Below are positions 1 through 64,000 of a stretch of 64,000 nucleotides of DNA, piece by piece. This DNA is from an uncultured delta proteobacterium (GTDB lineage: Bacteria > Desulfobacterota > Binatia > Binatales > Binataceae). The stretch lies in contig CAVXXK010000006.1 of the NCBI GenBank assembly GCA_963765675.1, forward strand, positions 64,001 to 128,000. The letters run 5' to 3'. Each line of letters opens with the position of its first letter. Within the stretch, counting starts at the first letter, position 1. A program made the translations under genes and the position numbers. The notes beneath the pieces were generated by a model that was not told where the DNA came from, searched no databases, and saw nothing but the letters and a program-made list of their open reading frames with translations.

Positions 1-1254
1 CGCCCGCCCCGGCCGCCGCGAGAACTTCGCCGGGCGCGGAGGTTCCGCTCGGGAATTGGCGAAGCAACCCTGCGGTAGGTCCGAGCGGCTACACCTCGCC
101 GTCAGATTCCGGAGGTCCGGGCGCGCCGAACTATATGTCCGACGACTCGATCGTCCTGATGCAGGGGACTTCGCACGTCCTCGATTTCCAGCGCCGCCTC
201 ATCCGCGTCTCGATCGCCGATTCCAAAATCGCGGATATCCAGGTGATCAATCCCTCGCAGATAAACCTTGTCGCGCATACTCCCGGCTTCACGACTTTGG
301 CGGTATGGGACGATCGCGGCGATTATCAGGAGCGTCAGGTCCGCGTCGACACGGGCGGCAAGCAGCAGGTGATGCTCAACTGTATCGTCGCCGAATTGGA
401 TCTCTCCAGCGCCGAGAACCAGGGCGTGAACCTGTCGCTCGCGCTTTCCAACTACGGTTTCTCGATTGTCGGAATGCCGGGCGCGGTCGCCACGCCCTAC
501 ACCGCCTCGACTCAGCTGTCCTCGTCGGGCCCGCAGGGCAGTTCGGCCGGAGGGTTGCTGCCGTTCGGCGGTGAGCTCATTCCACTGGTTCTGTCGCCGA
601 GCATGACCTACGGAATCTCGGCGGGAAACTCGAACGTTCAGACTCAGAGCTTTTTTCAGTTTCTCGAAACTCACAACCTGGCAAAGATCCTGGCCGAGCC
701 GCATCTGCTCGCCAACTCGGGCGAGCAGGCTAAATTCCTGTCGGGCGGTGAGATTCCGATCGTGATCGCGCAGGCGCTCAACACGTCGATAGTGTTCAAG
801 CAGTTCGGCACCTCGGTGGATTTTCTGCCCACCGTCATCGGTCGCAACACGATCGAGCTGTACGTCAAGCCCGAGGTTTCGCAACCCAACTTTGCCGAAG
901 GTGTTTCGATGTTCGGCTTTACCGTGCCCGCATTCGTCACCCGCCGCGCGCAAACGATGGTGACGCTGCGCGACGGGCAGACGCTGATCATCGCGGGCCT
1001 GATCCTGCACAACCCGATCGCGACGGTTAACAAGGTTCCTTATCTCGGCGACGTTCCGTACCTGGGCGGACTGTTCCGCACCACTTCGCATACGACCCAG
1101 GAGACGGACCTCGTGATGAGCGTGACGCCGCAGATCGTCAGCGCCGCTTCCGGAAGGCGCGCAGGTCGATCTGCCGCATGGCAGCAGACTCGCACCCGAA
1201 GATATCAAGACGCGCGAAATCATTCCGCCCGACGCGTCGAGGCCGCGGTTCTAG
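1..1254 (+). CDS. cpaC: Tad/Flp pilus secretin CpaC/RcpA (5' truncated by window; apparent +1 frameshift near 1140)
   Basis: Frame open from window edge. Secretin motifs AKILAEPHLLANSGEQAKFLSGGEIP, FKQFG, TRRAQT, KVPYLGDVPYLGGLFR, ETDLVMSVTPQIV. Removing one base near 1142 gives ...PLPEGAQVDLP...SRPRF* ending at TAG 1252-1254. Confidence 0.85.
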
Positions 1255-1277
1255 CCGCTGCCGCAAAGGAGGATCTC

Positions 1278-2492
1278 GTGTCAGTGCTCGGAGCAAACAA
1301 CGAAACCCGGCGCGGAACGCTGCGCGTGTTCTTGATGGGCGACAACGCCGAGGTCCGCGCCATCGCCAAAACCGCGCTCTTGGCGCTGGGCGATCCTCCG
1401 CTCCAGATCGAGGAGGCCGGCCTTGGCGCGCTTCCCACCACCGGCGCGCCCGACGTTCTGATGGTGATGCTGGCGGGCAGCGAAGAAGCGAGCCTGCGCT
1501 GTCTGCAAACCCAGGCCGGACGGATTCCGCGCCCCGCGATTTTTGCGCTGTTGCAGACCCGTTCGCCCGGGTTGATGAAGCGTGCGCTGCGCGCCGGCGC
1601 CGACGAGCTGTTGCTGGTACCGATCGATCCCGGCGACGCGACCTGCGCGCTGCTGAAAATCAGCGAAGCGCGCTGGCGCTCCGACCGCCGCGACGGCGGC
1701 GTCGTCTGCTCGTTCGCCAGTATCGTCGGCGGAGTGGGGGTCACGACCCTGGTCGCGAACCTCGGCCTTGCGTTGCGCCACAGTCAGAAGCGCGTAGCGC
1801 TGATCGATCTGGATCTTCAAACTGGAGGACTCGCGGTGGTGCTCGGCCTCGAGCCTGAAGTCACGATCCTGCCGCTCATCCGCCTGGACCGGAAACTCGA
1901 TTCGATCCAGCTCGAATCCGCGCTGACCAAGCATCCGTCCGGACTCTACCTGCTCGCCGCGCCCAAGCGGATCGAGGAGGGCGAGCTGGTCAGCGACGTG
2001 ACCGTCGGTATCGTGATCGATCTGATGCGGCAGTTGTTCGATTTCGTGATTATCGATTGCGGCGATCATATCGACGAGAACGCGGTCGCCGCGTGGGAAC
2101 GCTCCGAACATCTGTTCTACGTCCTCGAGCAATCGATCACGTCGGCGCGATGCGCATGGCGGTTCATCGATCTGTTCGAGCGCCTGGGGCTGACCTCGCT
2201 TGCGCCGCGCTTCCTGTTAAATCGCCATCGCCCGATGCATCCGATAACCGACAAGCAGATCGAAACCACGCTCGGGCGCGAACTCTACGCGCGAATTCCC
2301 GCCGACGATCGCGCGCTGGAACGCGCCGAGGTCACCGCCAAGGATCTCTGGCAGGTCGCGCCGGCTTCGCCGCTGGCGCATTCGCTCGAGGATCTCGCGC
2401 GCCGCATCGTGCCGACTGTCATCCTGCCTGCGGCCGAACCCGACCCGGGCTTTATCGCGCGGCTAAGATCCGCTTTCGTCACCCACGCTTGA
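1278..2492 (+). CDS. cpaE: Pilus assembly protein CpaE/TadZ (receiver-like N-terminus plus MinD/ParA-like domain)
   Basis: GTG at 1278 preceded by AAGGAGG. Deviant Walker A SIVGGVGVTTLVANL, ALIDLDLQTG, FDFVIIDCG. Lies between secretin and CpaF. Confidence 0.85.
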   Translation: MSVLGANNETRRGTLRVFLMGDNAEVRAIAKTALLALGDPPLQIEEAGLGALPTTGAPDVLMVMLAGSEEASLRCLQTQAGRIPRPAIFALLQTRSPGLMKRALRAGADELLLVPIDPGDATCALLKISEARWRSDRRDGGVVCSFASIVGGVGVTTLVANLGLALRHSQKRVALIDLDLQTGGLAVVLGLEPEVTILPLIRLDRKLDSIQLESALTKHPSGLYLLAAPKRIEEGELVSDVTVGIVIDLMRQLFDFVIIDCGDHIDENAVAAWERSEHLFYVLEQSITSARCAWRFIDLFERLGLTSLAPRFLLNRHRPMHPITDKQIETTLGRELYARIPADDRALERAEVTAKDLWQVAPASPLAHSLEDLARRIVPTVILPAAEPDPGFIARLRSAFVTHA

Positions 2493-2502
2493 GGTTTGAG
2501 TC

Positions 2503-3885
2503 ATGAGACTTGCAGAACGATTAAGCAGCGCCAATTCTGGAGCCGCCGCCGCCGACAGCGCGGCCGCGCCGAGCTCGCTTATCGGGGGAACCGTCAGACG
2601 GCGCAAAGACCCGCACGTTGACGGCTCGCGCCGGCTAAAAATCAAAGTTCACAATCGCCTGTTCGAAACTATCGACGTCTCGAAGCTCGAGTCGCTCGAA
2701 CCGACCGCGATGTCGGCGAAAGTCACCGCGGCGATCAGCGAGATCCTGAACGAAGAGGGACGCCTGCTAACGGATGCCGACCGCAGCCGCCTGGTCGAGG
2801 AGATCAAGAACGAGCTGCTCGGCTTGGGTCCGCTGGAGCCGCTTCTGCGCGACGACGACGTTACCGACATCCTGGTTAACGGCCATGACCAGGTTTATGT
2901 CGAGCGGTTCGGCAAGCTGCATCCGGCTGACGTTCACTTCCAGGACGATCAGCATCTGATGTTGATCATCGATCGAATCGTTTCGCGCGTCGGCCGACGC
3001 GTCGACGAATCATCCCCGATGGTCGATGCGCGCCTGCCCGACGGTTCGCGTATCAACGCGATCATTCCGCCGCTGGCGCTCGACGGTCCGTCGCTGTCGA
3101 TCCGGCGTTTCGGGCGCAAGCGCTACGACATTTCGGGGCTGGTCGAAAAGGAATCCATCACCTGGGAAGTGGTCGAGTTCCTGCTCGCGGTGGTACGCGC
3201 GCGACTCAACGTGATCGTCGCCGGCGGCACCGGCTCGGGCAAGACCACGATGCTCAATTGCCTGTCGGCGTTCGTGCCTGAAGACGAACGTATCGTGACG
3301 ATCGAGGATTCCGCCGAGCTTTCGCTCCAGCAGCCGCACGTGGTGCGCCTGGAATCGCGCCCTCCGAATCTCGAGGGCAAGGGCGAGATTACCCAGCGCG
3401 ATCTCGTGCGCAACTGCCTGCGTATGCGCCCGGACCGGATCGTCGTCGGCGAGGTCCGTGGCGCCGAGGTGCTGGACATGCTGCAGGCGATGTCCACCGG
3501 ACATGACGGCTCGATCGCGACGGTTCACGCGAACTCGACGCGCGAATGCCTGGGGCGCTTCGAAATGATGATGCTGCTGTCGGGAGTATCGATCCCGCAG
3601 CGCGCGATGCGCCAGCAGATCGCGTCGGCGATCAACATGATCCTTCACGTCAGCCGCCTCTCCGACGGTACGCGCAAAGTGATGAAGGTATCTGAGATTA
3701 CCGGAATGGAAGGCGACATGATCATGATGCAGGATCTGTACGAATATGTCCGCGGCGATCCGCGCGCGGACGGCAAGCTGACCGGACAGTTGCGCTCGAC
3801 CGGGGTTCGCTCGCATTACGCGCCGCGGCTGGAAGCGGTGGGTTACAAATCCGACGCGCGCCTGTTCAAGGCGGCGCAGCCGTAG
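2503..3885 (+). CDS. cpaF: Tad pilus ATPase CpaF/TadA
   Basis: [18 protein letters not shown] Walker [22 protein letters not shown]. Confidence 0.95.
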
Positions 3886-3889
3886 AACG

Positions 3890-4849
3890 ATGGATCTGGT
3901 AATCGCCACGGCCGCGTTTGCGATGGTGCTGGTGCTCGGCGGATTTGTTATCGCGCGGCACACGGGACTGCCGTGGCTGGGGCGCAACGTCATGCGGCGG
4001 ATGGCGCCGGCCAAGACTGTTTCCGCTGACGGGATTTTCCGCACCGGGCATCGGCGCAACAAGGAAGCCGCCACCCGAATCTTCGCGCGCCTGATGCGCA
4101 TCAACTTGATCCAGAAGCTCGAGCAGATGATGTGGCAGGCCGGTATCTACAAGCCGGTCGCCGATATTCTATTGATTATCGTTTTGCTGGCCGGCGCTGG
4201 AATCGTTGGCGCAAGCGCGTTTTCGAGCAATCCGTTGATTTCGATCGCCCTCGGTTTTGGCATGGGAATCCTTCCGCTGATGTATATCCGGATCCGCCGC
4301 CAGCGGCGCCTGAAGGCCTTCGCAACGCAGCTCCCGTATGCGCTCGATCTGATCAAATCGTCGATCGAGGCGGGCCATTCGCTACTGCGCGGCTTCCAGG
4401 TGGTGGTCGCGGAATTTGGCGATCCGATCGGCAGCGAGTTCCGATCGGTGATCGAGCAGTCGCGTCTGGGATTGCCGCTGCCACGAGCACTCGAAGACAT
4501 GCTCGAGCGCGTTCCGATCGAAGACCTGCGCCTGCTGGTGGTCGCGGTGCGGGTTCAATCCGAGGTCGGTAGTTCGCTCGCGCAGATTATCGGACGACTT
4601 TCCGAGATCGTCCGCACCCGCCAGAAAATCCATCAGCAGATCCGCGCGATGACCGCGCAATCGCGAATGAGCGGAATGGTCGTCGGATGCCTGCCAATCG
4701 CGATGCTCGGCGCCTTCAGCATCATCCAGCCCGCATATGTTCACACGCTATTTTACGATCCCTCGGGACAGATGATTCTCAAAGTCGCCGCGGTGCTCGA
4801 CATCATGGCGTTCGTGACGATCCGGAAACTTCTCAAGGTGGAATTCTGA
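3890..4849 (+). CDS. tadB: Tad pilus platform protein TadB (T2SS F family)
   Basis: QLPYALDLI..SIEAGHS, IGSEF, QSEVGSSLA, RAMTAQSRMSG; TM segments. Confidence 0.9.
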   Translation: MDLVIATAAFAMVLVLGGFVIARHTGLPWLGRNVMRRMAPAKTVSADGIFRTGHRRNKEAATRIFARLMRINLIQKLEQMMWQAGIYKPVADILLIIVLLAGAGIVGASAFSSNPLISIALGFGMGILPLMYIRIRRQRRLKAFATQLPYALDLIKSSIEAGHSLLRGFQVVVAEFGDPIGSEFRSVIEQSRLGLPLPRALEDMLERVPIEDLRLLVVAVRVQSEVGSSLAQIIGRLSEIVRTRQKIHQQIRAMTAQSRMSGMVVGCLPIAMLGAFSIIQPAYVHTLFYDPSGQMILKVAAVLDIMAFVTIRKLLKVEF

Positions 4850-4850
4850 A

Positions 4851-5786
4851 ATGTCCGCAATCTACATCACCCTCGCCTTCATTCTGCTGATGGGCGCCGC
4901 GATGGTGGCGGCGTACGCCGCGCTGTTCGGCACCCCGCGCGTGCTTGACGATCGGATTACCGATATGGGGGTCAAGATGCGCGTCAGCGTCAATGATGGC
5001 GCCGTCCCCAGCGAGGTCGATCCTTCATTGTCACGAGCGCTCTTTCGATGGGTTGCGCTGCGCCTGCCCGCGCCGCCCGCCGACTCTCCGAAAGCGGAAA
5101 AGCTTGCGCATCAGCTAATGCAGGCGGGTTTTCAGCACTCGCGCGCCGCGCGGACTTTTCAGGTCGTGCGGACTATATCGACCGCAGCCTGCGCAATACT
5201 CGCGCTGGTAGTCGCGCTCGTTGCGAATCGGTCGGGCGTCATGGTCATCATGGCGCTGGTGGCAGGCGCCGGTATCGGCGCATTCATTCCCAGCTTTTAC
5301 CTCGGCCGCAAGGCGCGCAAACGCCAGCGCGCGATCGCAAGCCAGCTCTCCGACGTGCTCGATCTTCTGGTGGTATGCGTCGAGGCCGGCCTGGGACTCT
5401 CAGAAGCGATCAAGGTCGTCGGCGCGGAAGCAGAGCGGCACGGCCAGGCAATCGGTACCGAACTCGCGCTCGTCTCGGGCGAACTCGCCGCCGGTTCGAG
5501 TCTCGGTCAGGCGCTGCGGCAGTTCGCCGACCGGACCGCGGTCGCGGATGTGAAGCCGCTGGCCGCGACGCTTATTCAGAGCGAACAGATCGGCGCGCAA
5601 ATTGGACCCGCGCTGCGCTCGATCTCTGATTCGCTGCGCTCCGCGCGCAAGATGCGCGCTGAAGAAGCGGCGCAGAAGACCACCGTAAAGATCATGTTCC
5701 CGCTGGTGCTGTTTGTCCTGCCCGCGATGATGAGCGTTATCGTCGGACCCGCGATGATCCAGATCATGCAGACCTTGACCAAATGA
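4851..5786 (+). CDS. tadC: Tad pilus protein TadC
   Basis: DVLDLLVVCVEAGLGL, LIQSEQIGA, AEEAAQKTTVKIMFPLVLFVLP. Confidence 0.9.
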   Translation: MSAIYITLAFILLMGAAMVAAYAALFGTPRVLDDRITDMGVKMRVSVNDGAVPSEVDPSLSRALFRWVALRLPAPPADSPKAEKLAHQLMQAGFQHSRAARTFQVVRTISTAACAILALVVALVANRSGVMVIMALVAGAGIGAFIPSFYLGRKARKRQRAIASQLSDVLDLLVVCVEAGLGLSEAIKVVGAEAERHGQAIGTELALVSGELAAGSSLGQALRQFADRTAVADVKPLAATLIQSEQIGAQIGPALRSISDSLRSARKMRAEEAAQKTTVKIMFPLVLFVLPAMMSVIVGPAMIQIMQTLTK

Positions 5787-5838
5787 AAAGGCTTGACGGG
5801 CGCGCGCTATCGGTCTGTATTGGGACCACGGCGCCGCG

Positions 5839-6324
5839 ATGGATGATACCGCATCAAAAACCCGGGCTTTCGAACTGTGGAACGAGGGCATGCAGCATCA
5901 TCAGTTGCGCGATCTGGACGGTGCGATCCGCCTCTATACAAAGTCTATCGAAGTCTTTCCCACCGCCGAGGCGTACACGTTTCGCGGATGGGCGTATCAC
6001 ACGCAGGGGCGAATCGACGACGCGATCGCTGAATGCAAGCGAGCGATCGCGGTCGATCCGTCGTTCGGCAATCCCTACAACGATATCGGCGCCTACCTGA
6101 TCGCCAAAGGCGAGCTCCAAGAGGCGATCGAATGGCTCGAGAAGGCAAAGCTCGCGCCGCGCTACGAGCCGCGTCATTTCCCACATATGAATCTCGGCCG
6201 AATCTATGAGGCCAAGGGAATGATCACTCTTGCGATCGAAGAATTCGAACAGGCGCTCAAGTTTCAGCCCGATGAACCGACGTGCGTCGCCACGCTCAAG
6301 CGCCTGCGCTCGATGCTGAACTGA
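5839..6324 (+). CDS. TPR-repeat protein
   Basis: TPR-like repeats (AEAYTFRGWAY, GNPYNDIGAYL, PHMNLGRIY). Confidence 0.85.
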   Translation: MDDTASKTRAFELWNEGMQHHQLRDLDGAIRLYTKSIEVFPTAEAYTFRGWAYHTQGRIDDAIAECKRAIAVDPSFGNPYNDIGAYLIAKGELQEAIEWLEKAKLAPRYEPRHFPHMNLGRIYEAKGMITLAIEEFEQALKFQPDEPTCVATLKRLRSMLN

Positions 6325-6360
6325 TCGGCGCCGGTCGCCGCGCAAAAAGGAGAATCTTCG

Positions 6361-6807
6361 ATGCTCAAGGTTGGCGATCGCGCGCCGGAATTCACGCTGC
6401 CTGCTCATGACGGCAGGATCATCTCGAACGCCGATCTGCGCGGGCGTAAAGTACTGTTGTGGTTTTATCCAGCGGCGAGCACTCCCGGATGCACTGTCGA
6501 GGGGCGCGGTTTCCGCGATCATCAGAGCTTCTACGACGAGAACGAGATCCAGATCCTCGGCGTCAGTTTCGACAGTATCGAAGCGAACGCCGCATTCGCG
6601 CAGAATAATGGATTCAGCTTTCCGCTACTCTCGGATGCCACGCGCGAAACCGCGCTCGCATACGGCGCATGCGCCGACCGCAAAGCGTCGTCGCCCGACC
6701 GAGTGAGCTTCCTCCTCGACGAGGATGGCCGTATCGCACGCGTCTATGATCAAGTCGATCCTCGCGATCATCCCGCCCGAGTGCTGGCCGAGTTGCTCGA
6801 CGTTTGA
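6361..6807 (+). CDS. bcp: Peroxiredoxin, Bcp/PrxQ type
   Basis: FYPAASTPGCTVE peroxidatic motif; RBS AAGGAG upstream. Confidence 0.85.
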   Translation: MLKVGDRAPEFTLPAHDGRIISNADLRGRKVLLWFYPAASTPGCTVEGRGFRDHQSFYDENEIQILGVSFDSIEANAAFAQNNGFSFPLLSDATRETALAYGACADRKASSPDRVSFLLDEDGRIARVYDQVDPRDHPARVLAELLDV

Positions 6808-7072
6808 TGCGCGGATGACGTCAATCGGCATCGACGCCATAGGAAAGTTGAATATATACAGTGCCGCTAACCATTCCTATCAACTGACTATTCACGCCTT
6901 TCATAGAGTATCTCTGCATAACCGCCCGATCGTATAATTCCTCTCCGTGTCCAAGGAGAGGTCTCCTCCGCGGGCGGCATGGCGATGGCGTATCGCCAAA
7001 AACCCGGCGTCGATTTGAACTGTAACCACGGGACGAGTGAGCATTGCGCAGGTGTGGCAATTTGAATCACCG

Positions 7073-7088
7073 TGGCCTGCCAATTGCT
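7073..7088 (+). promoter_or_regulatory. Sigma54 (-24/-12) promoter
   Basis: TGGCCTGCCAATTGCT matches TGGCAC-N5-TTGCW with GG and GC exactly spaced. Confidence 0.6.
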
Positions 7089-7099
7089 ACACTTCCTTC

Positions 7100-8335
7100 G
7101 TGGTCACGGATCGCAACATCGCAGCTCCTGTACTCGAATTGGCGGAAGCTGGAAACGGTTCAGGCCCGGCCGCCGAAAACGATCTGAGCCCTTCGGAATT
7201 GGAACAATCGCCGCGCGTGTCTCTGGCGCGCCTGGCGCAAGGTTCGGAGCGGATCGGCGGAATGGTTGTCCGCTCTGCGCAGGTTCGCAAAGTACTGAAA
7301 ACCATAGCGCGGCTGAGCCCTTACAAGGCGACGGTTCTCATCTACGGCGAGTCGGGAACCGGTAAAGAGTTGGTCGCGCGAGCGTTGCATACGCTCGGCC
7401 CGATGCCCAACGGACCTTTCGTGACCTTCAACTGTGCAAACCTGCTCGAATCACTGGCGGAGTCGCAGCTCTTCGGCCATGTGAAGGGCGCGTTTACCGA
7501 CGCACGCGAGGATTCGTTTGGCTACTTCCGCTCGGCCAACGGCGGCACCTTGTTTCTCGACGAGATTGGCGAATTGCCGCTGAAGCTACAGCCCAAGCTG
7601 TTGCGCGCGGTTGAGACCTGCGAGATTCAGCCGGTAGGATCGTCGCATACTCACAAGATCGATATCCGCCTGGTGGCTGCGACAAATCGTGATCTGCGCG
7701 CGATGGTCAAGGCGGGACAGTTCCGCGACGATCTATATTATCGTCTCAACACCGCGGCGGTTTTTCTGCCGCCGCTGCGTGAGCGCCGCGAAGCGATCTC
7801 CGCATTCGTCGCGCATTTTATCGAGCATTACAATCGGCTCTTCGGTAAGGAAGTGATGTTTGTTGATCGGCACGCTCTGGACTATCTGTTGGCCTACGGA
7901 TGGCCGGGCAACGTGCGCGAGCTTGCTCACGCGATCGAGAGCGCTGTGATCCTGTCCGAGAGCGATTGCCTGATCGCCGAGGATCTGCCCGAGCATATTC
8001 TTGAAATCGCCGGCAGCGGCGTCGGCGGCGATATGGCGGATGCGCACGCGGCTCCGGCGCTCGATGGAGCTGCGGAGCCGCACGCGGGAAATTCCAACGG
8101 TGGACCCGCGCCGCTGCTCTTGGATGAAGTGATCAAGCGCACCCTGATGCGTTCGCTCGAAGAGACCGACGGAAATCGGCGCCGCGCGGCGGACCTGCTC
8201 GGCGTCTCGCGCTCGACGTTGTACCGGATGCTCGCGCGCTACGGAATCGGCGAAAACGCCCACTCCAATTCAGTGCAGGCCCGGGCGACGTCCGACCACA
8301 AAGGCCCCGGCGCCAGCAACGATTCGATCCTCTAG
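7100..8335 (+). CDS. Sigma54-dependent transcriptional activator (AAA+ plus Fis HTH) without a recognisable N-terminal sensory domain
   Basis: GESGTGKE, ESQLFGHVKGAFTDA, TLFLDEIGE, FRDDLYYRL, WPGNVREL, C-terminal GNRRRAADLLGVSRSTLYR. In-frame GTG at 7100 preferred over 7037 because of the promoter position. Confidence 0.9.
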   Translation: MVTDRNIAAPVLELAEAGNGSGPAAENDLSPSELEQSPRVSLARLAQGSERIGGMVVRSAQVRKVLKTIARLSPYKATVLIYGESGTGKELVARALHTLGPMPNGPFVTFNCANLLESLAESQLFGHVKGAFTDAREDSFGYFRSANGGTLFLDEIGELPLKLQPKLLRAVETCEIQPVGSSHTHKIDIRLVAATNRDLRAMVKAGQFRDDLYYRLNTAAVFLPPLRERREAISAFVAHFIEHYNRLFGKEVMFVDRHALDYLLAYGWPGNVRELAHAIESAVILSESDCLIAEDLPEHILEIAGSGVGGDMADAHAAPALDGAAEPHAGNSNGGPAPLLLDEVIKRTLMRSLEETDGNRRRAADLLGVSRSTLYRMLARYGIGENAHSNSVQARATSDHKGPGASNDSIL

Positions 8336-8381
8336 CTCGGGGTTGGATTTTGGTGGTGATTCGCGCAAAATCGCGATCCGG

Positions 8382-8696
8382 ATGATCAAGCCAGCCGTCT
8401 TTGCAGACCTCGCGATTGTTTGTTTGGTTGCGATGCTCGCCGGCGCCGTGCCGGCCGCCGCAGGCTCGGACACTGCCAAGCCTCCCGCGGATCTCGTCAA
8501 TCTCGAGCGCGAGGTCTCGCTCAAAATCGCGCACGTTCGCGGCGAAGGACCCACCGACCCCGGCAAGCGCCAGAAACTGCACGACGCCGAGCGTCTGGAC
8601 GCCAAGGCCGAGCAGGAAATCGGCGCGGGCGATTTTCGCTCCGCCGAAGATGATCTGGTAAAGGCCAACGCGCTCGCATCCGAGCTTGCCAATTAG
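8382..8696 (+). CDS. Small secreted hypothetical protein
   Basis: Signal-peptide-like hydrophobic N-terminus ending PAAAG, followed by a helical charged domain. Confidence 0.55.
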   Translation: MIKPAVFADLAIVCLVAMLAGAVPAAAGSDTAKPPADLVNLEREVSLKIAHVRGEGPTDPGKRQKLHDAERLDAKAEQEIGAGDFRSAEDDLVKANALASELAN

Positions 8697-8773
8697 GCGC
8701 TCCGAACTGAAGCGTAGCGCGATCATTCGGATTTTTCGCCGCGCCCGCTTTTGATACCTTTAACGCAGAGACG

Positions 8774-9928
8774 ATGATTGGTCCTGATCAAATCTGGGGC
8801 GAAGCGGTTCGCACACTGGAAGCGGGCACCTCGTTTGCGCTCGCAACGGTGGTCAATGTCCGAGGCTCAACTCCGCGCGAAATCGGCGCGAAGATGATTG
8901 TCCGCACCGACGGCCAGTTCGGCACGATCGGCGGCGGATGCGGCGAAGCCGAAGTGTTCCGCAAGGCGCGGATCCTGCTCGACGAAGGCCACGGCGCGCG
9001 GCTCACCGAAGTCGACCTCACTGGAGATTTCGATCAAAAGGAAATCGGAACCTGCGGCGGAATCATGGACGTGTTCGTCGATATCTGGAAGCCCGGATTC
9101 GACCTCGAGATCGCCCGGCGCTTGTACGACGCCGCAGCGCATAGCCGTCCTGCCGCCTTGGTCACGCTGATCGATCCGGGAAATTCTGCATCGGCGGGGA
9201 AGATCGGCGCGCGCTCCGTGCTCGACCCGGCCGTCGAGGCCGCGGCGGTGCCGATCGAAATCGCTCCGCGCGCGATCGCGCAGCTCGGAGTCCGCGCTGC
9301 CGACGGAACCGCGGTGCTGGTCGAGGTCAGCGAAAACGGCGGCGCCAATCCGGTCACGCGGATCGAAGCTACCGGATCACCGCGCCTGTTTCTGGATCCG
9401 GTGTCGGGCGCGCAGCGCCTGGTGATCGCCGGAGCTGGTCATATCGCGCAGCCGCTCGCGGCGCTGGGCTCGATGCTGGGTTTCCATGTGACAGTGATAG
9501 ACGACCGCGCCTCTTTCGCCAATCGTGAGCGCTTTCCCTCCGCCGACGAGATTGTCGTGCGCCCGTTCGGTCCCGCCGTCAAAGCCCTCAACCTCGATCG
9601 CCATTGCTACCTGGTCTCGGTCACGCGCGGCCATTCGTTCGACGAAGACGTTATCCTGACCGCGCTAAAACACAGTCGCGGCGCGTTTATCGGGATGATC
9701 GGATCGCGCCGCCGGGTCAAGGCGACGCTGGATCGAATCGGCGCGATGGGAATTGCGCCGGAGCTGCTCGACCAGGTTCATGCGCCGCTGGGAATCGATA
9801 TCGCGGCCGAGACGCCCGAGGAAATCGCGCTATCGATTATTTCCGAGATCGTTCGCGAGCGCCGCAGCGGTGTCCGCGACGAGGCGAACCTCGGCGTGAA
9901 GACCGGTCGTTTGCAGCCGCGCGGCTGA
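8774..9928 (+). CDS. xdhC: XdhC/CoxI family molybdoenzyme maturation factor
   Basis: GSTPREIGAKM, GTIGGGCGE, CGGIMDV, GAGHIA, IGMIGSRRR, APLGIDIAAETPEEIALSI. Confidence 0.9.
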   Translation: MIGPDQIWGEAVRTLEAGTSFALATVVNVRGSTPREIGAKMIVRTDGQFGTIGGGCGEAEVFRKARILLDEGHGARLTEVDLTGDFDQKEIGTCGGIMDVFVDIWKPGFDLEIARRLYDAAAHSRPAALVTLIDPGNSASAGKIGARSVLDPAVEAAAVPIEIAPRAIAQLGVRAADGTAVLVEVSENGGANPVTRIEATGSPRLFLDPVSGAQRLVIAGAGHIAQPLAALGSMLGFHVTVIDDRASFANRERFPSADEIVVRPFGPAVKALNLDRHCYLVSVTRGHSFDEDVILTALKHSRGAFIGMIGSRRRVKATLDRIGAMGIAPELLDQVHAPLGIDIAAETPEEIALSIISEIVRERRSGVRDEANLGVKTGRLQPRG

Positions 9929-9929
9929 C

Positions 9930-10568
9930 GTGGCCAGAAATTCCCAAAATTCCAAAGACCGTAAACCTCGTATCGATGCGATTCTGCTTGCGGCCGGCGA
10001 GTCGCGCCGCATGGGATTTCCCAAACCTCTCCTCAGCTTAGGGCCTGGAGCCGAAACGTTCATCGCGCGCACGCTGCGGCTGATTCTGCCCGCGGTCGAG
10101 CGCATCGTGATCGTCCTCGGTGCTCACGCCGAAAGGATCCGCGCCACGATTCCCGGCGATGCACGAATCACGATCGTCGAGAATCCCAACTACATCGACG
10201 GGCAGCTCTCGTCTCTCAAGATTGGTCTGGGCGCGCTCGCGCCCGAGACGTCAGCCGCGATGGTACATCTCGCGGACCATCCTCTGGTCACCGGTACGAC
10301 CTATCTTGCCGTCGCCGAGACCTATCGCCGCACGCGCGGACCGATCGTGATTGCGCGCCACGCCGGACGCCGCGGTCATCCCGCGATTTTCGATCGTTCG
10401 ATCTTCCCCGAACTGCTCGCAGCTCCGCTCTCAGAGGGCGCGCGCGTCGTAGTAAACGCGACGCTCAGCCGGATCGTCTATACCGACGTGGATGACCCGG
10501 GCGTTGCCCTCGATCTCGATACTCCAGAGGACCTCGCCCGGGCTGGGCTCCCGCCTCCGCCGAAATAG
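9930..10568 (+). CDS. MocA-like molybdenum cofactor nucleotidyltransferase
   Basis: ILLAAGESRRMGFPKPLL, GQLSSLKIG, GHPAIF, DLDTPED. Confidence 0.85.
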   Translation: MARNSQNSKDRKPRIDAILLAAGESRRMGFPKPLLSLGPGAETFIARTLRLILPAVERIVIVLGAHAERIRATIPGDARITIVENPNYIDGQLSSLKIGLGALAPETSAAMVHLADHPLVTGTTYLAVAETYRRTRGPIVIARHAGRRGHPAIFDRSIFPELLAAPLSEGARVVVNATLSRIVYTDVDDPGVALDLDTPEDLARAGLPPPPK

Positions 10569-10682
10569 ATCCCGCGTGCCGGGCTCTTGCGGCTGATGCG
10601 CGAGCGGATGATGCGGCGCGAGGTATGAGTAACCTAAACGCTCTGTAACCGCTTTGCGGTGCTGTCGTATTAGAGGACAGCT

Positions 10683-11321
10683 ATGCTGGGCCTCGCCGCG
10701 AGCAGGAAGTTCGGGTGGAGATTGGTCTCCAAGCCTGACGAAGAATTGATTGCCGACGCGCTCGGCGGCGAGGCGTCGGCATTCTCCGAGCTGGCGACGC
10801 GGCATCGCCCACGCGTCGAGCGGTTGTGCCAGCGGTTTTTCTCCGATCCCGAGATCGCCCGCGACCTCACCCAGGAATGTTTCATCCGCGCCTACACTGC
10901 TCTTGCGAGCTATCGCAAGGAGATGCCGTTTGGCGGATGGCTGCGCGCGATCGTGACCAACCTGTGCTATGACGAATTGCGGCGCAGGCGGCGCCGTCCC
11001 GAAGAGTTGGTCGGCGACTTCACCGCGATGGAGGTGCAGTGGATGCATCTGGTGAACGAGGCCACGCCCGAGCAGATTGTCTCTGAGGCCGAGGAGCGTC
11101 GCCATGCGCACGACTTGGCGCATCGCCTGCTCGATACGCTCAGGCCCGAGGATCGCACCGTCCTCATCATGAAGGACAGCGAGGGGATGAACGTCAGCGA
11201 GATTGCGCAGACGATGGGCTGGAGCGCGGCGAAGGTGAAGATTCGAGCTTTCCGCGCCCGTCAGGCGTTGCGCCGCGAGTCGGAGCGGCTGCAATCGGCC
11301 TCGCGCAGGTGGAGTTCATGA
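10683..11321 (+). CDS. ECF RNA polymerase sigma factor
   Basis: DLTQECFIRAY, FGGWLRAIVTNLCYDELR, region 4 SEIAQTMGWSAAKVKIRAFRAR. True start may be slightly downstream. Confidence 0.9.
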   Translation: MLGLAASRKFGWRLVSKPDEELIADALGGEASAFSELATRHRPRVERLCQRFFSDPEIARDLTQECFIRAYTALASYRKEMPFGGWLRAIVTNLCYDELRRRRRRPEELVGDFTAMEVQWMHLVNEATPEQIVSEAEERRHAHDLAHRLLDTLRPEDRTVLIMKDSEGMNVSEIAQTMGWSAAKVKIRAFRARQALRRESERLQSASRRWSS

Positions 11322-11758
11322 ACTGTTTCGAAGCCCGGCAGGATTTTCCCGCCTACTGGCGGCGCGAGCTGCTCGAGTATCGGCGCGCCGAGATCAACGC
11401 GCATCTTGGCGAGTGCGCGAAATGCGACGCCGCGTTCCGCACCTTTGCGATGACTGCGCCGGTCCTGCATTCGGTGCAAGCTCCGGACAGCAGCACTGCA
11501 CAGCCGCGCGAGTTCACTCTCAGGTCGGTGACGCGCGCGGCAGCGCCGAGTCCGCGCGCGAACTACCGCGAGCCGCGTAGGTGGCTTGCGATGTGCGCGT
11601 CGGTGATTATTTTCATCGCCGCCTCGACCGGCGCATACCTCGCAGTGACTCCTCCCGCAGGTTCTCTCAGCGAAGCGCTGACGAGTCCGCAGGAACCGTC
11701 GATGCAGGAATTGTTCGGATCCGACACGCCTGACTTGAGCAACGACCTCGCCGGGTAA
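11318..11758 (+). CDS. Zinc-finger anti-sigma factor (membrane anchored)
   Basis: MNC...HLGECAKC (HxxxCxxC) plus a TM helix; directly after the ECF sigma gene. Confidence 0.8.
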   Translation: MNCFEARQDFPAYWRRELLEYRRAEINAHLGECAKCDAAFRTFAMTAPVLHSVQAPDSSTAQPREFTLRSVTRAAAPSPRANYREPRRWLAMCASVIIFIAASTGAYLAVTPPAGSLSEALTSPQEPSMQELFGSDTPDLSNDLAG

Positions 11759-11763
11759 ATTCC

Positions 11764-12186
11764 TTGCCGGGCAAATTCAACTCATGGCCGATTGTACTCG
11801 CGATAGCGGCGAGCTTGCTCATCGGATTCACAATCAGCACGCTTGCCTATCGCTACCACTACCTGCGCGTGCCGGGGCAGGGAGCAGTGGCGCGGATGAA
11901 TCGCGATCTGCATCTGACGCCGGGCCAGCGCGAGCAGATTCTCGGGATCATGCAAGACACGCGGCTGCGCGTGAAGCAGGTGCGGAACCATTTCCAGCGC
12001 GCGCGGCGCACCCTGCTGATGCAGGCCTACGCACAGATTCGCGCGACGCTGACACCCGAGCAACAGCAGCAATTCGATCGCGAGTTCGCGATGCCCTCGA
12101 TGCGCGGCAGCGGCGGCGCCGCTCCAGAGGCCTTCGCCTCGCCTGCCGATCAACCCAGCGCCGCGGCCTCATCCGCCGAGCCCTAG
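11764..12186 (+). CDS. Membrane-anchored periplasmic helical protein (Spy/CpxP-like)
   Basis: N-terminal TM, LHLTPGQREQI and LTPEQQQQF (LTxxQ) motifs; third gene of the ECF module. Confidence 0.65.
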   Translation: MPGKFNSWPIVLAIAASLLIGFTISTLAYRYHYLRVPGQGAVARMNRDLHLTPGQREQILGIMQDTRLRVKQVRNHFQRARRTLLMQAYAQIRATLTPEQQQQFDREFAMPSMRGSGGAAPEAFASPADQPSAAASSAEP

Positions 12187-12250
12187 CCAGCCGGCGATTT
12201 CCCTCTGCCCCGCCTGCGCGATATGTATCGAGCACTCGAAGGGCAGTGCG

Positions 12251-13477
12251 ATGGCGAGCGTTTATCAACCGATTCAATCTGAACCCGGGCCGCGTCCGAC
12301 ACACAATCTTGCGCTCGGGTATCTGCGCGGATTTCTCGTGGTGCTGGTTCTCGCGCATCACTCGGTGCTCGCGTATATCGACTCGCCGCCTCCTCTGCCG
12401 AAGTCGTTGCTCGATCCGGTGAAGTGGTGGCGCGCATTCCCGATCATCGATCCGCATGCGCATTGGGCCGGCTTCAGCCTGTTCACCGGTTTCAACGACG
12501 ACTTCTTCATGTCGCTGATGTTCTTTATTTCCGGACTCTTCGTATGGTCCAGTCTGCGGCGCAAGGGCGCGGGAAAATTCAGCCGCGATCGGCTGATTCG
12601 TCTCGGTCTTCCGTTCCTGGTCGGCGCCGCGATCGTCGCCCCCATCGCCTATTACCCCTCGTACTTGCAGGCAGGCGGCCACGGTATCCGCGGTTACGCT
12701 CATGTGTGGATGTCATTTGGCGATTGGCCGACAGGGCCGGCGTGGTTCATCTGGCTGCTGCTCGCGTTCGATCTCGTCGCGGCCGCGATATTCGCGGTGA
12801 TGCCGGACTTTGGCGCCATCGTGGGCCGACTGACATCGGGCGCTCAGACGCGCCCGTTTCGGTTTTTTATTCTATTCGCGGCAATTTCTGCCGCGGTCTT
12901 TATTCCGATGGTCCGGATTTACGGACCGGCCTACTGGACCAGCATCGGACCATTTCAGTTCCAGACCGCGCGTCTGTTTCATTACGCGGTTTATCTGATC
13001 GCTGGAATCGGCGTGGGAGTGTACGGAATCGATCGCGGACTGCTTGCGAGCGACGGAAACCTCGCGCGCCACTGGGGCCGCTGGGTCACCTTCGGACTGA
13101 TCGCATTTTTCGCGAGCATCGTTTTCGTCGTCACCATAATGACCCGGCTGTATCACTCGGGAATGCCTCTAGCCGTTCTGGCCGTGATTGGTGGCGCGGT
13201 CTTCGCGGTGACGTGCGCGGCGCTCTCGTTCGCTTTCCTCGCACTATTCATCCGCTTTGCCACTCGCCAACGATGGATTTGGGACAGCCTGAGCGACAAC
13301 GAATACGGGATGTACATTATCCACTACATGTTCGTCTCGTGGCTGCAGTTGGCGATGCTGCAAATCGCGCTGCCGGCAATCGGCAAAGGCGTACTGGTCT
13401 TCATCGGCGTGCTGCTTCTGAGCTGGGGCACGAGCGCCGCGATCCGCAGCATTCCCGGAGTTTCCCGCGTCGTTTAG
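12251..13477 (+). CDS. Acyltransferase 3 family membrane protein (OpgC/MdoC-like)
   Basis: LRGFLVVLVLAHH, FFMSLMFFISG, RLIRLGLP, WFIWLLL, YGMYIIH; many TM segments. Confidence 0.85.
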   Translation: MASVYQPIQSEPGPRPTHNLALGYLRGFLVVLVLAHHSVLAYIDSPPPLPKSLLDPVKWWRAFPIIDPHAHWAGFSLFTGFNDDFFMSLMFFISGLFVWSSLRRKGAGKFSRDRLIRLGLPFLVGAAIVAPIAYYPSYLQAGGHGIRGYAHVWMSFGDWPTGPAWFIWLLLAFDLVAAAIFAVMPDFGAIVGRLTSGAQTRPFRFFILFAAISAAVFIPMVRIYGPAYWTSIGPFQFQTARLFHYAVYLIAGIGVGVYGIDRGLLASDGNLARHWGRWVTFGLIAFFASIVFVVTIMTRLYHSGMPLAVLAVIGGAVFAVTCAALSFAFLALFIRFATRQRWIWDSLSDNEYGMYIIHYMFVSWLQLAMLQIALPAIGKGVLVFIGVLLLSWGTSAAIRSIPGVSRVV

Positions 13478-13506
13478 ATCAAGCGGCCGCCGGGACGGCG
13501 GCCGCG

Positions 13507-13678
13507 TCTGATCTCTCGCCCTGAAAGGGAGAGGTAAGGTGAGGGTCCGAATTCAGTGCGCTGCGAAGCAGCGCGCGATTATAAGCAATCTGCTGAACAG
13601 AATTTAAAGGCGCGGCACAACGATGCCGCGCAACTCGGTCCCTCACCTAACCTCTCCCTTTCAGGGCGAGGGATCAGA
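13507..13678. repeat. Palindromic element family A (MITE/REP-like, ~45-bp imperfect terminal inverted repeats)
   Basis: TCTGATCTCTCGCCCTGAAAGGGAGAGGTAAGGTGAGGGTCCGA ... TCGGTCCCTCACCTAACCTCTCCCTTTCAGGGCGAGGGATCAGA; between convergent genes. Confidence 0.85.
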
Positions 13679-13717
13679 GGGCGGGCATTGGCGTCAGTAG
13701 GACCGGCGTCCCGCCGG

Positions 13718-14170
13718 TCATTCCGAACACGGCGAGGAATTCTCCTCGCGCGCGATCACGCGCTTTGCGCCGAGGTAAACCCGGTATCGCTCATGCTCGG
13801 CGAACTCTTTGAGCGTCCAAACGATCGGCGTTCCGACCTGCTTGCTCAGATGAATCGCGCGGCCGTGTCCGAGATACACCGCGACGTGCGCGCCCCACGC
13901 GCGACGCGTCCGGTTGAACAGCATCAAGTCGAGCGGACGAAGTCTTACGACGCGGCGCGTATAGCGCGTGTCACTCCACAAATCGCTCGAGCGTAGATCA
14001 GGCACCGGGCGTCCGAAATGCCGCAACAGCTCATATGCAAAGTGCTGGCAATTGGCGCCCTGCGCCAGTCCGCGCAAATTGGGTGCGCCCGGATAGCATG
14101 CGCCATTGTAATGGACGCGCAGGAACTTCCGCGGAATCGCGATTCCCACCGAGCGCGTACCTGTTTCCAT
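13718..14170 (-). CDS. NlpC/P60-like cysteine hydrolase
   Basis: GANCQHFAYELL catalytic Cys, DLMLF, HVAVYLGHGRAIH. Confidence 0.7.
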   Translation of the reverse strand: METGTRSVGIAIPRKFLRVHYNGACYPGAPNLRGLAQGANCQHFAYELLRHFGRPVPDLRSSDLWSDTRYTRRVVRLRPLDLMLFNRTRRAWGAHVAVYLGHGRAIHLSKQVGTPIVWTLKEFAEHERYRVYLGAKRVIAREENSSPCSE

Positions 14171-14183
14171 CTCCGAAAAGGCT

Positions 14184-15020
14184 CTACGGCATCTTCGCGA
14201 TGAACTCGCCGAGGATCGTCGCGACGGCGGCGGGATTTTCGAGGATCACGTGATGATGCGCTGCCGGAATCTCGACCATCCGCACCTGCGGATTCGAGTC
14301 ACGCGCCGCTGCCGCCGCTTCGGCCGTCATGATACGGCTCAGCTCTGCGCGAATCAGCAGAGTCGGAATCGTGATCGCCTTGAGAGTTTCAAGCGCGTCG
14401 ATTCCGTCGCTGCCGAAAAAACTTTCGCGATCGAACTTGAGCGTCCAGCGTCCCTCGTCGGTGCGCGCCAGGCTCTTATGCGCGATCTCGCGCAGGACCT
14501 CCGGCGAAATACCGCCCTCGTCGGGCATCAGGCGGAAGCGCGCCTGCGCGGTCTCGAGATCCTGATAGGTCACGAGCGGCAGCGCCTTCAGGCGCCGCAG
14601 ATAACGATCGCGTCCCTTGCTCGAGGTGAGTGCCGCATCGATCGCGACGACCGCGCGTGCGAGTTCGCCATGAATGCGCGCGAAGGCGAGCGCGCTCAGT
14701 CCACCCATACTGTGCCCGACAACGATCGGCTTGTCTTGCGGGCGGGCAACGTGCGCGGTGAACGCGGCGATATCGCGCGCGTTATCCAGCGGCGAGTATG
14801 ACGCGGGCCGCACCCATTCGCTGTCGCCGTGGCCGCGTTGATCGAGCGCAAGAAGGCGCAAGTCGGGCGGCATCAGGCGCGCGACCGGCTCCCACCACCA
14901 CGCGTTGGCGGAATTTCCATGCAGGAGGATCACGGTGACGCGCCCCGCGGGATTCCATTCGAGGTAATGCAGCCGGGGCTTGGCGTCGAAGATATGGCTG
15001 TGCGGCTCGTTCATGCTCAT
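14184..15020 (-). CDS. Alpha/beta hydrolase (second of a tandem pair)
   Basis: LLHGNSANAWWW, DQRGHGDS, GHSMGG nucleophile, AHHHVILE. Confidence 0.8.
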   Translation of the reverse strand: MSMNEPHSHIFDAKPRLHYLEWNPAGRVTVILLHGNSANAWWWEPVARLMPPDLRLLALDQRGHGDSEWVRPASYSPLDNARDIAAFTAHVARPQDKPIVVGHSMGGLSALAFARIHGELARAVVAIDAALTSSKGRDRYLRRLKALPLVTYQDLETAQARFRLMPDEGGISPEVLREIAHKSLARTDEGRWTLKFDRESFFGSDGIDALETLKAITIPTLLIRAELSRIMTAEAAAAARDSNPQVRMVEIPAAHHHVILENPAAVATILGEFIAKMP

Positions 15021-15833
15021 TCGAGATTCGGCGACGAAACTCTTGAGCGCCGCGATGAGCGCATTCGGATTATCGAACATCACATGATGATAGGAATCAG
15101 GAATTTGCGCGAGCCGCCCGTGCGGCAATATCGCGACCATCTTCTCGGCCATCTCGATGCTCAAGACGGGGCTGTTGGTCACTTTGACGATCAGCGCGGG
15201 ACATCGGATTTGAGCCAGCGAATCCCACACCGCCAGCGGCTCGCGAATCAGCGTGCGGCGGTCGAGCTTGTGAGTCCAGTTGCCGTCGGGAAGCTGCTTG
15301 TAGGTATGCCGCGCGATGTGCTCGAGGATCTCCGGCCGCGCAACCGTCTCGCGCGGGAGCACTTTGAAGCTCTTGACCGCGGCTTCGAACGACTCGAATC
15401 GACGCGGCGGCTTGTCCGCGTAGGTGCGAAGAAAAGCGACCGCGCGCTCGGTGTAGTCGGGCGGCGTATCGATCGCGACCATCGCGCGCAGCTTGTCGCT
15501 GTTGCGCGCGGCGTAAACCAGCACGTTATGCGCGCCCATCGAATGTCCGATCAGGATCGGCGCGCCAAGTCCCCACGAATCGATCACCTGTTCGAGATCG
15601 GATCGGTAATGCTCCGAGCCGTACTCCCAATTCTCGGGCCACTCGCTGTGTCCGTGGCCGCGCTGGTCCAGCGCCAGGACATGGAAGTCGGCGATAAAGG
15701 CGGGCGCGACAAAATCCCACCAATGCGCATGCGCGGAGCCGCCGTGCAAAAACAGCATCGGCGGTTTGCCCTCGCCGCCATAGTCGAGGCAGTTGAGAAT
15801 CAGTCCGTTAGCCTTGAAGCGTCGCTCCTGCAT
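15017..15833 (-). CDS. Alpha/beta hydrolase (first of pair; apparently fused to the next gene by a +1 base near 15028)
   Basis: FLHGGSAHAHWW, DQRGHGHS, GHSMGA. Removing one A gives GAT CTC GAA TGA with an ATGA overlap to the next gene. Confidence 0.8.
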
Positions 15834-15972
15834 CGCATTCCCCGGAAAGATAGTATCGCACCCGCTCGTGCGGCGGGCACCGCATAATCAATGGCCGCGC
15901 GTACGCGGCTTTGCAACCCGCCCGGTTCATGGCACCATCGATAGCAGGCACCTGATGCGTCCGTTCCCGACC

Positions 15973-16539
15973 ATGCGATCAGTTTTCCGCTTCCGGCAAA
16001 TCATGACCCTTGCGATGTTGGCGCTCGCGCTGGCGTTGCCGTCGTTGGCGCGGGCGCAGGATTCGTCGTCCAACCAGGCCAAGGCGCGCTCTCTGGTCGA
16101 TGCCGCGATCAAGATGACCAACAGCGACGAAGCGGTGAAGCTGCTGTGGCAGGCGACCGATATCGATCCGACGCTCGAGGATTCGTATGTCTATCTCGGG
16201 CTCTATTACAACTCGCGTTCCGACTTCGCCAACGTGGTGAAGGTCTATCAGAAGCTGGTCAAGTACAATCCGAGCCAGACCAGCGCCTACCTGAATATCG
16301 GCGAGGCGTACATGTCGTTCTCGCCGCCGCGCACGGGCGACGCGCTGGTGTACTATCGCAAGGCGTACGAGGTCGATCCCAAGAACACGTTCGCGGCGCT
16401 TCGGATCGGCCAGATACTCGCGCAGAACGGAAACCACGACGACGCGGTAAAGTATCTGCGCCAGGCGCTGGCCGACACCGCCAATCCGAGCGTGTCGTCG
16501 CAGGCGGAGAAGACTCTGCACGACATGAACGCGCTGTAG
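15973..16539 (+). CDS. Secreted TPR protein
   Basis: Signal peptide ending ARA-Q; TPR-like repeats (SYVYLGLYY, AYLNIGEAY, AALRIGQIL). Confidence 0.8.
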   Translation: MRSVFRFRQIMTLAMLALALALPSLARAQDSSSNQAKARSLVDAAIKMTNSDEAVKLLWQATDIDPTLEDSYVYLGLYYNSRSDFANVVKVYQKLVKYNPSQTSAYLNIGEAYMSFSPPRTGDALVYYRKAYEVDPKNTFAALRIGQILAQNGNHDDAVKYLRQALADTANPSVSSQAEKTLHDMNAL

Positions 16540-16550
16540 GCGATCAATCG

Positions 16551-16746
16551 GCCACAAAGACACGAAGACACAAAGCGGGACTTTTGCGCAATCCCATGGA
16601 AGCATCAGGCGCAGTCATCAATCCAACCACCAAGACACAAAGACACAAAGACTTGATTCATTTCCGCGCGCCGCGCGCGGAAATGAATCTTAATCGTGTC
16701 TTAGTGTCTTCCTCTTCCTTGGTGTCTTTGTGTTTAGTCTTTCTTG
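16551..16746. repeat. Repeat family C (ACAAAGACAC-type units around a 16-bp perfect hairpin)
   Basis: 16591-16746 matches 56395-56550 with about 10 mismatches in 156 bp; central GATTCATTTCCGCGCG-ccg-CGCGCGGAAATGAATC. Confidence 0.85.
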
Positions 16747-16805
16747 CGGCGTCAGAGCGCAGGATGCGGCGACCTCGACTTTTGCCTCCGATCCCTCGCC
16801 CGCAG

Positions 16806-16980
16806 TCTGGTTCCTCGCCCTGAAAGGGAGAGGTCAGGTGAGGGACCGATCTGCGCGCGGCGTTGTTTGCCGCGCGCCTTAGATTCTGCCCGGGCAGATT
16901 TTTGATAATCGCGCGTTGCTCGGCACCGCGCTGAATTCGGTACCTCACCTGACCTCTCCCTTACTGGGCGAGGAACCAGA
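16806..16980. repeat. Palindromic element family A (inverted relative to the 13507 copy)
   Basis: TCTGGTTCCTCGCCCTGAAAGGGAGAGGTCAGGTGAGGGACCGA ... TCGGTACCTCACCTGACCTCTCCCTTACTGGGCGAGGAACCAGA; internal part resembles the reverse complement of the 13507 copy. Confidence 0.85.
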
Positions 16981-17001
16981 TCGCGTGTGCGATGGGAGTG
17001 C

Positions 17002-17442
17002 TTAGAGATCGCGAGTCATTGCGCGGTGCGGGATTCCGGCTTCTTCGAAGACTTCGCCTTTCGGATGGAAGCCCTGCTTGAGATAAAAGCCCTCGGCGGT
17101 TAGTTGCGCGTGCAGGATTGCGCGAGTGTATCCGCGATTGCGCGCGGTCTCGATCAGGAATTCGAGCACGGCGCGGCCGATTCCGGAGCCGCGAAGCTCG
17201 CGCAGCGCCGCCATCCTGCCGATCTTGATTTCGCCGGGGCCGTGCTCGACGTAGCGGCCGCATCCAACGGGCTGCCCGTCGCGAAGCGCCAGCGCATGGA
17301 AAGCGCGGGCATCGTCGGAGTCGAGCTCGATCTCTTCGGGCACCTGCTGCTCCTCGATAAACACCCGGCGGCGAATCGCGTACATCGCTTCGCGCAGCTC
17401 GCGCGACTCGGCCGCGACCACCAAGATTTGTCCGGTGCCCAT
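17002..17442 (-). CDS. GNAT family N-acetyltransferase (ElaA/YjcF-like)
   Basis: IRRRVFIEEQ, KIGRMA, RGSGIGR, LHAQ..AEGFY, EAGIPH. Confidence 0.9.
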   Translation of the reverse strand: MGTGQILVVAAESRELREAMYAIRRRVFIEEQQVPEEIELDSDDARAFHALALRDGQPVGCGRYVEHGPGEIKIGRMAALRELRGSGIGRAVLEFLIETARNRGYTRAILHAQLTAEGFYLKQGFHPKGEVFEEAGIPHRAMTRDL

Positions 17443-17508
17443 GCGACGCTCACTAGCGCGTGCAAGTGCGGCGCGTCAATCCGGATTCGCTGTTGCGGCA
17501 TTCTGTCG

Positions 17509-17788
17509 TGTCATTCCCGCGCGTGGCTGCCGCGCGAGGAATCCCGGATCTCGGTACATGGTCTTTACGCAACTCGTCGGTGAGTGCATGAACGCCTCGG
17601 GATTTCTCCCTCCGGTCGAAATGACGGATGTCGGCTTGGTGCACCAGTATCGTAGTCTCAGCCGAGCCCTCGACCGTCATTTCGAGCTATGGGCGAGAAA
17701 TCCCGAGCGGCCATGCTCCGAGTCTACATATCATGCGGCGGCCTCTCGTTAGGGATTCCTCGCGCGGCAGCCACGCGCGGGAATGACA
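17509..17788. repeat. Nested palindromic element, family B (GTCATTCC...GGAATGAC type)
   Basis: Perfect 37-bp inverted repeat 17509-17545 / 17752-17788, enclosing a second inverted pair at ~17596-17627 / 17674-17707. Confidence 0.9.
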
Positions 17789-17876
17789 TCACACAACGTC
17801 GCAGATGCGGCTTCATCGTATCGAGTGGGTTGTGCTAGGTTCGGTCGCGGCGGGTCGATTTTCCCAGGAGCCGAGG

Positions 17877-18857
17877 ATGCCGAATCTTCCCGAGACAATT
17901 TATGCGCCGGAGCTCGACGGTGGGACGTGGATTCAGGGCGGTCCAGTGTCGATCAAAGCGCTGCGGGACAAGGCTGTCGTGCTGGTCGATTTCTGGGATT
18001 ACACCTGCGTCAACTGTATCCGTACGCTGCCCTATGTCGAAGGATGGAACCGGCGCTATGTGAAAGACGGCCTCGTGATCGTCGGCGTGCACGCGCCCGA
18101 ATTCAGTTTCGCGCGCGAGGGCTCGCACGTGAAAGCGGCGGTGACAGAGTTCGGACTCGACTATCCAATCGTGCTCGACAACGACTACGCGATCTGGCGC
18201 GCCTACTCGAATCGGTTCTGGCCGGCAAAATATCTGATCGATGCGAAAGGGCGGATTCGCTACTACCATTTCGGCGAAGGCGGTTACCAGGAATCCGAAG
18301 TGGCTATCCAGAACGCGCTGCGCGATCTGAATCCCGCTCTGAGCCTGCCGCCTCCGATGGAGCCGGTGCGCGATTCGGATCAGCCCGGCGCGGTATGCTA
18401 CCGCGTGACGCCCGAGATGTATCTGGGCCATGCGCGCGGCCAGTTCGGAAATCCCGCAGGAGTCGTGCGCGATCGCCCGCAGGACTACACCGATCCGGGG
18501 CGGCATGCGGAAGGGCTGTCGTACCTGGGCGGGCGATGGCGCGTCGAGCAGGAGTTGGCGCGCGCCGAGGCTCCAAACGCGACGATCGCGCTGCGCTATA
18601 CCTCCAAGGATGTGAACCTGGTGATGGCGCCGCCGGCCGGCGCAGTGGCGCAGGTCGAGATCGCGGCGGGAGCGGACCAGACGCTCGGCGACGACGTGAA
18701 GACCGCGAGCGGACGGCCGATCGTGACAGTCGATCGTCCGCGGATGTACAACCTGATCGCGAATGATTCCGTAGAGCCGGGTGCGCTCGAGCTTAAAGCG
18801 CTGCAAGCGGGAGTCGCCGCGTATGCATTCACATTCGTATCGTGCGTGGTGAACTGA
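17877..18857 (+). CDS. DipZ-like thioredoxin/redoxin domain protein
   Basis: VLVDFWDYTCVNCIRTLP, GVHAPEFSF, NRFWPAKYLID, TPEMYLG, AYAFTF. Confidence 0.85.
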   Translation: MPNLPETIYAPELDGGTWIQGGPVSIKALRDKAVVLVDFWDYTCVNCIRTLPYVEGWNRRYVKDGLVIVGVHAPEFSFAREGSHVKAAVTEFGLDYPIVLDNDYAIWRAYSNRFWPAKYLIDAKGRIRYYHFGEGGYQESEVAIQNALRDLNPALSLPPPMEPVRDSDQPGAVCYRVTPEMYLGHARGQFGNPAGVVRDRPQDYTDPGRHAEGLSYLGGRWRVEQELARAEAPNATIALRYTSKDVNLVMAPPAGAVAQVEIAAGADQTLGDDVKTASGRPIVTVDRPRMYNLIANDSVEPGALELKALQAGVAAYAFTFVSCVVN

Positions 18858-19657
18858 TGAAACCGGCGGACGAAAAAAGCGCCACCGACGCGCAAATCGA
18901 ACGTGCGGCCGAGTTAATCCTCGATGCCGAGTATCCGATCGCGCTGACCGGCGCCGGGATGTCGGTGGAAAGCGGTATCCCGCCGTTTCGAGGGCCGGGC
19001 GGCTTGTGGACCAAATATGGCGAGCCGCCGATGAACGGGTTTCAGCGCTTTCTGGCCGATCCGAAAAAGGCCTGGGAAGAGCGGCTCAGCTCGCGCAATG
19101 ATGAACTCTACAAGCCGCTGTCCGAAGCGCAGCCGAACGCGGGCCATCGCGCGCTCGCGGAACTCGAGCATCTGGGCGTCCTGCGATTTGTGATCACGCA
19201 GAATATCGACGACCTCCATCGGCAGGCCGGGCAAAAGGCGATGGCGGAGATTCACGGCAACTGGAAGCTGGTGCGATGCCTTGAATGCGGGCTGCGCTTT
19301 CGCCGCGAGCAGATCGATCTTACCGAGCTGCCGCCCAAGTGCCCGGAGTGCGGCGGGCTGATGAAGAGCGACACGGTCTCGTTCGGCGAGCCGATTCCAG
19401 TTGATGCGCTGAAGCTATGCGCCGAGAACTCGGCGCGCGCTGACCTGGTGGTCGTGGCAGGGACCTCGGCGACGGTTTACCCTGCGGCGGGATTCGCGCT
19501 CGAGGTCGCGCAGCGCGGCGGTGCGATGGTCGAGGTGAATCTGTACGAGTCCGAGCTGACTCCTCTATGCGACATCAGCCTGCGCGGCACCTCGGCCGAC
19601 ATTCTGGCGCGCCTGGTGCGCGCAATCACCGTGCGCAGAAAGCATCGCGCGTCGTAA
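18857..19657 (+). CDS. cobB: Sir2-family NAD-dependent deacylase
   Basis: TGAGMSVESGIPPFRG, ITQNIDDLH, EIHG, CxxC..CxxC, GTSATVYPAA; TGATG overlap with the upstream gene. Confidence 0.85.
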   Translation: MKPADEKSATDAQIERAAELILDAEYPIALTGAGMSVESGIPPFRGPGGLWTKYGEPPMNGFQRFLADPKKAWEERLSSRNDELYKPLSEAQPNAGHRALAELEHLGVLRFVITQNIDDLHRQAGQKAMAEIHGNWKLVRCLECGLRFRREQIDLTELPPKCPECGGLMKSDTVSFGEPIPVDALKLCAENSARADLVVVAGTSATVYPAAGFALEVAQRGGAMVEVNLYESELTPLCDISLRGTSADILARLVRAITVRRKHRAS

Positions 19658-19676
19658 TGCCGGTGCTAGCGCCGAG

Positions 19677-19898
19677 GGCGAGATTCCTCGCCGCCATTGC
19701 TGCGCGGCGTGATCCGCCCCATGCCTTGTGGGTAGCTCGGTCTGGCTCGGAATGACAGCTTTTCCGTATGTTGTGTGTCATTCCGAGCGAGATAGACGAT
19801 GCCTGTCGTATCGTGCGCGTCGCATCGAATGGCACACATCGCGAGGAATCTCGCCAGCCGTGTGAGCAGCCCAGCGCAACGGGTTGCGCAAAGCTCTC
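19677..19898. repeat. Family B palindromic element (diverged relative of the 48873 and 54662 copies)
   Basis: GGCGAGATTCCTCG...GCTCGGAATGACA / TGTCATTCCGAGCG...CGAGGAATCTCGCC; right end GGTTGCGCAAAGCTCTC. Confidence 0.75.
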
Positions 19899-19934
19899 CC
19901 GATCTCGGAGAGGGACGATCCAGAAACGAGATCG

Positions 19935-20138
19935 TTAGTACTGCTTGATCACGCAGGCGCGGCCGGCGTCATCGTAAACGTAGGTGTCGGCGGGATTCTC
20001 GTCCCGGGTCTTCTTGTGCGTGCCGTCGCAGAAGGGCTTGTTCTTGGAGAGTCCGCACGCGCAGATGTAGAGCGGAAGCTCGGTGCCCTCGGGAACTTCG
20101 TAGGGAGAATTCTTGTCGTGTCTGACCATTCGCGCCAT
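19935..20138 (-). CDS. CDGSH iron-sulfur domain protein
   Basis: ICACGLSKNKPFCDGTH. Confidence 0.9.
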   Translation of the reverse strand: MARMVRHDKNSPYEVPEGTELPLYICACGLSKNKPFCDGTHKKTRDENPADTYVYDDAGRACVIKQY

Positions 20139-20347
20139 GGGATTGATCCTCGTGTTGTTTCGTTCGAGCCTGCCGCGCGCGCGTCGGGAGACGCACGCCG
20201 GTGATGCGCTCACTTAAGATCACGCGGACGCGATAGTCAATTGCGCTGCTCACGTTCTGAGTGCACCAGTAAGGCCGCGCTCTCAAGAAAGCGGCGAGGC
20301 GTGGGCCTGATTGCGGGCACGGGCAAAAATGAAATTGGAGATCAAGC

Positions 20348-21244
20348 ATGCGCATATTCATGACGGGAGCAACTGGCTTTATCGGTTCCTTTCTCGTCCC
20401 GGAACTCATCAACGCAGGCCATCAGGTAGTTGGGCTCAGCCGTTCGGACGCGGGCGCCGAGCTGCTCACCCGGGCCGGGGCAGAGGTCTTTCGCGGCGAC
20501 GTGAACAACCGGGACAGCCTGCGCACTGCTGCAGCGGCGGCCGACGGCGTCATCCACGCGGCCTTCAACCACGACTTCTCCAAGTTAAAGCAGCACAGCG
20601 AGGAGGACCGCAAAGTCATCGAGACGCTCGGCGAGGTATTGGTTGGCTCGGACCGGCCGCTCGTCATCACCTCCGGCACTGGCCTCGTCCGGTCGAAGAC
20701 CGGCGGCCCGGCTGTAGAGACCGACGACCACCTCACCTCGGCCGAGTCGCCGCGCGCAGCCTCCGAGGAGGCTGCTGACGCGCTCATCGCCAAGGGCGGG
20801 CGCGTGATAGTGATGCGGCTGCCGCAGGTGCATGACACGCGCCGGTTCGGGCGGATCACACAACATGTCCAGTTAGCGCGGAAATGGGGCCGGGTGGCGT
20901 ATGTCGGCGAGGGCAAGAACCGCTTGCCTGCAGTGCACGTCTCCGACGCCGTCCGGCTTTTCCGGCAGGCGCTCGAGCAGGGCCACGCCGGCGCGCGCTA
21001 CCACGCCGTATGCGAGGAAGGCGTTGCCCTGCGCGACATCGCCGAGGTGATCGGTGCGGGGTTGAAGATACCGGTAGAGTCGATCGCGCCGGAAGAGGCG
21101 CCGGAGTACTTCGGCTGGTTGGCGAACCTCGCCCAGATCGATCTTGCGGCCTCCAGCGCGCTGACGCGCCAACAGCTGGGCTGGAACCCCACCGGGCCGG
21201 ACCTGCTGACCGACCTGCGCAACATGGATTACAGCGTGGCCTAA
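20348..21244 (+). CDS. NAD-dependent epimerase/atypical SDR oxidoreductase
   Basis: TGATGFIG, VIHAAFNHDF, AVHVSDA; RBS GGAG. Confidence 0.9.
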   Translation: MRIFMTGATGFIGSFLVPELINAGHQVVGLSRSDAGAELLTRAGAEVFRGDVNNRDSLRTAAAAADGVIHAAFNHDFSKLKQHSEEDRKVIETLGEVLVGSDRPLVITSGTGLVRSKTGGPAVETDDHLTSAESPRAASEEAADALIAKGGRVIVMRLPQVHDTRRFGRITQHVQLARKWGRVAYVGEGKNRLPAVHVSDAVRLFRQALEQGHAGARYHAVCEEGVALRDIAEVIGAGLKIPVESIAPEEAPEYFGWLANLAQIDLAASSALTRQQLGWNPTGPDLLTDLRNMDYSVA

Positions 21245-21361
21245 GGAGCGGCTGGGATCGCGACGAATCCGCCCTCACGCGCCGATACGCATTAGTTCCG
21301 CAAGAGCTCTCCGCAGGCAGAGGGTATCGCGGCAGAGGCGATCGCTTATGCGTCAACAGCG

Positions 21362-22378
21362 CTACGCGATTGGTTGATGAATCGCTTCGGCGGCTTCGGC
21401 GTCGTCTGGATACGCGACCTCGGGCTCGCCTGGATGCTTGCGATGGGCATCGGCGCCGAGGACCAGCGCCAGCACGCCCGAGATTGCGATCAGGACGCCG
21501 ATTATCTCGCGGCGGTTGGCACTCTCGCCCAGAAATACGACTGCGAACAGAATCGAGAGCATCGGGATGCCGGGCACTACGAGCGCGGTCGTCCAGGCCA
21601 GCGATAATCGGCTGATCGCGCCGTACCAGGTGAGCGAGGAGAGGAAGTAGATAAAAAATCCCGAGGCGAAAATTACCGCGAGTGCCGGGATGCTCGAAAG
21701 CTGCGAGAGCGTGTGCGGACGCAAGAGCAACAGCATCGCGAGCAGCGCAAACGCCGCGTATATCATCCTGCCCGCGGTTACAGTAACCGGCGCGAGCGGC
21801 GGCATCATCTTGAGCCCAATCACATGCGAGGCTTGCCAGAAGAGCGGAGTGCATAGTACCAGAACCGCTGCCCACAGCGGAGAAAATTCGCCGCCGGCGC
21901 CAAACACCGAGCCGATTCCGAGCAGGATCGTCGCCGTCGCCAGGAGCTGACGCCACGACGGACGCTCGCCGACGAGGATCGTCGCCAGGACGAGCGAGTA
22001 AACCGGCTCGGTCTGAAGCAGGATCGTCCCTGCGATCGCGTCGATTCGAGTAAGTCCGAAGGTGAGTGTAAGGCTGGTCGCGACCGTCCCGACCATCGAC
22101 ATCGCGAACATCCGCATCCGGAACCGCGGAGCGAACAGGATCCCAAGCTCGTGCTGGCGAGTCATTGCGATCGCGCTGCATACCGCCGCGACGACTACCG
22201 CCCCGGTGCAGAACAGGAGAGGATCGAGGTTCACCGCGCCCCATCGCGTGAGGCCGGGCTGCGAAGCGCCGATGATCGTGTTGACGATTGCGAGCGCGAG
22301 GCCGATTCGGAATGCGCGGCCCAAATGCTCGGCGCGAGCCGCAGCGGCGGCCGGCGGCGGGGACGACTTTTCTTCCAT
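21362..22378 (-). CDS. DMT/EamA family transporter
   Basis: About ten hydrophobic helices, two EamA repeats (LQTEPVYSLVLATILVGER; ILFAVVFLGE). Confidence 0.85.
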   Translation of the reverse strand: MEEKSSPPPAAAAARAEHLGRAFRIGLALAIVNTIIGASQPGLTRWGAVNLDPLLFCTGAVVVAAVCSAIAMTRQHELGILFAPRFRMRMFAMSMVGTVATSLTLTFGLTRIDAIAGTILLQTEPVYSLVLATILVGERPSWRQLLATATILLGIGSVFGAGGEFSPLWAAVLVLCTPLFWQASHVIGLKMMPPLAPVTVTAGRMIYAAFALLAMLLLLRPHTLSQLSSIPALAVIFASGFFIYFLSSLTWYGAISRLSLAWTTALVVPGIPMLSILFAVVFLGESANRREIIGVLIAISGVLALVLGADAHRKHPGEPEVAYPDDAEAAEAIHQPIA

Positions 22379-22385
22379 CGCGACT

Positions 22386-23175
22386 TCAGGCGCGCGCAAT
22401 CACGACGCCGATAACCACGCCCGCAAGCGCGACGCGATACCATGCGAAAGGAATGTAGGTCCGCGTCTTGACGAACCGGATCAAACCGACGATCGCGATG
22501 ACTCCGAAAATCGTCGCGGCGATGAATCCCCATCCGACTTGCGGATTGATTCCGGCGCGCAGGATTTTGTGCGCCCTCGACCATGCCGGCGCCCGCGATG
22601 ATCGGCGTCGCCATCAGGAAGGAAAAATTCGCCGCGTCCTGCCGCTCAACGCCGAGCAGCCGCGCCATCGTGATCGTCGCTCCCGACCGCGATACGCCGG
22701 GAAAGATCGCGAGAGCCTGACTTAGCCCGATTGCGATAGCGTCGAGGACCGAGAGCTGTCCCATCGTCCGCTCATTCGGCCTATATTCATCTATAAGCCA
22801 AAGAGCGATGCCTAGAATGCCCAAAGCGAGCCCAATCCACAGAATATGCTCCCGAAACAGGGTCTCGGCCTCCTTCTCGAGCGCGAGCCCGATAATCGCG
22901 CCCGGAATCGAGGCGACTATCAGGAGAAGGAGCAGCCGGCGGCGGGCCGCGTCGCCATTGACGATCGACGCCACCATCTCGACCCAGTCGCGCCAGTAAT
23001 AGAGCAGCAGTGCCACCAAGGTTCCCAGATGTAGCGCTACGTCGAAGGCCAAGCCGGGATCCTGCCATCCAAAGAACCACGGAATCAGCACCAGATGCGC
23101 AGAACTGGAGACAGGCAGGAATTCGGTAAGTCCCTGGACGGCACCGAGAATGATCGCTTGTAAGGTCGAAAACAT
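22386..23175 (-). CDS. uppP: Undecaprenyl-diphosphatase (apparent +1 frameshift near 22575)
   Basis: QGLTEFLPVSSSAHL, HLGT, PGVSRSGATI, FSFLMATP. Corrected frame gives the hydrophobic C-terminus ...FAWYRVALAGVVIGVVIARA*. Confidence 0.9.
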
Positions 23176-23284
23176 AGTTATTTCAACTACTTAGCAGATC
23201 TGCAACAGCACTCCGGCAAATTGTTTCAAGTTCGTATCCCCTGTTGATAACCGGATTATCCGCCATCCAGCATGCCGATTTCGC

Positions 23285-23312
23285 TTGACCGGTTGACCGC
23301 TTGGTCTAAAAT
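23285..23312 (+). promoter_or_regulatory. Putative sigma70 promoter
   Basis: TTGACC-N16-TAAAAT upstream of the 23358 ORF. Confidence 0.45.
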
Positions 23313-23357
23313 CAAGGTGCGAGTTCGGATGTGGGGAGGACTTAGAGGGAGGTTTCG

Positions 23358-23687
23358 ATGCCTATGAGTCGCAGCGCACACGGTAAGGTCATCCCGCTTC
23401 GGGAGGGCAGTATCGTCGATGAAGAGGTGGACGCGTCGCGGTCCCGGCTGTGGGATTCGGTGCATCCGGGCGACCCGCGTCCGTTCCCAACAGTCAATAC
23501 TCTGCCGCGGCTGCCGGTCGCAATTGCGGACGAGATTCTGGACTACTACGGATGGGTCTTCTGCCAGGGCGGATTTCTTAACTTGCAGATGACCTTCGAG
23601 CAGTTTCTGGCCGTAGTAGCGGCAGTCAGCCCGTCGGGGCTGTGCCCTGAATACGACCCGTCGGAGTTTTCGAGCGTAAACGGCTGA
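23358..23687 (+). CDS. Hypothetical protein
   Basis: 109-aa ORF with GGAGG RBS and an upstream promoter candidate; no family recognised. Confidence 0.6.
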   Translation: MPMSRSAHGKVIPLREGSIVDEEVDASRSRLWDSVHPGDPRPFPTVNTLPRLPVAIADEILDYYGWVFCQGGFLNLQMTFEQFLAVVAAVSPSGLCPEYDPSEFSSVNG

Positions 23688-23802
23688 TCCGATAGTATCG
23701 CCAATACCAGCGCGCCCGTCGCCCTGCGATGCGGCGCGCTTTGCGTTTCGAGGACATCCCTGGGTAGCGCGCAGGTCTCGCCTCGGGACTGCGTGGTGGG
23801 CT

Positions 23803-24490
23803 TCAGGGCGCAGTGGAAGCCCCCTTATGGGCAGGCAGCAGGTCGTCCCTGACCCAAATAGTTTCAATCCCGCTCAGATTGCTGCCCGATTTCAGGCCAT
23901 TGTCCTTTGCGATTTGCCGCCAGTTGTCTTCGCTGCCTGTTGCCCGCTTTGCCAGCGCAGGCAAGTCCTCACCGGGCAGCAGAGCGAAATTGACGCCGCC
24001 TTCGCGTGGGACCGGAGAGGGAGGCGGAAGCTTTGCCGCAAGCTGGTCGAACTTGCCGAACAGATCAAGCCGTTTGCTCGGCAGGTATGCAGGGAGGTCG
24101 GAGTCCTGGATATCCTGGGTCTCGAGATTCGCGACGATCCGGCTAGTGCGATCGCCGGTCGGTACCACTTCGATATCGTAACGATACTGCGGATCGACTC
24201 CCACGATGCTCCCGAACATCCCCGCGCCCTTGTCGGCAGGACGCCAATTGGTGACCAGATGTTCGCCTCCCATTTTGACCTCGAACAGGATTCCCTCGCC
24301 GCGCAAGACGTCCTGCGTCATCACGAAGGTATCCTGCGCGGGGTATGGCGTATCGTGCTGCTCGCCCTCCGCGGCCTCGGTGCCGCCGCCGGCCACGCTG
24401 TACGGCGCATACGCTGCGGCGCATCCGGCAAGAGTCATGAAGAGCAGACTCACCAGAGCTGAATGCAGGTATCTTGAGGATCGCATGATG
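23803..24490 (-). CDS. Lipoprotein with a C-terminal LysM-like domain
   Basis: Lipobox LAGC; C-terminal PGEDLPALAKRATGSEDNWRQIAKDNGL. Start codon approximate. Confidence 0.65.
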
Positions 24491-24640
24491 CAACGCCACC
24501 GATCAGGAAACCATGCACGTTCCCCGTGCGCAAGACGACGACACAAGAAGACGACCGTCAACGAGATAGCGCCAGTTTAACCCGACGAGCGCGCGAATGT
24601 TGCGCCACGCGCGAGAGCACGCTAATCAGATACTTCGCTT

Positions 24641-26002
24641 ATGACGGACATATTGAACAATACCCCGCGGCACGTGATCGCGGTGGTTGGCGCCGCCACC
24701 GCGGGCTCGGAAATCGCGCGGATTCTCGCCCAGCGCGGCGCGCTGGTCGTGGTCTTCGAGCAGAACCCGCGGCCCTACGGAAAAATTGAGGATGGGCTGC
24801 CGCGATGGCACGTGAAGCAACGCCGGGACGAGTACGGCGAGATCGATAATCGGCTCGACCATCCGAATATCGCCTACGTTCCGATGACGGCGCTCGGGCG
24901 CGATCTCGATTTCGAGGAACTGCGAACGCGCTGGGGTCTGTCCGGAATCGTGCTGACTCATGGCGCGTGGCGCGACCGTCCGTTCCCGGTAGAGGGTGCC
25001 GACCAGTTCGTCGATCACGGATTGGTTTATCAGAATCCGCTCATCTACTGGTTCAATCACTACAACGAAAAAGGATACAAGGGACCACGCTACGAGCTGA
25101 CTCCCGGAGCGATCGTGGTGGGCGGAGGCCTTGCGTCGATCGACGTCGTCAAGGTGCTGCAAATCGAGATGACGCTGCGGGCTCTCGCGGCGCGCGGAAT
25201 CTCCGAAGATCTCGTGCGGATCGAGCGCGAGGGAATCGAGCCTGTCCTTGCGGCGCACAATCTCAAATGGGCTGACCTCGGCGTCGCGCCGTGCAAACTT
25301 TATTATCGTCGCCGGGTCTTGGACATGCCGCTGTCGGATATAGCGCCGGATGCGACACCCAAGCGGGCGGAGGCGATGCGCTCGGCGCGCGCGAAAATTC
25401 TCGAGAAGGCGATGCGCAAGTTCCTGTTCGAGTTCCAGGAGCTGCGCGCCCCGACCGGAATTATCGCGGAGAACGGCGCGATGGTGGGGGTGCGGTTCAG
25501 CGCTACCGAGGTTGTCGACGGGCAGGTCAGAATCGTCGCCGACAGCGTTGAGGCGCCGCGCGCGCCACTGACGATCAGCTCGATCGGCAGTATCCCGGAG
25601 CCGATTCCCGGAATCGCGCAGAAGGGCGAGACCTACGTCTACGCCGATCAGAAAACCGGCCTCCTGATGGACGGACCGACCGCGGTCTTTGCGGCCGGCA
25701 ACGTGCTGACCGGCAAGGGTAATATCAAGGACTCGCTCGACAGCGGGACCGAGGTTGGCACGCGGATCGCCGAGGCCTACCTCGGCCTGTCAGACGAAAC
25801 CGTCGCGCTCGCCGAGGGCGCTCGCAATGCGGCAACCGCAGCGGGCGAGGCGATAGCGGGAGCGCTCGCCTCGCGCGAAAATCTCGCGCCGGAAGCGATC
25901 GCATCAATATTGCGCCGCGTTGAAGAGCGCCAGCGGGCGATCGGATACACGGGCGACTATCGTGCCTGGATCGCGAAAGTAACTCCGCCCGATCTGCAGT
26001 AA
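24641..26002 (+). CDS. FAD-dependent pyridine nucleotide oxidoreductase (ferredoxin-NADP+ reductase-like)
   Basis: N-terminal dinucleotide fold VIAVVGAATAG, PYGKIEDGLP, second fold VVGGGLASID, YRRR, FAAGN. Confidence 0.7.
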   Translation: MTDILNNTPRHVIAVVGAATAGSEIARILAQRGALVVVFEQNPRPYGKIEDGLPRWHVKQRRDEYGEIDNRLDHPNIAYVPMTALGRDLDFEELRTRWGLSGIVLTHGAWRDRPFPVEGADQFVDHGLVYQNPLIYWFNHYNEKGYKGPRYELTPGAIVVGGGLASIDVVKVLQIEMTLRALAARGISEDLVRIEREGIEPVLAAHNLKWADLGVAPCKLYYRRRVLDMPLSDIAPDATPKRAEAMRSARAKILEKAMRKFLFEFQELRAPTGIIAENGAMVGVRFSATEVVDGQVRIVADSVEAPRAPLTISSIGSIPEPIPGIAQKGETYVYADQKTGLLMDGPTAVFAAGNVLTGKGNIKDSLDSGTEVGTRIAEAYLGLSDETVALAEGARNAATAAGEAIAGALASRENLAPEAIASILRRVEERQRAIGYTGDYRAWIAKVTPPDLQ

Positions 26003-26057
26003 CCGGGCGCGCCATTTTGCCTCGACCGGCGGCGGGCGCTAGGCTCTCGGCAGCAAA

Positions 26058-27323
26058 ATGCGCGCGAGGTGCGGTGTGGAAGAGCTCAAGCGAACCGATC
26101 CCGAAATCTACGACATCATCCGCAAGGAAGAGCGCTACGAATTCGATTCCGTGCGCCTCATCCCGTCGGAGAATTACGCCTCGGCGGCGGTGCTCGAAGC
26201 TACAGGCTCGATCCTGACCAACAAATATTCCGAAGGCTATTCCGGACGCCGCTACTACGAGGGCCAGCGCCATATCGATACGCTCGAGACACTCGTGATC
26301 AATCGCGCCAAGGCGCTGTTCGGAGCCGAGCACGCCAACGTGCAGCCCTACTCGGGCTCGCCGGCGAATCTCGCGGTCTATTTTGGGCTGCTCAAGCCTG
26401 GCGAAACGATCATGGGGATGGCGCTGCCGATGGGCGGGCATCTGACCCACGGATGGAACGTCAGTATCACGGGGACGTTCTGGCGCGCGGTGCAGTACAA
26501 CGTCGATCGCGAGACGCATCGGATCGACTACGACGCGGTGCGCGATCTCGCGCGGCGCGAGAAGCCGCGCATCATCGTCTGCGGCGCGACCGCATATCCG
26601 CGGATCATCGATTTCAAGGCGTTCGCCGAGATCGCGAAAGAAACCGGCGCGCTGATGCTCGCCGATATCGCGCATATCGCCGGCCTCGTCGTCGGCGGAG
26701 TGCATCCGAGCCCGCTGCCGTACGCCGATGTCGTCACGACCACGACGCACAAGACGCTGCGCGGACCGCGCGGCGCGATGATCCTGTGCAAGGCCGAGCA
26801 CGCCGACGCGATCGACAAGGCGGTCTTTCCGGGATTGCAGGGCGGGCCGCATAACCACACCACCGCCGCGATCGGCGTGGCGCTCAAGGAGGCGGCGACG
26901 CCCGCGTTCAAAGACTACGCGGCGCAGATCGTGCGCAACGCCAAGGCGCTCGCGGAGGAACTGCTCGCGCGCGGATTCTCGCTGGTCTCGGGCGGCACCG
27001 ACAATCATCTGATTTTGGTCGATCTGACGAACAAGAAAGTAATCGGCAAGAAGGGCGCAAAGGCGCTCGACGTCGCCGGGATCGTCTGCAACTACAACAC
27101 CGTTCCGTATGATCCGCGCAAACCCTTCAGCCCCAGCGGCTTGCGCCTCGGCACGCCCGCGGTGACCTCGCGCGGGATGCGCGAGCCTGAGATGAAACTG
27201 ATCGGCAAATGGATGGACGAAGCGATCGCGCACGCGGGCGACGAAGCCGCGCTGAATCGAATCGCGGGCGAGGTCGCCGAGATGTGCCATCACTTTCCCG
27301 CGCCGGGGCTGTCGATTCGCTGA
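26058..27323 (+). CDS. glyA: Serine hydroxymethyltransferase
   Basis: LIPSENY, NKYSEGY..RYYEG, ANVQPYSGS, GGHLTHG, TTTTHKTLRGPRG, GGTDNHL. Start may be GTG 26076. Confidence 0.97.
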   Translation: MRARCGVEELKRTDPEIYDIIRKEERYEFDSVRLIPSENYASAAVLEATGSILTNKYSEGYSGRRYYEGQRHIDTLETLVINRAKALFGAEHANVQPYSGSPANLAVYFGLLKPGETIMGMALPMGGHLTHGWNVSITGTFWRAVQYNVDRETHRIDYDAVRDLARREKPRIIVCGATAYPRIIDFKAFAEIAKETGALMLADIAHIAGLVVGGVHPSPLPYADVVTTTTHKTLRGPRGAMILCKAEHADAIDKAVFPGLQGGPHNHTTAAIGVALKEAATPAFKDYAAQIVRNAKALAEELLARGFSLVSGGTDNHLILVDLTNKKVIGKKGAKALDVAGIVCNYNTVPYDPRKPFSPSGLRLGTPAVTSRGMREPEMKLIGKWMDEAIAHAGDEAALNRIAGEVAEMCHHFPAPGLSIR

Positions 27324-27342
27324 AGGCGGTCAGCACTAAATC

Positions 27343-27401
27343 GGCCACAAAGACACGAAGGCACAAAGAAAAACCTTAGTGTCTTTGTGTCTTAGTGGCC
27401 G
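27343..27401. repeat. Short family C hairpin
   Basis: GGCCACAAAGACACGAAGGCACAAAG...CTTAGTGTCTTTGTGTCTTAGTGGCC directly after glyA. Confidence 0.7.
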
Positions 27402-27465
27402 CTTGGTTTTGTCTTTCTTCCCGCGCTTCTTGACATCTCTGCGCCCCTGACGCGATAACCGCGCC

Positions 27466-28548
27466 ATGGCCAAGATAAAAATCGAACGCGGACTAAATTT
27501 CGGCGCGCCGTACACGCCCGACATGCAGCAGGCGGACAAGCGCCCAGAGCCGACCTGGACCACGATCGGCGCACAGGTGCGCGAGGCTGAAGCGCTAGGC
27601 TACGATTCATTGATTGCAGTTGAGACGCAGCACGATCCATATCTCGGGCTTGCGATCGCCGCGATGGAGCCGGCAAAGATCGAGCTCGGCACCGGGATCG
27701 CGCTCGCGTTCACCAAGAGTCCTGTCTCGACCGCTTATACCGCGTGGGATCTCCAACGCATGAGCGGTGGGCGTCTGATGCTGGGGATCGGCTCGCAGGT
27801 GAAGGGCCATGTGATGCGGCGCTTCGGGATGCCGTGGTCGAAGCCCGCGCAGCGGATGAAAGATTACGTCGGTGCGATGCGCGCGTGCTGGAAGACCTGG
27901 CAGACGGGCGAGCCGCTCAACTTCCGCAGCGAGCATTACAACCTGTCGCTGATGACGCCGAACTTTTCGCCTCCGCCGCAGGAGCATCCGCACATCCCGG
28001 TCGCGATCGCGGCGGTGCAGGAGAGGATGCTGCAAGTCGCGGGCGAAGTTTGCGACGGAGTGCGCCTGCACGGAATCGTGACGCGCAAATATATCGATCA
28101 GATCGCACTGCCGAATCTCAAGAAGGGCTTCGAGAAATCCGGACGCCCGGCTTCCGAGTGGCCCGATTTTCAAATCTCGGGCGGCGGTTTCCTGGTCGCG
28201 GCGAAAGATCGCGACGCGCTCGCGAAGGCGATCGAGACAACGAAATCGACCATCGCATTCTACGGCTCGACGCGTTCGTATCGTTCGAGCTTCGAGCTCG
28301 ACGGATGGGGCGACACCGCCGACGAGCTGCACAAGCTCTCGGTACAGCAGAAGTGGCGCGAGATGGCGAAGCTGGTAAGCGAAGAGATGGTACACGCCTT
28401 CGCCGCGGTCGGAACCTACGACGAGATCGCGGCGGTGATAAGGAAACGCTTCGCCGGAATCAACCGCTTAGGCTTCGACATGCCAGTGCATAACGATCAC
28501 GACCGCGGCGTGTTGAAGGAGATTCTGCAAGACCTCCGACGCGTATAG
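27466..28548 (+). CDS. LLM-class, probably F420-dependent oxidoreductase
   Basis: ETQHDPYL, LGTGIALAF, GIGSQVKGH..RRFG, GEVCDGVRLH, IAFYGST..Y. Confidence 0.85.
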   Translation: MAKIKIERGLNFGAPYTPDMQQADKRPEPTWTTIGAQVREAEALGYDSLIAVETQHDPYLGLAIAAMEPAKIELGTGIALAFTKSPVSTAYTAWDLQRMSGGRLMLGIGSQVKGHVMRRFGMPWSKPAQRMKDYVGAMRACWKTWQTGEPLNFRSEHYNLSLMTPNFSPPPQEHPHIPVAIAAVQERMLQVAGEVCDGVRLHGIVTRKYIDQIALPNLKKGFEKSGRPASEWPDFQISGGGFLVAAKDRDALAKAIETTKSTIAFYGSTRSYRSSFELDGWGDTADELHKLSVQQKWREMAKLVSEEMVHAFAAVGTYDEIAAVIRKRFAGINRLGFDMPVHNDHDRGVLKEILQDLRRV

Positions 28549-28581
28549 AGATCCTCTCCGTTTCGTGATCTCCTGCAGATA

Positions 28582-28782
28582 CCCTCTCCCCCCGGGAGAG
28601 GGCGACGCGGCGCGGCGATTGCTTTCGTTTAGCAATCGCCGTGACGCGTGGGTGAGGGAGTCCTTGCGCGATTCTCGCGATTCATAATGTTTCTTCGACG
28701 CGTTGGTGGCGTGGTAGGCCGCCCTCACCCGAGGATGCCTTCGCTGTGCGAAGTCATCCTCGGCCTCTCCCGGAGGGAGAGG
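28582..28782. repeat. Family A2 palindromic pair (CCCTCTCCC..GGGAGAGGG...GGGTGAGGG units, inverted)
   Basis: First unit nearly identical to 54914-54989; second unit inverted; between convergent genes. Confidence 0.85.
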
Positions 28783-28855
28783 CGCATACGAGGGCGCATC
28801 GTTCCTCAGGATTTCTGTTCAATCTGGGAGATCAGGCAGCGCGCGCGAGGAAGGC

Positions 28856-29557
28856 CTACGCGCGGGGCGGATCTATATCCGACCATAGTCGGCGCATGAA
28901 TTCGATGTGCGACTCTACCGCCCATAGCGTTTCGGGTGCCGCGCTTTCGGGGATCGCTTTGAAGATCGAGCCGGCGCTGGTGTCGCCATGATCCTTGTCA
29001 ACTTTTACGTGGACCGAAAAAAACAGCAGCGCGTCGTCTGACAGATGATAGTTGCGGCGCAGTCCGTCGATCACGCGCACGTAGGCGTCGGGGTTGAATA
29101 GCTCGGAGCCGAGACTGATGCCGGCCAGCGTGACGTACCACGGCTTCGAGTCGGCCAGCCAGTACATCCAGTGCATCATCGCGGTCGCGTCGGGCGACAT
29201 CCGCGCCGTGAGCAGGCGCTCGCGTGGGATTCCGATCGCCTCGCCGAATTCGAGATACAACTCGGGGTGCGACCGTCCGACACCGGAGACGCGGCCCAGC
29301 TCTTCTTCGATCAAGTTCTCGACGATTGATTTGCGCGCGGGAAAGTCGTCGCACTTCGCGTAGATCAATCCAAGGATATTAGCGTTGTGCGCCTTGTTGC
29401 CGACGAAGAGCTGCGTCGCCCACCATCGCAGTTGATCGATTGTCAGCTCTCCGCGCTCGATTTTCTCGATCGTCGGATGCGACTTCAGCGTGCGATTATT
29501 GCGCTCCAGCCGCGCGATCAGCGCGTTCAGCTCGCCGATTCCCTTCTGCACGTCCAT
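28856..29557 (-). CDS. Heme-oxygenase-like diiron enzyme (CADD/PqqC/TenA superfamily)
   Basis: HP..., ENLIEEE...SHPEL, GSE, FFSVHVKVDKDH metal-ligand pattern. Confidence 0.8.
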   Translation of the reverse strand: MDVQKGIGELNALIARLERNNRTLKSHPTIEKIERGELTIDQLRWWATQLFVGNKAHNANILGLIYAKCDDFPARKSIVENLIEEELGRVSGVGRSHPELYLEFGEAIGIPRERLLTARMSPDATAMMHWMYWLADSKPWYVTLAGISLGSELFNPDAYVRVIDGLRRNYHLSDDALLFFSVHVKVDKDHGDTSAGSIFKAIPESAAPETLWAVESHIEFMRRLWSDIDPPRA

Positions 29558-29596
29558 CGTAGGATTCTCCCCGCGCGAAGATCCGCGACCGCGCGG

Positions 29597-31252
29597 CTAG
29601 CGTGCCGCGTTCGCGGCCTGCTCGGCAGCGATGCGGCTTTCGATCGCGCGTTTCAATTCCGCTTTTTTTATTTTTCCGACATTGGTCAGCGGCATCGCCT
29701 CGATTATCTCGACGCGCTCGGGAAGCTTGAAGCGCGCCAGCCCGCGCTCCGCCAGAAAGCGCGCCAATCCTTCGAGCGACAGGGCGGCGCCGGGAGCGAG
29801 CGTGACGAACGCGCACGCCTTCTCGCCCATCCGCGCATCGGGCATCGCGACCACGGCGGCCGCGATGACGGCGGGATGCGCGATTATGTGCGACTCGACT
29901 TCCTCGGCGCTGATCTTCTCTCCGCCGCGATTTATTTGATCCTTGATGCGGCCCGCGACGACGAGGTTTCCGCTCGCAGTCTGCCGCACCAAATCTCCGG
30001 TGCGGTAGAAGCCATCCACAGTGAAGCAAATTCGATTCTCCGCCTCGGCGCGATAGTAGCCGCGAACAGTACATGGTCCGCGGCACCATAGCTCTCCGAT
30101 CTCGCCACGCGTTGTCTCCCTGCCGTCGGGATCAACCACGCGAATTTCATCGCCGGGCGACGCGGGGCGTCCCTGAGTCGTGCAGGCAAGATCGTCGCCT
30201 TCGTCCAGCCGCGTGTAACACAGCACTCCTTCGGTCATCCCTAAAACCTGCTGAACGCGCAAATTGGGAAACACGCGGCGCAACTCCCGTGCAGTCGGCT
30301 CCTGGAGCCGTTGTCCGCCGACCGTAATCACGCGCAGATTTTCCAGACCATCGCGCGCGTTTTCGGGAAGCAAGAGAATCGAAATGGCGAGCGCGGGAAC
30401 GCATGGAAGATGCGTCGCCTTTTCGACGGCGGCGATCCGTACGATATCGGCGGCCTGCGCCGACTCCGAAAGGATCGTCGTGGCGCCAGTTATCAGCGCG
30501 CCCACCAGGCCGGGCGCTCCGAGCGCAAAATGATGCTCGACCGGCAGCGCGATCAGTACCCGCGACTCGGTCGTGATTCCGCATACGGGAGCCGCAGCCG
30601 CTGCGCCGCACAGATAGTCCGCGTGAGTTCGCGGAATGAGCTTCGGCAATCCTGTCGTTCCGCCGGAGAGCAGAAGTATCGCGAGGTCGAACGGATCTCC
30701 GCCGCGCGAGCCGATCTCGCCGCGTGGTTCGACCGCGGAATCGAGCGAGATGGTCTCGTCGGCAGGTTCGGTGGTGAAAATAGTGCGCAGGTCCGCCGAG
30801 CGTCCGCGCAGTTCACGCGCCAGCGCGGCATGATCGAACCCGCGAAACTGCGGAGCGACCGCGATCGCAGCCGGGCTCGCGAGCGTTATCAGATGCTCGA
30901 GCTCGGCGCGCCGTAGTGCGGGCAGCGCCATCACCGGCACTGCGCCGATCTCGGCGCACGCAAGCATCAGCGTCACGAACTCGACGCAATTTGGAAGCTG
31001 TACGATAATTCGATCGCCGCGCACGATGCCGCGGCTTTCGAGCAGCGCGGCAACGCGGGCCGCCTCGCGCAGCACCGCTGCGAAACCGAGCTTGCGCTGC
31101 CCATCGGCGACCGCGATCGCGTCGGGGCGCTCGGCAGCGTGGCGCCGCGCGGCAGCGCCTATCGCCTGCGCGATCGTCTCGCGCCGCCAGTAGCCTTCGC
31201 GGACGTAGCGCTCGGCGTCCTCAGCCGGATATTGAGTCCATCCGTCAGGCAT
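29597..31252 (-). CDS. Aryl-acid adenylating enzyme (DhbE/EntE-like)
   Basis: GYWRRETI, LSGGTTGLPKLIPRTHADY, QQVLGMTEG, TQGRP, FYRTGDLV, DQINRGGEKISAEEVE, VGKI. Confidence 0.85.
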   Translation of the reverse strand: MPDGWTQYPAEDAERYVREGYWRRETIAQAIGAAARRHAAERPDAIAVADGQRKLGFAAVLREAARVAALLESRGIVRGDRIIVQLPNCVEFVTLMLACAEIGAVPVMALPALRRAELEHLITLASPAAIAVAPQFRGFDHAALARELRGRSADLRTIFTTEPADETISLDSAVEPRGEIGSRGGDPFDLAILLLSGGTTGLPKLIPRTHADYLCGAAAAAPVCGITTESRVLIALPVEHHFALGAPGLVGALITGATTILSESAQAADIVRIAAVEKATHLPCVPALAISILLLPENARDGLENLRVITVGGQRLQEPTARELRRVFPNLRVQQVLGMTEGVLCYTRLDEGDDLACTTQGRPASPGDEIRVVDPDGRETTRGEIGELWCRGPCTVRGYYRAEAENRICFTVDGFYRTGDLVRQTASGNLVVAGRIKDQINRGGEKISAEEVESHIIAHPAVIAAAVVAMPDARMGEKACAFVTLAPGAALSLEGLARFLAERGLARFKLPERVEIIEAMPLTNVGKIKKAELKRAIESRIAAEQAANAAR

Positions 31253-31263
31253 AAGTCAGATTC

Positions 31264-31974
31264 TTAACGGTGCGCGATCGATCCGGTGACCATCAGGAAA
31301 ACCTCGTCGATAATTTTCGCGCGTTGCTCGAAGTCGCGGGCCGGTTCATACCAGGTGTAAAACCAGTTCATCGCACCGAACAGCAGCGAGGTGATGATGC
31401 GGCTCTGCTCGCGGTCGAGCGCGCGGCCGCGTCCTTCGGCGAGCTGCTCGACGAGCTTGCGGCACAGGCGCGAGTACTCGCGCTTGAGCCTTGCGATATC
31501 GGCCTGGTAGCGGCCGGAGAGCGAGTCGGCCTCGCGCACCAGCACCTTCATCTCGGCCAGATTGCTCATGTGATATTCGAGATGGCCGGCGATAAACTGT
31601 CGCATCCGGGCGTCGGCTCCAGGAGCCGACCGCGCGGCTTGCTCGGCGCGGCGCAGCAATTCCTCGAAAGCGCGGCGCGAGATCAGGTACAGAATTTCCT
31701 CTTTGTTGCGCAGGTAGTAGTAGATGCGCGGGAACGAGATTCGCGCACGTCCGGCGATATCGCGAATCGACGCGAGGCCGAAGCTCCTCTCCGCAAACAC
31801 TGCTGCGGCCGCGCGCAGGATATGATCGATATTGGCGTCGTAGCGCTGGTCGGGAGCAAGCGCGCGCGACGCCGATTTGATTCGGGCGACGCGCCGGACG
31901 GCGGGCTGAACGATGGCTTTCTTCAAACGCGATGCCTCCCGTCCAAGGTTTGCCCGCCACGCGCGCGAACGCAA
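31264..31974 (-). CDS. TetR-family regulator (KstR2/PaaR-like)
   Basis: HTH ASIRDIAGRARISFPRIYYYLRNKEEIL; C-terminal LFGAMNWFYTWY. True start likely downstream. Confidence 0.85.
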   Translation of the reverse strand: MRSRAWRANLGREASRLKKAIVQPAVRRVARIKSASRALAPDQRYDANIDHILRAAAAVFAERSFGLASIRDIAGRARISFPRIYYYLRNKEEILYLISRRAFEELLRRAEQAARSAPGADARMRQFIAGHLEYHMSNLAEMKVLVREADSLSGRYQADIARLKREYSRLCRKLVEQLAEGRGRALDREQSRIITSLLFGAMNWFYTWYEPARDFEQRAKIIDEVFLMVTGSIAHR

Positions 31975-31990
31975 GCTACCCTCCCGCGGT

Positions 31991-32734
31991 TCACAGATAG
32001 CGGCGGCCGGCGGTTGGATCAGGCGCTGGAATCTCGAGCTTGGTCAGCAGATTGTTGACCTCGGCTTCAAACTCGGCGCGCATCTGTTCGTTGCTGCGGC
32101 GCCTGAGTCCCATTTTCACGTAGTCGAACTGCCGCTTCGAGCCCGACTTGCCGAACATGTCGAGCCCGGCCGGATACCATTTGGCGAGATGCTTGATCAG
32201 CAACGCGCGGCCGCGCTCGCCTTCCCGCTCGAGGTATCTGCGCATCAGCCGATAACCGAAAGCCGCGTGGCCGAGCTCTTCGCGGTAAACTCGCTCAGCG
32301 ATTTTGGCGAGCGGATGATAGGAGCATCCTACCCATTCGTAGCCCATGTAGGCGCCCTGGCGGTCGGCGAAAAAGCTGAACAGCCCGTATTCGATCCAAT
32401 CCTCGGCGCGGTCGCGCATCTCGAAGATATAGATCGGCATCGGCGTTGACATGAACGCGTCATCGACGACGACGCCGAGCTCGCCGAGCAGGCGCATCCA
32501 GTAGCTCGCGTGGCGGACCTCGTCGGACCAGAACGCGGCGTACTCGGCTTTGTCCTCGGCGGTCGGCGCGAGCGCGAGCGGCTTGATGAGCGTGCGCTCA
32601 GGCATCAGCATGTACTCGGATTCGATTCGCGACTGAATCGAGAGCATCCGGACGAGCAAGTCTTTGTAGTCGGGCGGCAGCGCGTCGGGGCCGTTGAATT
32701 TCACGGGTTCGCCGGTTTCGGTCTGGTGTTCCAA
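31991..32734 (-). CDS. PaaA-like ferritin-fold diiron protein (aryl-CoA oxygenase/epoxidase family)
   Basis: APT..DK, DEVRH and EELGH (two ExxH), CSYHPLA, WYPAGLDMFG; TTG start with GAGG RBS. Confidence 0.8.
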   Translation of the reverse strand: MEHQTETGEPVKFNGPDALPPDYKDLLVRMLSIQSRIESEYMLMPERTLIKPLALAPTAEDKAEYAAFWSDEVRHASYWMRLLGELGVVVDDAFMSTPMPIYIFEMRDRAEDWIEYGLFSFFADRQGAYMGYEWVGCSYHPLAKIAERVYREELGHAAFGYRLMRRYLEREGERGRALLIKHLAKWYPAGLDMFGKSGSKRQFDYVKMGLRRRSNEQMRAEFEAEVNNLLTKLEIPAPDPTAGRRYL

Positions 32735-32818
32735 CGTCTATCCTCGCGGCTTTGGCCTAACGATCTGTTCTGAACGCTAGTTCAGTAAAGCATCGGAAGA
32801 CGAAACTGACAAGCGCGT

Positions 32819-33583
32819 CTATCCCGCCATCGTGAGGCCGCCGCTGATGCTGATCACTTGGCCGGTCGCGTAGTCCGAATCGGACGAGGCGAAGAACGCG
32901 ACCGCGCCGGCGAGGTCTTCCGGCTTGCCGAGGCGGCGAAACGGGATTCCGCGCGCCATCGCTTCGAGCACGCCCTCGCGCCCCGCCATCGCGTCGCGCA
33001 ACAGCGCGGTTTCGGTCGGTCCGGGGCACACGACGTTGACGTTGATATGGTAGCGCGCGAGCTCGCGCGCAATGGTTTTCGAGAATCCGATAATCGCCGC
33101 CTTGCATCCGGCGTAGACCGCCTCGCCGGTCGAGCCGACACGTCCGGCGTCGGACGAGATCGAAACGATCTTGCCGGAGCCGCGCGCCTTCATCCGTGGC
33201 GCGATCGCGCGGCAGCAATTCAGCGCGCCGCGATAGTTGATCGCGATAATCTTGTCCCAGGTCTCGGGCACGCTTTCGATAAACGGCTCGAGCTTGTCCC
33301 ATCCGGCGTTGTTCACGAGGATGTCGATCGGCCCGAGTTCGCGCTCGACGCGCGTGGCGGCGGCCTCCGCGTCTTCGAACTTCGTCACGTCGAGCTTGAC
33401 CGCGATCGCCTTCGCGCCGAGGGCGCGCAATTCCGCGGCGGTGCGTTCTGCCGCTTCGGTCTGGATATCGGCAATCGCGACGGCGGCGCCTTCATCAGCA
33501 AGACGCGTGGCGATTGCGCGGCCGATCCCCTGCGCCGCTCCGGTGACAATCGCGATTTTTCCCGCGAGCCGTTGTGATGCCAT
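32819..33583 (-). CDS. SDR oxidoreductase (BadH-like)
   Basis: TGAAQGIG, NNAGWD, SSDAGRVGSTGEAVYAGCK, NVVCPGPTET. Confidence 0.9.
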   Translation of the reverse strand: MASQRLAGKIAIVTGAAQGIGRAIATRLADEGAAVAIADIQTEAAERTAAELRALGAKAIAVKLDVTKFEDAEAAATRVERELGPIDILVNNAGWDKLEPFIESVPETWDKIIAINYRGALNCCRAIAPRMKARGSGKIVSISSDAGRVGSTGEAVYAGCKAAIIGFSKTIARELARYHINVNVVCPGPTETALLRDAMAGREGVLEAMARGIPFRRLGKPEDLAGAVAFFASSDSDYATGQVISISGGLTMAG

Positions 33584-33598
33584 CGCGAACCTCCCGCG

Positions 33599-34355
33599 CT
33601 AGCGCGCGACCCATCCGCCGTCGATTATGAACGGCGCGCCGGTTGCGAAAGTCGCGTCGTCGCTGGCGAGGAACAGCGCGGTGCGCGCGATTTCGTCGGG
33701 CGATCCGATTCTGCCCGAGCAGCGAGAGGCGGTTATTGTCCTGCGCGGTCACACCGCCTTCCGCGGACACCCGCTTAACCATCGGCGTGTCGATCACGCC
33801 CGGGCAGATGCAGTTGGCGCGGATATTGTAGCGTGCGTATTCGAGCGCGGCGACGCGAGTCAGCGAGATGACGCCGGCTTTGGCCGCACAGTACGCCGCC
33901 GCGCCTTTGATCGCGACGATTCCCGCGACCGATGCGGTGTTGATGATCGATCCTCCGCCGCGCTTAATCAGATGCGGCAGCGCGTACTTCATCCCGAGCC
34001 ACACGCCGCGCAGGTTGATCGCGATCACGCGGTCGAAACCCTCTTCGCTGAGCTGGGCCATGAAGCCGCCTTCGCCCTCGATACCCGCGTTGTTGTAGTT
34101 GATGTCCAGCCCGCCGAAGTGGCGCACAGTCTCGTCGGCCATCGCGCGCGCGTCTTCGGAATTCGACACGTCGGCGCGCATCGCGAATGCCTGGCCTCCG
34201 GCGCTGGTGATCGCGGCCACGGTCTCTTTTGCCGCGGCTTCGTTGACGTCGATAACTGCGACTTTGGCGCCCTCGCGCGCGAACAGCGTTGCGGCCGCGC
34301 GGCCCATGCCTGATCCAGCGCCGGTTATCAGCGCAACTTTGCCTGCAAGTCTCAT
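33599..34355 (-). CDS. SDR oxidoreductase (apparent +1 frameshift near 33715)
   Basis: TGAGSGMG, NNAGI, YCAAK. Corrected frame gives GRIGSPDEIARTALFLASDDATFATGAPFIIDGGWVAR*. Confidence 0.88.
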
Positions 34356-34483
34356 CGTAATTCTCCCGCGTGATTCGATCCGTTATCACGGCGAACCATA
34401 CCGCATTCGGCGCCGCGCGCGTTAGCGCGATTTACAAACCGCCGCCGGTGATGCTACCCGACGAAGCGAAGGAGCATCATCTG

Positions 34484-35300
34484 ATGAATTTCGCTATGAA
34501 CTTCGAGGGCAAGGTCGGAATCGTAACCGGAGCGGGCTCGGGCATCGGACGCGCGACCGCGCTCGGATTCGCGGCGCGCGGCGGAACCATCGTAGTCGCC
34601 GACATCAACACGGAAAACGCAACTCACGTTGCCGAAGCGATCGCGGCGCAAAGCGGCAAGGCGCTCGCGATGACGGTCGATGTCACCAAACCCGCGGATA
34701 TCGATCGCATGGTCGCGGAGACCAAAGCGGCTTTCGGGCGAATCGATTTCCTGCACAACAACGCGTTCGGGCTGCCTGCCTCCGCGAGCACCAGCACCGA
34801 GGCGTCGGGAAGGCTCGCCGACGTGGAAGAGGGCGTGTGGAGCTACATGATCGACGTTGGGCTGACAGCGGTGTGGCGCGCGATGAAGCGCGTGCTGCCG
34901 ATCATGCGCGCGCAAGGCTCTGGCGCGATCGTCAACACGGCGTCAATCTCGGGACAGCGCGCCGACTACGGAATCGCGGCGTACAACGCGGCCAAGGCGG
35001 GCGTCATCAATCTCACGCGGGTCGGCGCGATCGAGTACGCGCGCGACGGCGTGCGCGTCAATTGCATCTGCCCCGGCGCGATTCACACGCCGCTGTTGCA
35101 GCCGGCGCTCGAAATGCCGGGATTCGCCGATCGTTTCCGCGAGGCGATTCCGATGGGCCGGCTCGGCAAGCCCGAGGAGATGGCGAACGTGGTGCTGTTC
35201 CTCGCGTCGGATCTGGCGTCGTTCGTGACCGGAGCGGCAGTAGTTGCCGACGGCGGCCAGACCGCCAAGACCGGAAGTCCCGTCGTTCATGCCGGAGTAG
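34484..35300 (+). CDS. SDR oxidoreductase (probable +1 frameshift just before its end)
   Basis: TGAGSGIG, YNAAK, PMGRLGKPEE, ADGG. Corrected end TGSPSFMPE* at TAG 35298-35300. Confidence 0.85.
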
Positions 35301-36144
35301 CGCGATGCCGCGTCATCAGCGCGTTGGCGTCGGGATGCGAAATCACGCCTTCGACGAAGGAATTGTATGTTCCATGCTCGAAGAGTTCTTTGGCGACCTT
35401 GCGCGTGGTCGTGATCGCGGCGCGAGCCGGTCCACCGCCGACGCTCACGCGGGCGACGCCGAGCTTTTCAAGCTCCTGAACTGGTGGCGAGCCGGGCCCG
35501 GCGAGAATATTCATCGGTCCTGTCAGTGCCGCGGCGAGTTTGCCGATAACTGCAGTGTCGCGGACGCCTGGCACGAACAGGGAATCCGCACCGGCCGCGC
35601 GATAGGCGTTGGCGCGGCGTACGGCGTCGTTGAAGCGCGCGTCGCGGTCGCCGATACCGTGCAGGTAGACGTCGGTGCGAGCGTTGATCACGATCGGCAC
35701 GCCGGCGGCCTGCGCGGCCTCGCGCGCGGCGCGAACTCGCGCCACCGAGGTCTCGAGATCGAGGATCGGCGCGCCGCGATTGATCATCGAGTCTTCCAGG
35801 TTGATCCCGATCGCCCCCGCCTCAATCACCAGCCTGATCGTCTCCTTGAGCGTCGTGAGGTCGTCCGCGTAGCCGGACTCGATATCCGCGGTGACTGGAA
35901 CTTGCACGCTGCGTGCGACTACGCCGATCATGAAGAGCATCTCGCTGCGCGGGATCATCTGGCCGTCGGGATAGCCGAGAGAGTTGGCGACGCCGGAGCT
36001 GGTAGTGGCGATCGCTTTGAATCCCGCCTCCTCGAAGACCAGCGCGCTGGCGGCGTCCCACGCGTTGGGCAACACGAGGATGCGCGAGCGATCGTGCATC
36101 GCGCGAAATGCTTCGGCTTTGGCGGCTTGTTCGGTGCGGTTCAT
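35287..36144 (-). CDS. Isocitrate lyase/PEP mutase family protein
   Basis: LPNAWDAASA, ATTSSG..LGYPDG, ADIESGY, GINLED, NARTD, AGADSLF. Confidence 0.9.
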   Translation of the reverse strand: MNRTEQAAKAEAFRAMHDRSRILVLPNAWDAASALVFEEAGFKAIATTSSGVANSLGYPDGQMIPRSEMLFMIGVVARSVQVPVTADIESGYADDLTTLKETIRLVIEAGAIGINLEDSMINRGAPILDLETSVARVRAAREAAQAAGVPIVINARTDVYLHGIGDRDARFNDAVRRANAYRAAGADSLFVPGVRDTAVIGKLAAALTGPMNILAGPGSPPVQELEKLGVARVSVGGGPARAAITTTRKVAKELFEHGTYNSFVEGVISHPDANALMTRHRATPA

Positions 36145-36221
36145 TGATTTTCTCCCTGACCATTTTCCTGTTTCGGCTGCGATGGATTAAACCCCGTTGC
36201 GCCGAATATGTGAAACGGCGG

Positions 36222-39200
36222 TCAGTGGAAATCGTGCGATGGCGGCGTCGCGCCGGAGAGTTTGATCTCGGCGAATTTGTGCGCGCGGATCGCGGTCACG
36301 CCGTCGACTCTCTGCAAGACACCTTCAGCTTGCAGGATTTGTGCGCTGATAAGCAAAAGCCGATTAGCCTGAAACAGGTTGGGAGTGACGATCAGATTGG
36401 AGATTCCGGTTTCGTCCTCCAGCGTGATGAACAGAAATCCCTTCGCAGTGCCGGGACGCTGGCGCACGATCACAACGCCCGCCGTTTTTACGATCGAGCC
36501 GTGCCGCAGATGCTGCAACTTCGCTGCGCTGAGCACGCGCTGCGCGTCCAGGTCCTCACGCAGATAGCTCATCGGATGCGGTCCGGTCGTGAGGCTGGTC
36601 GCGGCATAGTCGGCGAGGGTCTGCTCGATCGGCGCCATTTCCGGGAGCGGCGCTTTGACCGCCTTGGGCCTCGCGCGTGAGAGCAGGCTCGAGGGATCGC
36701 GCTCGACCGCGGCGGCGTTCCATATCGCGTCGCGCCGCGTCATCTCGAAGGCGGCAAACGCGCCCGCGTATGCGAGCGCGTCGAGCTCGCGGCGATTAGG
36801 GCCGACGCGCGCGGTGAAATCGGCAATCGAATCGAACGGACGGCGGCTGCGTTCGTGCTCGATGCGCGATCCGGTCTCCTCGCGCAGCCCCGTCACATAC
36901 CGCAACCCCATCCGCAGGCAGAGTTCCGATCCCTCTTCCTGTAAGGGAGGTGCCACTGGCACGCGGCCAGGTGAGGGTCCTTCCAGTGCGCAGCGCACCG
37001 CCGTGCCCGATCCCTCGCCCTGAAAGGGAGAGGTTAGGTGAGGGTCCTTATTCAGCGCGGAGCGTAGCGGAGCGCGATTAAAATTCTGGTCAGAGTTTTT
37101 TCTTATTCCCTCCCCGATGCGGGGAGGGTGGCAGGCATCGCCCGTCGGGAGAGGTCGCTCTGGATGACTGGTGATTGTGGTCGTATCGGATCGACCTAAC
37201 CCCTGACCCCTTCCCGCACGGGAAGGGGAATTATCTAGCGATGTGATCGGTGGTTCGCCCTCACCCACGCGGCGTATCGTCGCGTTGCCCTCTCCCGGGG
37301 GGAGAGGGAATACATGTGCCGCCGCGTCGCCTTTTCCAGGAGGGAGAGGAATTACATGCGGCGGTATGCGCCGCGTGCGCTCGATTGTGCATTTCCAGTT
37401 CGAGCGGGTTACATCGATCGGCAGGACGGTCATGCCGCCCCGCTGCGCATCCTTTACCAGCACCGACGGATGGTAAAAGCCCATCGGCCAGCAATTGAGT
37501 ATCGCGGCGAAGAATGCTGCCGGATGATAATACTTCAAATAGGCCGACGCGTAGGCGATCAGCGCGAAGCTCGCGGCGTGCGACTCCGGAAAGCCGTAGA
37601 GCGCGAATGACGAAATCGAAAGCGCGATTTCGTCGGCAACCCTGCCCGTGATTCCATTGCGCGCCATCCCGCTGCGCAGCCGCGCCTCGATTTTCTCCAT
37701 CCTCTCGGCCGAGCGCTTGAACCCCATCGCGCGGCGCAGCTCCTCGGCCTCGCCGCCGGTGAAGCCGCCGACCGTCATCGCGATCCGCAGCAGTTGCTCC
37801 TGGAACAGCGGGACGCCGAGCGTCCGCTTCAGGATCGGCTCAAGGGAAGGATGCGCGTAGATTACCGGCGCGCGTTTGTTGCGCCGATCGAGATACGGAT
37901 TCATCATCTTGCCGACGATCGGGCCCGGCCGGATGATCGCGACCTCGACCACCAGATCGTAGAATTCCTTCGGCTTCATCCGCGGCAGCGTCGCCATCTG
38001 CGCGCGGCTCTCGACCTGGAACACGCCGACGGTGTCGGCCCGCCGCAGCATCGCATAGACGCCGGGATCGTCGGGCGGCAGATGCGCGAGGTCGATCTCG
38101 ACGCCCTCGTGCTCGCGAACCATCGGGATAGTCTCTTCGAGCACCGCGAGCATCCCGAGCCCGAGCAGATCGATCTTGATAATTCCCAGATCGGCGCAAT
38201 CGTCCTTGTCCCACTGCACCACCACGCGCCCCGGCATCGCGGCCGGCTCGAGCGGGACGATCTCGTCGAGCGGCGTCGCGCCGATCACCATGCCGCCGCT
38301 ATGCTGTCCAAGATGGCGCGGGATGCTCTTAATCCGCCGCACCAGATCGACCAGCATCTTGATCCGCGGCGATTCCGCATCGATGCCGCCGCGTTTGAAC
38401 AGAGCGACGAGATCATCGTAATGGTCGCGGAACTCGTAGACCTGGTTGAGCTTGGCCAGCCGATCGACTTGTTCCGGAGAAAATCCCAGCGCCTTGCTGA
38501 CCTCGCGCACCGCGCTCTTGGTGCGATAGGTGATCACGTTCGCGGTCATCGCGGCGCCGTGTTCGCCGTAACGGCGATAGACGTACTGGATGACTTTTTC
38601 GCGCTGATCGCCGCTGGGCAGATCGAGATCGATATCCGGCCATTCGCCGCGCTCTTCGGATAGAAAGCGCTCGAACAGCAGCTTCATCTTGACCGCATCG
38701 ATAGCCGTGATTCCCAGCGCGTAGCACACGGCGCTGTTCGCCGCCGAGCCGCGTCCCTGCGCCATGATCGCGTTCTCGCGGCAGAACTGGACGATATCCC
38801 AGACGATAAGGAAATAGCCGGCGAGCTTCAGCCTTTCGATCATCCCGAGCTCGTGCTCGAGCTGGTGGCGCGTGCGCTCATCGAGGCTCGCGCCCCATCG
38901 GTCGCGCGCGCCTTTGTAGGTGAGTATCCGCAAATAGCTGTCGGAGGTCTCGCCCGGCGGAACCGGATAGCTGGGAAAACGATAGCCCATGTCGGACAGC
39001 GTGAAGGCGCATCGCTCCGCGATCGTGCGGGTGGCGGCGACCGCGTCCGGCAGGTCGCGGAACATCGCGGCCATCTCCGCGGGCGGCTTCAGATGGCGCT
39101 GATTGTTGACCCACAGCGCGCGGCCCGCTTCTTCGAGCGTGGTCTTGAGCCGGATACAGGTGAGGACATCGAGCAGCCGGCGATCGGCGCCGCCGTGGCA

Positions 39201-39788
39201 TACGTCGTTGGTCGCGACGATCGGAAGATGCGCGGCGTCGGCGAGCGCGGCTAGCTTGCGGTTCAGCCGCTCTTCATCGGGGTCGAGATGGCGCTGCAGA
39301 TCGACATAAAAATTTTTCCCGCCGAAGATCCCTTCCAGCCGATCGCAAAGCGGACGCGGGTCTTCTCCTCGAATGAGCATTCGCGAGAGTGGGCTCATCG
39401 TGCCGCCGCCCAGGCAGATCATCCCGCGCCCGTGGCGTTCCAGATCATCCAGCGTGATTCGTCCGGCGCCCTTTGCGGCGCGCAGCTTCGAGCCGGTGAT
39501 CATCCGGCAGAGATTTTTGTAGCGCTCGCGATCCGGAATCAATACGTAGAGACGCGAATCGTCATCGAGGGTCAGTTCAGCGCCGACTATCGGTTTGATT
39601 CGGGCGTCCTTGGCCGCCTGATGGAATCGCGGCGCGCCGTAGAGTCCGTCGCGATCGCCCAGCGCGATCGCGCGGTAGCCAAGCTCAGCCGCCTGCGTGG
39701 CGAGATCCTCGGGCGTCGACGCGCCTTCGAGAAAGCTGAAAGCACTGCGCGCGCGCAATTCGATATAGTCAGTTGAATAGTCAGTCAT
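36222..39788 (-). CDS. dnaE2: Error-prone DNA polymerase DnaE2 (ImuC) with a ~154-aa insertion
   Basis: PHP start YIELRARSAFSFL, GRGSAANS, PDIDLD, GFPESHA, OB fold RQRPGTAKG, terminal SHDFH. ATG 39788 overlaps the imuB stop. Confidence 0.95.
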   Translation of the reverse strand: MTDYSTDYIELRARSAFSFLEGASTPEDLATQAAELGYRAIALGDRDGLYGAPRFHQAAKDARIKPIVGAELTLDDDSRLYVLIPDRERYKNLCRMITGSKLRAAKGAGRITLDDLERHGRGMICLGGGTMSPLSRMLIRGEDPRPLCDRLEGIFGGKNFYVDLQRHLDPDEERLNRKLAALADAAHLPIVATNDVCHGGADRRLLDVLTCIRLKTTLEEAGRALWVNNQRHLKPPAEMAAMFRDLPDAVAATRTIAERCAFTLSDMGYRFPSYPVPPGETSDSYLRILTYKGARDRWGASLDERTRHQLEHELGMIERLKLAGYFLIVWDIVQFCRENAIMAQGRGSAANSAVCYALGITAIDAVKMKLLFERFLSEERGEWPDIDLDLPSGDQREKVIQYVYRRYGEHGAAMTANVITYRTKSAVREVSKALGFSPEQVDRLAKLNQVYEFRDHYDDLVALFKRGGIDAESPRIKMLVDLVRRIKSIPRHLGQHSGGMVIGATPLDEIVPLEPAAMPGRVVVQWDKDDCADLGIIKIDLLGLGMLAVLEETIPMVREHEGVEIDLAHLPPDDPGVYAMLRRADTVGVFQVESRAQMATLPRMKPKEFYDLVVEVAIIRPGPIVGKMMNPYLDRRNKRAPVIYAHPSLEPILKRTLGVPLFQEQLLRIAMTVGGFTGGEAEELRRAMGFKRSAERMEKIEARLRSGMARNGITGRVADEIALSISSFALYGFPESHAASFALIAYASAYLKYYHPAAFFAAILNCWPMGFYHPSVLVKDAQRGGMTVLPIDVTRSNWKCTIERTRRIPPHVIPLPPGKGDAAAHVFPLPPGEGNATIRRVGEGEPPITSLDNSPSRAGRGQGLGRSDTTTITSHPERPLPTGDACHPPRIGEGIRKNSDQNFNRAPLRSALNKDPHLTSPFQGEGSGTAVRCALEGPSPGRVPVAPPLQEEGSELCLRMGLRYVTGLREETGSRIEHERSRRPFDSIADFTARVGPNRRELDALAYAGAFAAFEMTRRDAIWNAAAVERDPSSLLSRARPKAVKAPLPEMAPIEQTLADYAATSLTTGPHPMSYLREDLDAQRVLSAAKLQHLRHGSIVKTAGVVIVRQRPGTAKGFLFITLEDETGISNLIVTPNLFQANRLLLISAQILQAEGVLQRVDGVTAIRAHKFAEIKLSGATPPSHDFH
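36918..37379 (-). repeat. In-frame family A/A2 composite palindromic insertion in dnaE2
   Basis: 462 bp between WKCTIE and LRMGL; contains TCCCTCGCCCTGAAAGGGAGAGGTTAGGTGAGGG and CCCTCACCC...CCCTCTCCC..GGGAGAGGG units. Confidence 0.9.
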
Positions 39789-41689
39789 AAACGCCATCGA
39801 GAAACCATCGCTCCGAGTCAAGATCCCGGAACACGCGGTAAACGCCGCCATCGTCAAGTGCCAGCTCATAGTAATCGCGCAGAAACCCATGCGATCCCTC
39901 TCCCGATTCTGATCCCTCTCCCTGTAAGGGAGAGGCCAGGTGAGGGACCTTATTCAGCGCGGAGCAAAGCGGAGCGCGACTAAAATTCTGATCGGTGTTT
40001 TTTCTGATTCCCTCCCCGATGCGGGGAGGGTGGCGGGCATCGCCCGCCAGGAGAGGTCGTTCTGGACGACTGGTTATGGTGGTCGTATCGGATCGACTTA
40101 ACCCCTGACCCCTCAGAGCAGCACCCTCACCCACGCGCTGCGCGCGTATCCCTCTCCCGGCGGGAGAGGGTTGTTCGGTACGCGCTACGCGCGACTCTGG
40201 GGAAGGGGAACTGTGATTGGACACAATCGGCGGTTCGCCCTCACCCACGCGGCGTACCGCCGCGTTGCCCCCTCCCGGGGGGAGAGGGTATTTCAATGGC
40301 TGCGCGTTACTTGAATTCGTCTTCCACCATTCGCCGTCGCGGCGCCATGGGCCGGCAATCGAGACTACGCGCGCGCCCAGGTTGGGGCCGCGCACGAACT
40401 CGGGCCCTCCGCGCGATTGCATCACCTCGATTTCGAGCGCGGGCCTGAGCGCGCGGATCACAAGCTGCGCGACCGGTTTGCCGCATGCGCCGTTCTCGTC
40501 TGGATGCGGTGGCGGCGGATCGAACGGCTCGATGCGCATGGCCTCCGGACGATACGAATTCTCCGCGCTTAGCGCGCCCACGTTGCCGGGGCCGCATAAT
40601 GCCGCGAGCCGCGCGATCGTGGCCGCGAGCTTATCCGGCGCCGGCGCGGGCGGCAGGAACATGTCGGATTGTGCGGGACGCGGCGCGCGCGGCGTGACTT
40701 CCAGCCGAACGGTCTCGACGGCGGCCTCGGGCGGTGCGGCTTCGAGCGCAAGGTTGATGAGCGTCAGGATCGCACGCACGTCGCAGGTGGGCGCGGTGAT
40801 CGCCACGCGGCGGCTCGCTATTCGATGGTCCTCGAGTCCGAGCACGAGCATCGCATCGCCCGCGGCAAATCCGCGCAGATGAAGGCGCGCGACGATCCGT
40901 TCGAGGACTCCGCGGATCACGAAGCCCAGCGGCTCGAGATTGTCGATCGCGTAGTCGAGTTCGGCGGCCTCGGCAAAAATTTCCGCGCGCCGCCGCGCCA
41001 CGATCGGCCGCGAGCTCCCGCCCCGCGCAAGGCGCACCAGCTCGACGCCGCGGCGTCCGAGCCTGCTGCCAATCGCGTCCGGGTCCAGGCGCGCCAAATC
41101 GCCGAGCCGGCGCATCCCCCAGCGCGAAAACGTGGCCTCGAGCTCCGCGCCGGGATCGAGCATCTCGAGCGGCAGCCAATCGACGAACTCGCGCTCGCGT
41201 CCGGCATCGATCACCCGAACGCCGCCGCATCGCGCCGCCATCGCGGCAATCTCGCGGCTTGCGCCGACTCCGACCGCGGCTTCCATCCCGAGCTTGCGCA
41301 CGCGCCGCTGAAGCTCGATCGCGAGTTCGTCTTCGCTGGTGAAAATCCGCCCCAGGCCCGCGAGGTCGAGCCATACGCATCCGGGATGCGCCCGGCTCGA
41401 CGATCGGCGAGATCGATTCCGCGGCGTCGGCGAGCGCCTGATGCGCTGAATTCTCGGCGGCGGGCGCAGGCGCATTTACGATCAGCCTGGAGCAGATGGC
41501 GCGCGCCTGTGCCAGCGTCATCCCGGCGCGGATTCCCAGCGCGCGCGCGTCAGCGGAGACGGCATCAATCTCGGCGTGAGCGGCGGAGTTTGCGGCGATC
41601 GCGAGAGCGGCGCCTTCGAGAGCGGGATTAGCGCGCACGATCGCGGCGATCGGAAAATCGGGAACCAGGATGCATGCGATACGCGCCAT
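39781..41689 (-). CDS. imuB: ImuB, Y-family polymerase-like protein (apparent +1 frameshift near 41385; ~148-aa insertion)
   Basis: MARIACILVPDFP, ARALGIRAGMTLAQARA, WLDLAGL, RWGMRRLGDLARL, C-terminal GPWR..GEWW...RDYY...WFLDGVYD. Confidence 0.9.
39880..40323 (-). repeat. In-frame family A/A2 composite palindromic insertion in imuB
   Basis: 444 bp between GEWW and RDYY; homologous to the dnaE2 and imuA inserts. Confidence 0.9.
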
Positions 41690-41701
41690 GATACATCCCC
41701 G

Positions 41702-42916
41702 TCATCGCACCGCCGCCGATTCTGATCCCTCGCCCGGCAAGGGAGATGCCACTGGCACGCGGTCAGGTGAGGATCCTTTAGATGTGGAGGGATGCGGAGC
41801 GCGACTAAAATTCTTCTGTCCGGAGCTTTTTCTGATTCCCTCCCCGATGCGGGCAGGGTGGCGGGCATCGCCCGTCGGGAGAGGTCGCTCTGGATGATTA
41901 GACGCGACAGCATGATCAAATTTCAGAGCAGCACCCTCACCCACGCGCTGCGCGCGTTTCCCTCTCCCGGTGGGAGAGGGTATTTCGGTACGCGCTTCGC
42001 GCGGCTCTGGAGAAGGGGAACTATGGGCCAAAGCTATCGGCCATTCGCCCTCACCCACACGGCTTGACGCCGCGTTGCCCTCTCCCAAAGGGAGAGGGGG
42101 ATTACGAGGGAAATTCTGTACGCGCTGCGCGCAATACTGAGGGTCAATCGCCGCGACGATTCGCGTGAGCGCGCCCGAGCCGCCGAGCTTGTTGCGCGTA
42201 ATGACGGGTTCGAGCCGCAGCCCGTCGAAGAGCGTGGGTGCGCCGGGACGGATGCGGCTGAACGACGCGCCGGCGCGATTCATCGTGAGGCTCAGTGCCG
42301 CGAAGGTTCCGCAAATCCTGCGCGGCGCGATCGCGATCACGGCCGCTCCGCTGCGCTCGGCCGCACGCGCGATACGCAGCACGGCGCTGTCGGGGATCGC
42401 GCGAAAAATATCGCCGAAATCGATTACAACCAGGCCGAAGCCTCCCGCCTCGAGCACCATCTCGGCAGCCTTGAGGACTCGTCCCTCGCGCGAAGTGGCA
42501 GGGCGCATGCGGCTAGCCTCCCGCGGAATCGAAGCCCACAGCACGCGCGCGAGTTCGACTCCGGCCGCGGCGATACTGGCGGGATCGAAAGTGCCTGCAG
42601 CGTCGATCCAGGCAATAACCTCGCCGCTCCCGGTTGCATTGGCAGCGAACGCCGTCGCGAGCGAGGTCCTGCCGGTGCCAGCGCGTCCGATAATTTCGCT
42701 GACCCGTCCGCGCGCGATTCCGCCATCGAGCAGGTCATCGAGCGCATCGATACCCGAAGCGAGCCGCCACGCCTTGCGAGTAAGCTCCCGCCCTCGAAAA
42801 ACTCCTGCAAAATCAGCTAGTTGAGACCTGTTTACTGGGACAGGCGAGGGTATATGGAGAGGCGAAATTGCAGGGGATTGGAAAGAAATCCATGGAGCTT
42901 TAATCGCCGCTGCCAT
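41702..42916 (-). CDS. imuA: ImuA, RecA-like protein with a repeat-derived C-terminal extension
   Basis: SGIDALDDLLDGGIARGRVSEIIGRAGTGRTSL, WIDAAGTFDP, AGVELARVLW, GGFGLVVID; first gene of the cassette. Confidence 0.88.
   Translation of the reverse strand: MAAAIKAPWISFQSPAISPLHIPSPVPVNRSQLADFAGVFRGRELTRKAWRLASGIDALDDLLDGGIARGRVSEIIGRAGTGRTSLATAFAANATGSGEVIAWIDAAGTFDPASIAAAGVELARVLWASIPREASRMRPATSREGRVLKAAEMVLEAGGFGLVVIDFGDIFRAIPDSAVLRIARAAERSGAAVIAIAPRRICGTFAALSLTMNRAGASFSRIRPGAPTLFDGLRLEPVITRNKLGGSGALTRIVAAIDPQYCAQRVQNFPRNPPLPLGEGNAASSRVGEGEWPIALAHSSPSPEPREARTEIPSPTGRGKRAQRVGEGAALKFDHAVASNHPERPLPTGDARHPARIGEGIRKSSGQKNFSRAPHPSTSKGSSPDRVPVASPLPGEGSESAAVR
41720..42105 (-). repeat. In-frame family A/A2 composite palindromic sequence forming the imuA C-terminus
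   Basis: Encodes PLPLGEGNA..RVGEGE, HPERPLPTGDARHPARIGEGIRK, SPLPGEGSES, shared with the imuB and dnaE2 inserts. Confidence 0.9.
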
Positions 42917-42922
42917 GGAATG

Positions 42923-42952
42923 ATTTTCGCTTTTCTTTCGCTGCTAAGTCAA
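42923..42952 (-). promoter_or_regulatory. Putative imuA promoter overlapped by a direct-repeat operator
   Basis: Minus strand TTGACT-N18-GAAAAT ending 6 nt before ATG; overlapped by AGCGAAA-N4-AGCGAAA. Confidence 0.5.
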
Positions 42953-43068
42953 ACCGAATATTGCGATGAGCTTTTGCATAGATGAGGCTTGATATTCACG
43001 ATCACTTTTTTTGTCAGTGGATGCCGACGGCTCGTCGGCAACGTGAAACGTCTATAGAGGTAAGGTGC

Positions 43069-43452
43069 CTAGCCCGTGTATGTAGCGAGCCACCAGGTGT
43101 TGCCGTAGGAGTCTTTCACGCCGGCGGCGCGTTCCTGATAGGGCTTGTCCGCGGGCTCCGCGATTGACGATGCGCCGGCTTCGAGCGCGCGGCGATAGGC
43201 AGCGTCCACGTCTTCGACATAGACATAGATCGAGGCGCGTGTGCCGCCGGGATGAGGCGGGTCGCCGGCCTCGATCACGATCATCGAGTCGCCAATTTTG
43301 GCTTCGATATGAAAACCGTTACCCACCGGCAGGCGTTCGAGCTCCTGGGCGCCGAAAGCATGCTTCACCAATTCAGGCACCTTAAGATCGCCGTACAGAT
43401 ACGGACGGACGCTGCCGATTCCGTGGCGGATATGTTTGTGTGCGGCGCTCAT
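43069..43452 (-). CDS. VOC/glyoxalase (PhnB-like) protein
   Basis: VRPYL, AFGAQEL, IGDSMI, YVYVEDVDAAYRRAL, YQERAAGVKDSYGNTWW. Confidence 0.85.
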   Translation of the reverse strand: MSAAHKHIRHGIGSVRPYLYGDLKVPELVKHAFGAQELERLPVGNGFHIEAKIGDSMIVIEAGDPPHPGGTRASIYVYVEDVDAAYRRALEAGASSIAEPADKPYQERAAGVKDSYGNTWWLATYTG

Positions 43453-43569
43453 CGAGATTCCTCCACGCCCGAGTTGATCACAATTGGATGCTTACTACAG
43501 ATCAACCGTTGAGGCGCACGTTGGTTACGCCGTCCGCATCAGATCCATGCGGCGTATGATAATGCGGTT

Positions 43570-44604
43570 TCAGACTTCGCGGTCGATCTGTTCGTCGATA
43601 ATCGCGGCCAGGCTGTCGCGATAGGGCGACGGGCGGAGCTCGCGCAGGATATCGCGCGCGATCTTGACTTCGGCTGCGGCCATCGCGCGCGCCTCGGCGA
43701 TCAAGGCGGGTTCGCGCAGGATCGCGAGTGCGCGCTCGAATGCGGCGCCCGACATCTCGACCCCGTCTTGCAGCATCTGCTTGAGCTCGGGATTGCGCGC
43801 GGCCGCGAGCACCACCGGCAGGGAAGGAATCCCCTCGCGCAGGTCGGAGCCGACCGGTTTACCGATTTTTTCTTCCGGTCCGAGGACGTCGAGCAGGTCG
43901 TCGATCATCTGGAAGGCGAGTCCCATCGCAAGGCCCAGGCGCGCCATCGCGTCGATTCCGGCGGGGCGCATCCCGGCCAGATCGGCGGCGACTTTTCCGC
44001 CCGCGTAGAACAGCGACGCGGTCTTGCGCGCGATCACCTGCCGATAATCGGCGACGCTGGCCGACGCGCTATGCCGCAGGCGCCCCTCCATCACTTCGCC
44101 TTCCGTCAGCTCGATACAGGCCTGCGCGGCGGTGCGGACCAGGTGCTCTTCGAAGCGGCCGCAGATCTCAAAGGCGCGGCAGAACAGGTAGTCGCCGGCG
44201 ATCAGCGTCGGCGCGAAACCATAGCGCGCGAGTGCCGACGGTTTGCCGCGGCGCAGGCGGCCGCCGTCGATAATGTCGTCGTGCAGGAGCGTCGCCGAAT
44301 GAATCAGCTCGAGGGCGATCGCGGCGTCGATTGCGTCTTCGATCTTTTCCTCGGAGCCGCCGCATGCGCGATATACCAGCAGGATGAAAGTAGGGCGCAG
44401 CCGCTTGCCGCCGCCATCGACGAGGTAATGGCAAATCTCCGCGATCAGCGATTCGTTGGAATCGAGCAGGCGGGTGAGCTTGGCCTCGGCGGCAATGAGA
44501 TCAGCTTCGACGATTGATCCAGGACTGACTCCGGCGCGGCGGGCGGAATTGGACGCGGCCGCGTCGCGGCGGCTGGCGAGGTCGATGGCCTTGGCTTTTT
44601 TCAC
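43570..44604 (-). CDS. Polyprenyl diphosphate synthase
   Basis: GGKRLRP, HSATLLHDDIID, KTASLF, FQMIDDLLD, GKPVGSDLREG. Confidence 0.92.
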   Translation of the reverse strand: MKKAKAIDLASRRDAAASNSARRAGVSPGSIVEADLIAAEAKLTRLLDSNESLIAEICHYLVDGGGKRLRPTFILLVYRACGGSEEKIEDAIDAAIALELIHSATLLHDDIIDGGRLRRGKPSALARYGFAPTLIAGDYLFCRAFEICGRFEEHLVRTAAQACIELTEGEVMEGRLRHSASASVADYRQVIARKTASLFYAGGKVAADLAGMRPAGIDAMARLGLAMGLAFQMIDDLLDVLGPEEKIGKPVGSDLREGIPSLPVVLAAARNPELKQMLQDGVEMSGAAFERALAILREPALIAEARAMAAAEVKIARDILRELRPSPYRDSLAAIIDEQIDREV

Positions 44605-44607
44605 GGG

Positions 44608-45384
44608 TTAGCGGAAGAGATCGGCTTCGGCTGGTCGAATGAGTATTTTCGCACTGCCGTCGAAGGGTTGATAGGGGTAACCGCGCACCAGCACGGCCGG
44701 AATCGCTCCAGCCTTTTCCATCAGCAAGCCCGCGGCGCAAGCCAGCTCGTCAGCGATCGCGACGACCGTATGATGCAGCTCGCGGCCGGCGAGGTCGTTA
44801 GTGCCGCGCAGATCGAGCATCGCGTTCATCCCTGCGATTCCGAGGCATATCTCGGTCAGTCCGTCGCGCCACGGACGGCCGAAGGTGTCGGTTACGAGCA
44901 CCGCGAGGTCGACGCCGTAGCGCGCGCGGATACCGGCGCGGATTTTTCGCGCCGAGGCGTCGGGATCGACCGGCAGCAGGATCGCGCTGTCGGTTTCGAG
45001 GCTGTTGGATTCGTCGACGCCCGCGTTCGCGCAGACCCATCCGGGGCCGGTCTCGACGATAATCACGCCGCGATCGTTGCGCACGATCCGGTTCGTCTGG
45101 CGCAGGACCAGCTCGACGGCGCGCGGGTCTTTTTCCCATCTTGCGGCGACGGATTTGGCGAACTCCGAGGGTTCGATGTCGTTCAGATGAACCGTGCGGC
45201 CCTCTGACTTCGAAACGATCTTCTGGCACACGACGATAATGTCGCCGGCGGCGGGCGCCAGTCCGGTATGCTTGAGTCCCTCTCCGATCAGCGCGGCGAG
45301 ATCGTCGCCGGCGTTGATCATCGGGATTCCTTCGATCGCGGTGAGTGTAATCGAACGCATCGGCGAATCCTTCGGCAAAGCCAT
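44608..45384 (-). CDS. cofE: Coenzyme F420-0:L-glutamate ligase
   Basis: QKIVSKSEGR, CANAGVDESN, LPVDPDASA, TDTFGRPWR, ADELA. Confidence 0.93.
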   Translation of the reverse strand: MALPKDSPMRSITLTAIEGIPMINAGDDLAALIGEGLKHTGLAPAAGDIIVVCQKIVSKSEGRTVHLNDIEPSEFAKSVAARWEKDPRAVELVLRQTNRIVRNDRGVIIVETGPGWVCANAGVDESNSLETDSAILLPVDPDASARKIRAGIRARYGVDLAVLVTDTFGRPWRDGLTEICLGIAGMNAMLDLRGTNDLAGRELHHTVVAIADELACAAGLLMEKAGAIPAVLVRGYPYQPFDGSAKILIRPAEADLFR

Positions 45385-45396
45385 CGAATCGATAAC

Positions 45397-46362
45397 CTAC
45401 ACGGGAAGCGCGCGCAGGACTATATCGGCCAGCCGCGCAGCCTTTGCGGGAGTGGTCATTATCGTATCGGTCACGACCGCGCGCATCCCCAGCTTTTCGA
45501 TCTCGGGCGCGAGCGCGCGATCAACGTTATCGATCACGAAAATTCCGGCGATATCCTTATAAAGCCGCGCGACTCCGAGCGCCGAGGCCTCGCTGCCGAG
45601 CCCGCGCAGCATCTTGTCTGCAGGTCCTTTGATCGTTTTGCCGCCGACGATCGGGCTGATCGCGGCGACGCGCGAACGAACGCGCCGCAGCGCTTCGCGC
45701 ACGCCGCGCAGAGCGAAGATTGGGCCGAGCGAGACAAAAGGATTCGACGGCGCCAGGATCACGGCCGCGGATTCACGAATCGCCCGAATCGCGGCTGGCA
45801 GGGGACGCGCGGTGCTCGCGCCGCGCAGCTCGATCTTCTCGACGATTCCGCGCGCGCGTCCGCGCACGAAGTACTGCTGGAACGCGAGCGGCGCGCGTCC
45901 GCGCAGTTTCACGAACGTGCGCACCGGGTCGTCGCTCATCGGCAGAACTTGCGCGCGAACGCCCAGCGCTCGCGCGATTTCCGCCGTCACCTGCGACAGA
46001 CGCGCACCGGCGCGCATCCTGTCGGTGCGGTAGATGTGCGTAGCGAAGTCGCGATCGCCGAGGGTGAACCAATGCGGTCCGTACAGGCGATCGAGTGCCT
46101 CGAGCGTCGTGAAAGATTCATCCTCGCGGCCCCATCCCTGCGCGCGATTGACCACGCCAGCGAGCGTATAGGTCACCGTGTCGATATCGGGCGAGACGTG
46201 GAGGCCATAGAAAAGATCGTCGTCGCCAGTATTGACGACGACGACCAAATTCTCGGGCGCGATCCGTCGTGCCAGACCGCGGATAAACTTAGCAGCACCC
46301 ACTCCCCCCGCAAGCGTGACTATCCGCGAGCGACGGGGAAGGGGAGATCGGGCGCGCGCCAT
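45397..46362 (-). CDS. cofD: 2-phospho-L-lactate transferase
   Basis: LAGGVGAAKF, NTGDD, SPDIDTVTYTLAG, WFTLGDRDFATH, PSNPFVS, KGPADKM. Confidence 0.93.
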   Translation of the reverse strand: MARARSPLPRRSRIVTLAGGVGAAKFIRGLARRIAPENLVVVVNTGDDDLFYGLHVSPDIDTVTYTLAGVVNRAQGWGREDESFTTLEALDRLYGPHWFTLGDRDFATHIYRTDRMRAGARLSQVTAEIARALGVRAQVLPMSDDPVRTFVKLRGRAPLAFQQYFVRGRARGIVEKIELRGASTARPLPAAIRAIRESAAVILAPSNPFVSLGPIFALRGVREALRRVRSRVAAISPIVGGKTIKGPADKMLRGLGSEASALGVARLYKDIAGIFVIDNVDRALAPEIEKLGMRAVVTDTIMTTPAKAARLADIVLRALPV

Positions 46363-47542
46363 TGGGAGCCTTTTTTCCGTAGAGCTTCTTGTAGAGCGTG
46401 TTGCGTTCGACGGCGGTCCGGCCCATCGCGCGCGCTTTTTCTTCGATCAGATCGACCGGCACGAACTCACCCGCCTCGCCTCCGGCCTGCGCCGTGATAC
46501 TTTCCTCCATCAACGTGCCCGAGAAATCGTTGCATCCGGCCTTGAGCGTCAGTGCGGCAAGCTCGACCCCGAGCTTCACCCAGGAGGTCTGCAGATTGTC
46601 GATAGAGCTGCGCAGGAACAGGCGCGAGAACGCGTACATCTGGAAGTCGAGCACGCCGCTCGGAATTTCCTTCACCAGTCCCTTGCGGAACATCACCGTG
46701 TTCTGATGGATAAAGCGCAGCGGCACGAATTCGGTGAAGCCGTGGGTTTGTTTCTGGATCGTGCGCAGCAGATTCAGGTGATTCACGACCTGGCGCGGCG
46801 TCTCGATATGCCCATACATCACGGTCGAGGTAGTGGGCACTCCGGCCGCATGCGCGCTGGTGATAATATCGACCCACGCGGCGACATCGACCTTTTTGTG
46901 CGACAGGATCTCGCGCACCGAGTCGTCGAGGATCTCGGCCGCGGTTCCCGGAATCGAACCCAAACCGTGATCGCGCAGCATCGCGATATAGTCGGGATAT
47001 TCCATCCGCGTGCGCTTGGCGCCGTACATGATCTCCATCGGCGAGAACGCGTGAACGTGAATCGCGGGGAACGCGCCTTTGATCGCGTCGAGCAGGTCGC
47101 GGTACTTGAACGTCGGCATCTCGGGATTTATCCCGCCCTGCATGCAGACTTCGGTGGCGCCGCGCGCGACTGCGTCGGCGACTTTGGCCACGATCGTCGC
47201 GTCGGAATGATCGTAGGCGTCCGACTCCCAGCGCTGGCGCTTGAAGCCGCAGAACTGGCATCCGACGAAGCAGATATTGGTGAAGTTGAGGTTGCGATTT
47301 ACGACGTAGGTGACTTCATCGCCGACGTCTTCCGCCCGCGCGAGGTCCGCGCACTTGACCATCGCGCGCAGATCGTCGCCAACGGCGGTGTAGAGCACGA
47401 GTCCTTCATCCGGCGTGATTTCGATCTTCGCGCGGCTCTTCTCGAGCGCAGCGCGGACCGGCGGAGATGATTTCGCGAGCAGGGCTTCGACCGGAGTCGC
47501 CTCGATTTCATCGACCCAGTTTCGCCATTCGGCAAGATTCAT
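46289..47542 (-). CDS. cofH: FO synthase subunit CofH (radical SAM)
   Basis: TYVVNRNLNFTNICFVGCQFC, PGTAAEILDD, GFTEFVPL, QTSWVKLG, GTLMEESI; ATGA overlap with cofG. Confidence 0.92.
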   Translation of the reverse strand: MNLAEWRNWVDEIEATPVEALLAKSSPPVRAALEKSRAKIEITPDEGLVLYTAVGDDLRAMVKCADLARAEDVGDEVTYVVNRNLNFTNICFVGCQFCGFKRQRWESDAYDHSDATIVAKVADAVARGATEVCMQGGINPEMPTFKYRDLLDAIKGAFPAIHVHAFSPMEIMYGAKRTRMEYPDYIAMLRDHGLGSIPGTAAEILDDSVREILSHKKVDVAAWVDIITSAHAAGVPTTSTVMYGHIETPRQVVNHLNLLRTIQKQTHGFTEFVPLRFIHQNTVMFRKGLVKEIPSGVLDFQMYAFSRLFLRSSIDNLQTSWVKLGVELAALTLKAGCNDFSGTLMEESITAQAGGEAGEFVPVDLIEEKARAMGRTAVERNTLYKKLYGKKAPNGARPISPSPSLADSHACGGSGCC

Positions 47543-48759
47543 GGTGATGCTCTCCGGGTTCGTTCCCAAATCGCGCGCACATTGGTCGCGACCGCCGGGT
47601 CGAGCCATTCGTCATTTATATATTCTTGGTAAACGGCCAGGCGCTCGCCGAGCTCAAACCCCGCGCGTGCGCACCTTTCGCCGAGCCGCTCGATATGCGG
47701 CCACGGCGCCTCGGGATTCACATAATCTTTCGACAGCGGCGAAATTCCACCCCAGTCGTTGATTCCAGCGCGTAAGAAAAGTTCGATTTCGCCGGGCGAC
47801 AGATTCGGCGGCGCCTGCACGTTCATCGCCGGACCGAGCACCAGCCGCGCAGTCGCGATCGCGCGCGCCATCTCGTACGCCTCGGGCTCGGGCGCGTCGG
47901 CCATCGCGATCTCCGGCTTGGCGCGGAAATTCTGGATGATCACTTCCTGAATATGCCCGTGGCGCTCGTGCGAGTCGCGCAGCGCGACGATACTCTGCGC
48001 GCGCTCGGCGACAGTCTCGCCGATTCCGAGCAGGATTCCGCTGGTGAACGGGATTCGCAGCTCTCCGGCCTCGTCGATCATCTTCATCCTGAGCGCAGGA
48101 TCCTTGTCGGGCGCAGCCTGATGCACTCCGCCGCGCGCGCGCAGCCGCGGCGAGATCGATTCGAGCATCAAACCCATCGAGGCGTTGAGCGGCCTAAGCA
48201 TCGCCATCTCATCGCGGGTCATCAGGCCCGCATTGGTATGCGGCAGCAGCCCTTCGGCCAGGGCGATCTCGCACGCGCGGCCGACGTACTCGATCGTCGA
48301 GCGCACGCCGAGCGTGTCGAGCGTCGCGCGATATTCCTTGAACGCGACCTCGGGCTTGTCGCCCAGGCACATCAGCGCTTCCTTGCATCCGAGCTCGTGC
48401 CCGCGGCGCGACCACTCGGCGATCTCGTCGGGCATCATCGTCCATGCGCCGGGGTCGCCGGGATCTTTGCGAAATGTGCAGTAGGTGCACCGGTCGCGGC
48501 ACAGGTTTGTGATCGGCAGAAAAACTTTGCGCGAGTAGGAGATTGCGCGGCCCTTGCCGCGGTCGCGCAGCTCGCCGGCGGCGGCGAGAAGATCGTCAAG
48601 CTCGCGCGCGGGGCAGTCGATCAAAGCGATCGCGTCGGCCTCTGACAGGCGTGCGCCGCCGAGCGCGCGATCCAGCACCGGGCGAATCGATGCGGCCGAG
48701 CGAGCGGAAGATATAGCGGCAAGCTCTGCGAAGGCCATCCTTCGGTCCTTATAAGCCAT
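47539..48759 (-). CDS. cofG: FO synthase subunit CofG (radical SAM)
   Basis: SYSRKVFLPITNLCRDRCTYC, LPHTNAG, SMGLMLE, GHIQEVIIQNF, QAPPNL, DWGGISP, NPEAPWP. Confidence 0.92.
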   Translation of the reverse strand: MAYKDRRMAFAELAAISSARSAASIRPVLDRALGGARLSEADAIALIDCPARELDDLLAAAGELRDRGKGRAISYSRKVFLPITNLCRDRCTYCTFRKDPGDPGAWTMMPDEIAEWSRRGHELGCKEALMCLGDKPEVAFKEYRATLDTLGVRSTIEYVGRACEIALAEGLLPHTNAGLMTRDEMAMLRPLNASMGLMLESISPRLRARGGVHQAAPDKDPALRMKMIDEAGELRIPFTSGILLGIGETVAERAQSIVALRDSHERHGHIQEVIIQNFRAKPEIAMADAPEPEAYEMARAIATARLVLGPAMNVQAPPNLSPGEIELFLRAGINDWGGISPLSKDYVNPEAPWPHIERLGERCARAGFELGERLAVYQEYINDEWLDPAVATNVRAIWERTRRASP

Positions 48760-48872
48760 CGCCCAGATGCAGGCAACCGACAAGTTTCAGTTTGCTACTG
48801 AAGCGGTGTGAGGGCGCCACCGATTTCTGAATTGATAAACCACGCGAGGCTCGCGAGTCTCCCTGGGAGGGC

Positions 48873-49124
48873 TTGCATAACTGCTCGGGAGTGCGTGCCG
48901 GGGCGTGAGGGCGAGATTCCTCGCGATCTCCGCCGCTCCCGGTGATGCGCACGTCCCCTTCTGCATTGCCGAGGCGCGCTCGGAATGACAATTTCTCCTG
49001 GCTTGGTGTCATTCCGAGCGCGATCAGAAAATATATATCGCTTCGTATGCTTCATGCCGCGCGGCAGAGGTCGCGAGGAATCTCGCCCTTACGCACCGGC
49101 GCACGCCCTCGATTGGTTATGCAA
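48873..49124. mobile_element. Family B MITE-like element, 252 bp, ends TTGCATAAC...GTTATGCAA
   Basis: Same length as and colinear with 54662-54913; internal GAGATTCCTCG..GGAATGACA / TGTCATTCC..CGAGGAATCTC inverted pair. Mobility is inferred. Confidence 0.7.
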
Positions 49125-49148
49125 ACGGATGGCCGCCCGGTCCATGCG

Positions 49149-50102
49149 CTACTTTCCCCGCACCGCGGGAATCACTTCCTCGGCGAAGCGCTGGACCTCG
49201 TCCACCTGGTACGGCGCCATCTGCAGGAAGATGAAATGCGTCACGCCCGCCTTGCGATAACGCTCGATCGTGTCGAGGCATTCCTGCTTGTCGCCGATCA
49301 TGATTTGCGCGCGCGCCTCTTCGGGCTTGATCCCGCTCATCATCCCGACCAGTTGCGTCACCAACTGCTCGCGATCTTTCGACGCCCGGTAGCATTGCCA
49401 CATCATCACGGTCTTCTCGATCTCGTCGGTATCGCGTCCCTCGGTGTCGCCGTGGCGCTCGATCACGTTTACCAGATGCGCCATCCGCTCCGCGCTGCCC
49501 GACGCGTTCCACATGTCGGCATGACGCGCGACCAGCTTGAGCAAGGTCTTCTCGCCCTGTCCGCCGACCATGATCGGCGGATGCGGTTTCGTGATCGGCT
49601 TCGGATTGCAGACCGCGTCCTTCACCTTGTAATGCCGTCCGTCGAGGCTGGTCTTCTCCTGCGTGAACATCCCCTTGATGATCTTGATCGATTCATCCAG
49701 CGCGCCAAGCCGGCCGGGGATAGTTTTGAAATCGATTCCGAAGCTCTGATGCTCCAGCTCGTACCATCCCGCGCCGATTCCGAGATTCAGCCGTCCCTCC
49801 GAAACCGCGTCGAGCGTCGCCGCCATCTTCGCCAGCACGCACGGGTTGCGATAGGTGTTGCCGTTGACCAGCGCGCCGATTCGCGCGCGCTTGGTATGCT
49901 GGCTGAGCGCGGACAGCAGCGTCCATCCTTCCATGCACGGCCCGGTCGGGTCCGGCACGAAGATCGGATAGAAATGATCGAACACCCAAAGCGAGTCGTA
50001 GCCCCATCCGTCGGCTTTGCTCCAAAGGTCGCGGATCTCTTCGTAAGACACGTTTTGCTGCCCGGTCTGAATTCCAAATCGAATCGGATGAGTCGTCGGC
50101 AT
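49149..50102 (-). CDS. LLM-class, probably F420-dependent oxidoreductase
   Basis: GYDSLWVFDHF, EGWTLLSAL, YRNPCVLAKMAATLD, LGIGAGW, GGQGEK..LKLVARHADMWN. Start MPTTHP with GGAGG RBS. Confidence 0.9.
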   Translation of the reverse strand: MPTTHPIRFGIQTGQQNVSYEEIRDLWSKADGWGYDSLWVFDHFYPIFVPDPTGPCMEGWTLLSALSQHTKRARIGALVNGNTYRNPCVLAKMAATLDAVSEGRLNLGIGAGWYELEHQSFGIDFKTIPGRLGALDESIKIIKGMFTQEKTSLDGRHYKVKDAVCNPKPITKPHPPIMVGGQGEKTLLKLVARHADMWNASGSAERMAHLVNVIERHGDTEGRDTDEIEKTVMMWQCYRASKDREQLVTQLVGMMSGIKPEEARAQIMIGDKQECLDTIERYRKAGVTHFIFLQMAPYQVDEVQRFAEEVIPAVRGK

Positions 50103-50195
50103 CGGCGTTCCTCCTGAAGAACGTTCCAAAGCTACCATCTGCTTCGTGCAATTACTGTGGATGCTGTCTAATCTCGACGCGTGAGGAAAGTGTTT

Positions 50196-51125
50196 ATGTT
50201 TTCGCTCCGGACCGATGCCCCGCTGATTCACACCTACTCGATCGTCGCGCGCGACCCTGCAACCGGCCAGATGGGGGTCGCGGTGCAGTCGCACTACTTC
50301 TCCGTCGGCACCGTTGTGACGTGGGCCGAGGCCGGTGTCGGCGCGGTCGCGACGCAATCTATCGGAGAGCCGTCGTATGGCGCGCTCGGCCTCGAGCTGA
50401 TGCGCACCGGCAAGAGCGCGCCCGACGCACTGCGCGGACTGCTCGCCGCCGACGATCTGCGCGAGCTTCGGCAAGTCGCGATGGTCGATGCGCACGGCGG
50501 AGTTGCGGCGCATACCGGCGCGCTCGCGATTAAGCCTGCCGGCCATATCGTCGGCGAGCAATTCTCGGTGCAGGCCAATCTGATGCTGCGCGAGACCGTG
50601 TGGCCCGCGATGGCGCGCGTGTTCGCCGATACTCGCGGCGAGCTGGTCGATCGGATGCTCGCGGCGCTGGACGCCGCCGAGGCCGAAGGCGGCGATATCC
50701 GCGGGATGCAGTCCTCGGCGCTCCTGATCGTCGGCGCGCAATCGACCGGCAGGCCGTGGATGGACAGGATCTTCGATCTGCGCGTCGATGACCATCGCGA
50801 GCCGCTGAAAGAGCTCCGCCGCCTGGTCGCGGTGCGCCGCGCGTATCTGCACAAGAGCGCGGCAGACAGGGCGTTTGCTCGCGGCGAGATCGCGCAGGGG
50901 AACTTCGAGTACGAAGCCGCCGAGCGCCTGATCGGAGACAATCCCGAGATGCGCTACTGGCACGCGATTGCGCTCGCGTCAGTGGGGCAGCTCGACGCCG
51001 CCGCGCCGATCCTGCGCGAGCTCTTCGCGCGCGATCCGAATTGGCGCACGCTCACGACGCGCCTTCCGCGCACGATGTTCGCGCTCGACGAGGCCGTGCT
51101 CGCGCGGATTTGCGCGCTCGAATAG
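50196..51125 (+). CDS. DUF1028 (Ntn-hydrolase-like) protein with a TPR-like tail
   Basis: TYSIVARD, GVAVQS, GVGAVATQ, GGDIRGMQSSAL, DLRVDDH. Confidence 0.8.
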   Translation: MFSLRTDAPLIHTYSIVARDPATGQMGVAVQSHYFSVGTVVTWAEAGVGAVATQSIGEPSYGALGLELMRTGKSAPDALRGLLAADDLRELRQVAMVDAHGGVAAHTGALAIKPAGHIVGEQFSVQANLMLRETVWPAMARVFADTRGELVDRMLAALDAAEAEGGDIRGMQSSALLIVGAQSTGRPWMDRIFDLRVDDHREPLKELRRLVAVRRAYLHKSAADRAFARGEIAQGNFEYEAAERLIGDNPEMRYWHAIALASVGQLDAAAPILRELFARDPNWRTLTTRLPRTMFALDEAVLARICALE

Positions 51126-51193
51126 CCGCTTGGCCCGCTGCGTGTTCGGCGATACTCTTTGACTGATCGACGTAGCGAGGAGAATCGTCACTT

Positions 51194-52219
51194 ATGCCTC
51201 AAGCCGAGGGTGCGCGCGCGCAGCCTGAAACCGGCGCGCGAGTCGAATACGAACTCCAGCTCTACTACTGGATGAAGCTCATCCGAGCGTTCGAGGAGCG
51301 CGTCTCGCGGCTCCATCGCCAGAACAAAATCATGGGCGGCGTCTATTCGGGCGCGGGTCAGGAGGCGATCTGCACCGGAATCTGCGCGCCGCTCAAGGAC
51401 GGCGATTTCGTCGCGCCGCTGCATCGCGACCTCGGCGTCTTTTTGGTCCGCGGATGCGACCCCGGCCGCCTGATGGCGCAGCTCATGGGCAGGGAGACCG
51501 GGCTCTCGCGCGGCAAGGATTCGTTTCTCCACGGCGGCGACATGGAGCACTGGATTTTCGGATCGACCTCGATGCTGGGATCGTCGCTGCCGGTCGCGGT
51601 CGGCGCGGCGCTCAAGTTCCGGATGAAACACGACAAGAATATCGCGGTCGCGTTTTTCGGCGAAGGCGCATCCTCGCGCGGCGACGTGCACGAGGCGATG
51701 AACTTCGCCGGCGTGCAAAAGCTGCCGGTCCTGTTCGTGTGCGAGAATAATCGCTACGCCTATTCGACCCCGCTCGAAAAGCAGATGGCGATCGAAGACG
51801 TCGCCGATCGCGCGGAAGCCTACGGCTTCAAGGGCCACGTCGTCTCCGGCAACGATCTGCTCGCGGTGCTCGAAGTCAGCGAGCGCGTAATAGGCCAGGT
51901 CCGCGCCGGCGGCGGTCCCGCACTGATCGAGTGCAAGACTTACCGCTATCGCGGCCACAGCGAACACGACGCCGCGCTCTATCGCGATCAGGAAGAGCTG
52001 CTCGAATGGCAGACTCGCGACCCGATTCCGCAGTACGAGCTGTTCCTGGAAAAGAAGGGCCACGACCTAAAGCACATCCGCGAGCAGATGGACGAGCGGA
52101 CGCATCGCGTGGTCCAGGAAGCGGTCGATTTTGCCGAGCAGAGCGCGTTTCCAAAACCTGAAGAAGTACTTGAAGATTTATACGCGCCCAACAACGGCTC
52201 GGCGCCCAAGGGCAAATAG
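51194..52219 (+). CDS. 2-oxoacid dehydrogenase E1 alpha
   Basis: GQEA, FFGEGASSRG, CENNRYAYS, TYRYRGHSEHD, DPI. Confidence 0.92.
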   Translation: MPQAEGARAQPETGARVEYELQLYYWMKLIRAFEERVSRLHRQNKIMGGVYSGAGQEAICTGICAPLKDGDFVAPLHRDLGVFLVRGCDPGRLMAQLMGRETGLSRGKDSFLHGGDMEHWIFGSTSMLGSSLPVAVGAALKFRMKHDKNIAVAFFGEGASSRGDVHEAMNFAGVQKLPVLFVCENNRYAYSTPLEKQMAIEDVADRAEAYGFKGHVVSGNDLLAVLEVSERVIGQVRAGGGPALIECKTYRYRGHSEHDAALYRDQEELLEWQTRDPIPQYELFLEKKGHDLKHIREQMDERTHRVVQEAVDFAEQSAFPKPEEVLEDLYAPNNGSAPKGK

Positions 52220-52221
52220 CC

Positions 52222-53202
52222 ATGGAAATGACCTATATCAAGGCGATCAATTCCGCCCTGATGGAAGAAATGCGCCGCGACGAAAACGTCTTCATGATGG
52301 GCGAGGACGTGGGCGAGCTCGGCGGCGCATTCAAGGCCACCGAAGGATTGCTCGAAGCGTTCGGCGAAGAGCGCGTGATCGACACCCCGATCTCCGAGGC
52401 GCTGATCGTCGGCGCGGGAATCGGCGCCGCGGTGCTCGGGATGCGCCCGGTGCTCGAGATGCAGTTCGCCGATTTCATCTCCTGCGCGTTCGATCAGATC
52501 GTCAACATGGCGGCGACCACACGCTATCGCCATGGCGGCCTGGCGCAGTGCCCGCTCGTGGTGCGGGCGCCCTCGGGCGCCGGAATCCACGGCGCGCTGT
52601 TCCATTCGCAGAATCCCGAAGCGTGGTTCACCCGCGTGCCCGGCTTGAAGGTGGTCGCACCCGCGACGGTGTATGACGCCAAGGGCCTCCTGAAGGCCGC
52701 GATTCGCGACAACAACCCCGTCATCTATTTCGAGCACAAGCGGCTCTACCGCAGTATCAAGGAAGACCTGCCCGACGCGGACTTCACCGTGCCGATCGGT
52801 GTCGCCGAGATTCGCAAGCCCGGCGACGACCTTTCGCTGATCACATACGGCGGCACGCTCGGGCAATCGATTGACGCGGCGAAAATCGTCGAGAAGGAAG
52901 ACGGCCTCGCGGTCGAGGTGCTCGACCTGCGCACTCTCCTGCCGCTCGACCGCGACGCGATCCTCGCGACCGCGCGCAAGACCGGCAAGGTGCTGATCGT
53001 CCATGAGGATCGGCTGACCGGCGGAATCGGCGGAGAAGTCGCCGCGATTATCGGCGAGCATGCGTTCGAGTCGCTCGACGGTCCCGTGCGCCGCCTGGCC
53101 GCGATGGACACGCACGTCGCGTTCAGTCCTCCGCTCGAAGAGGCAATCCTGCCCAATACCAACAAGATCGTCGACGCGATCCGGAGCCTCGCGGCCTACT
53201 GA
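52222..53202 (+). CDS. 2-oxoacid dehydrogenase E1 beta
   Basis: GEDVG..GGAFKAT, DTPISE, EMQFADF, HSQNPE, DLRTLLPLD. Confidence 0.92.
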   Translation: MEMTYIKAINSALMEEMRRDENVFMMGEDVGELGGAFKATEGLLEAFGEERVIDTPISEALIVGAGIGAAVLGMRPVLEMQFADFISCAFDQIVNMAATTRYRHGGLAQCPLVVRAPSGAGIHGALFHSQNPEAWFTRVPGLKVVAPATVYDAKGLLKAAIRDNNPVIYFEHKRLYRSIKEDLPDADFTVPIGVAEIRKPGDDLSLITYGGTLGQSIDAAKIVEKEDGLAVEVLDLRTLLPLDRDAILATARKTGKVLIVHEDRLTGGIGGEVAAIIGEHAFESLDGPVRRLAAMDTHVAFSPPLEEAILPNTNKIVDAIRSLAAY

Positions 53203-53203
53203 A

Positions 53204-54596
53204 ATGAGTATTGAAGTTACGATGCCCCAGATGGGCGAGAGTATCGTCGAAGGAACGATCCTGAAGTGGCTGGTCAAGGAAGGCGACGTCGTCACCGAAG
53301 ACCAACCGCTATGCGAGATCTCGACCGACAAAGTTGATACTGAAATTCCGTCTCCCGGCGCGGGACGGATCGCGAAAATCGTCGCGCAGGAAGGGCAGAC
53401 GCTTCCCGTCGGCGCGGCGCTCGCGATGATCGACGCTGCCGGCGCGTCCGCTCCAGAAGCCAAAGCGACGGCGGCTCTATCGGCGCCAAAGGCGGTATCG
53501 AAACCCGCGCCCGCGCTGGTTCGTGAGATTCGTCCGACGCCGCCGCCACCGCCTCGTGCGGAACCTGCCGCGCCGGCGTCGAGTGCCGCGGCTCCTTCCG
53601 ATGACGACGGTGAGCATCGCCGCTACTCGCCCGTGGTGATGAAGATGGCGGCGGAGCATCGCATCGACCTCGCGCGCGTGAGCGGCACCGGAATCGGCGG
53701 ACGGGTCAGCAAACGCGACGTGACCCGCTACCTGGATTCCCTGCGCTCCGAGCGGCGCGCAATCGAGCGCCGCCAACGGCGCGGCAACTCCGGCTGCCGC
53801 CCAGACCTCGCCGGCGCAGAAGCCTGTGGTCTCGCAACCGCCCGCGGCGGCGCCCTCGGGTGCCGCGTTTCATCCTCCTGTGTATCAGCCGCGCGAGGGC
53901 GATATCGTCGAGCCGTTCACGCGCCGCCGCAAGCTGATCGCCGAGCACATGGTCTTCTCGAAGACCCATTCTCCGCACGTGCCGACCGTCGCCGAAGTCG
54001 ATATGACGCGAATCTCGCGCTTGCGCGACCAGCACAAGGCCGCGTTCGCCGCGCGCGAGGGTTTCGCGCTCACGATGCTGCCGCTGGTGGCCGCGGCGAC
54101 GGTCCGCGCGCTCAAGGAATTTCCGCGCATCAACGCCTCGGTGGTTGGCGATTCAGTCGTGATCCGGCGCGAGATCAATCTGGGCATCGCGATGGATTCC
54201 GACGAGGGCCTGCTGGTTCCTGTGCTCAAGCGCGCGGAGGGAATGTCGGTGGTAGGAATCGCGCGCGAGATCGCGGCGCTCCAGCGCAAAGTCGCCGACA
54301 AGAAAATCACCCCCGACGATCTCGCCGGCGGCAGCTTCACGCTCTCGAATCCGGGCCGCGAGGGAAATCTCTACGGCTTCGCGATTATCAATCAGCCGCA
54401 AGTAGGAATCCTGCGGATGGGCGAAGTCAAGAAGCGTCCGGTAGTGATCGAAGTGGACGGCGAAGACGCGATCGCGATTCGCGTCATGATGTATCTAGCG
54501 CTCTCCTACGACCACCGCGTAATCGACGGCGTCCTCGGCAACCGCTTCCTCTACCGCACCGCCCGAATAATCGAAGAAGCCGACTTCGAGCTATAA
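53204..54596 (+). CDS. Dihydrolipoamide acyltransferase E2 (apparent +1 frameshift near 53748)
   Basis: Lipoyl domain MPQMGESI..EISTDKVDTE, E3-binding GTGIGGRVSKRD, catalytic SYDHRVIDG in the shifted frame. Confidence 0.9.
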
Positions 54597-54661
54597 ATTT
54601 CTCCGCCTGACGCCTCCGGCGCCGGTCTGAAACCCTCTCCCGGCGGGCCGGCGGGAGAGCT

Positions 54662-54913
54662 TTGCATAACCAATCGGAAAAGTGTGCCGATCTGTGAGGG
54701 CGAGATTCCTCGCGAAATCTGCCGCGCCAGTTGATACGTACGCCCCCATCTGCACTGCCTACGCGCGCTCGGAATGACAATTTCTCCTGGCTTTGTGTCA
54801 TTCCGAGCGCGATCAGGCGCCCTGTATGGTTTCGTATGCTTCATGTTGCGCGGCAGAGGTCGCGAGGAATCTCGCCCTTGCGCACCGGTGCACCCGTCCG
54901 ATTGGTTACGCAA
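54662..54913. mobile_element. Family B MITE-like element, 252 bp
   Basis: TTGCATAACCAATCGG ... CCGATTGGTTACGCAA ends; colinear with 48873-49124. Confidence 0.7.
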
Positions 54914-54989
54914 CCCTCTCCCTCCGGGAGAGGGCGACGCGGCGCGGCGATTGCTCTTTTCAGCAATCGCCGTGACGCGTGGGTGAGGG
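54914..54989. repeat. Family A2 unit abutting the family B element
   Basis: CCCTCTCCCTCCGGGAGAGGGCGACGCGGCGCGGCGATTGC...GCAATCGCCGTGACGCGTGGGTGAGGG, near-identical to 28582-28657. Confidence 0.85.
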
Positions 54990-55067
54990 CGGCCTAGCTG
55001 GGTCACCCATCTTTTTTTAACCGCGCGTCGCGGACCGCGCCGAGCTAATCTGGATAGGGTGAACACC

Positions 55068-56064
55068 ATGCGCGCGATGGCGGTAGAACGGCCCGGTCCA
55101 ATCGAATCGACGCCCCTGATCCAGATCGATGCGCCGATCCCCGAACCCGCCGAGCGGCGAGATCCGCGTGCGCGTCCGCGCCTGCGGCGTGTGCCGCACC
55201 GATCTCCACGTCGCCGAGGGCGACCTCGCGCGCAAGCATCCGCGAATCATCCCCGGACACGAAATCGTCGGCGTGGTCGATAAAAACGGCGCGGGAGCAC
55301 ATCGCTTCGCGATCGGCGATCGCGTCGGAATCGCGTGGCTGCGCCAGACCTGCGGCGCATGCGCCTATTGCCTGCGCGGACGCGAGAATCTTTGCCCGAA
55401 CGCTCTCTTCACCGGATGGGACCGCGACGGCGGATACGCCGAGTACGCGGTCGTGCGCGAGGCGTTCGCCTACGCGATTCCCGCCGCGATCGCCGACCAG
55501 GATGCCGCTCCGCTGCTATGCGCGGGAATAATCGGCTACCGCGCAATCAAGCGCGCCGAGGTCAAGCCCGGCGCGACGGTCGGCCTCTACGGCTTCGGCG
55601 GCTCGGCGCATCTCGCGCTTCAGGTGCTGAGGCATTGGAAGTGCCGCGTGTTCGTGATGTCGCGCGGCGGAGTGCATCGCGATCTCGCCAAGTCGCTCGG
55701 CGCGGAATGGATCGGCGGCGCCGACGAACGTCCGCCCGCGCCGCTCGACGCCGCGATCCTCTTCGCTCCGGCAGGAAACCTCGTTGCGCCTGCGCTCGCG
55801 GCGCTCGACCGCGGCGGCATCCTCGCAATCGCGGGAATCTACCTGAGTCCGATTCCCGAGCTCGATTACAACCTGCTGTTTCAGGAGCGCGAGCTTCGCA
55901 GCGTCACCGCGAACACCCGCGCCGACGGCGAAGAGTTCCTGAAAATCGCCGGCGAGATTCCGATTCGCACCAGCACAATTCCCTTCGACCTCACCGAAGC
56001 AACCCGCGCCCTGACGATGCTCAAGCACGACCAGATCAAAGGTGCCGCCGTCCTGAAGATGTGA
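55068..56064 (+). CDS. Zinc-dependent alcohol dehydrogenase (apparent +1 frameshift near 55150)
   Basis: [22 protein letters not shown]...[20 protein letters not shown]. Confidence 0.9.
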
Positions 56065-56103
56065 CGCTGCGCGCCTCTGCGCCGAGCCTGCATTGAGGCA
56101 GGC

Positions 56104-56173
56104 CCGGGAACGCCAATCTCCCGAATGGCGTGTGCAGGCACAAACCGCCAATCAGGAGATTGGCGTTCCCAGG
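56104..56173. repeat. REP-like inverted repeat (family D)
   Basis: CCGGGAACGCCAATCTCCCGAATGGCG ... CGCCAATCAGGAGATTGGCGTTCCCAGG. Confidence 0.7.
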
Positions 56174-56394
56174 GGGCACAAAATCCGAAAAATTCTGCAC
56201 GGGGTTTTTGACGAGTCGTGCCCTAAATCGGGCCTCTGGCACGCCTAGAAATGCGCATGAAACCCCTGCGGCAGAAGGGGTTGCGCGTTTTCGTCTTGCG
56301 CGGATGCCAGCCTAACACTCGTTCGGGTTTTTGCCAGATTTGTTCATGGCTGAACTGTTCAGCCTTATGCCCAATTCCAGTCCGTGCAAAACTG

Positions 56395-56550
56395 ATCCCA
56401 TGGAAGCATCAGGCGCAGTCAGCAATCCAACCACCAAGACACCAAGACACAAAGACCTGATTCATTTCCGCGCGCCGCGCGCGGAAATGAATCTTCTTCG
56501 TGTTTTAGTGTCTTCCTCTTCCTTGGTGTCTTCGTGTTTAGCCTTTTCTG
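56395..56550. repeat. Repeat family C, second long copy
   Basis: Direct repeat of 16591-16746. Confidence 0.9.
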
Positions 56551-56792
56551 GCCGCGTAGCACCGTCCGAAAATCGATGACCAAAAAAGCGCATAAAACGA
56601 ACCCAGCGAGCGGAATCCGCCAGTATCCTCAAGGAGAATAATTTTTCGGCGGCGTCAAAAGATACCAAACGAACCCACCGAAATTCGACGGCCGTCGCCG
56701 TTTCAAGGCGCCTCCATGCCCATTTTCAGATTCCGTCCGCAAGATTTGCTTCATCGACGAGCGCCGGAGCATTAGCAATTTTTGAGGTTTTG

Positions 56793-56822
56793 TTGACCCG
56801 CGCGAGCCGCGCTTGCTACGCT
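56793..56822 (+). promoter_or_regulatory. Putative sigma70 promoter of nuoB
   Basis: TTGACC-N18-TACGCT with extended -10 TG. Confidence 0.45.
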
Positions 56823-56857
56823 TTGAACGTAGCTTCGAGACAACCGAAGAGGGATAA

Positions 56858-57394
56858 ATGGCGGACATTAAGGCATCGGACCAGAGAAGCCAGGGCGACG
56901 AGATCCTGCTCGCCGATGCGGCGGTCCTGACGCGGCTCGACAAGGCGATCGCGTGGGCGCGCAAGTTTTCGATCTTTCCGTATCCCTTCGCGACCGCGTG
57001 CTGCGCGATGGAGTACATGTCGCTGTCGCTGACCCCCTACGATATCGATCGCTTCGGCGCGTTGCTGCCGCGCTTCACTCCGCGCCAGGCCGACCTGCTG
57101 ATGGTGATCGGCACGGTCACCGTGCGCCAGGGACCGATCCTGCGCCGCGTCTACGACCAGATGGCCGAGCCGAAATGGGTGATGGCGTTCGGCGCGTGCG
57201 CGTCGTCGGGCGGCTTCTATGACAACTACGCGACGATTCCCGGTATCGACAAGATCGTGCCGGTTGACGTCTATGTTCCCGGATGCCCTCCGCGACCCGA
57301 AAGCGTGCTCGACGGCCTGATGGCGTTGCAGCGCAAGATCCAGGGCGAGAAGCAGAAACTGCTCGGCCTGAGCACCAAGCATCAAGCGGCCTGA
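56858..57394 (+). CDS. nuoB: NADH-quinone oxidoreductase subunit B
   Basis: TACCAME, PRQADL, QMAEPKWVMAFGACA, VDVYVPGCPPRPE. Confidence 0.93.
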   Translation: MADIKASDQRSQGDEILLADAAVLTRLDKAIAWARKFSIFPYPFATACCAMEYMSLSLTPYDIDRFGALLPRFTPRQADLLMVIGTVTVRQGPILRRVYDQMAEPKWVMAFGACASSGGFYDNYATIPGIDKIVPVDVYVPGCPPRPESVLDGLMALQRKIQGEKQKLLGLSTKHQAA

Positions 57395-57421
57395 CCCGCG
57401 CCGCATCCGCGACTTACTCGA

Positions 57422-58792
<1,371 letters not shown>

Positions 58793-58799
58793 CGCGCCG

Positions 58800-60389
58800 A
58801 TGCCGAAGCTCACCATCGATGGCAAGGAAATCGAAGTCGCCGACGGCCTGAATCTGATCAAGGCCGCCGATCAGGCGGGCATCGAGATCCCGCACTACTG
58901 TTATCATCCGGGCTTGAGCGTGCCGGGCAATTGCAGGATGTGCCTGGTCGAAGTCGAAAAAGCTCCCAAGCTCCAGATCGCGTGCAACACCAAGGTCGCT
59001 GACGGGATGGTGGTGCACACCAAGAGCGAGCGCACCAAGACCGCGCAGAAAGCGGTGCTCGAATTCCTGCTGATCAATCATCCGATCGATTGCCCGGTGT
59101 GCGATCAGTCCGGCGAGTGCAAGCTGCAAGACTACTACATGGATTACGACCAGCAGCCGTCGCGCTTTCCGCTCGGCAAGAAGAACAAAAAGGGCAAGGC
59201 GATCGACATCGGCTCCGGCGTGATGCTCGATCAGGAGCGCTGCATCTTATGCTCGCGCTGCACGCGCTTCTTCGACGAGATCACCAAGACGAGCGAACTC
59301 GCGATTTTCCAGCGCGGCGATCAGTGCCAGATAAATCACTGGCCCGACCGCCCGATCAACAACAAGTACGCGACCAACGTGGTCGATATCTGCCCGGTCG
59401 GCGCGCTCACCGAAAAAGAATTCCGCTTCCGCATGCGCGTCTGGTACCTGCATCGCACGCCGAGTGTGTGCGGCGGATGCGAGCGCGGATGCTCGATCGA
59501 CATCTTTCAGAATCGCGGCCGTATCTACCGCTTCAAGCCGCGCCAGAATCCCGACGTCAACAGCTACTGGATGTGCGACGAGGGCCGGCACTCATTTCCC
59601 TCGCTCCAGAGCGAAAGCCGTCTCACCACGCCGCTCTATCAGGACAAGGACCGGCTGGTCGCCGAAACCTGGAGTGAGGCGATGCGCCGCGCTGCGGCGC
59701 GAATCACGGAGATCGGAAAGCAATACGGCGCGAACGCGATCTGCGCGGTGATCGGAGCGCAGGCGACCAATGAAGAGGCCTTCGCGCTGAAGCAACTGAT
59801 CAAGGACACGATCGGATCCGATCGGCTCGCGACACTTAGTTGGTCGCCTCCGGGAGCAAGCGGCGACGACGATCTGCTGATCCGAGCCAACAAGAATCCG
59901 AACACGCGTGGCCTCGCCGCGCTCGGTCTGCCGAGCGACGGACTCGACGCACTCTCGAACGCGGTTGCGTCCGGCGAGCTCAAGATGCTGATCGCGATGC
60001 GCGCGGACCTGGTGAAGCCGCTCGGCGAGGCCGAGTTCATCCGGCGTTTCGGCGCGCTCGACTACCTGCTGGTGCTGGATACCGACGCCAACGAGATCGG
60101 GCAGATGGCGAATCAGCTATGGCCGATCGGCGCGTATCCGGAAATCGACGGCAGCTTCACCAACTTCAAGGGCCGGGTCCAGAAAATCACTTCCGCGTTT
60201 CCGCCGCCCGGACAAGCGCTCTCGGCAATCGAGGCGATCGCGCGCCTGGGCCACGCGCTCGACGGCGTCGAGCGTCCGAAGACCGCCGATGCAGTCTTCG
60301 CCGCGATGGCGCAGCAAGAGCCCGCATTCGCCACAATGGCTCTGGAAGCCCTCGGCCCCCACGGCAAAGACCTCACGCCGCTCACTTAA
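58800..60389 (+). CDS. nuoG: NADH-quinone oxidoreductase subunit G-like
   Basis: IPHYCYHP, GNCRMCLVE, HPIDCPVCDQSGEC, RCILCSRC, DICPVGAL, CGGCERGC, MCDEGR. Confidence 0.9.
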   Translation: MPKLTIDGKEIEVADGLNLIKAADQAGIEIPHYCYHPGLSVPGNCRMCLVEVEKAPKLQIACNTKVADGMVVHTKSERTKTAQKAVLEFLLINHPIDCPVCDQSGECKLQDYYMDYDQQPSRFPLGKKNKKGKAIDIGSGVMLDQERCILCSRCTRFFDEITKTSELAIFQRGDQCQINHWPDRPINNKYATNVVDICPVGALTEKEFRFRMRVWYLHRTPSVCGGCERGCSIDIFQNRGRIYRFKPRQNPDVNSYWMCDEGRHSFPSLQSESRLTTPLYQDKDRLVAETWSEAMRRAAARITEIGKQYGANAICAVIGAQATNEEAFALKQLIKDTIGSDRLATLSWSPPGASGDDDLLIRANKNPNTRGLAALGLPSDGLDALSNAVASGELKMLIAMRADLVKPLGEAEFIRRFGALDYLLVLDTDANEIGQMANQLWPIGAYPEIDGSFTNFKGRVQKITSAFPPPGQALSAIEAIARLGHALDGVERPKTADAVFAAMAQQEPAFATMALEALGPHGKDLTPLT

Positions 60390-60404
60390 TTCCTTCGCCT
60401 GCTT

Positions 60405-60811
60405 TCTGATTCCTCGCCCTGAAAGGGAGAGGCCAGGTGAGGGACCTTATTCAGCGCGGCGCACGGCGCCACGCGATTACAAAGAGGAACCTAAGTATCG
60501 CGCAGGATCCGCGATCAAGCACGGCCGCCCTCACCCGCGCGTCACGATGCTTGCGAAAAGAGCGCAAGCATCGCGCCGCGTCGCCCTCTCCCGGAGGGAG
60601 AGGGAATCTCGGGGGACCGGTCATTGCGCCTCTCCCGCCGGGAGAGGTCGCGCGAGGCTTCGCTATGCGAAGCCTCGCGCGGGTGAGGGCGGCCTTGCTC
60701 GATCGGGGATGCTTGCTGAATACGCAATTTCCTTTTTTATCGCGCGACGCTGCGCGCCGCGCTGAATAAGGTCCCTCATCTAACCTCTCCCTTTCAGGGC
60801 GAAAGACCGGA
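60405..60811. repeat. Nested palindrome: family A arms enclosing an inverted A2 pair
   Basis: TCGCCCTGAAAGGGAGAGGCCAGGTGAGGGACCTTATTCAGCGCGGCGC ... GCGCCGCGCTGAATAAGGTCCCTCATCTAACCTCTCCCTTTCAGGGCGA; between convergent genes. Confidence 0.9.
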
Positions 60812-60817
60812 GGCGCG

Positions 60818-61573
60818 CTAGCCGTGGCATTGGAAGCGGATATGCGAACTGCCCGACTTGATTCTATCGACGCGGGCGCGGACCTTCGTTGTCAGCGGCA
60901 GATCGGGAAATGCTTTCGCGAATGCTTCGAGGCCGTCGGCAACCTGCTGCTGAGTTCCGCATGCGCAGGTGCCCGCGGATAATTCCGCATCCATGCTGTC
61001 CAGTTCGCCCTGCGCTTCGGTCGCGTAGTCGCCCGGATACTGCGTGCGAAAGACCAACCATCCCCGGTAAAGACCAACGATCAACGGTCCGTCGAATTTC
61101 GTGCATCGTGCGGAGGCGCCTTGCACCGACACGTAGCTTGGAAAATCCGGACTCGAGTCGGGTTCGGTGCGGGCGTAGATGTCAAAAAATGCGCGGTCGG
61201 CTTTGGTGCCTTTGCGCCGTGCGAGATTTTTGAAGAAGTCGGCGCTCGGACGAACGACGTCGGTCTCGCCCCGGACGATCTGCATTCCGGGCATCTTCTT
61301 TTTCAGCGCCGCGAGCTCGTCGGCGCTGAGCGTATCGAGAATCGCCTGGACCTCGGGCGAGGATTTGATCCCGATTTCGAACACCGGCTGCAGGCTTTGC
61401 CGCGAATGCGATTTCATGACCGCATCGAGTGCGCTGGTGTACTGGTCAACCGCCGCCGGAGCTTCCGCGGCGCGCACGCATATCGCGGACATCGCGGATG
61501 CTCCAATCACGATCGCGATGGCGATAGCCAGCGCCGCTCGCCGCGTATGAGAATCAATGGATGAAATGCGCAT
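60818..61573 (-). CDS. Secreted hypothetical protein
   Basis: Signal-like hydrophobic stretch ending VRA-AE; several Cys; no family recognised. Start approximate. Confidence 0.6.
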   Translation of the reverse strand: MRISSIDSHTRRAALAIAIAIVIGASAMSAICVRAAEAPAAVDQYTSALDAVMKSHSRQSLQPVFEIGIKSSPEVQAILDTLSADELAALKKKMPGMQIVRGETDVVRPSADFFKNLARRKGTKADRAFFDIYARTEPDSSPDFPSYVSVQGASARCTKFDGPLIVGLYRGWLVFRTQYPGDYATEAQGELDSMDAELSAGTCACGTQQQVADGLEAFAKAFPDLPLTTKVRARVDRIKSGSSHIRFQCHG

Positions 61574-61709
61574 CGCTATTCTGGCGCGATTGGTAGCATC
61601 GCGGGCGAGGTACGCGCAACGTCTGGGGAGCGGGCGGCGCGCTCCCGCGAACCGATTCGATCTCGTTTCCGCAGGCCGCGCCGCCACGCTTGGGGAAGGC
61701 TTGAGTCTC

Positions 61710-64000
61710 TCAGGCCGCCCGCTTGCCGTCGGGGTCCGAGACGGCGCGATGTATCGCTTCGAGCAGTGTGGCCTTGCGCACCGGCTTGGTGATGTGCGCG
61801 TCGCATCCGGCTTCCTGCGTGCGATGCAGATTCTCGTCGAGGGCGGAAGCGGTCAGCGCCAGAATCGGAGTGCGCGCCTGATTGTGGTCGCGCTCCCAAT
61901 CGCGAATCGCACGCGTGGCCGTGTATCCATCGACCTCCGGCATCTGCATGTCCATCAACACCACGTCGTAAGGGCGCGAGACAAACTTGTCGATCGCGAC
62001 ACGGCCATTCTCGGCCTCGTCGAGATGGTACGGAGTGTTCTTGAGATAGGCGCGCACCAGGATCCGGTTGTCGGCGGAGTCGTCGGCCAGCATGATTCGC
62101 AGCGGGCGGTTGATGATAAGTGCAGACGGCGCGATCGGGATCACGCCGGCGATCGCCAGTTGCGAGGCAATCGGCGCGCGCGCGATCGCCGGATTGTCGT
62201 CAAAGAGAATCGCGGCGCGAAGATCGGCCATCGCCACCGGCTTGACGATCCACGAGCCCAGCGCCAGAGACCTGATCTGCGCGATTTCGTCCGACGCGAG
62301 CATCAGCGAGATGGTCCGCGCCGGCGCTCCGAGCGCGCGCATCCGCTCGGCGGTTTCGATTCCGCTAAGCGGGCGCATCCGGTTGTCAATCACGATCGCG
62401 TCGATCAGGCGGCCTTGCGCGCGCTCATGCTCGAACGCGGCGACCGCGCCGGGGCCGTTTTCTGCCATCACGCACTGCGCGCCCATCAACTCGAGCATCT
62501 CGAGCATGATCGTGCGGCGTGTTGCATTCTCGGCGGCGACCAGGACTCGCTTTCCTGCAAGGCTGCGGTCTGCGCTTCCTGCGGCGCCCGGCTGCAACTC
62601 GATCACGGCTGAGAAATGGAACACGCTGCCGTGTTCCAGCTCGCTTTCGGCCCACACGGTTGCGTTCATCAGGGCGGCCAGACGCCTGACGATCGCAAGG
62701 CCCAATCCGCTGCCTCCATAGCGCCGCGTGGTCGAGGAGTCGGCCTGGGTAAACGGCATAAAGATACTTTCGAGTTGGTCGGCTGCGATTCCCACTCCGG
62801 TATCACGCACGGCGAACAACAGCGCGCCGGGCTCGGCGCAAGAGTGGTCGGGCTCAACGCTGACCAGAATCTCGCCGCAGCGGGTGAATTTGATCGCGTT
62901 GCCGATGAGGTTGATCAGAATCTGGCGCAGGCGCAGCGAATCGCCGACGCGCGCGGTGACGGTCTCGGGCGCGATCCGCACCAGCAGCTCGAGGCCTTTT
63001 TCGTGCGCGCGGATCGCCACCGCCTCCGCGGATTTTTCGATCACCTCGCGCAGATCGAACGGCGCTTTCTCGAGCGTCATGTGGCCGCTCTCGACTTTCG
63101 CGAGATCCAGGATGTCGCTCAAAAGCGCCAGCAGCGCGTGTCCGTTGCTGACCAGGTTCTGCACGTAGTGCCGCTGCTCGGCGGTCATCTGGGTCTCGGC
63201 GAGCAGGTCGGCCATGCCCAGGATCGAGTTCATCGGGGTGCGGATCTCGTGCGACATGCTCGAAAGGAATTCGCTCTTCGCGCGCGAGGCCTGCAGCGCC
63301 GACTCGCTCGCCGCCACCAGCGCTTTCTCCGTCCGTTTGAGCGCGGTGATGTCGCGGGTGATCGACAGGCAACATTGCTTGCCGGCCAACTCGAGCACGA
63401 CTCCGGAGATAAGGCAGTTCATGACCAGGCCGTTTTGAATCCGGAAATCCGCCTCCATATCGCGCACGTAGCCATTCACCTCAATTTCCCGGGCGAAGGC
63501 CGCGCGCCTGCCCTTATCCACCCACAAGCCGGTGCGCGCGAAGCCCTTTCCGATAACGGTATCGCGCGAGATGCCGGTGTTGCGCTCGAACGCGGCGTTT
63601 ACGTCTATATAGTTGCCATCGGCCATATCGGTGATCGTGATCGAATCGAAATTCGCGTCGAACACCTTGCGCAGAGTATCTTCGCTCTGGCGCAAGCTTT
63701 CTTGCGCGGCGCGGAAATCCGAGATGTCGCGCGCGATCGTGAGAATCGCCTTGTTTCCGCCAAGCTCGATAATCACGCCCGTGACCAGATGCGGCACGAT
63801 CTGGCCGGACACCCACAGATCGGCCGGCAAATTGCGCACCTCGCCCTTGGTGCCCAGCTGATCCATGAACGAGGCGAGCTGCGCGTCGTCGGTCCAGAAA
63901 CCGAGCTCGCGTGTGAAGTGTCCGATTATCTGATCGCGCGTGAGGCCGCTGCCGCGAATGAACTCGTCGTTGACGTCGATATACTCGCCCTTGGGAAATC
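61710..64000 (-). CDS. PAS-domain hybrid sensor histidine kinase/response regulator (5' truncated by window)
   Basis: PAS repeats, FLSSMSHEIRTPMN, NLIGNAIKF, DTGVGI, GGSGLGL, receiver DMQMP; frame open to the window edge. Confidence 0.93.
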   Translation of the reverse strand, partial: FPKGEYIDVNDEFIRGSGLTRDQIIGHFTRELGFWTDDAQLASFMDQLGTKGEVRNLPADLWVSGQIVPHLVTGVIIELGGNKAILTIARDISDFRAAQESLRQSEDTLRKVFDANFDSITITDMADGNYIDVNAAFERNTGISRDTVIGKGFARTGLWVDKGRRAAFAREIEVNGYVRDMEADFRIQNGLVMNCLISGVVLELAGKQCCLSITRDITALKRTEKALVAASESALQASRAKSEFLSSMSHEIRTPMNSILGMADLLAETQMTAEQRHYVQNLVSNGHALLALLSDILDLAKVESGHMTLEKAPFDLREVIEKSAEAVAIRAHEKGLELLVRIAPETVTARVGDSLRLRQILINLIGNAIKFTRCGEILVSVEPDHSCAEPGALLFAVRDTGVGIAADQLESIFMPFTQADSSTTRRYGGSGLGLAIVRRLAALMNATVWAESELEHGSVFHFSAVIELQPGAAGSADRSLAGKRVLVAAENATRRTIMLEMLELMGAQCVMAENGPGAVAAFEHERAQGRLIDAIVIDNRMRPLSGIETAERMRALGAPARTISLMLASDEIAQIRSLALGSWIVKPVAMADLRAAILFDDNPAIARAPIASQLAIAGVIPIAPSALIINRPLRIMLADDSADNRILVRAYLKNTPYHLDEAENGRVAIDKFVSRPYDVVLMDMQMPEVDGYTATRAIRDWERDHNQARTPILALTASALDENLHRTQEAGCDAHITKPVRKATLLEAIHRAVSDPDGKRAA

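Follow-up and report, generated by a model that had tools for sequence, protein, structure and literature searches.

Palindromic repeats of the REP type were described in 2013 as enriched in genes of DNA synthesis, replication and repair, among them the error-prone dnaE2, and in some genomes no other ORFs are tagged; as far as the excerpts of that report go (PMC3733652), REPs are GTAG- and CGTC-tagged, RAYT-linked elements whose translated dimers code for 20-30 residues and are thought to occupy linkers or loops, and a link to mutators has been proposed. Rickettsia palindromic elements (RPEs; Ogata et al. 2000, 2002) are selfish palindromes lying in frame at surface positions in 44 unrelated genes of one genome, and the proteins bearing them are presumably still functional, according to the extract of PMC10969869. 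BoxC/PIT/TMECO repeats (Holder et al. 2015) form dispersed, multi-copy, length-unstable loci in which a loop joins a C-rich arm to a G-rich one and another G-rich arm follows; in E. coli they are, in the words of the excerpted paper (PMC4666352), "always located intergenically".

The inserts described here are a new example of a known and still unexplained pattern, namely repeats in repair genes. Like REPs, they are palindromic repeats translated in frame in repair genes that include dnaE2. They differ from the REPs of those excerpts in that the units are of the putative BoxC/triplex type with a third arm, are linked to DUF559 cassettes and apparently not to RAYTs, form collinear composites of 440-460 nt, and occur in all three mutasome subunits and MutS across most of a Binatota genus. 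With the RPEs they share in-frame insertion at permissive surface positions with the ORF kept, but the sequences are unrelated, the host here is free-living and GC-rich, and instead of being spread over many unrelated genes the coding copies occupy just five, and nearly all of them lie within four mutation-rate genes. With BoxC repeats they share the arm layout, the dispersed, multi-copy intergenic occurrence and the unstable length of the loci; however, the units here, whose triplex formation is putative, are not exclusively located between genes, being translated in imuA, imuB, dnaE2 and mutS.

The window analysed here is a 64-kb stretch of DNA from the genome G000, whose host is an uncultured, free-living soil bacterium of the candidate phylum Binatota with a GC-rich genome. 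The mutasome operon in this window is composed as follows.

36222-42916, minus strand: imuA-imuB-dnaE2 operon, gene order from ORF calls
41702-42916, minus strand: imuA, RecA-like mutasome subunit, ORF of 404 aa
39781-41689, minus strand: imuB, Y-family homologue without activity, split over two frames in this assembly (ORFs 40631-41689 and 39781-41475)
36222-39890, minus strand: dnaE2, error-prone C-family polymerase, ORF of 1222 aa

Pfam matches and gene order identified the components of a mutasome operon: a RecA-like ImuA (RecA, KaiC-type ATPase and Rad51), a Y-family-like ImuB (IMS in the N-terminal part, and IMS_C) with a conserved C-terminal block, and a DnaE2 polymerase (PHP, DNA_pol3_alpha, finger, HHH_6 and OB). 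The dnaE2 ORF is open from 39890, and the likely start codon is an ATG at 39797 or at 39788, which places the beginning of the gene within the last part of imuB. The SOS box of alphaproteobacteria is GTTC-N7-GTTC. This pattern had 0 matches in the 64-kb window, and the 284 nt upstream of imuA contained none even when one mismatch was allowed, an absence that carries little weight because the host belongs with the Binataceae and the pattern comes from alphaproteobacteria.

Each of the three genes carries a mosaic of repeats.

36918-37379, minus strand: repeat mosaic in dnaE2 between WKCTIE and LRMGL, 462 nt or 154 codons, in frame
39880-40323, minus strand: repeat mosaic in the conserved C-terminal domain of imuB, bounded by GEWW and RDYY, 444 nt or 148 codons, in frame
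41705-42140, minus strand: repeat mosaic forming the imuA C-terminal tail after ..VAAID, about 146 codons

The three stretches are collinear homologues of about 440-460 nt each, with a nucleotide match of 76% over 406 nt between imuB and imuA and of 90% over 203 nt between dnaE2 and imuB. Each is free of stops in the frame of its gene only, the remaining five frames holding 2-9 stops each; with just one of six frames open, the openness is therefore no effect of composition. An initial annotation of this DNA had described homologous in-frame inserts of 154 and 148 codons and an imuA tail of roughly 140, all made from the genome's hairpin repeat family. The collinear alignment and the frame-wise stop counts bear this description out, with a slightly longer tail.

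The dnaE2 insert is located at a beta-hairpin turn ahead of the HhH domain, where query residues 103-264 correspond to a stretch of about 9 residues, 880-888, in Taq Pol III alpha. The sole PDB match of ImuB was a Pol IV core, and its insert site lies outside any solved structure. The encoded Pro/Gly/Arg/Glu-rich loops would be floppy, the structure model of the inserts being too poor to tell their disorder. Ortholog alignment defined the empty sites: the DnaE2 site has 3 aa in same-genus G008 and 3-7 aa in G012, G015 and G017, the ImuB site about 8 residues in relatives of other genera, and the ImuA tail 20-33 aa in other genera, such that both internal sites are short turns in homologues, as had been supposed. 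G008 and other genera keep the operon without inserts, and in the paralogue DnaE1 the loop that corresponds to the DnaE2 site is likewise empty. In seven same-genus relatives the sites are filled, at differing lengths and in frame every time; the DnaE2 linker spans 76-192 aa in seven of the eight same-genus genomes where it was recovered, and the distinct insert lengths, seven in DnaE2 and seven in ImuB, are all open. Module content varies by species (an ImuA tail of 57 aa in G003, a DnaE2 linker of 76 aa in G004), and some species have a further insert site in a PHP-domain loop. Small, different hairpin inserts were found at the same DnaE2 and ImuB sites in G013 and G016, which belong to other genera. 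The sites thereby form a natural allele series, from empty (G008 and other genera) up to arrays of 190 residues, which permits direct tests of the effect of the inserts on mutasome or MutS activity.

Amino-acid change in the inserts is near neutral, and the flanks of all three genes are under purifying selection. Overall dN/dS was about 0.6-0.8 in the inserts, with about 0.57-0.77 for the closest pairs, and about 0.1-0.2 in the flanks, the pairs being related species aligned by protein, which inflates mismatches; the dnaE2 differences by codon position were 796:705:994 in the inserts versus 3067:2335:8520 in the flanks. A dN/dS below 1 leaves room for weak constraint on the insert peptides.

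By their arm layout, the insert units are repeats of the putative BoxC or intrastrand-triplex-motif type, in which a C-rich arm is joined by a loop to a G-rich arm, and a small spacer hairpin then leads to a second G-run. Units M1 and M3 of the inserts and the free units at 28582 and 54914 have the arms of the triplex motif, in which a pyrimidine-rich arm and its purine-rich complement enclose a short loop and another purine-rich arm follows as a mirror of the first. The insert modules have 20-77 copies elsewhere in the genome, and a two-hairpin family of 54 copies, in reverse orientation, makes up the 3' part of each insert. The free copies that the initial annotation had listed at five positions of the window are all present.

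13507-13577, unstranded: free copy of the 54-copy two-hairpin family
16806-16876, unstranded: free copy of the 54-copy two-hairpin family
28582-28660, unstranded: free intergenic unit of the insert repeat family, with hairpin, spacer hairpin and third G-run
54914-54995, unstranded: free intergenic unit of the insert repeat family
60405-60475, unstranded: free copy of the 54-copy two-hairpin family, with more hairpins at 60584-60647

In the free units, GACG (CGTC on the other strand) flanks a long spacer hairpin; the translated units have short spacers and no clear GTAG/CGTC tag. Almost all Y8-loop-R8 hairpins in the genome (147 of 149) are in Y-then-R order. By context, 140 of the 149 lie outside coding sequence and nine within it, and these nine are distributed over five genes: seven in the mutasome genes, one in mutS and one in the C-terminal tail of another gene. 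Four of the five genes (imuA, imuB, dnaE2 and mutS) are thus mutation-rate genes, and in-frame copies are not equally common in many unrelated genes. This hairpin-based census replaced a k=13 repeat census that was too noisy (814 kb masked), and a classifier based on flanks, which overlooked the composite inserts since these are themselves bordered by repeats. The other genes of the 64-kb window were found to contain no in-frame insert, in agreement with the initial annotation; its broader claim of confinement to one operon nearly holds, with seven of the nine coding hairpins in the mutasome, and fails for the mutS unit and the one C-terminal tail. A search of the insert peptide against 5.8 billion proteins returned 10 matches, nine with mutasome Pfam domains and one without any. 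In six-frame searches of G000, G005 and G009, matches with long open frames lay in mutasome genes only, except for one 363-aa frame, which has the repeat near its 5' end. The locus is an unusually clean case, in which a single repeat class has entered four mutation-rate genes and hardly any other gene of the genome, to which the allele series and the signs of copying between genes add, and it shows that BoxC-type units, called strictly intergenic, can persist long inside proteins.

Insert-type units also flank three of the five DUF559 nuclease genes in the genome on both sides, and one cassette end matches module M3. As at these cassettes, the units of each insert run forward on its 5' side and in reverse on its 3' side. 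A candidate origin of the insert centre as a remnant of a DUF559 gene was rejected, the cassettes being matched by the terminal units alone. Target-site duplications, which together with terminal inverted repeats mark a MITE, were not seen at the insert junctions listed.

Several observations bear on how the three genes came to share one composite. Matches longer than 200 nt occur between these genes only. Module M5 (74 nt) has three strong copies, all in the operon, in G000, G005 and G009. The left terminus of the composite, present in the imuA tail mosaic, recurs across species at each of the four sites and in G000 occurs nowhere but in the operon, and the order of the composite is likewise found in the operon alone. 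The dnaE2 copy of G005 has an imuA-type variant, which represents an exchange between copies. This restriction of both the order and the left end to the operon favours local copying over a shared function, and we infer that it accounts for the confinement to the operon. Copying within the operon was among the origins first proposed, and it is the private order, the private terminus and the one exchange that support it; the arrays thus show signs of copying between the genes of one operon.

Overall, it is probable, though by no means assured, that these are selfish BoxC/triplex-type repeats whose composite was copied locally and is carried as passenger loops. The inserts would be selfish repeat DNA, the units of which also form the two ends of the DUF559 nuclease cassettes. 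In the ancestor of most of this Binataceae genus, units would have piled into a composite of about 0.4 kb, forward ones on the 5' side and reverse ones on the 3' side, which may then have been copied to three or four permissive places in a single operon, namely the tail of imuA, a loop in the C-terminal domain of ImuB, the DnaE2 hairpin turn and, in some species, the PHP-domain loop. Modules would later have been gained, lost and now and then exchanged among the copies. The sole visible constraint would be the open reading frame, which presumably stays open because the downstream domains are needed, and the Pro/Gly/Arg/Glu-rich peptides would ride along as passengers.

Local copying leaves unexplained the small, different hairpins at the DnaE2 and ImuB sites of G013 and G016, the published excess of repeats in repair genes (in the part of PMC3733652 that reports it) and the insert in mutS. 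The mutS gene carries an in-frame hairpin unit on another contig than the mutasome operon, and the unit is a different one. This insert fills the turn between residues 140 and 141 of E. coli MutS and varies in length among G000, G003, G004, G005, G009 and G010; the aligned sequences of other genera lack it. A cause other than chance and local hopping may be at work as well.

One candidate is that triplex- and hairpin-forming repeats are drawn to or kept in mutation-rate genes, here the three mutasome subunits and MutS and in other phyla repair genes, whether because they tune mutagenesis and spread by second-order selection or because repair of forks stalled at such structures writes them in, which we regard as unlikely. 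If it were true, the length-variable arrays would be a heritable dial on evolvability. Second-order selection in the strict sense, in which the inserts alter the mutation rate, hitch-hike with beneficial mutations and are later tamed, appears slightly more doubtful. It would explain why coding copies lie almost only in mutation-rate genes, eight of the nine coding-context hairpins of G000 being in imuA, imuB, dnaE2 or mutS, and it is consistent with the length-variable mutS insert at a turn in six genomes and with the mutator link proposed for REPs in repair genes by Di Nocera et al. in 2013 (excerpts of PMC3733652). However, the genome contains two independent loci only, which were counted post hoc, ordinary purifying selection acts on the flanks of imuA, imuB and dnaE2, an effect of the inserts on function is hypothetical, and tolerance of these loops could yield the same picture. 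Preferential targeting of the locus, which the initial annotation had also suggested, is a candidate cause that agrees with the published pattern, as far as the same excerpts show it.

It is very unlikely that the inserts act as nucleic acid, with mRNA hairpins or a triplex or hairpin in the template damping or timing operon expression. The RNA of the three stretches does fold far better than shuffled sequence (z = -4.06, -6.28 and -4.03; in each case none of 100 shuffles did as well), and in the extract of PMC4666352 such triplex motifs bring polymerases to a halt in primer extension and are a mark of unstable loci. Strong folding is, however, a property that every copy of these repeats has; stems decay uncompensated in several copies, for example the M5 hairpin in imuA of G000 and in imuB of G001 and G009; the module set differs between species; and PIT/BoxC elements of E. 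coli are described, in the same extract, as being without promoter, terminator or RNA polymerase effect.

The shared peptides might alternatively be a functional tag or flexible tether of the mutasome subunits, serving co-assembly or a common partner, given that the same modules occur in the same order in all three proteins of several species with the frame kept. This we consider highly improbable: with an insert dN/dS of about 0.6-0.8, whole modules lost in some species (the 57-aa ImuA tail of G003 and the 76-aa DnaE2 linker of G004), the operon kept without inserts in G008 and other genera, and most modules being ordinary intergenic repeats, the shared peptide function suggested initially finds no support.

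The remaining question concerns the integrity of the locus, in which one lesion was found.

41383-41388, minus strand: +1 frameshift in imuB, one extra base in the alignment to relatives

A decaying pseudogene cluster or an assembly artefact, in which the in-frame state would be meaningless, is scarcely credible and largely refuted: apart from this frameshift, a 16-contig draft assembly with 4.3% contamination and the chimeric look of G006 contigs across repeats, the evidence shows imuA and dnaE2 intact in G000, all three genes intact in G004, G005, G007 and G009, a flank dN/dS of 0.1-0.2, and the junctions present in independent assemblies and in metagenome contigs of two runs. Misassembly of the inserts is unlikely because the sites are filled in seven other assemblies and contigs from two runs (X1, record 7, and X4, record 30) bridge the junction between the imuB core and insert, these contigs deriving mostly from relatives, with the best sequencing run containing 0.17 of the sampled words. 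None of the listed sequencing runs with sampled words was an RNA run. The metagenome contigs also show many "joints" between the three inserts, the source of which may be repeats or other organisms. The extra imuB base, which may be genuine or an assembly error, is missing from all eight closely alignable relative loci, and base 41386 is also missing from the relatives' metagenome contigs in runs X2 and X4. The frameshift, overlooked by the initial annotation, does not fall within the insert and occurs in G000 alone.

The three stretches that the initial annotation had described in imuA, imuB and dnaE2 proved to be real, homologous and in frame, and their lengths and coordinates were confirmed. 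The mutasome operon, which is single-copy in the source genome (G000, where the window is C6:64001-128000), and its two internal inserts are arranged as follows.

41702-42916, minus strand: imuA, 404 aa, with the expected Pfam domains
39781-41689, minus strand: imuB, with the expected Pfam domains
36222-39890, minus strand: dnaE2, a 1222-aa ORF with the expected Pfam domains
36918-37379, minus strand: dnaE2 insert, from WKCTIE to LRMGL, 462 nt
39880-40323, minus strand: imuB insert, from GEWW to RDYY, 444 nt

The imuA tail extends about 146 codons beyond VAAID. Mutual alignment of the three stretches was collinear, and BLASTN of the genome gave 76% identity over 406 nt between imuB and imuA and 90% over 203 nt between dnaE2 and imuB, while the longest match outside the operon was 144 nt (C6:511742). 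Stop depletion was specific to the frame of the gene, which is the sole open frame in each stretch, with two to nine stops in each of the other five.

The proposal that both internal sites are normally short linkers was borne out by the protein folds and by the relatives. In Thermus Pol III alpha, about 9 residues (880-888) take the place of the 160 that span the DnaE2 insert, and the two insert-flanking blocks are only 4 residues apart in the DnaE1 paralogue of the source genome. In ImuB, the site is flanked on both sides by invariant blocks of the conserved C-terminal domain, which is described in PMC6511836. The nearest proteins bear the source name 'Candidatus Binataceae bacterium', so the organism belongs to the candidate phylum Binatota. 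We compared the loci of 31 genomes, one of which (G010) is unpublished; it is included in the counts and in the dN/dS pairs below, and every conclusion holds without it. Ten of these genomes, besides the source, belong to its genus, and eight of them yielded the DnaE2 linker; G006 gave repeat-rich, chimeric-looking contig fragments and G002 no usable locus. This linker measures 76-192 aa in seven of the eight (G001, G003, G004, G005, G007, G009 and G010) and 3 aa in G008 (WKCTIE-GKA-LRMGL), where match spacing also suggests that the imuB insert and the long imuA tail are missing. Other genera have 3-7 aa (G012, G015 and G017), 21 aa (G014), 38 aa (G013) and 68 aa (G016), the inserts of G013 and G016 being different small hairpin-coded peptides. 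Likewise, about 40 ImuB residues follow GEWW in empty genomes versus 105-230 in filled ones, and the ImuA tail has 20-33 residues versus 57-185.

Furthermore, a fourth in-frame array made of the same modules was found in the PHP-domain loop of DnaE2, between KLRV and PVYPAKG (110 aa in G004, locus L024; 79 aa in G007, locus L023). In the source genome and its nearest relatives this site is shorter than in the outgroups (KLRA-AKG), as though loss of an array had taken a few flanking codons with it. In contigs L008 and L034 of G006 and L016 (G008:C320), pieces of imuA run straight into pieces of dnaE2 across arrays, owing either to misassembly at the repeats or to genuine deletions caused by recombination of one array with another.

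The inserts are mosaics, several of whose modules occur in 20-77 copies elsewhere in the source genome; the two-hairpin module at their 3' side has 54 genome copies, and the free copies that the initial annotation had listed were all present. Two of the modules, M1 and M3, share one layout: a C-rich arm, then a loop of 3 nt, the complementary G-rich arm, a small hairpin as spacer and finally another G-rich arm. The 3' side of every insert carries an M1/M3-like unit in reverse orientation. This architecture is that of the BoxC, PIT and TMECO intrastrand triplex motifs as presented in PMC4666352; however, TMECO is described there as always intergenic, whereas units are translated in the mutasome genes and mutS of the source genome. 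The same triplex-type family brackets three of the five DUF559 nuclease genes of this genome (C1:182326-182879, C1:1606712-1607238 and C15:112981-113514), each having a forward unit at one end and a reverse unit at the opposite end; the fourth has hairpins only and the fifth is stop-interrupted. The left end of one such cassette finishes with the same letters as M3, and no match was found between the DUF559 genes and the central part of the inserts.

To count coding against intergenic copies, three whole-genome censuses were performed, in which coding context was judged by a purpose-made codon-usage score rather than a gene caller (true frame best in 96% of 300 calibration windows). A de novo census of 17-mers with at least 5 copies gave 443 regions with at least 30 masked bases, of which 7 were internal to coding ORFs: dnaE2, imuB, mutS, three 47-50 bp motifs, presumably from a family of paralogous genes, and a 1.2-kb repeat that we take to be an IS-like element; imuA was among 13 tails. 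Among 119 CCTCNCC..GGNGAGG hairpins, coding context was found for two in dnaE2, three in imuB and one each in imuA, mutS and a doubtful tail. Of 149 perfect Y8-loop-R8 hairpins, 9 were in coding context, 7 of them in mutasome genes (dnaE2 3, imuB 3, imuA 1), one in mutS and one in the C-terminal tail of C1:649614-650411. In this last gene, the N-terminal part of which looks to us like a methyltransferase, the open frame continues through a reverse repeat unit to give a predicted tail of about 70 residues. Querying all six frames of G000, G005 and G009 with the peptide of the ImuB insert returned 43 matches; those in frames of at least 372 aa were all in mutasome genes, one lay in a 363-aa frame, 220 nt from the upstream stop and thus probably before the start, and the remainder occupied frames of 30-162 aa. 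With 5.8 billion proteins as the database, 10 hits were obtained, namely five ImuA-like, three ImuB-like, one DnaE2 fragment and one without Pfam domain.

The claimed confinement to one operon therefore holds for nearly all coding copies, but not for the C-terminal tail and not for mutS (C3:451582-454422), the sole other internal case in the source genome. The mutS insert, which lies outside the window, is in frame, about 45 residues long (C3:452119-452253; L035:1120-1254) and coded by a reverse unit of the mutasome-insert family, and it occupies a hairpin turn, at the point equivalent to the junction of residues 140 and 141 in E. coli MutS. This site is occupied, to differing lengths, in G003, G004, G005, G009 and G010 and short in G008, contigs breaking there in G003 and G007; of ten aligned genomes from other genera, nine have 4-6 residues at this position and G022 has 8.

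Copying within the operon, one of the causes suggested initially, gained support. The composite module order occurs in the operon only (BLASTN of the genome), and M5 (74 nt) has three strong copies each in G000, G005 and G009, all in the operon, besides a few weak ones. G005 has an extra free M5 copy (L073:1990-2200, G005:C1), intergenic between apparent purC and purS and followed by the module that precedes M5 in the operon, so modules exist outside genes too, in another order. In several species, numerous arrays, drawn from all four sites, open with a common left terminus; the string of this terminus occurs once in the source genome, in imuA. The imuB copies of a 109-nt segment are 93-94% alike in G000, G001 and G009, and the dnaE2 copy of G005 has a 3-nt variant otherwise seen in imuA copies. 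No target-site duplication was seen at the array junctions examined. This pattern fits an old multiplication inside the operon, the copies having exchanged sequence now and then.

The arrays are open in every intact assembly, with seven distinct lengths in DnaE2 and seven in ImuB. Between G000 and G005, dN/dS was 0.035/0.271 (dnaE2) and 0.064/0.296 (imuB) in the flanks, which are under purifying selection, and 0.193/0.338 and 0.282/0.506, respectively, in the inserts. With all pairs pooled, the counts of differences at codon positions 1:2:3 were 796:705:994 in the dnaE2 inserts versus 3067:2335:8520 in the flanks, the pairs being non-independent and the mismatches inflated by protein-guided alignment. 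We read these results as a frame that is maintained while amino-acid change is nearly free. As RNA, the inserts fold far better than their shuffled sequences do (z = -4.06, -6.28 and -4.03), but this is expected, since any copy of these repeats folds so, and hairpin stems decay without compensation in some copies.

Intragenic REPs are reported, many of them in replication and repair genes, dnaE2 included, which in some species are the only REP-tagged ORFs, and a mutator link is offered there as the authors' speculation (Di Nocera et al. 2013, PMC3733652). The Rickettsia RPEs, the classic in-frame case, are given in 44 unrelated genes (PMC10969869), whereas the translated copies here are nearly all in four mutation-rate genes. 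A literature search of limited depth found no publication on repeat insertion in imuA, imuB and dnaE2 together. Our best reading is that the inserts are selfish BoxC-type repeat DNA copied among permissive sites of one operon, their openness being due only to frame selection. What selfish copying leaves unaccounted for, and what is of interest here, is that translated copies are almost limited to four mutation-rate genes.

In addition, imuB has one extra base near 41386 (41383-41388) relative to all eight closely alignable relatives, which splits it into two frames past about codon 100. This base lies outside the insert and in no homopolymer, and it is likewise absent from relatives' contigs in two metagenome runs; none of the sequencing runs checked for the source genome exceeded 0.17 of words. 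Either imuB is truly inactivated in this strain or the assembly is wrong at this base. Upstream of the imuB insert, a QxDMFLPP motif (40600-40640) is conserved in the relatives aligned and resembles a beta-clamp-binding motif.
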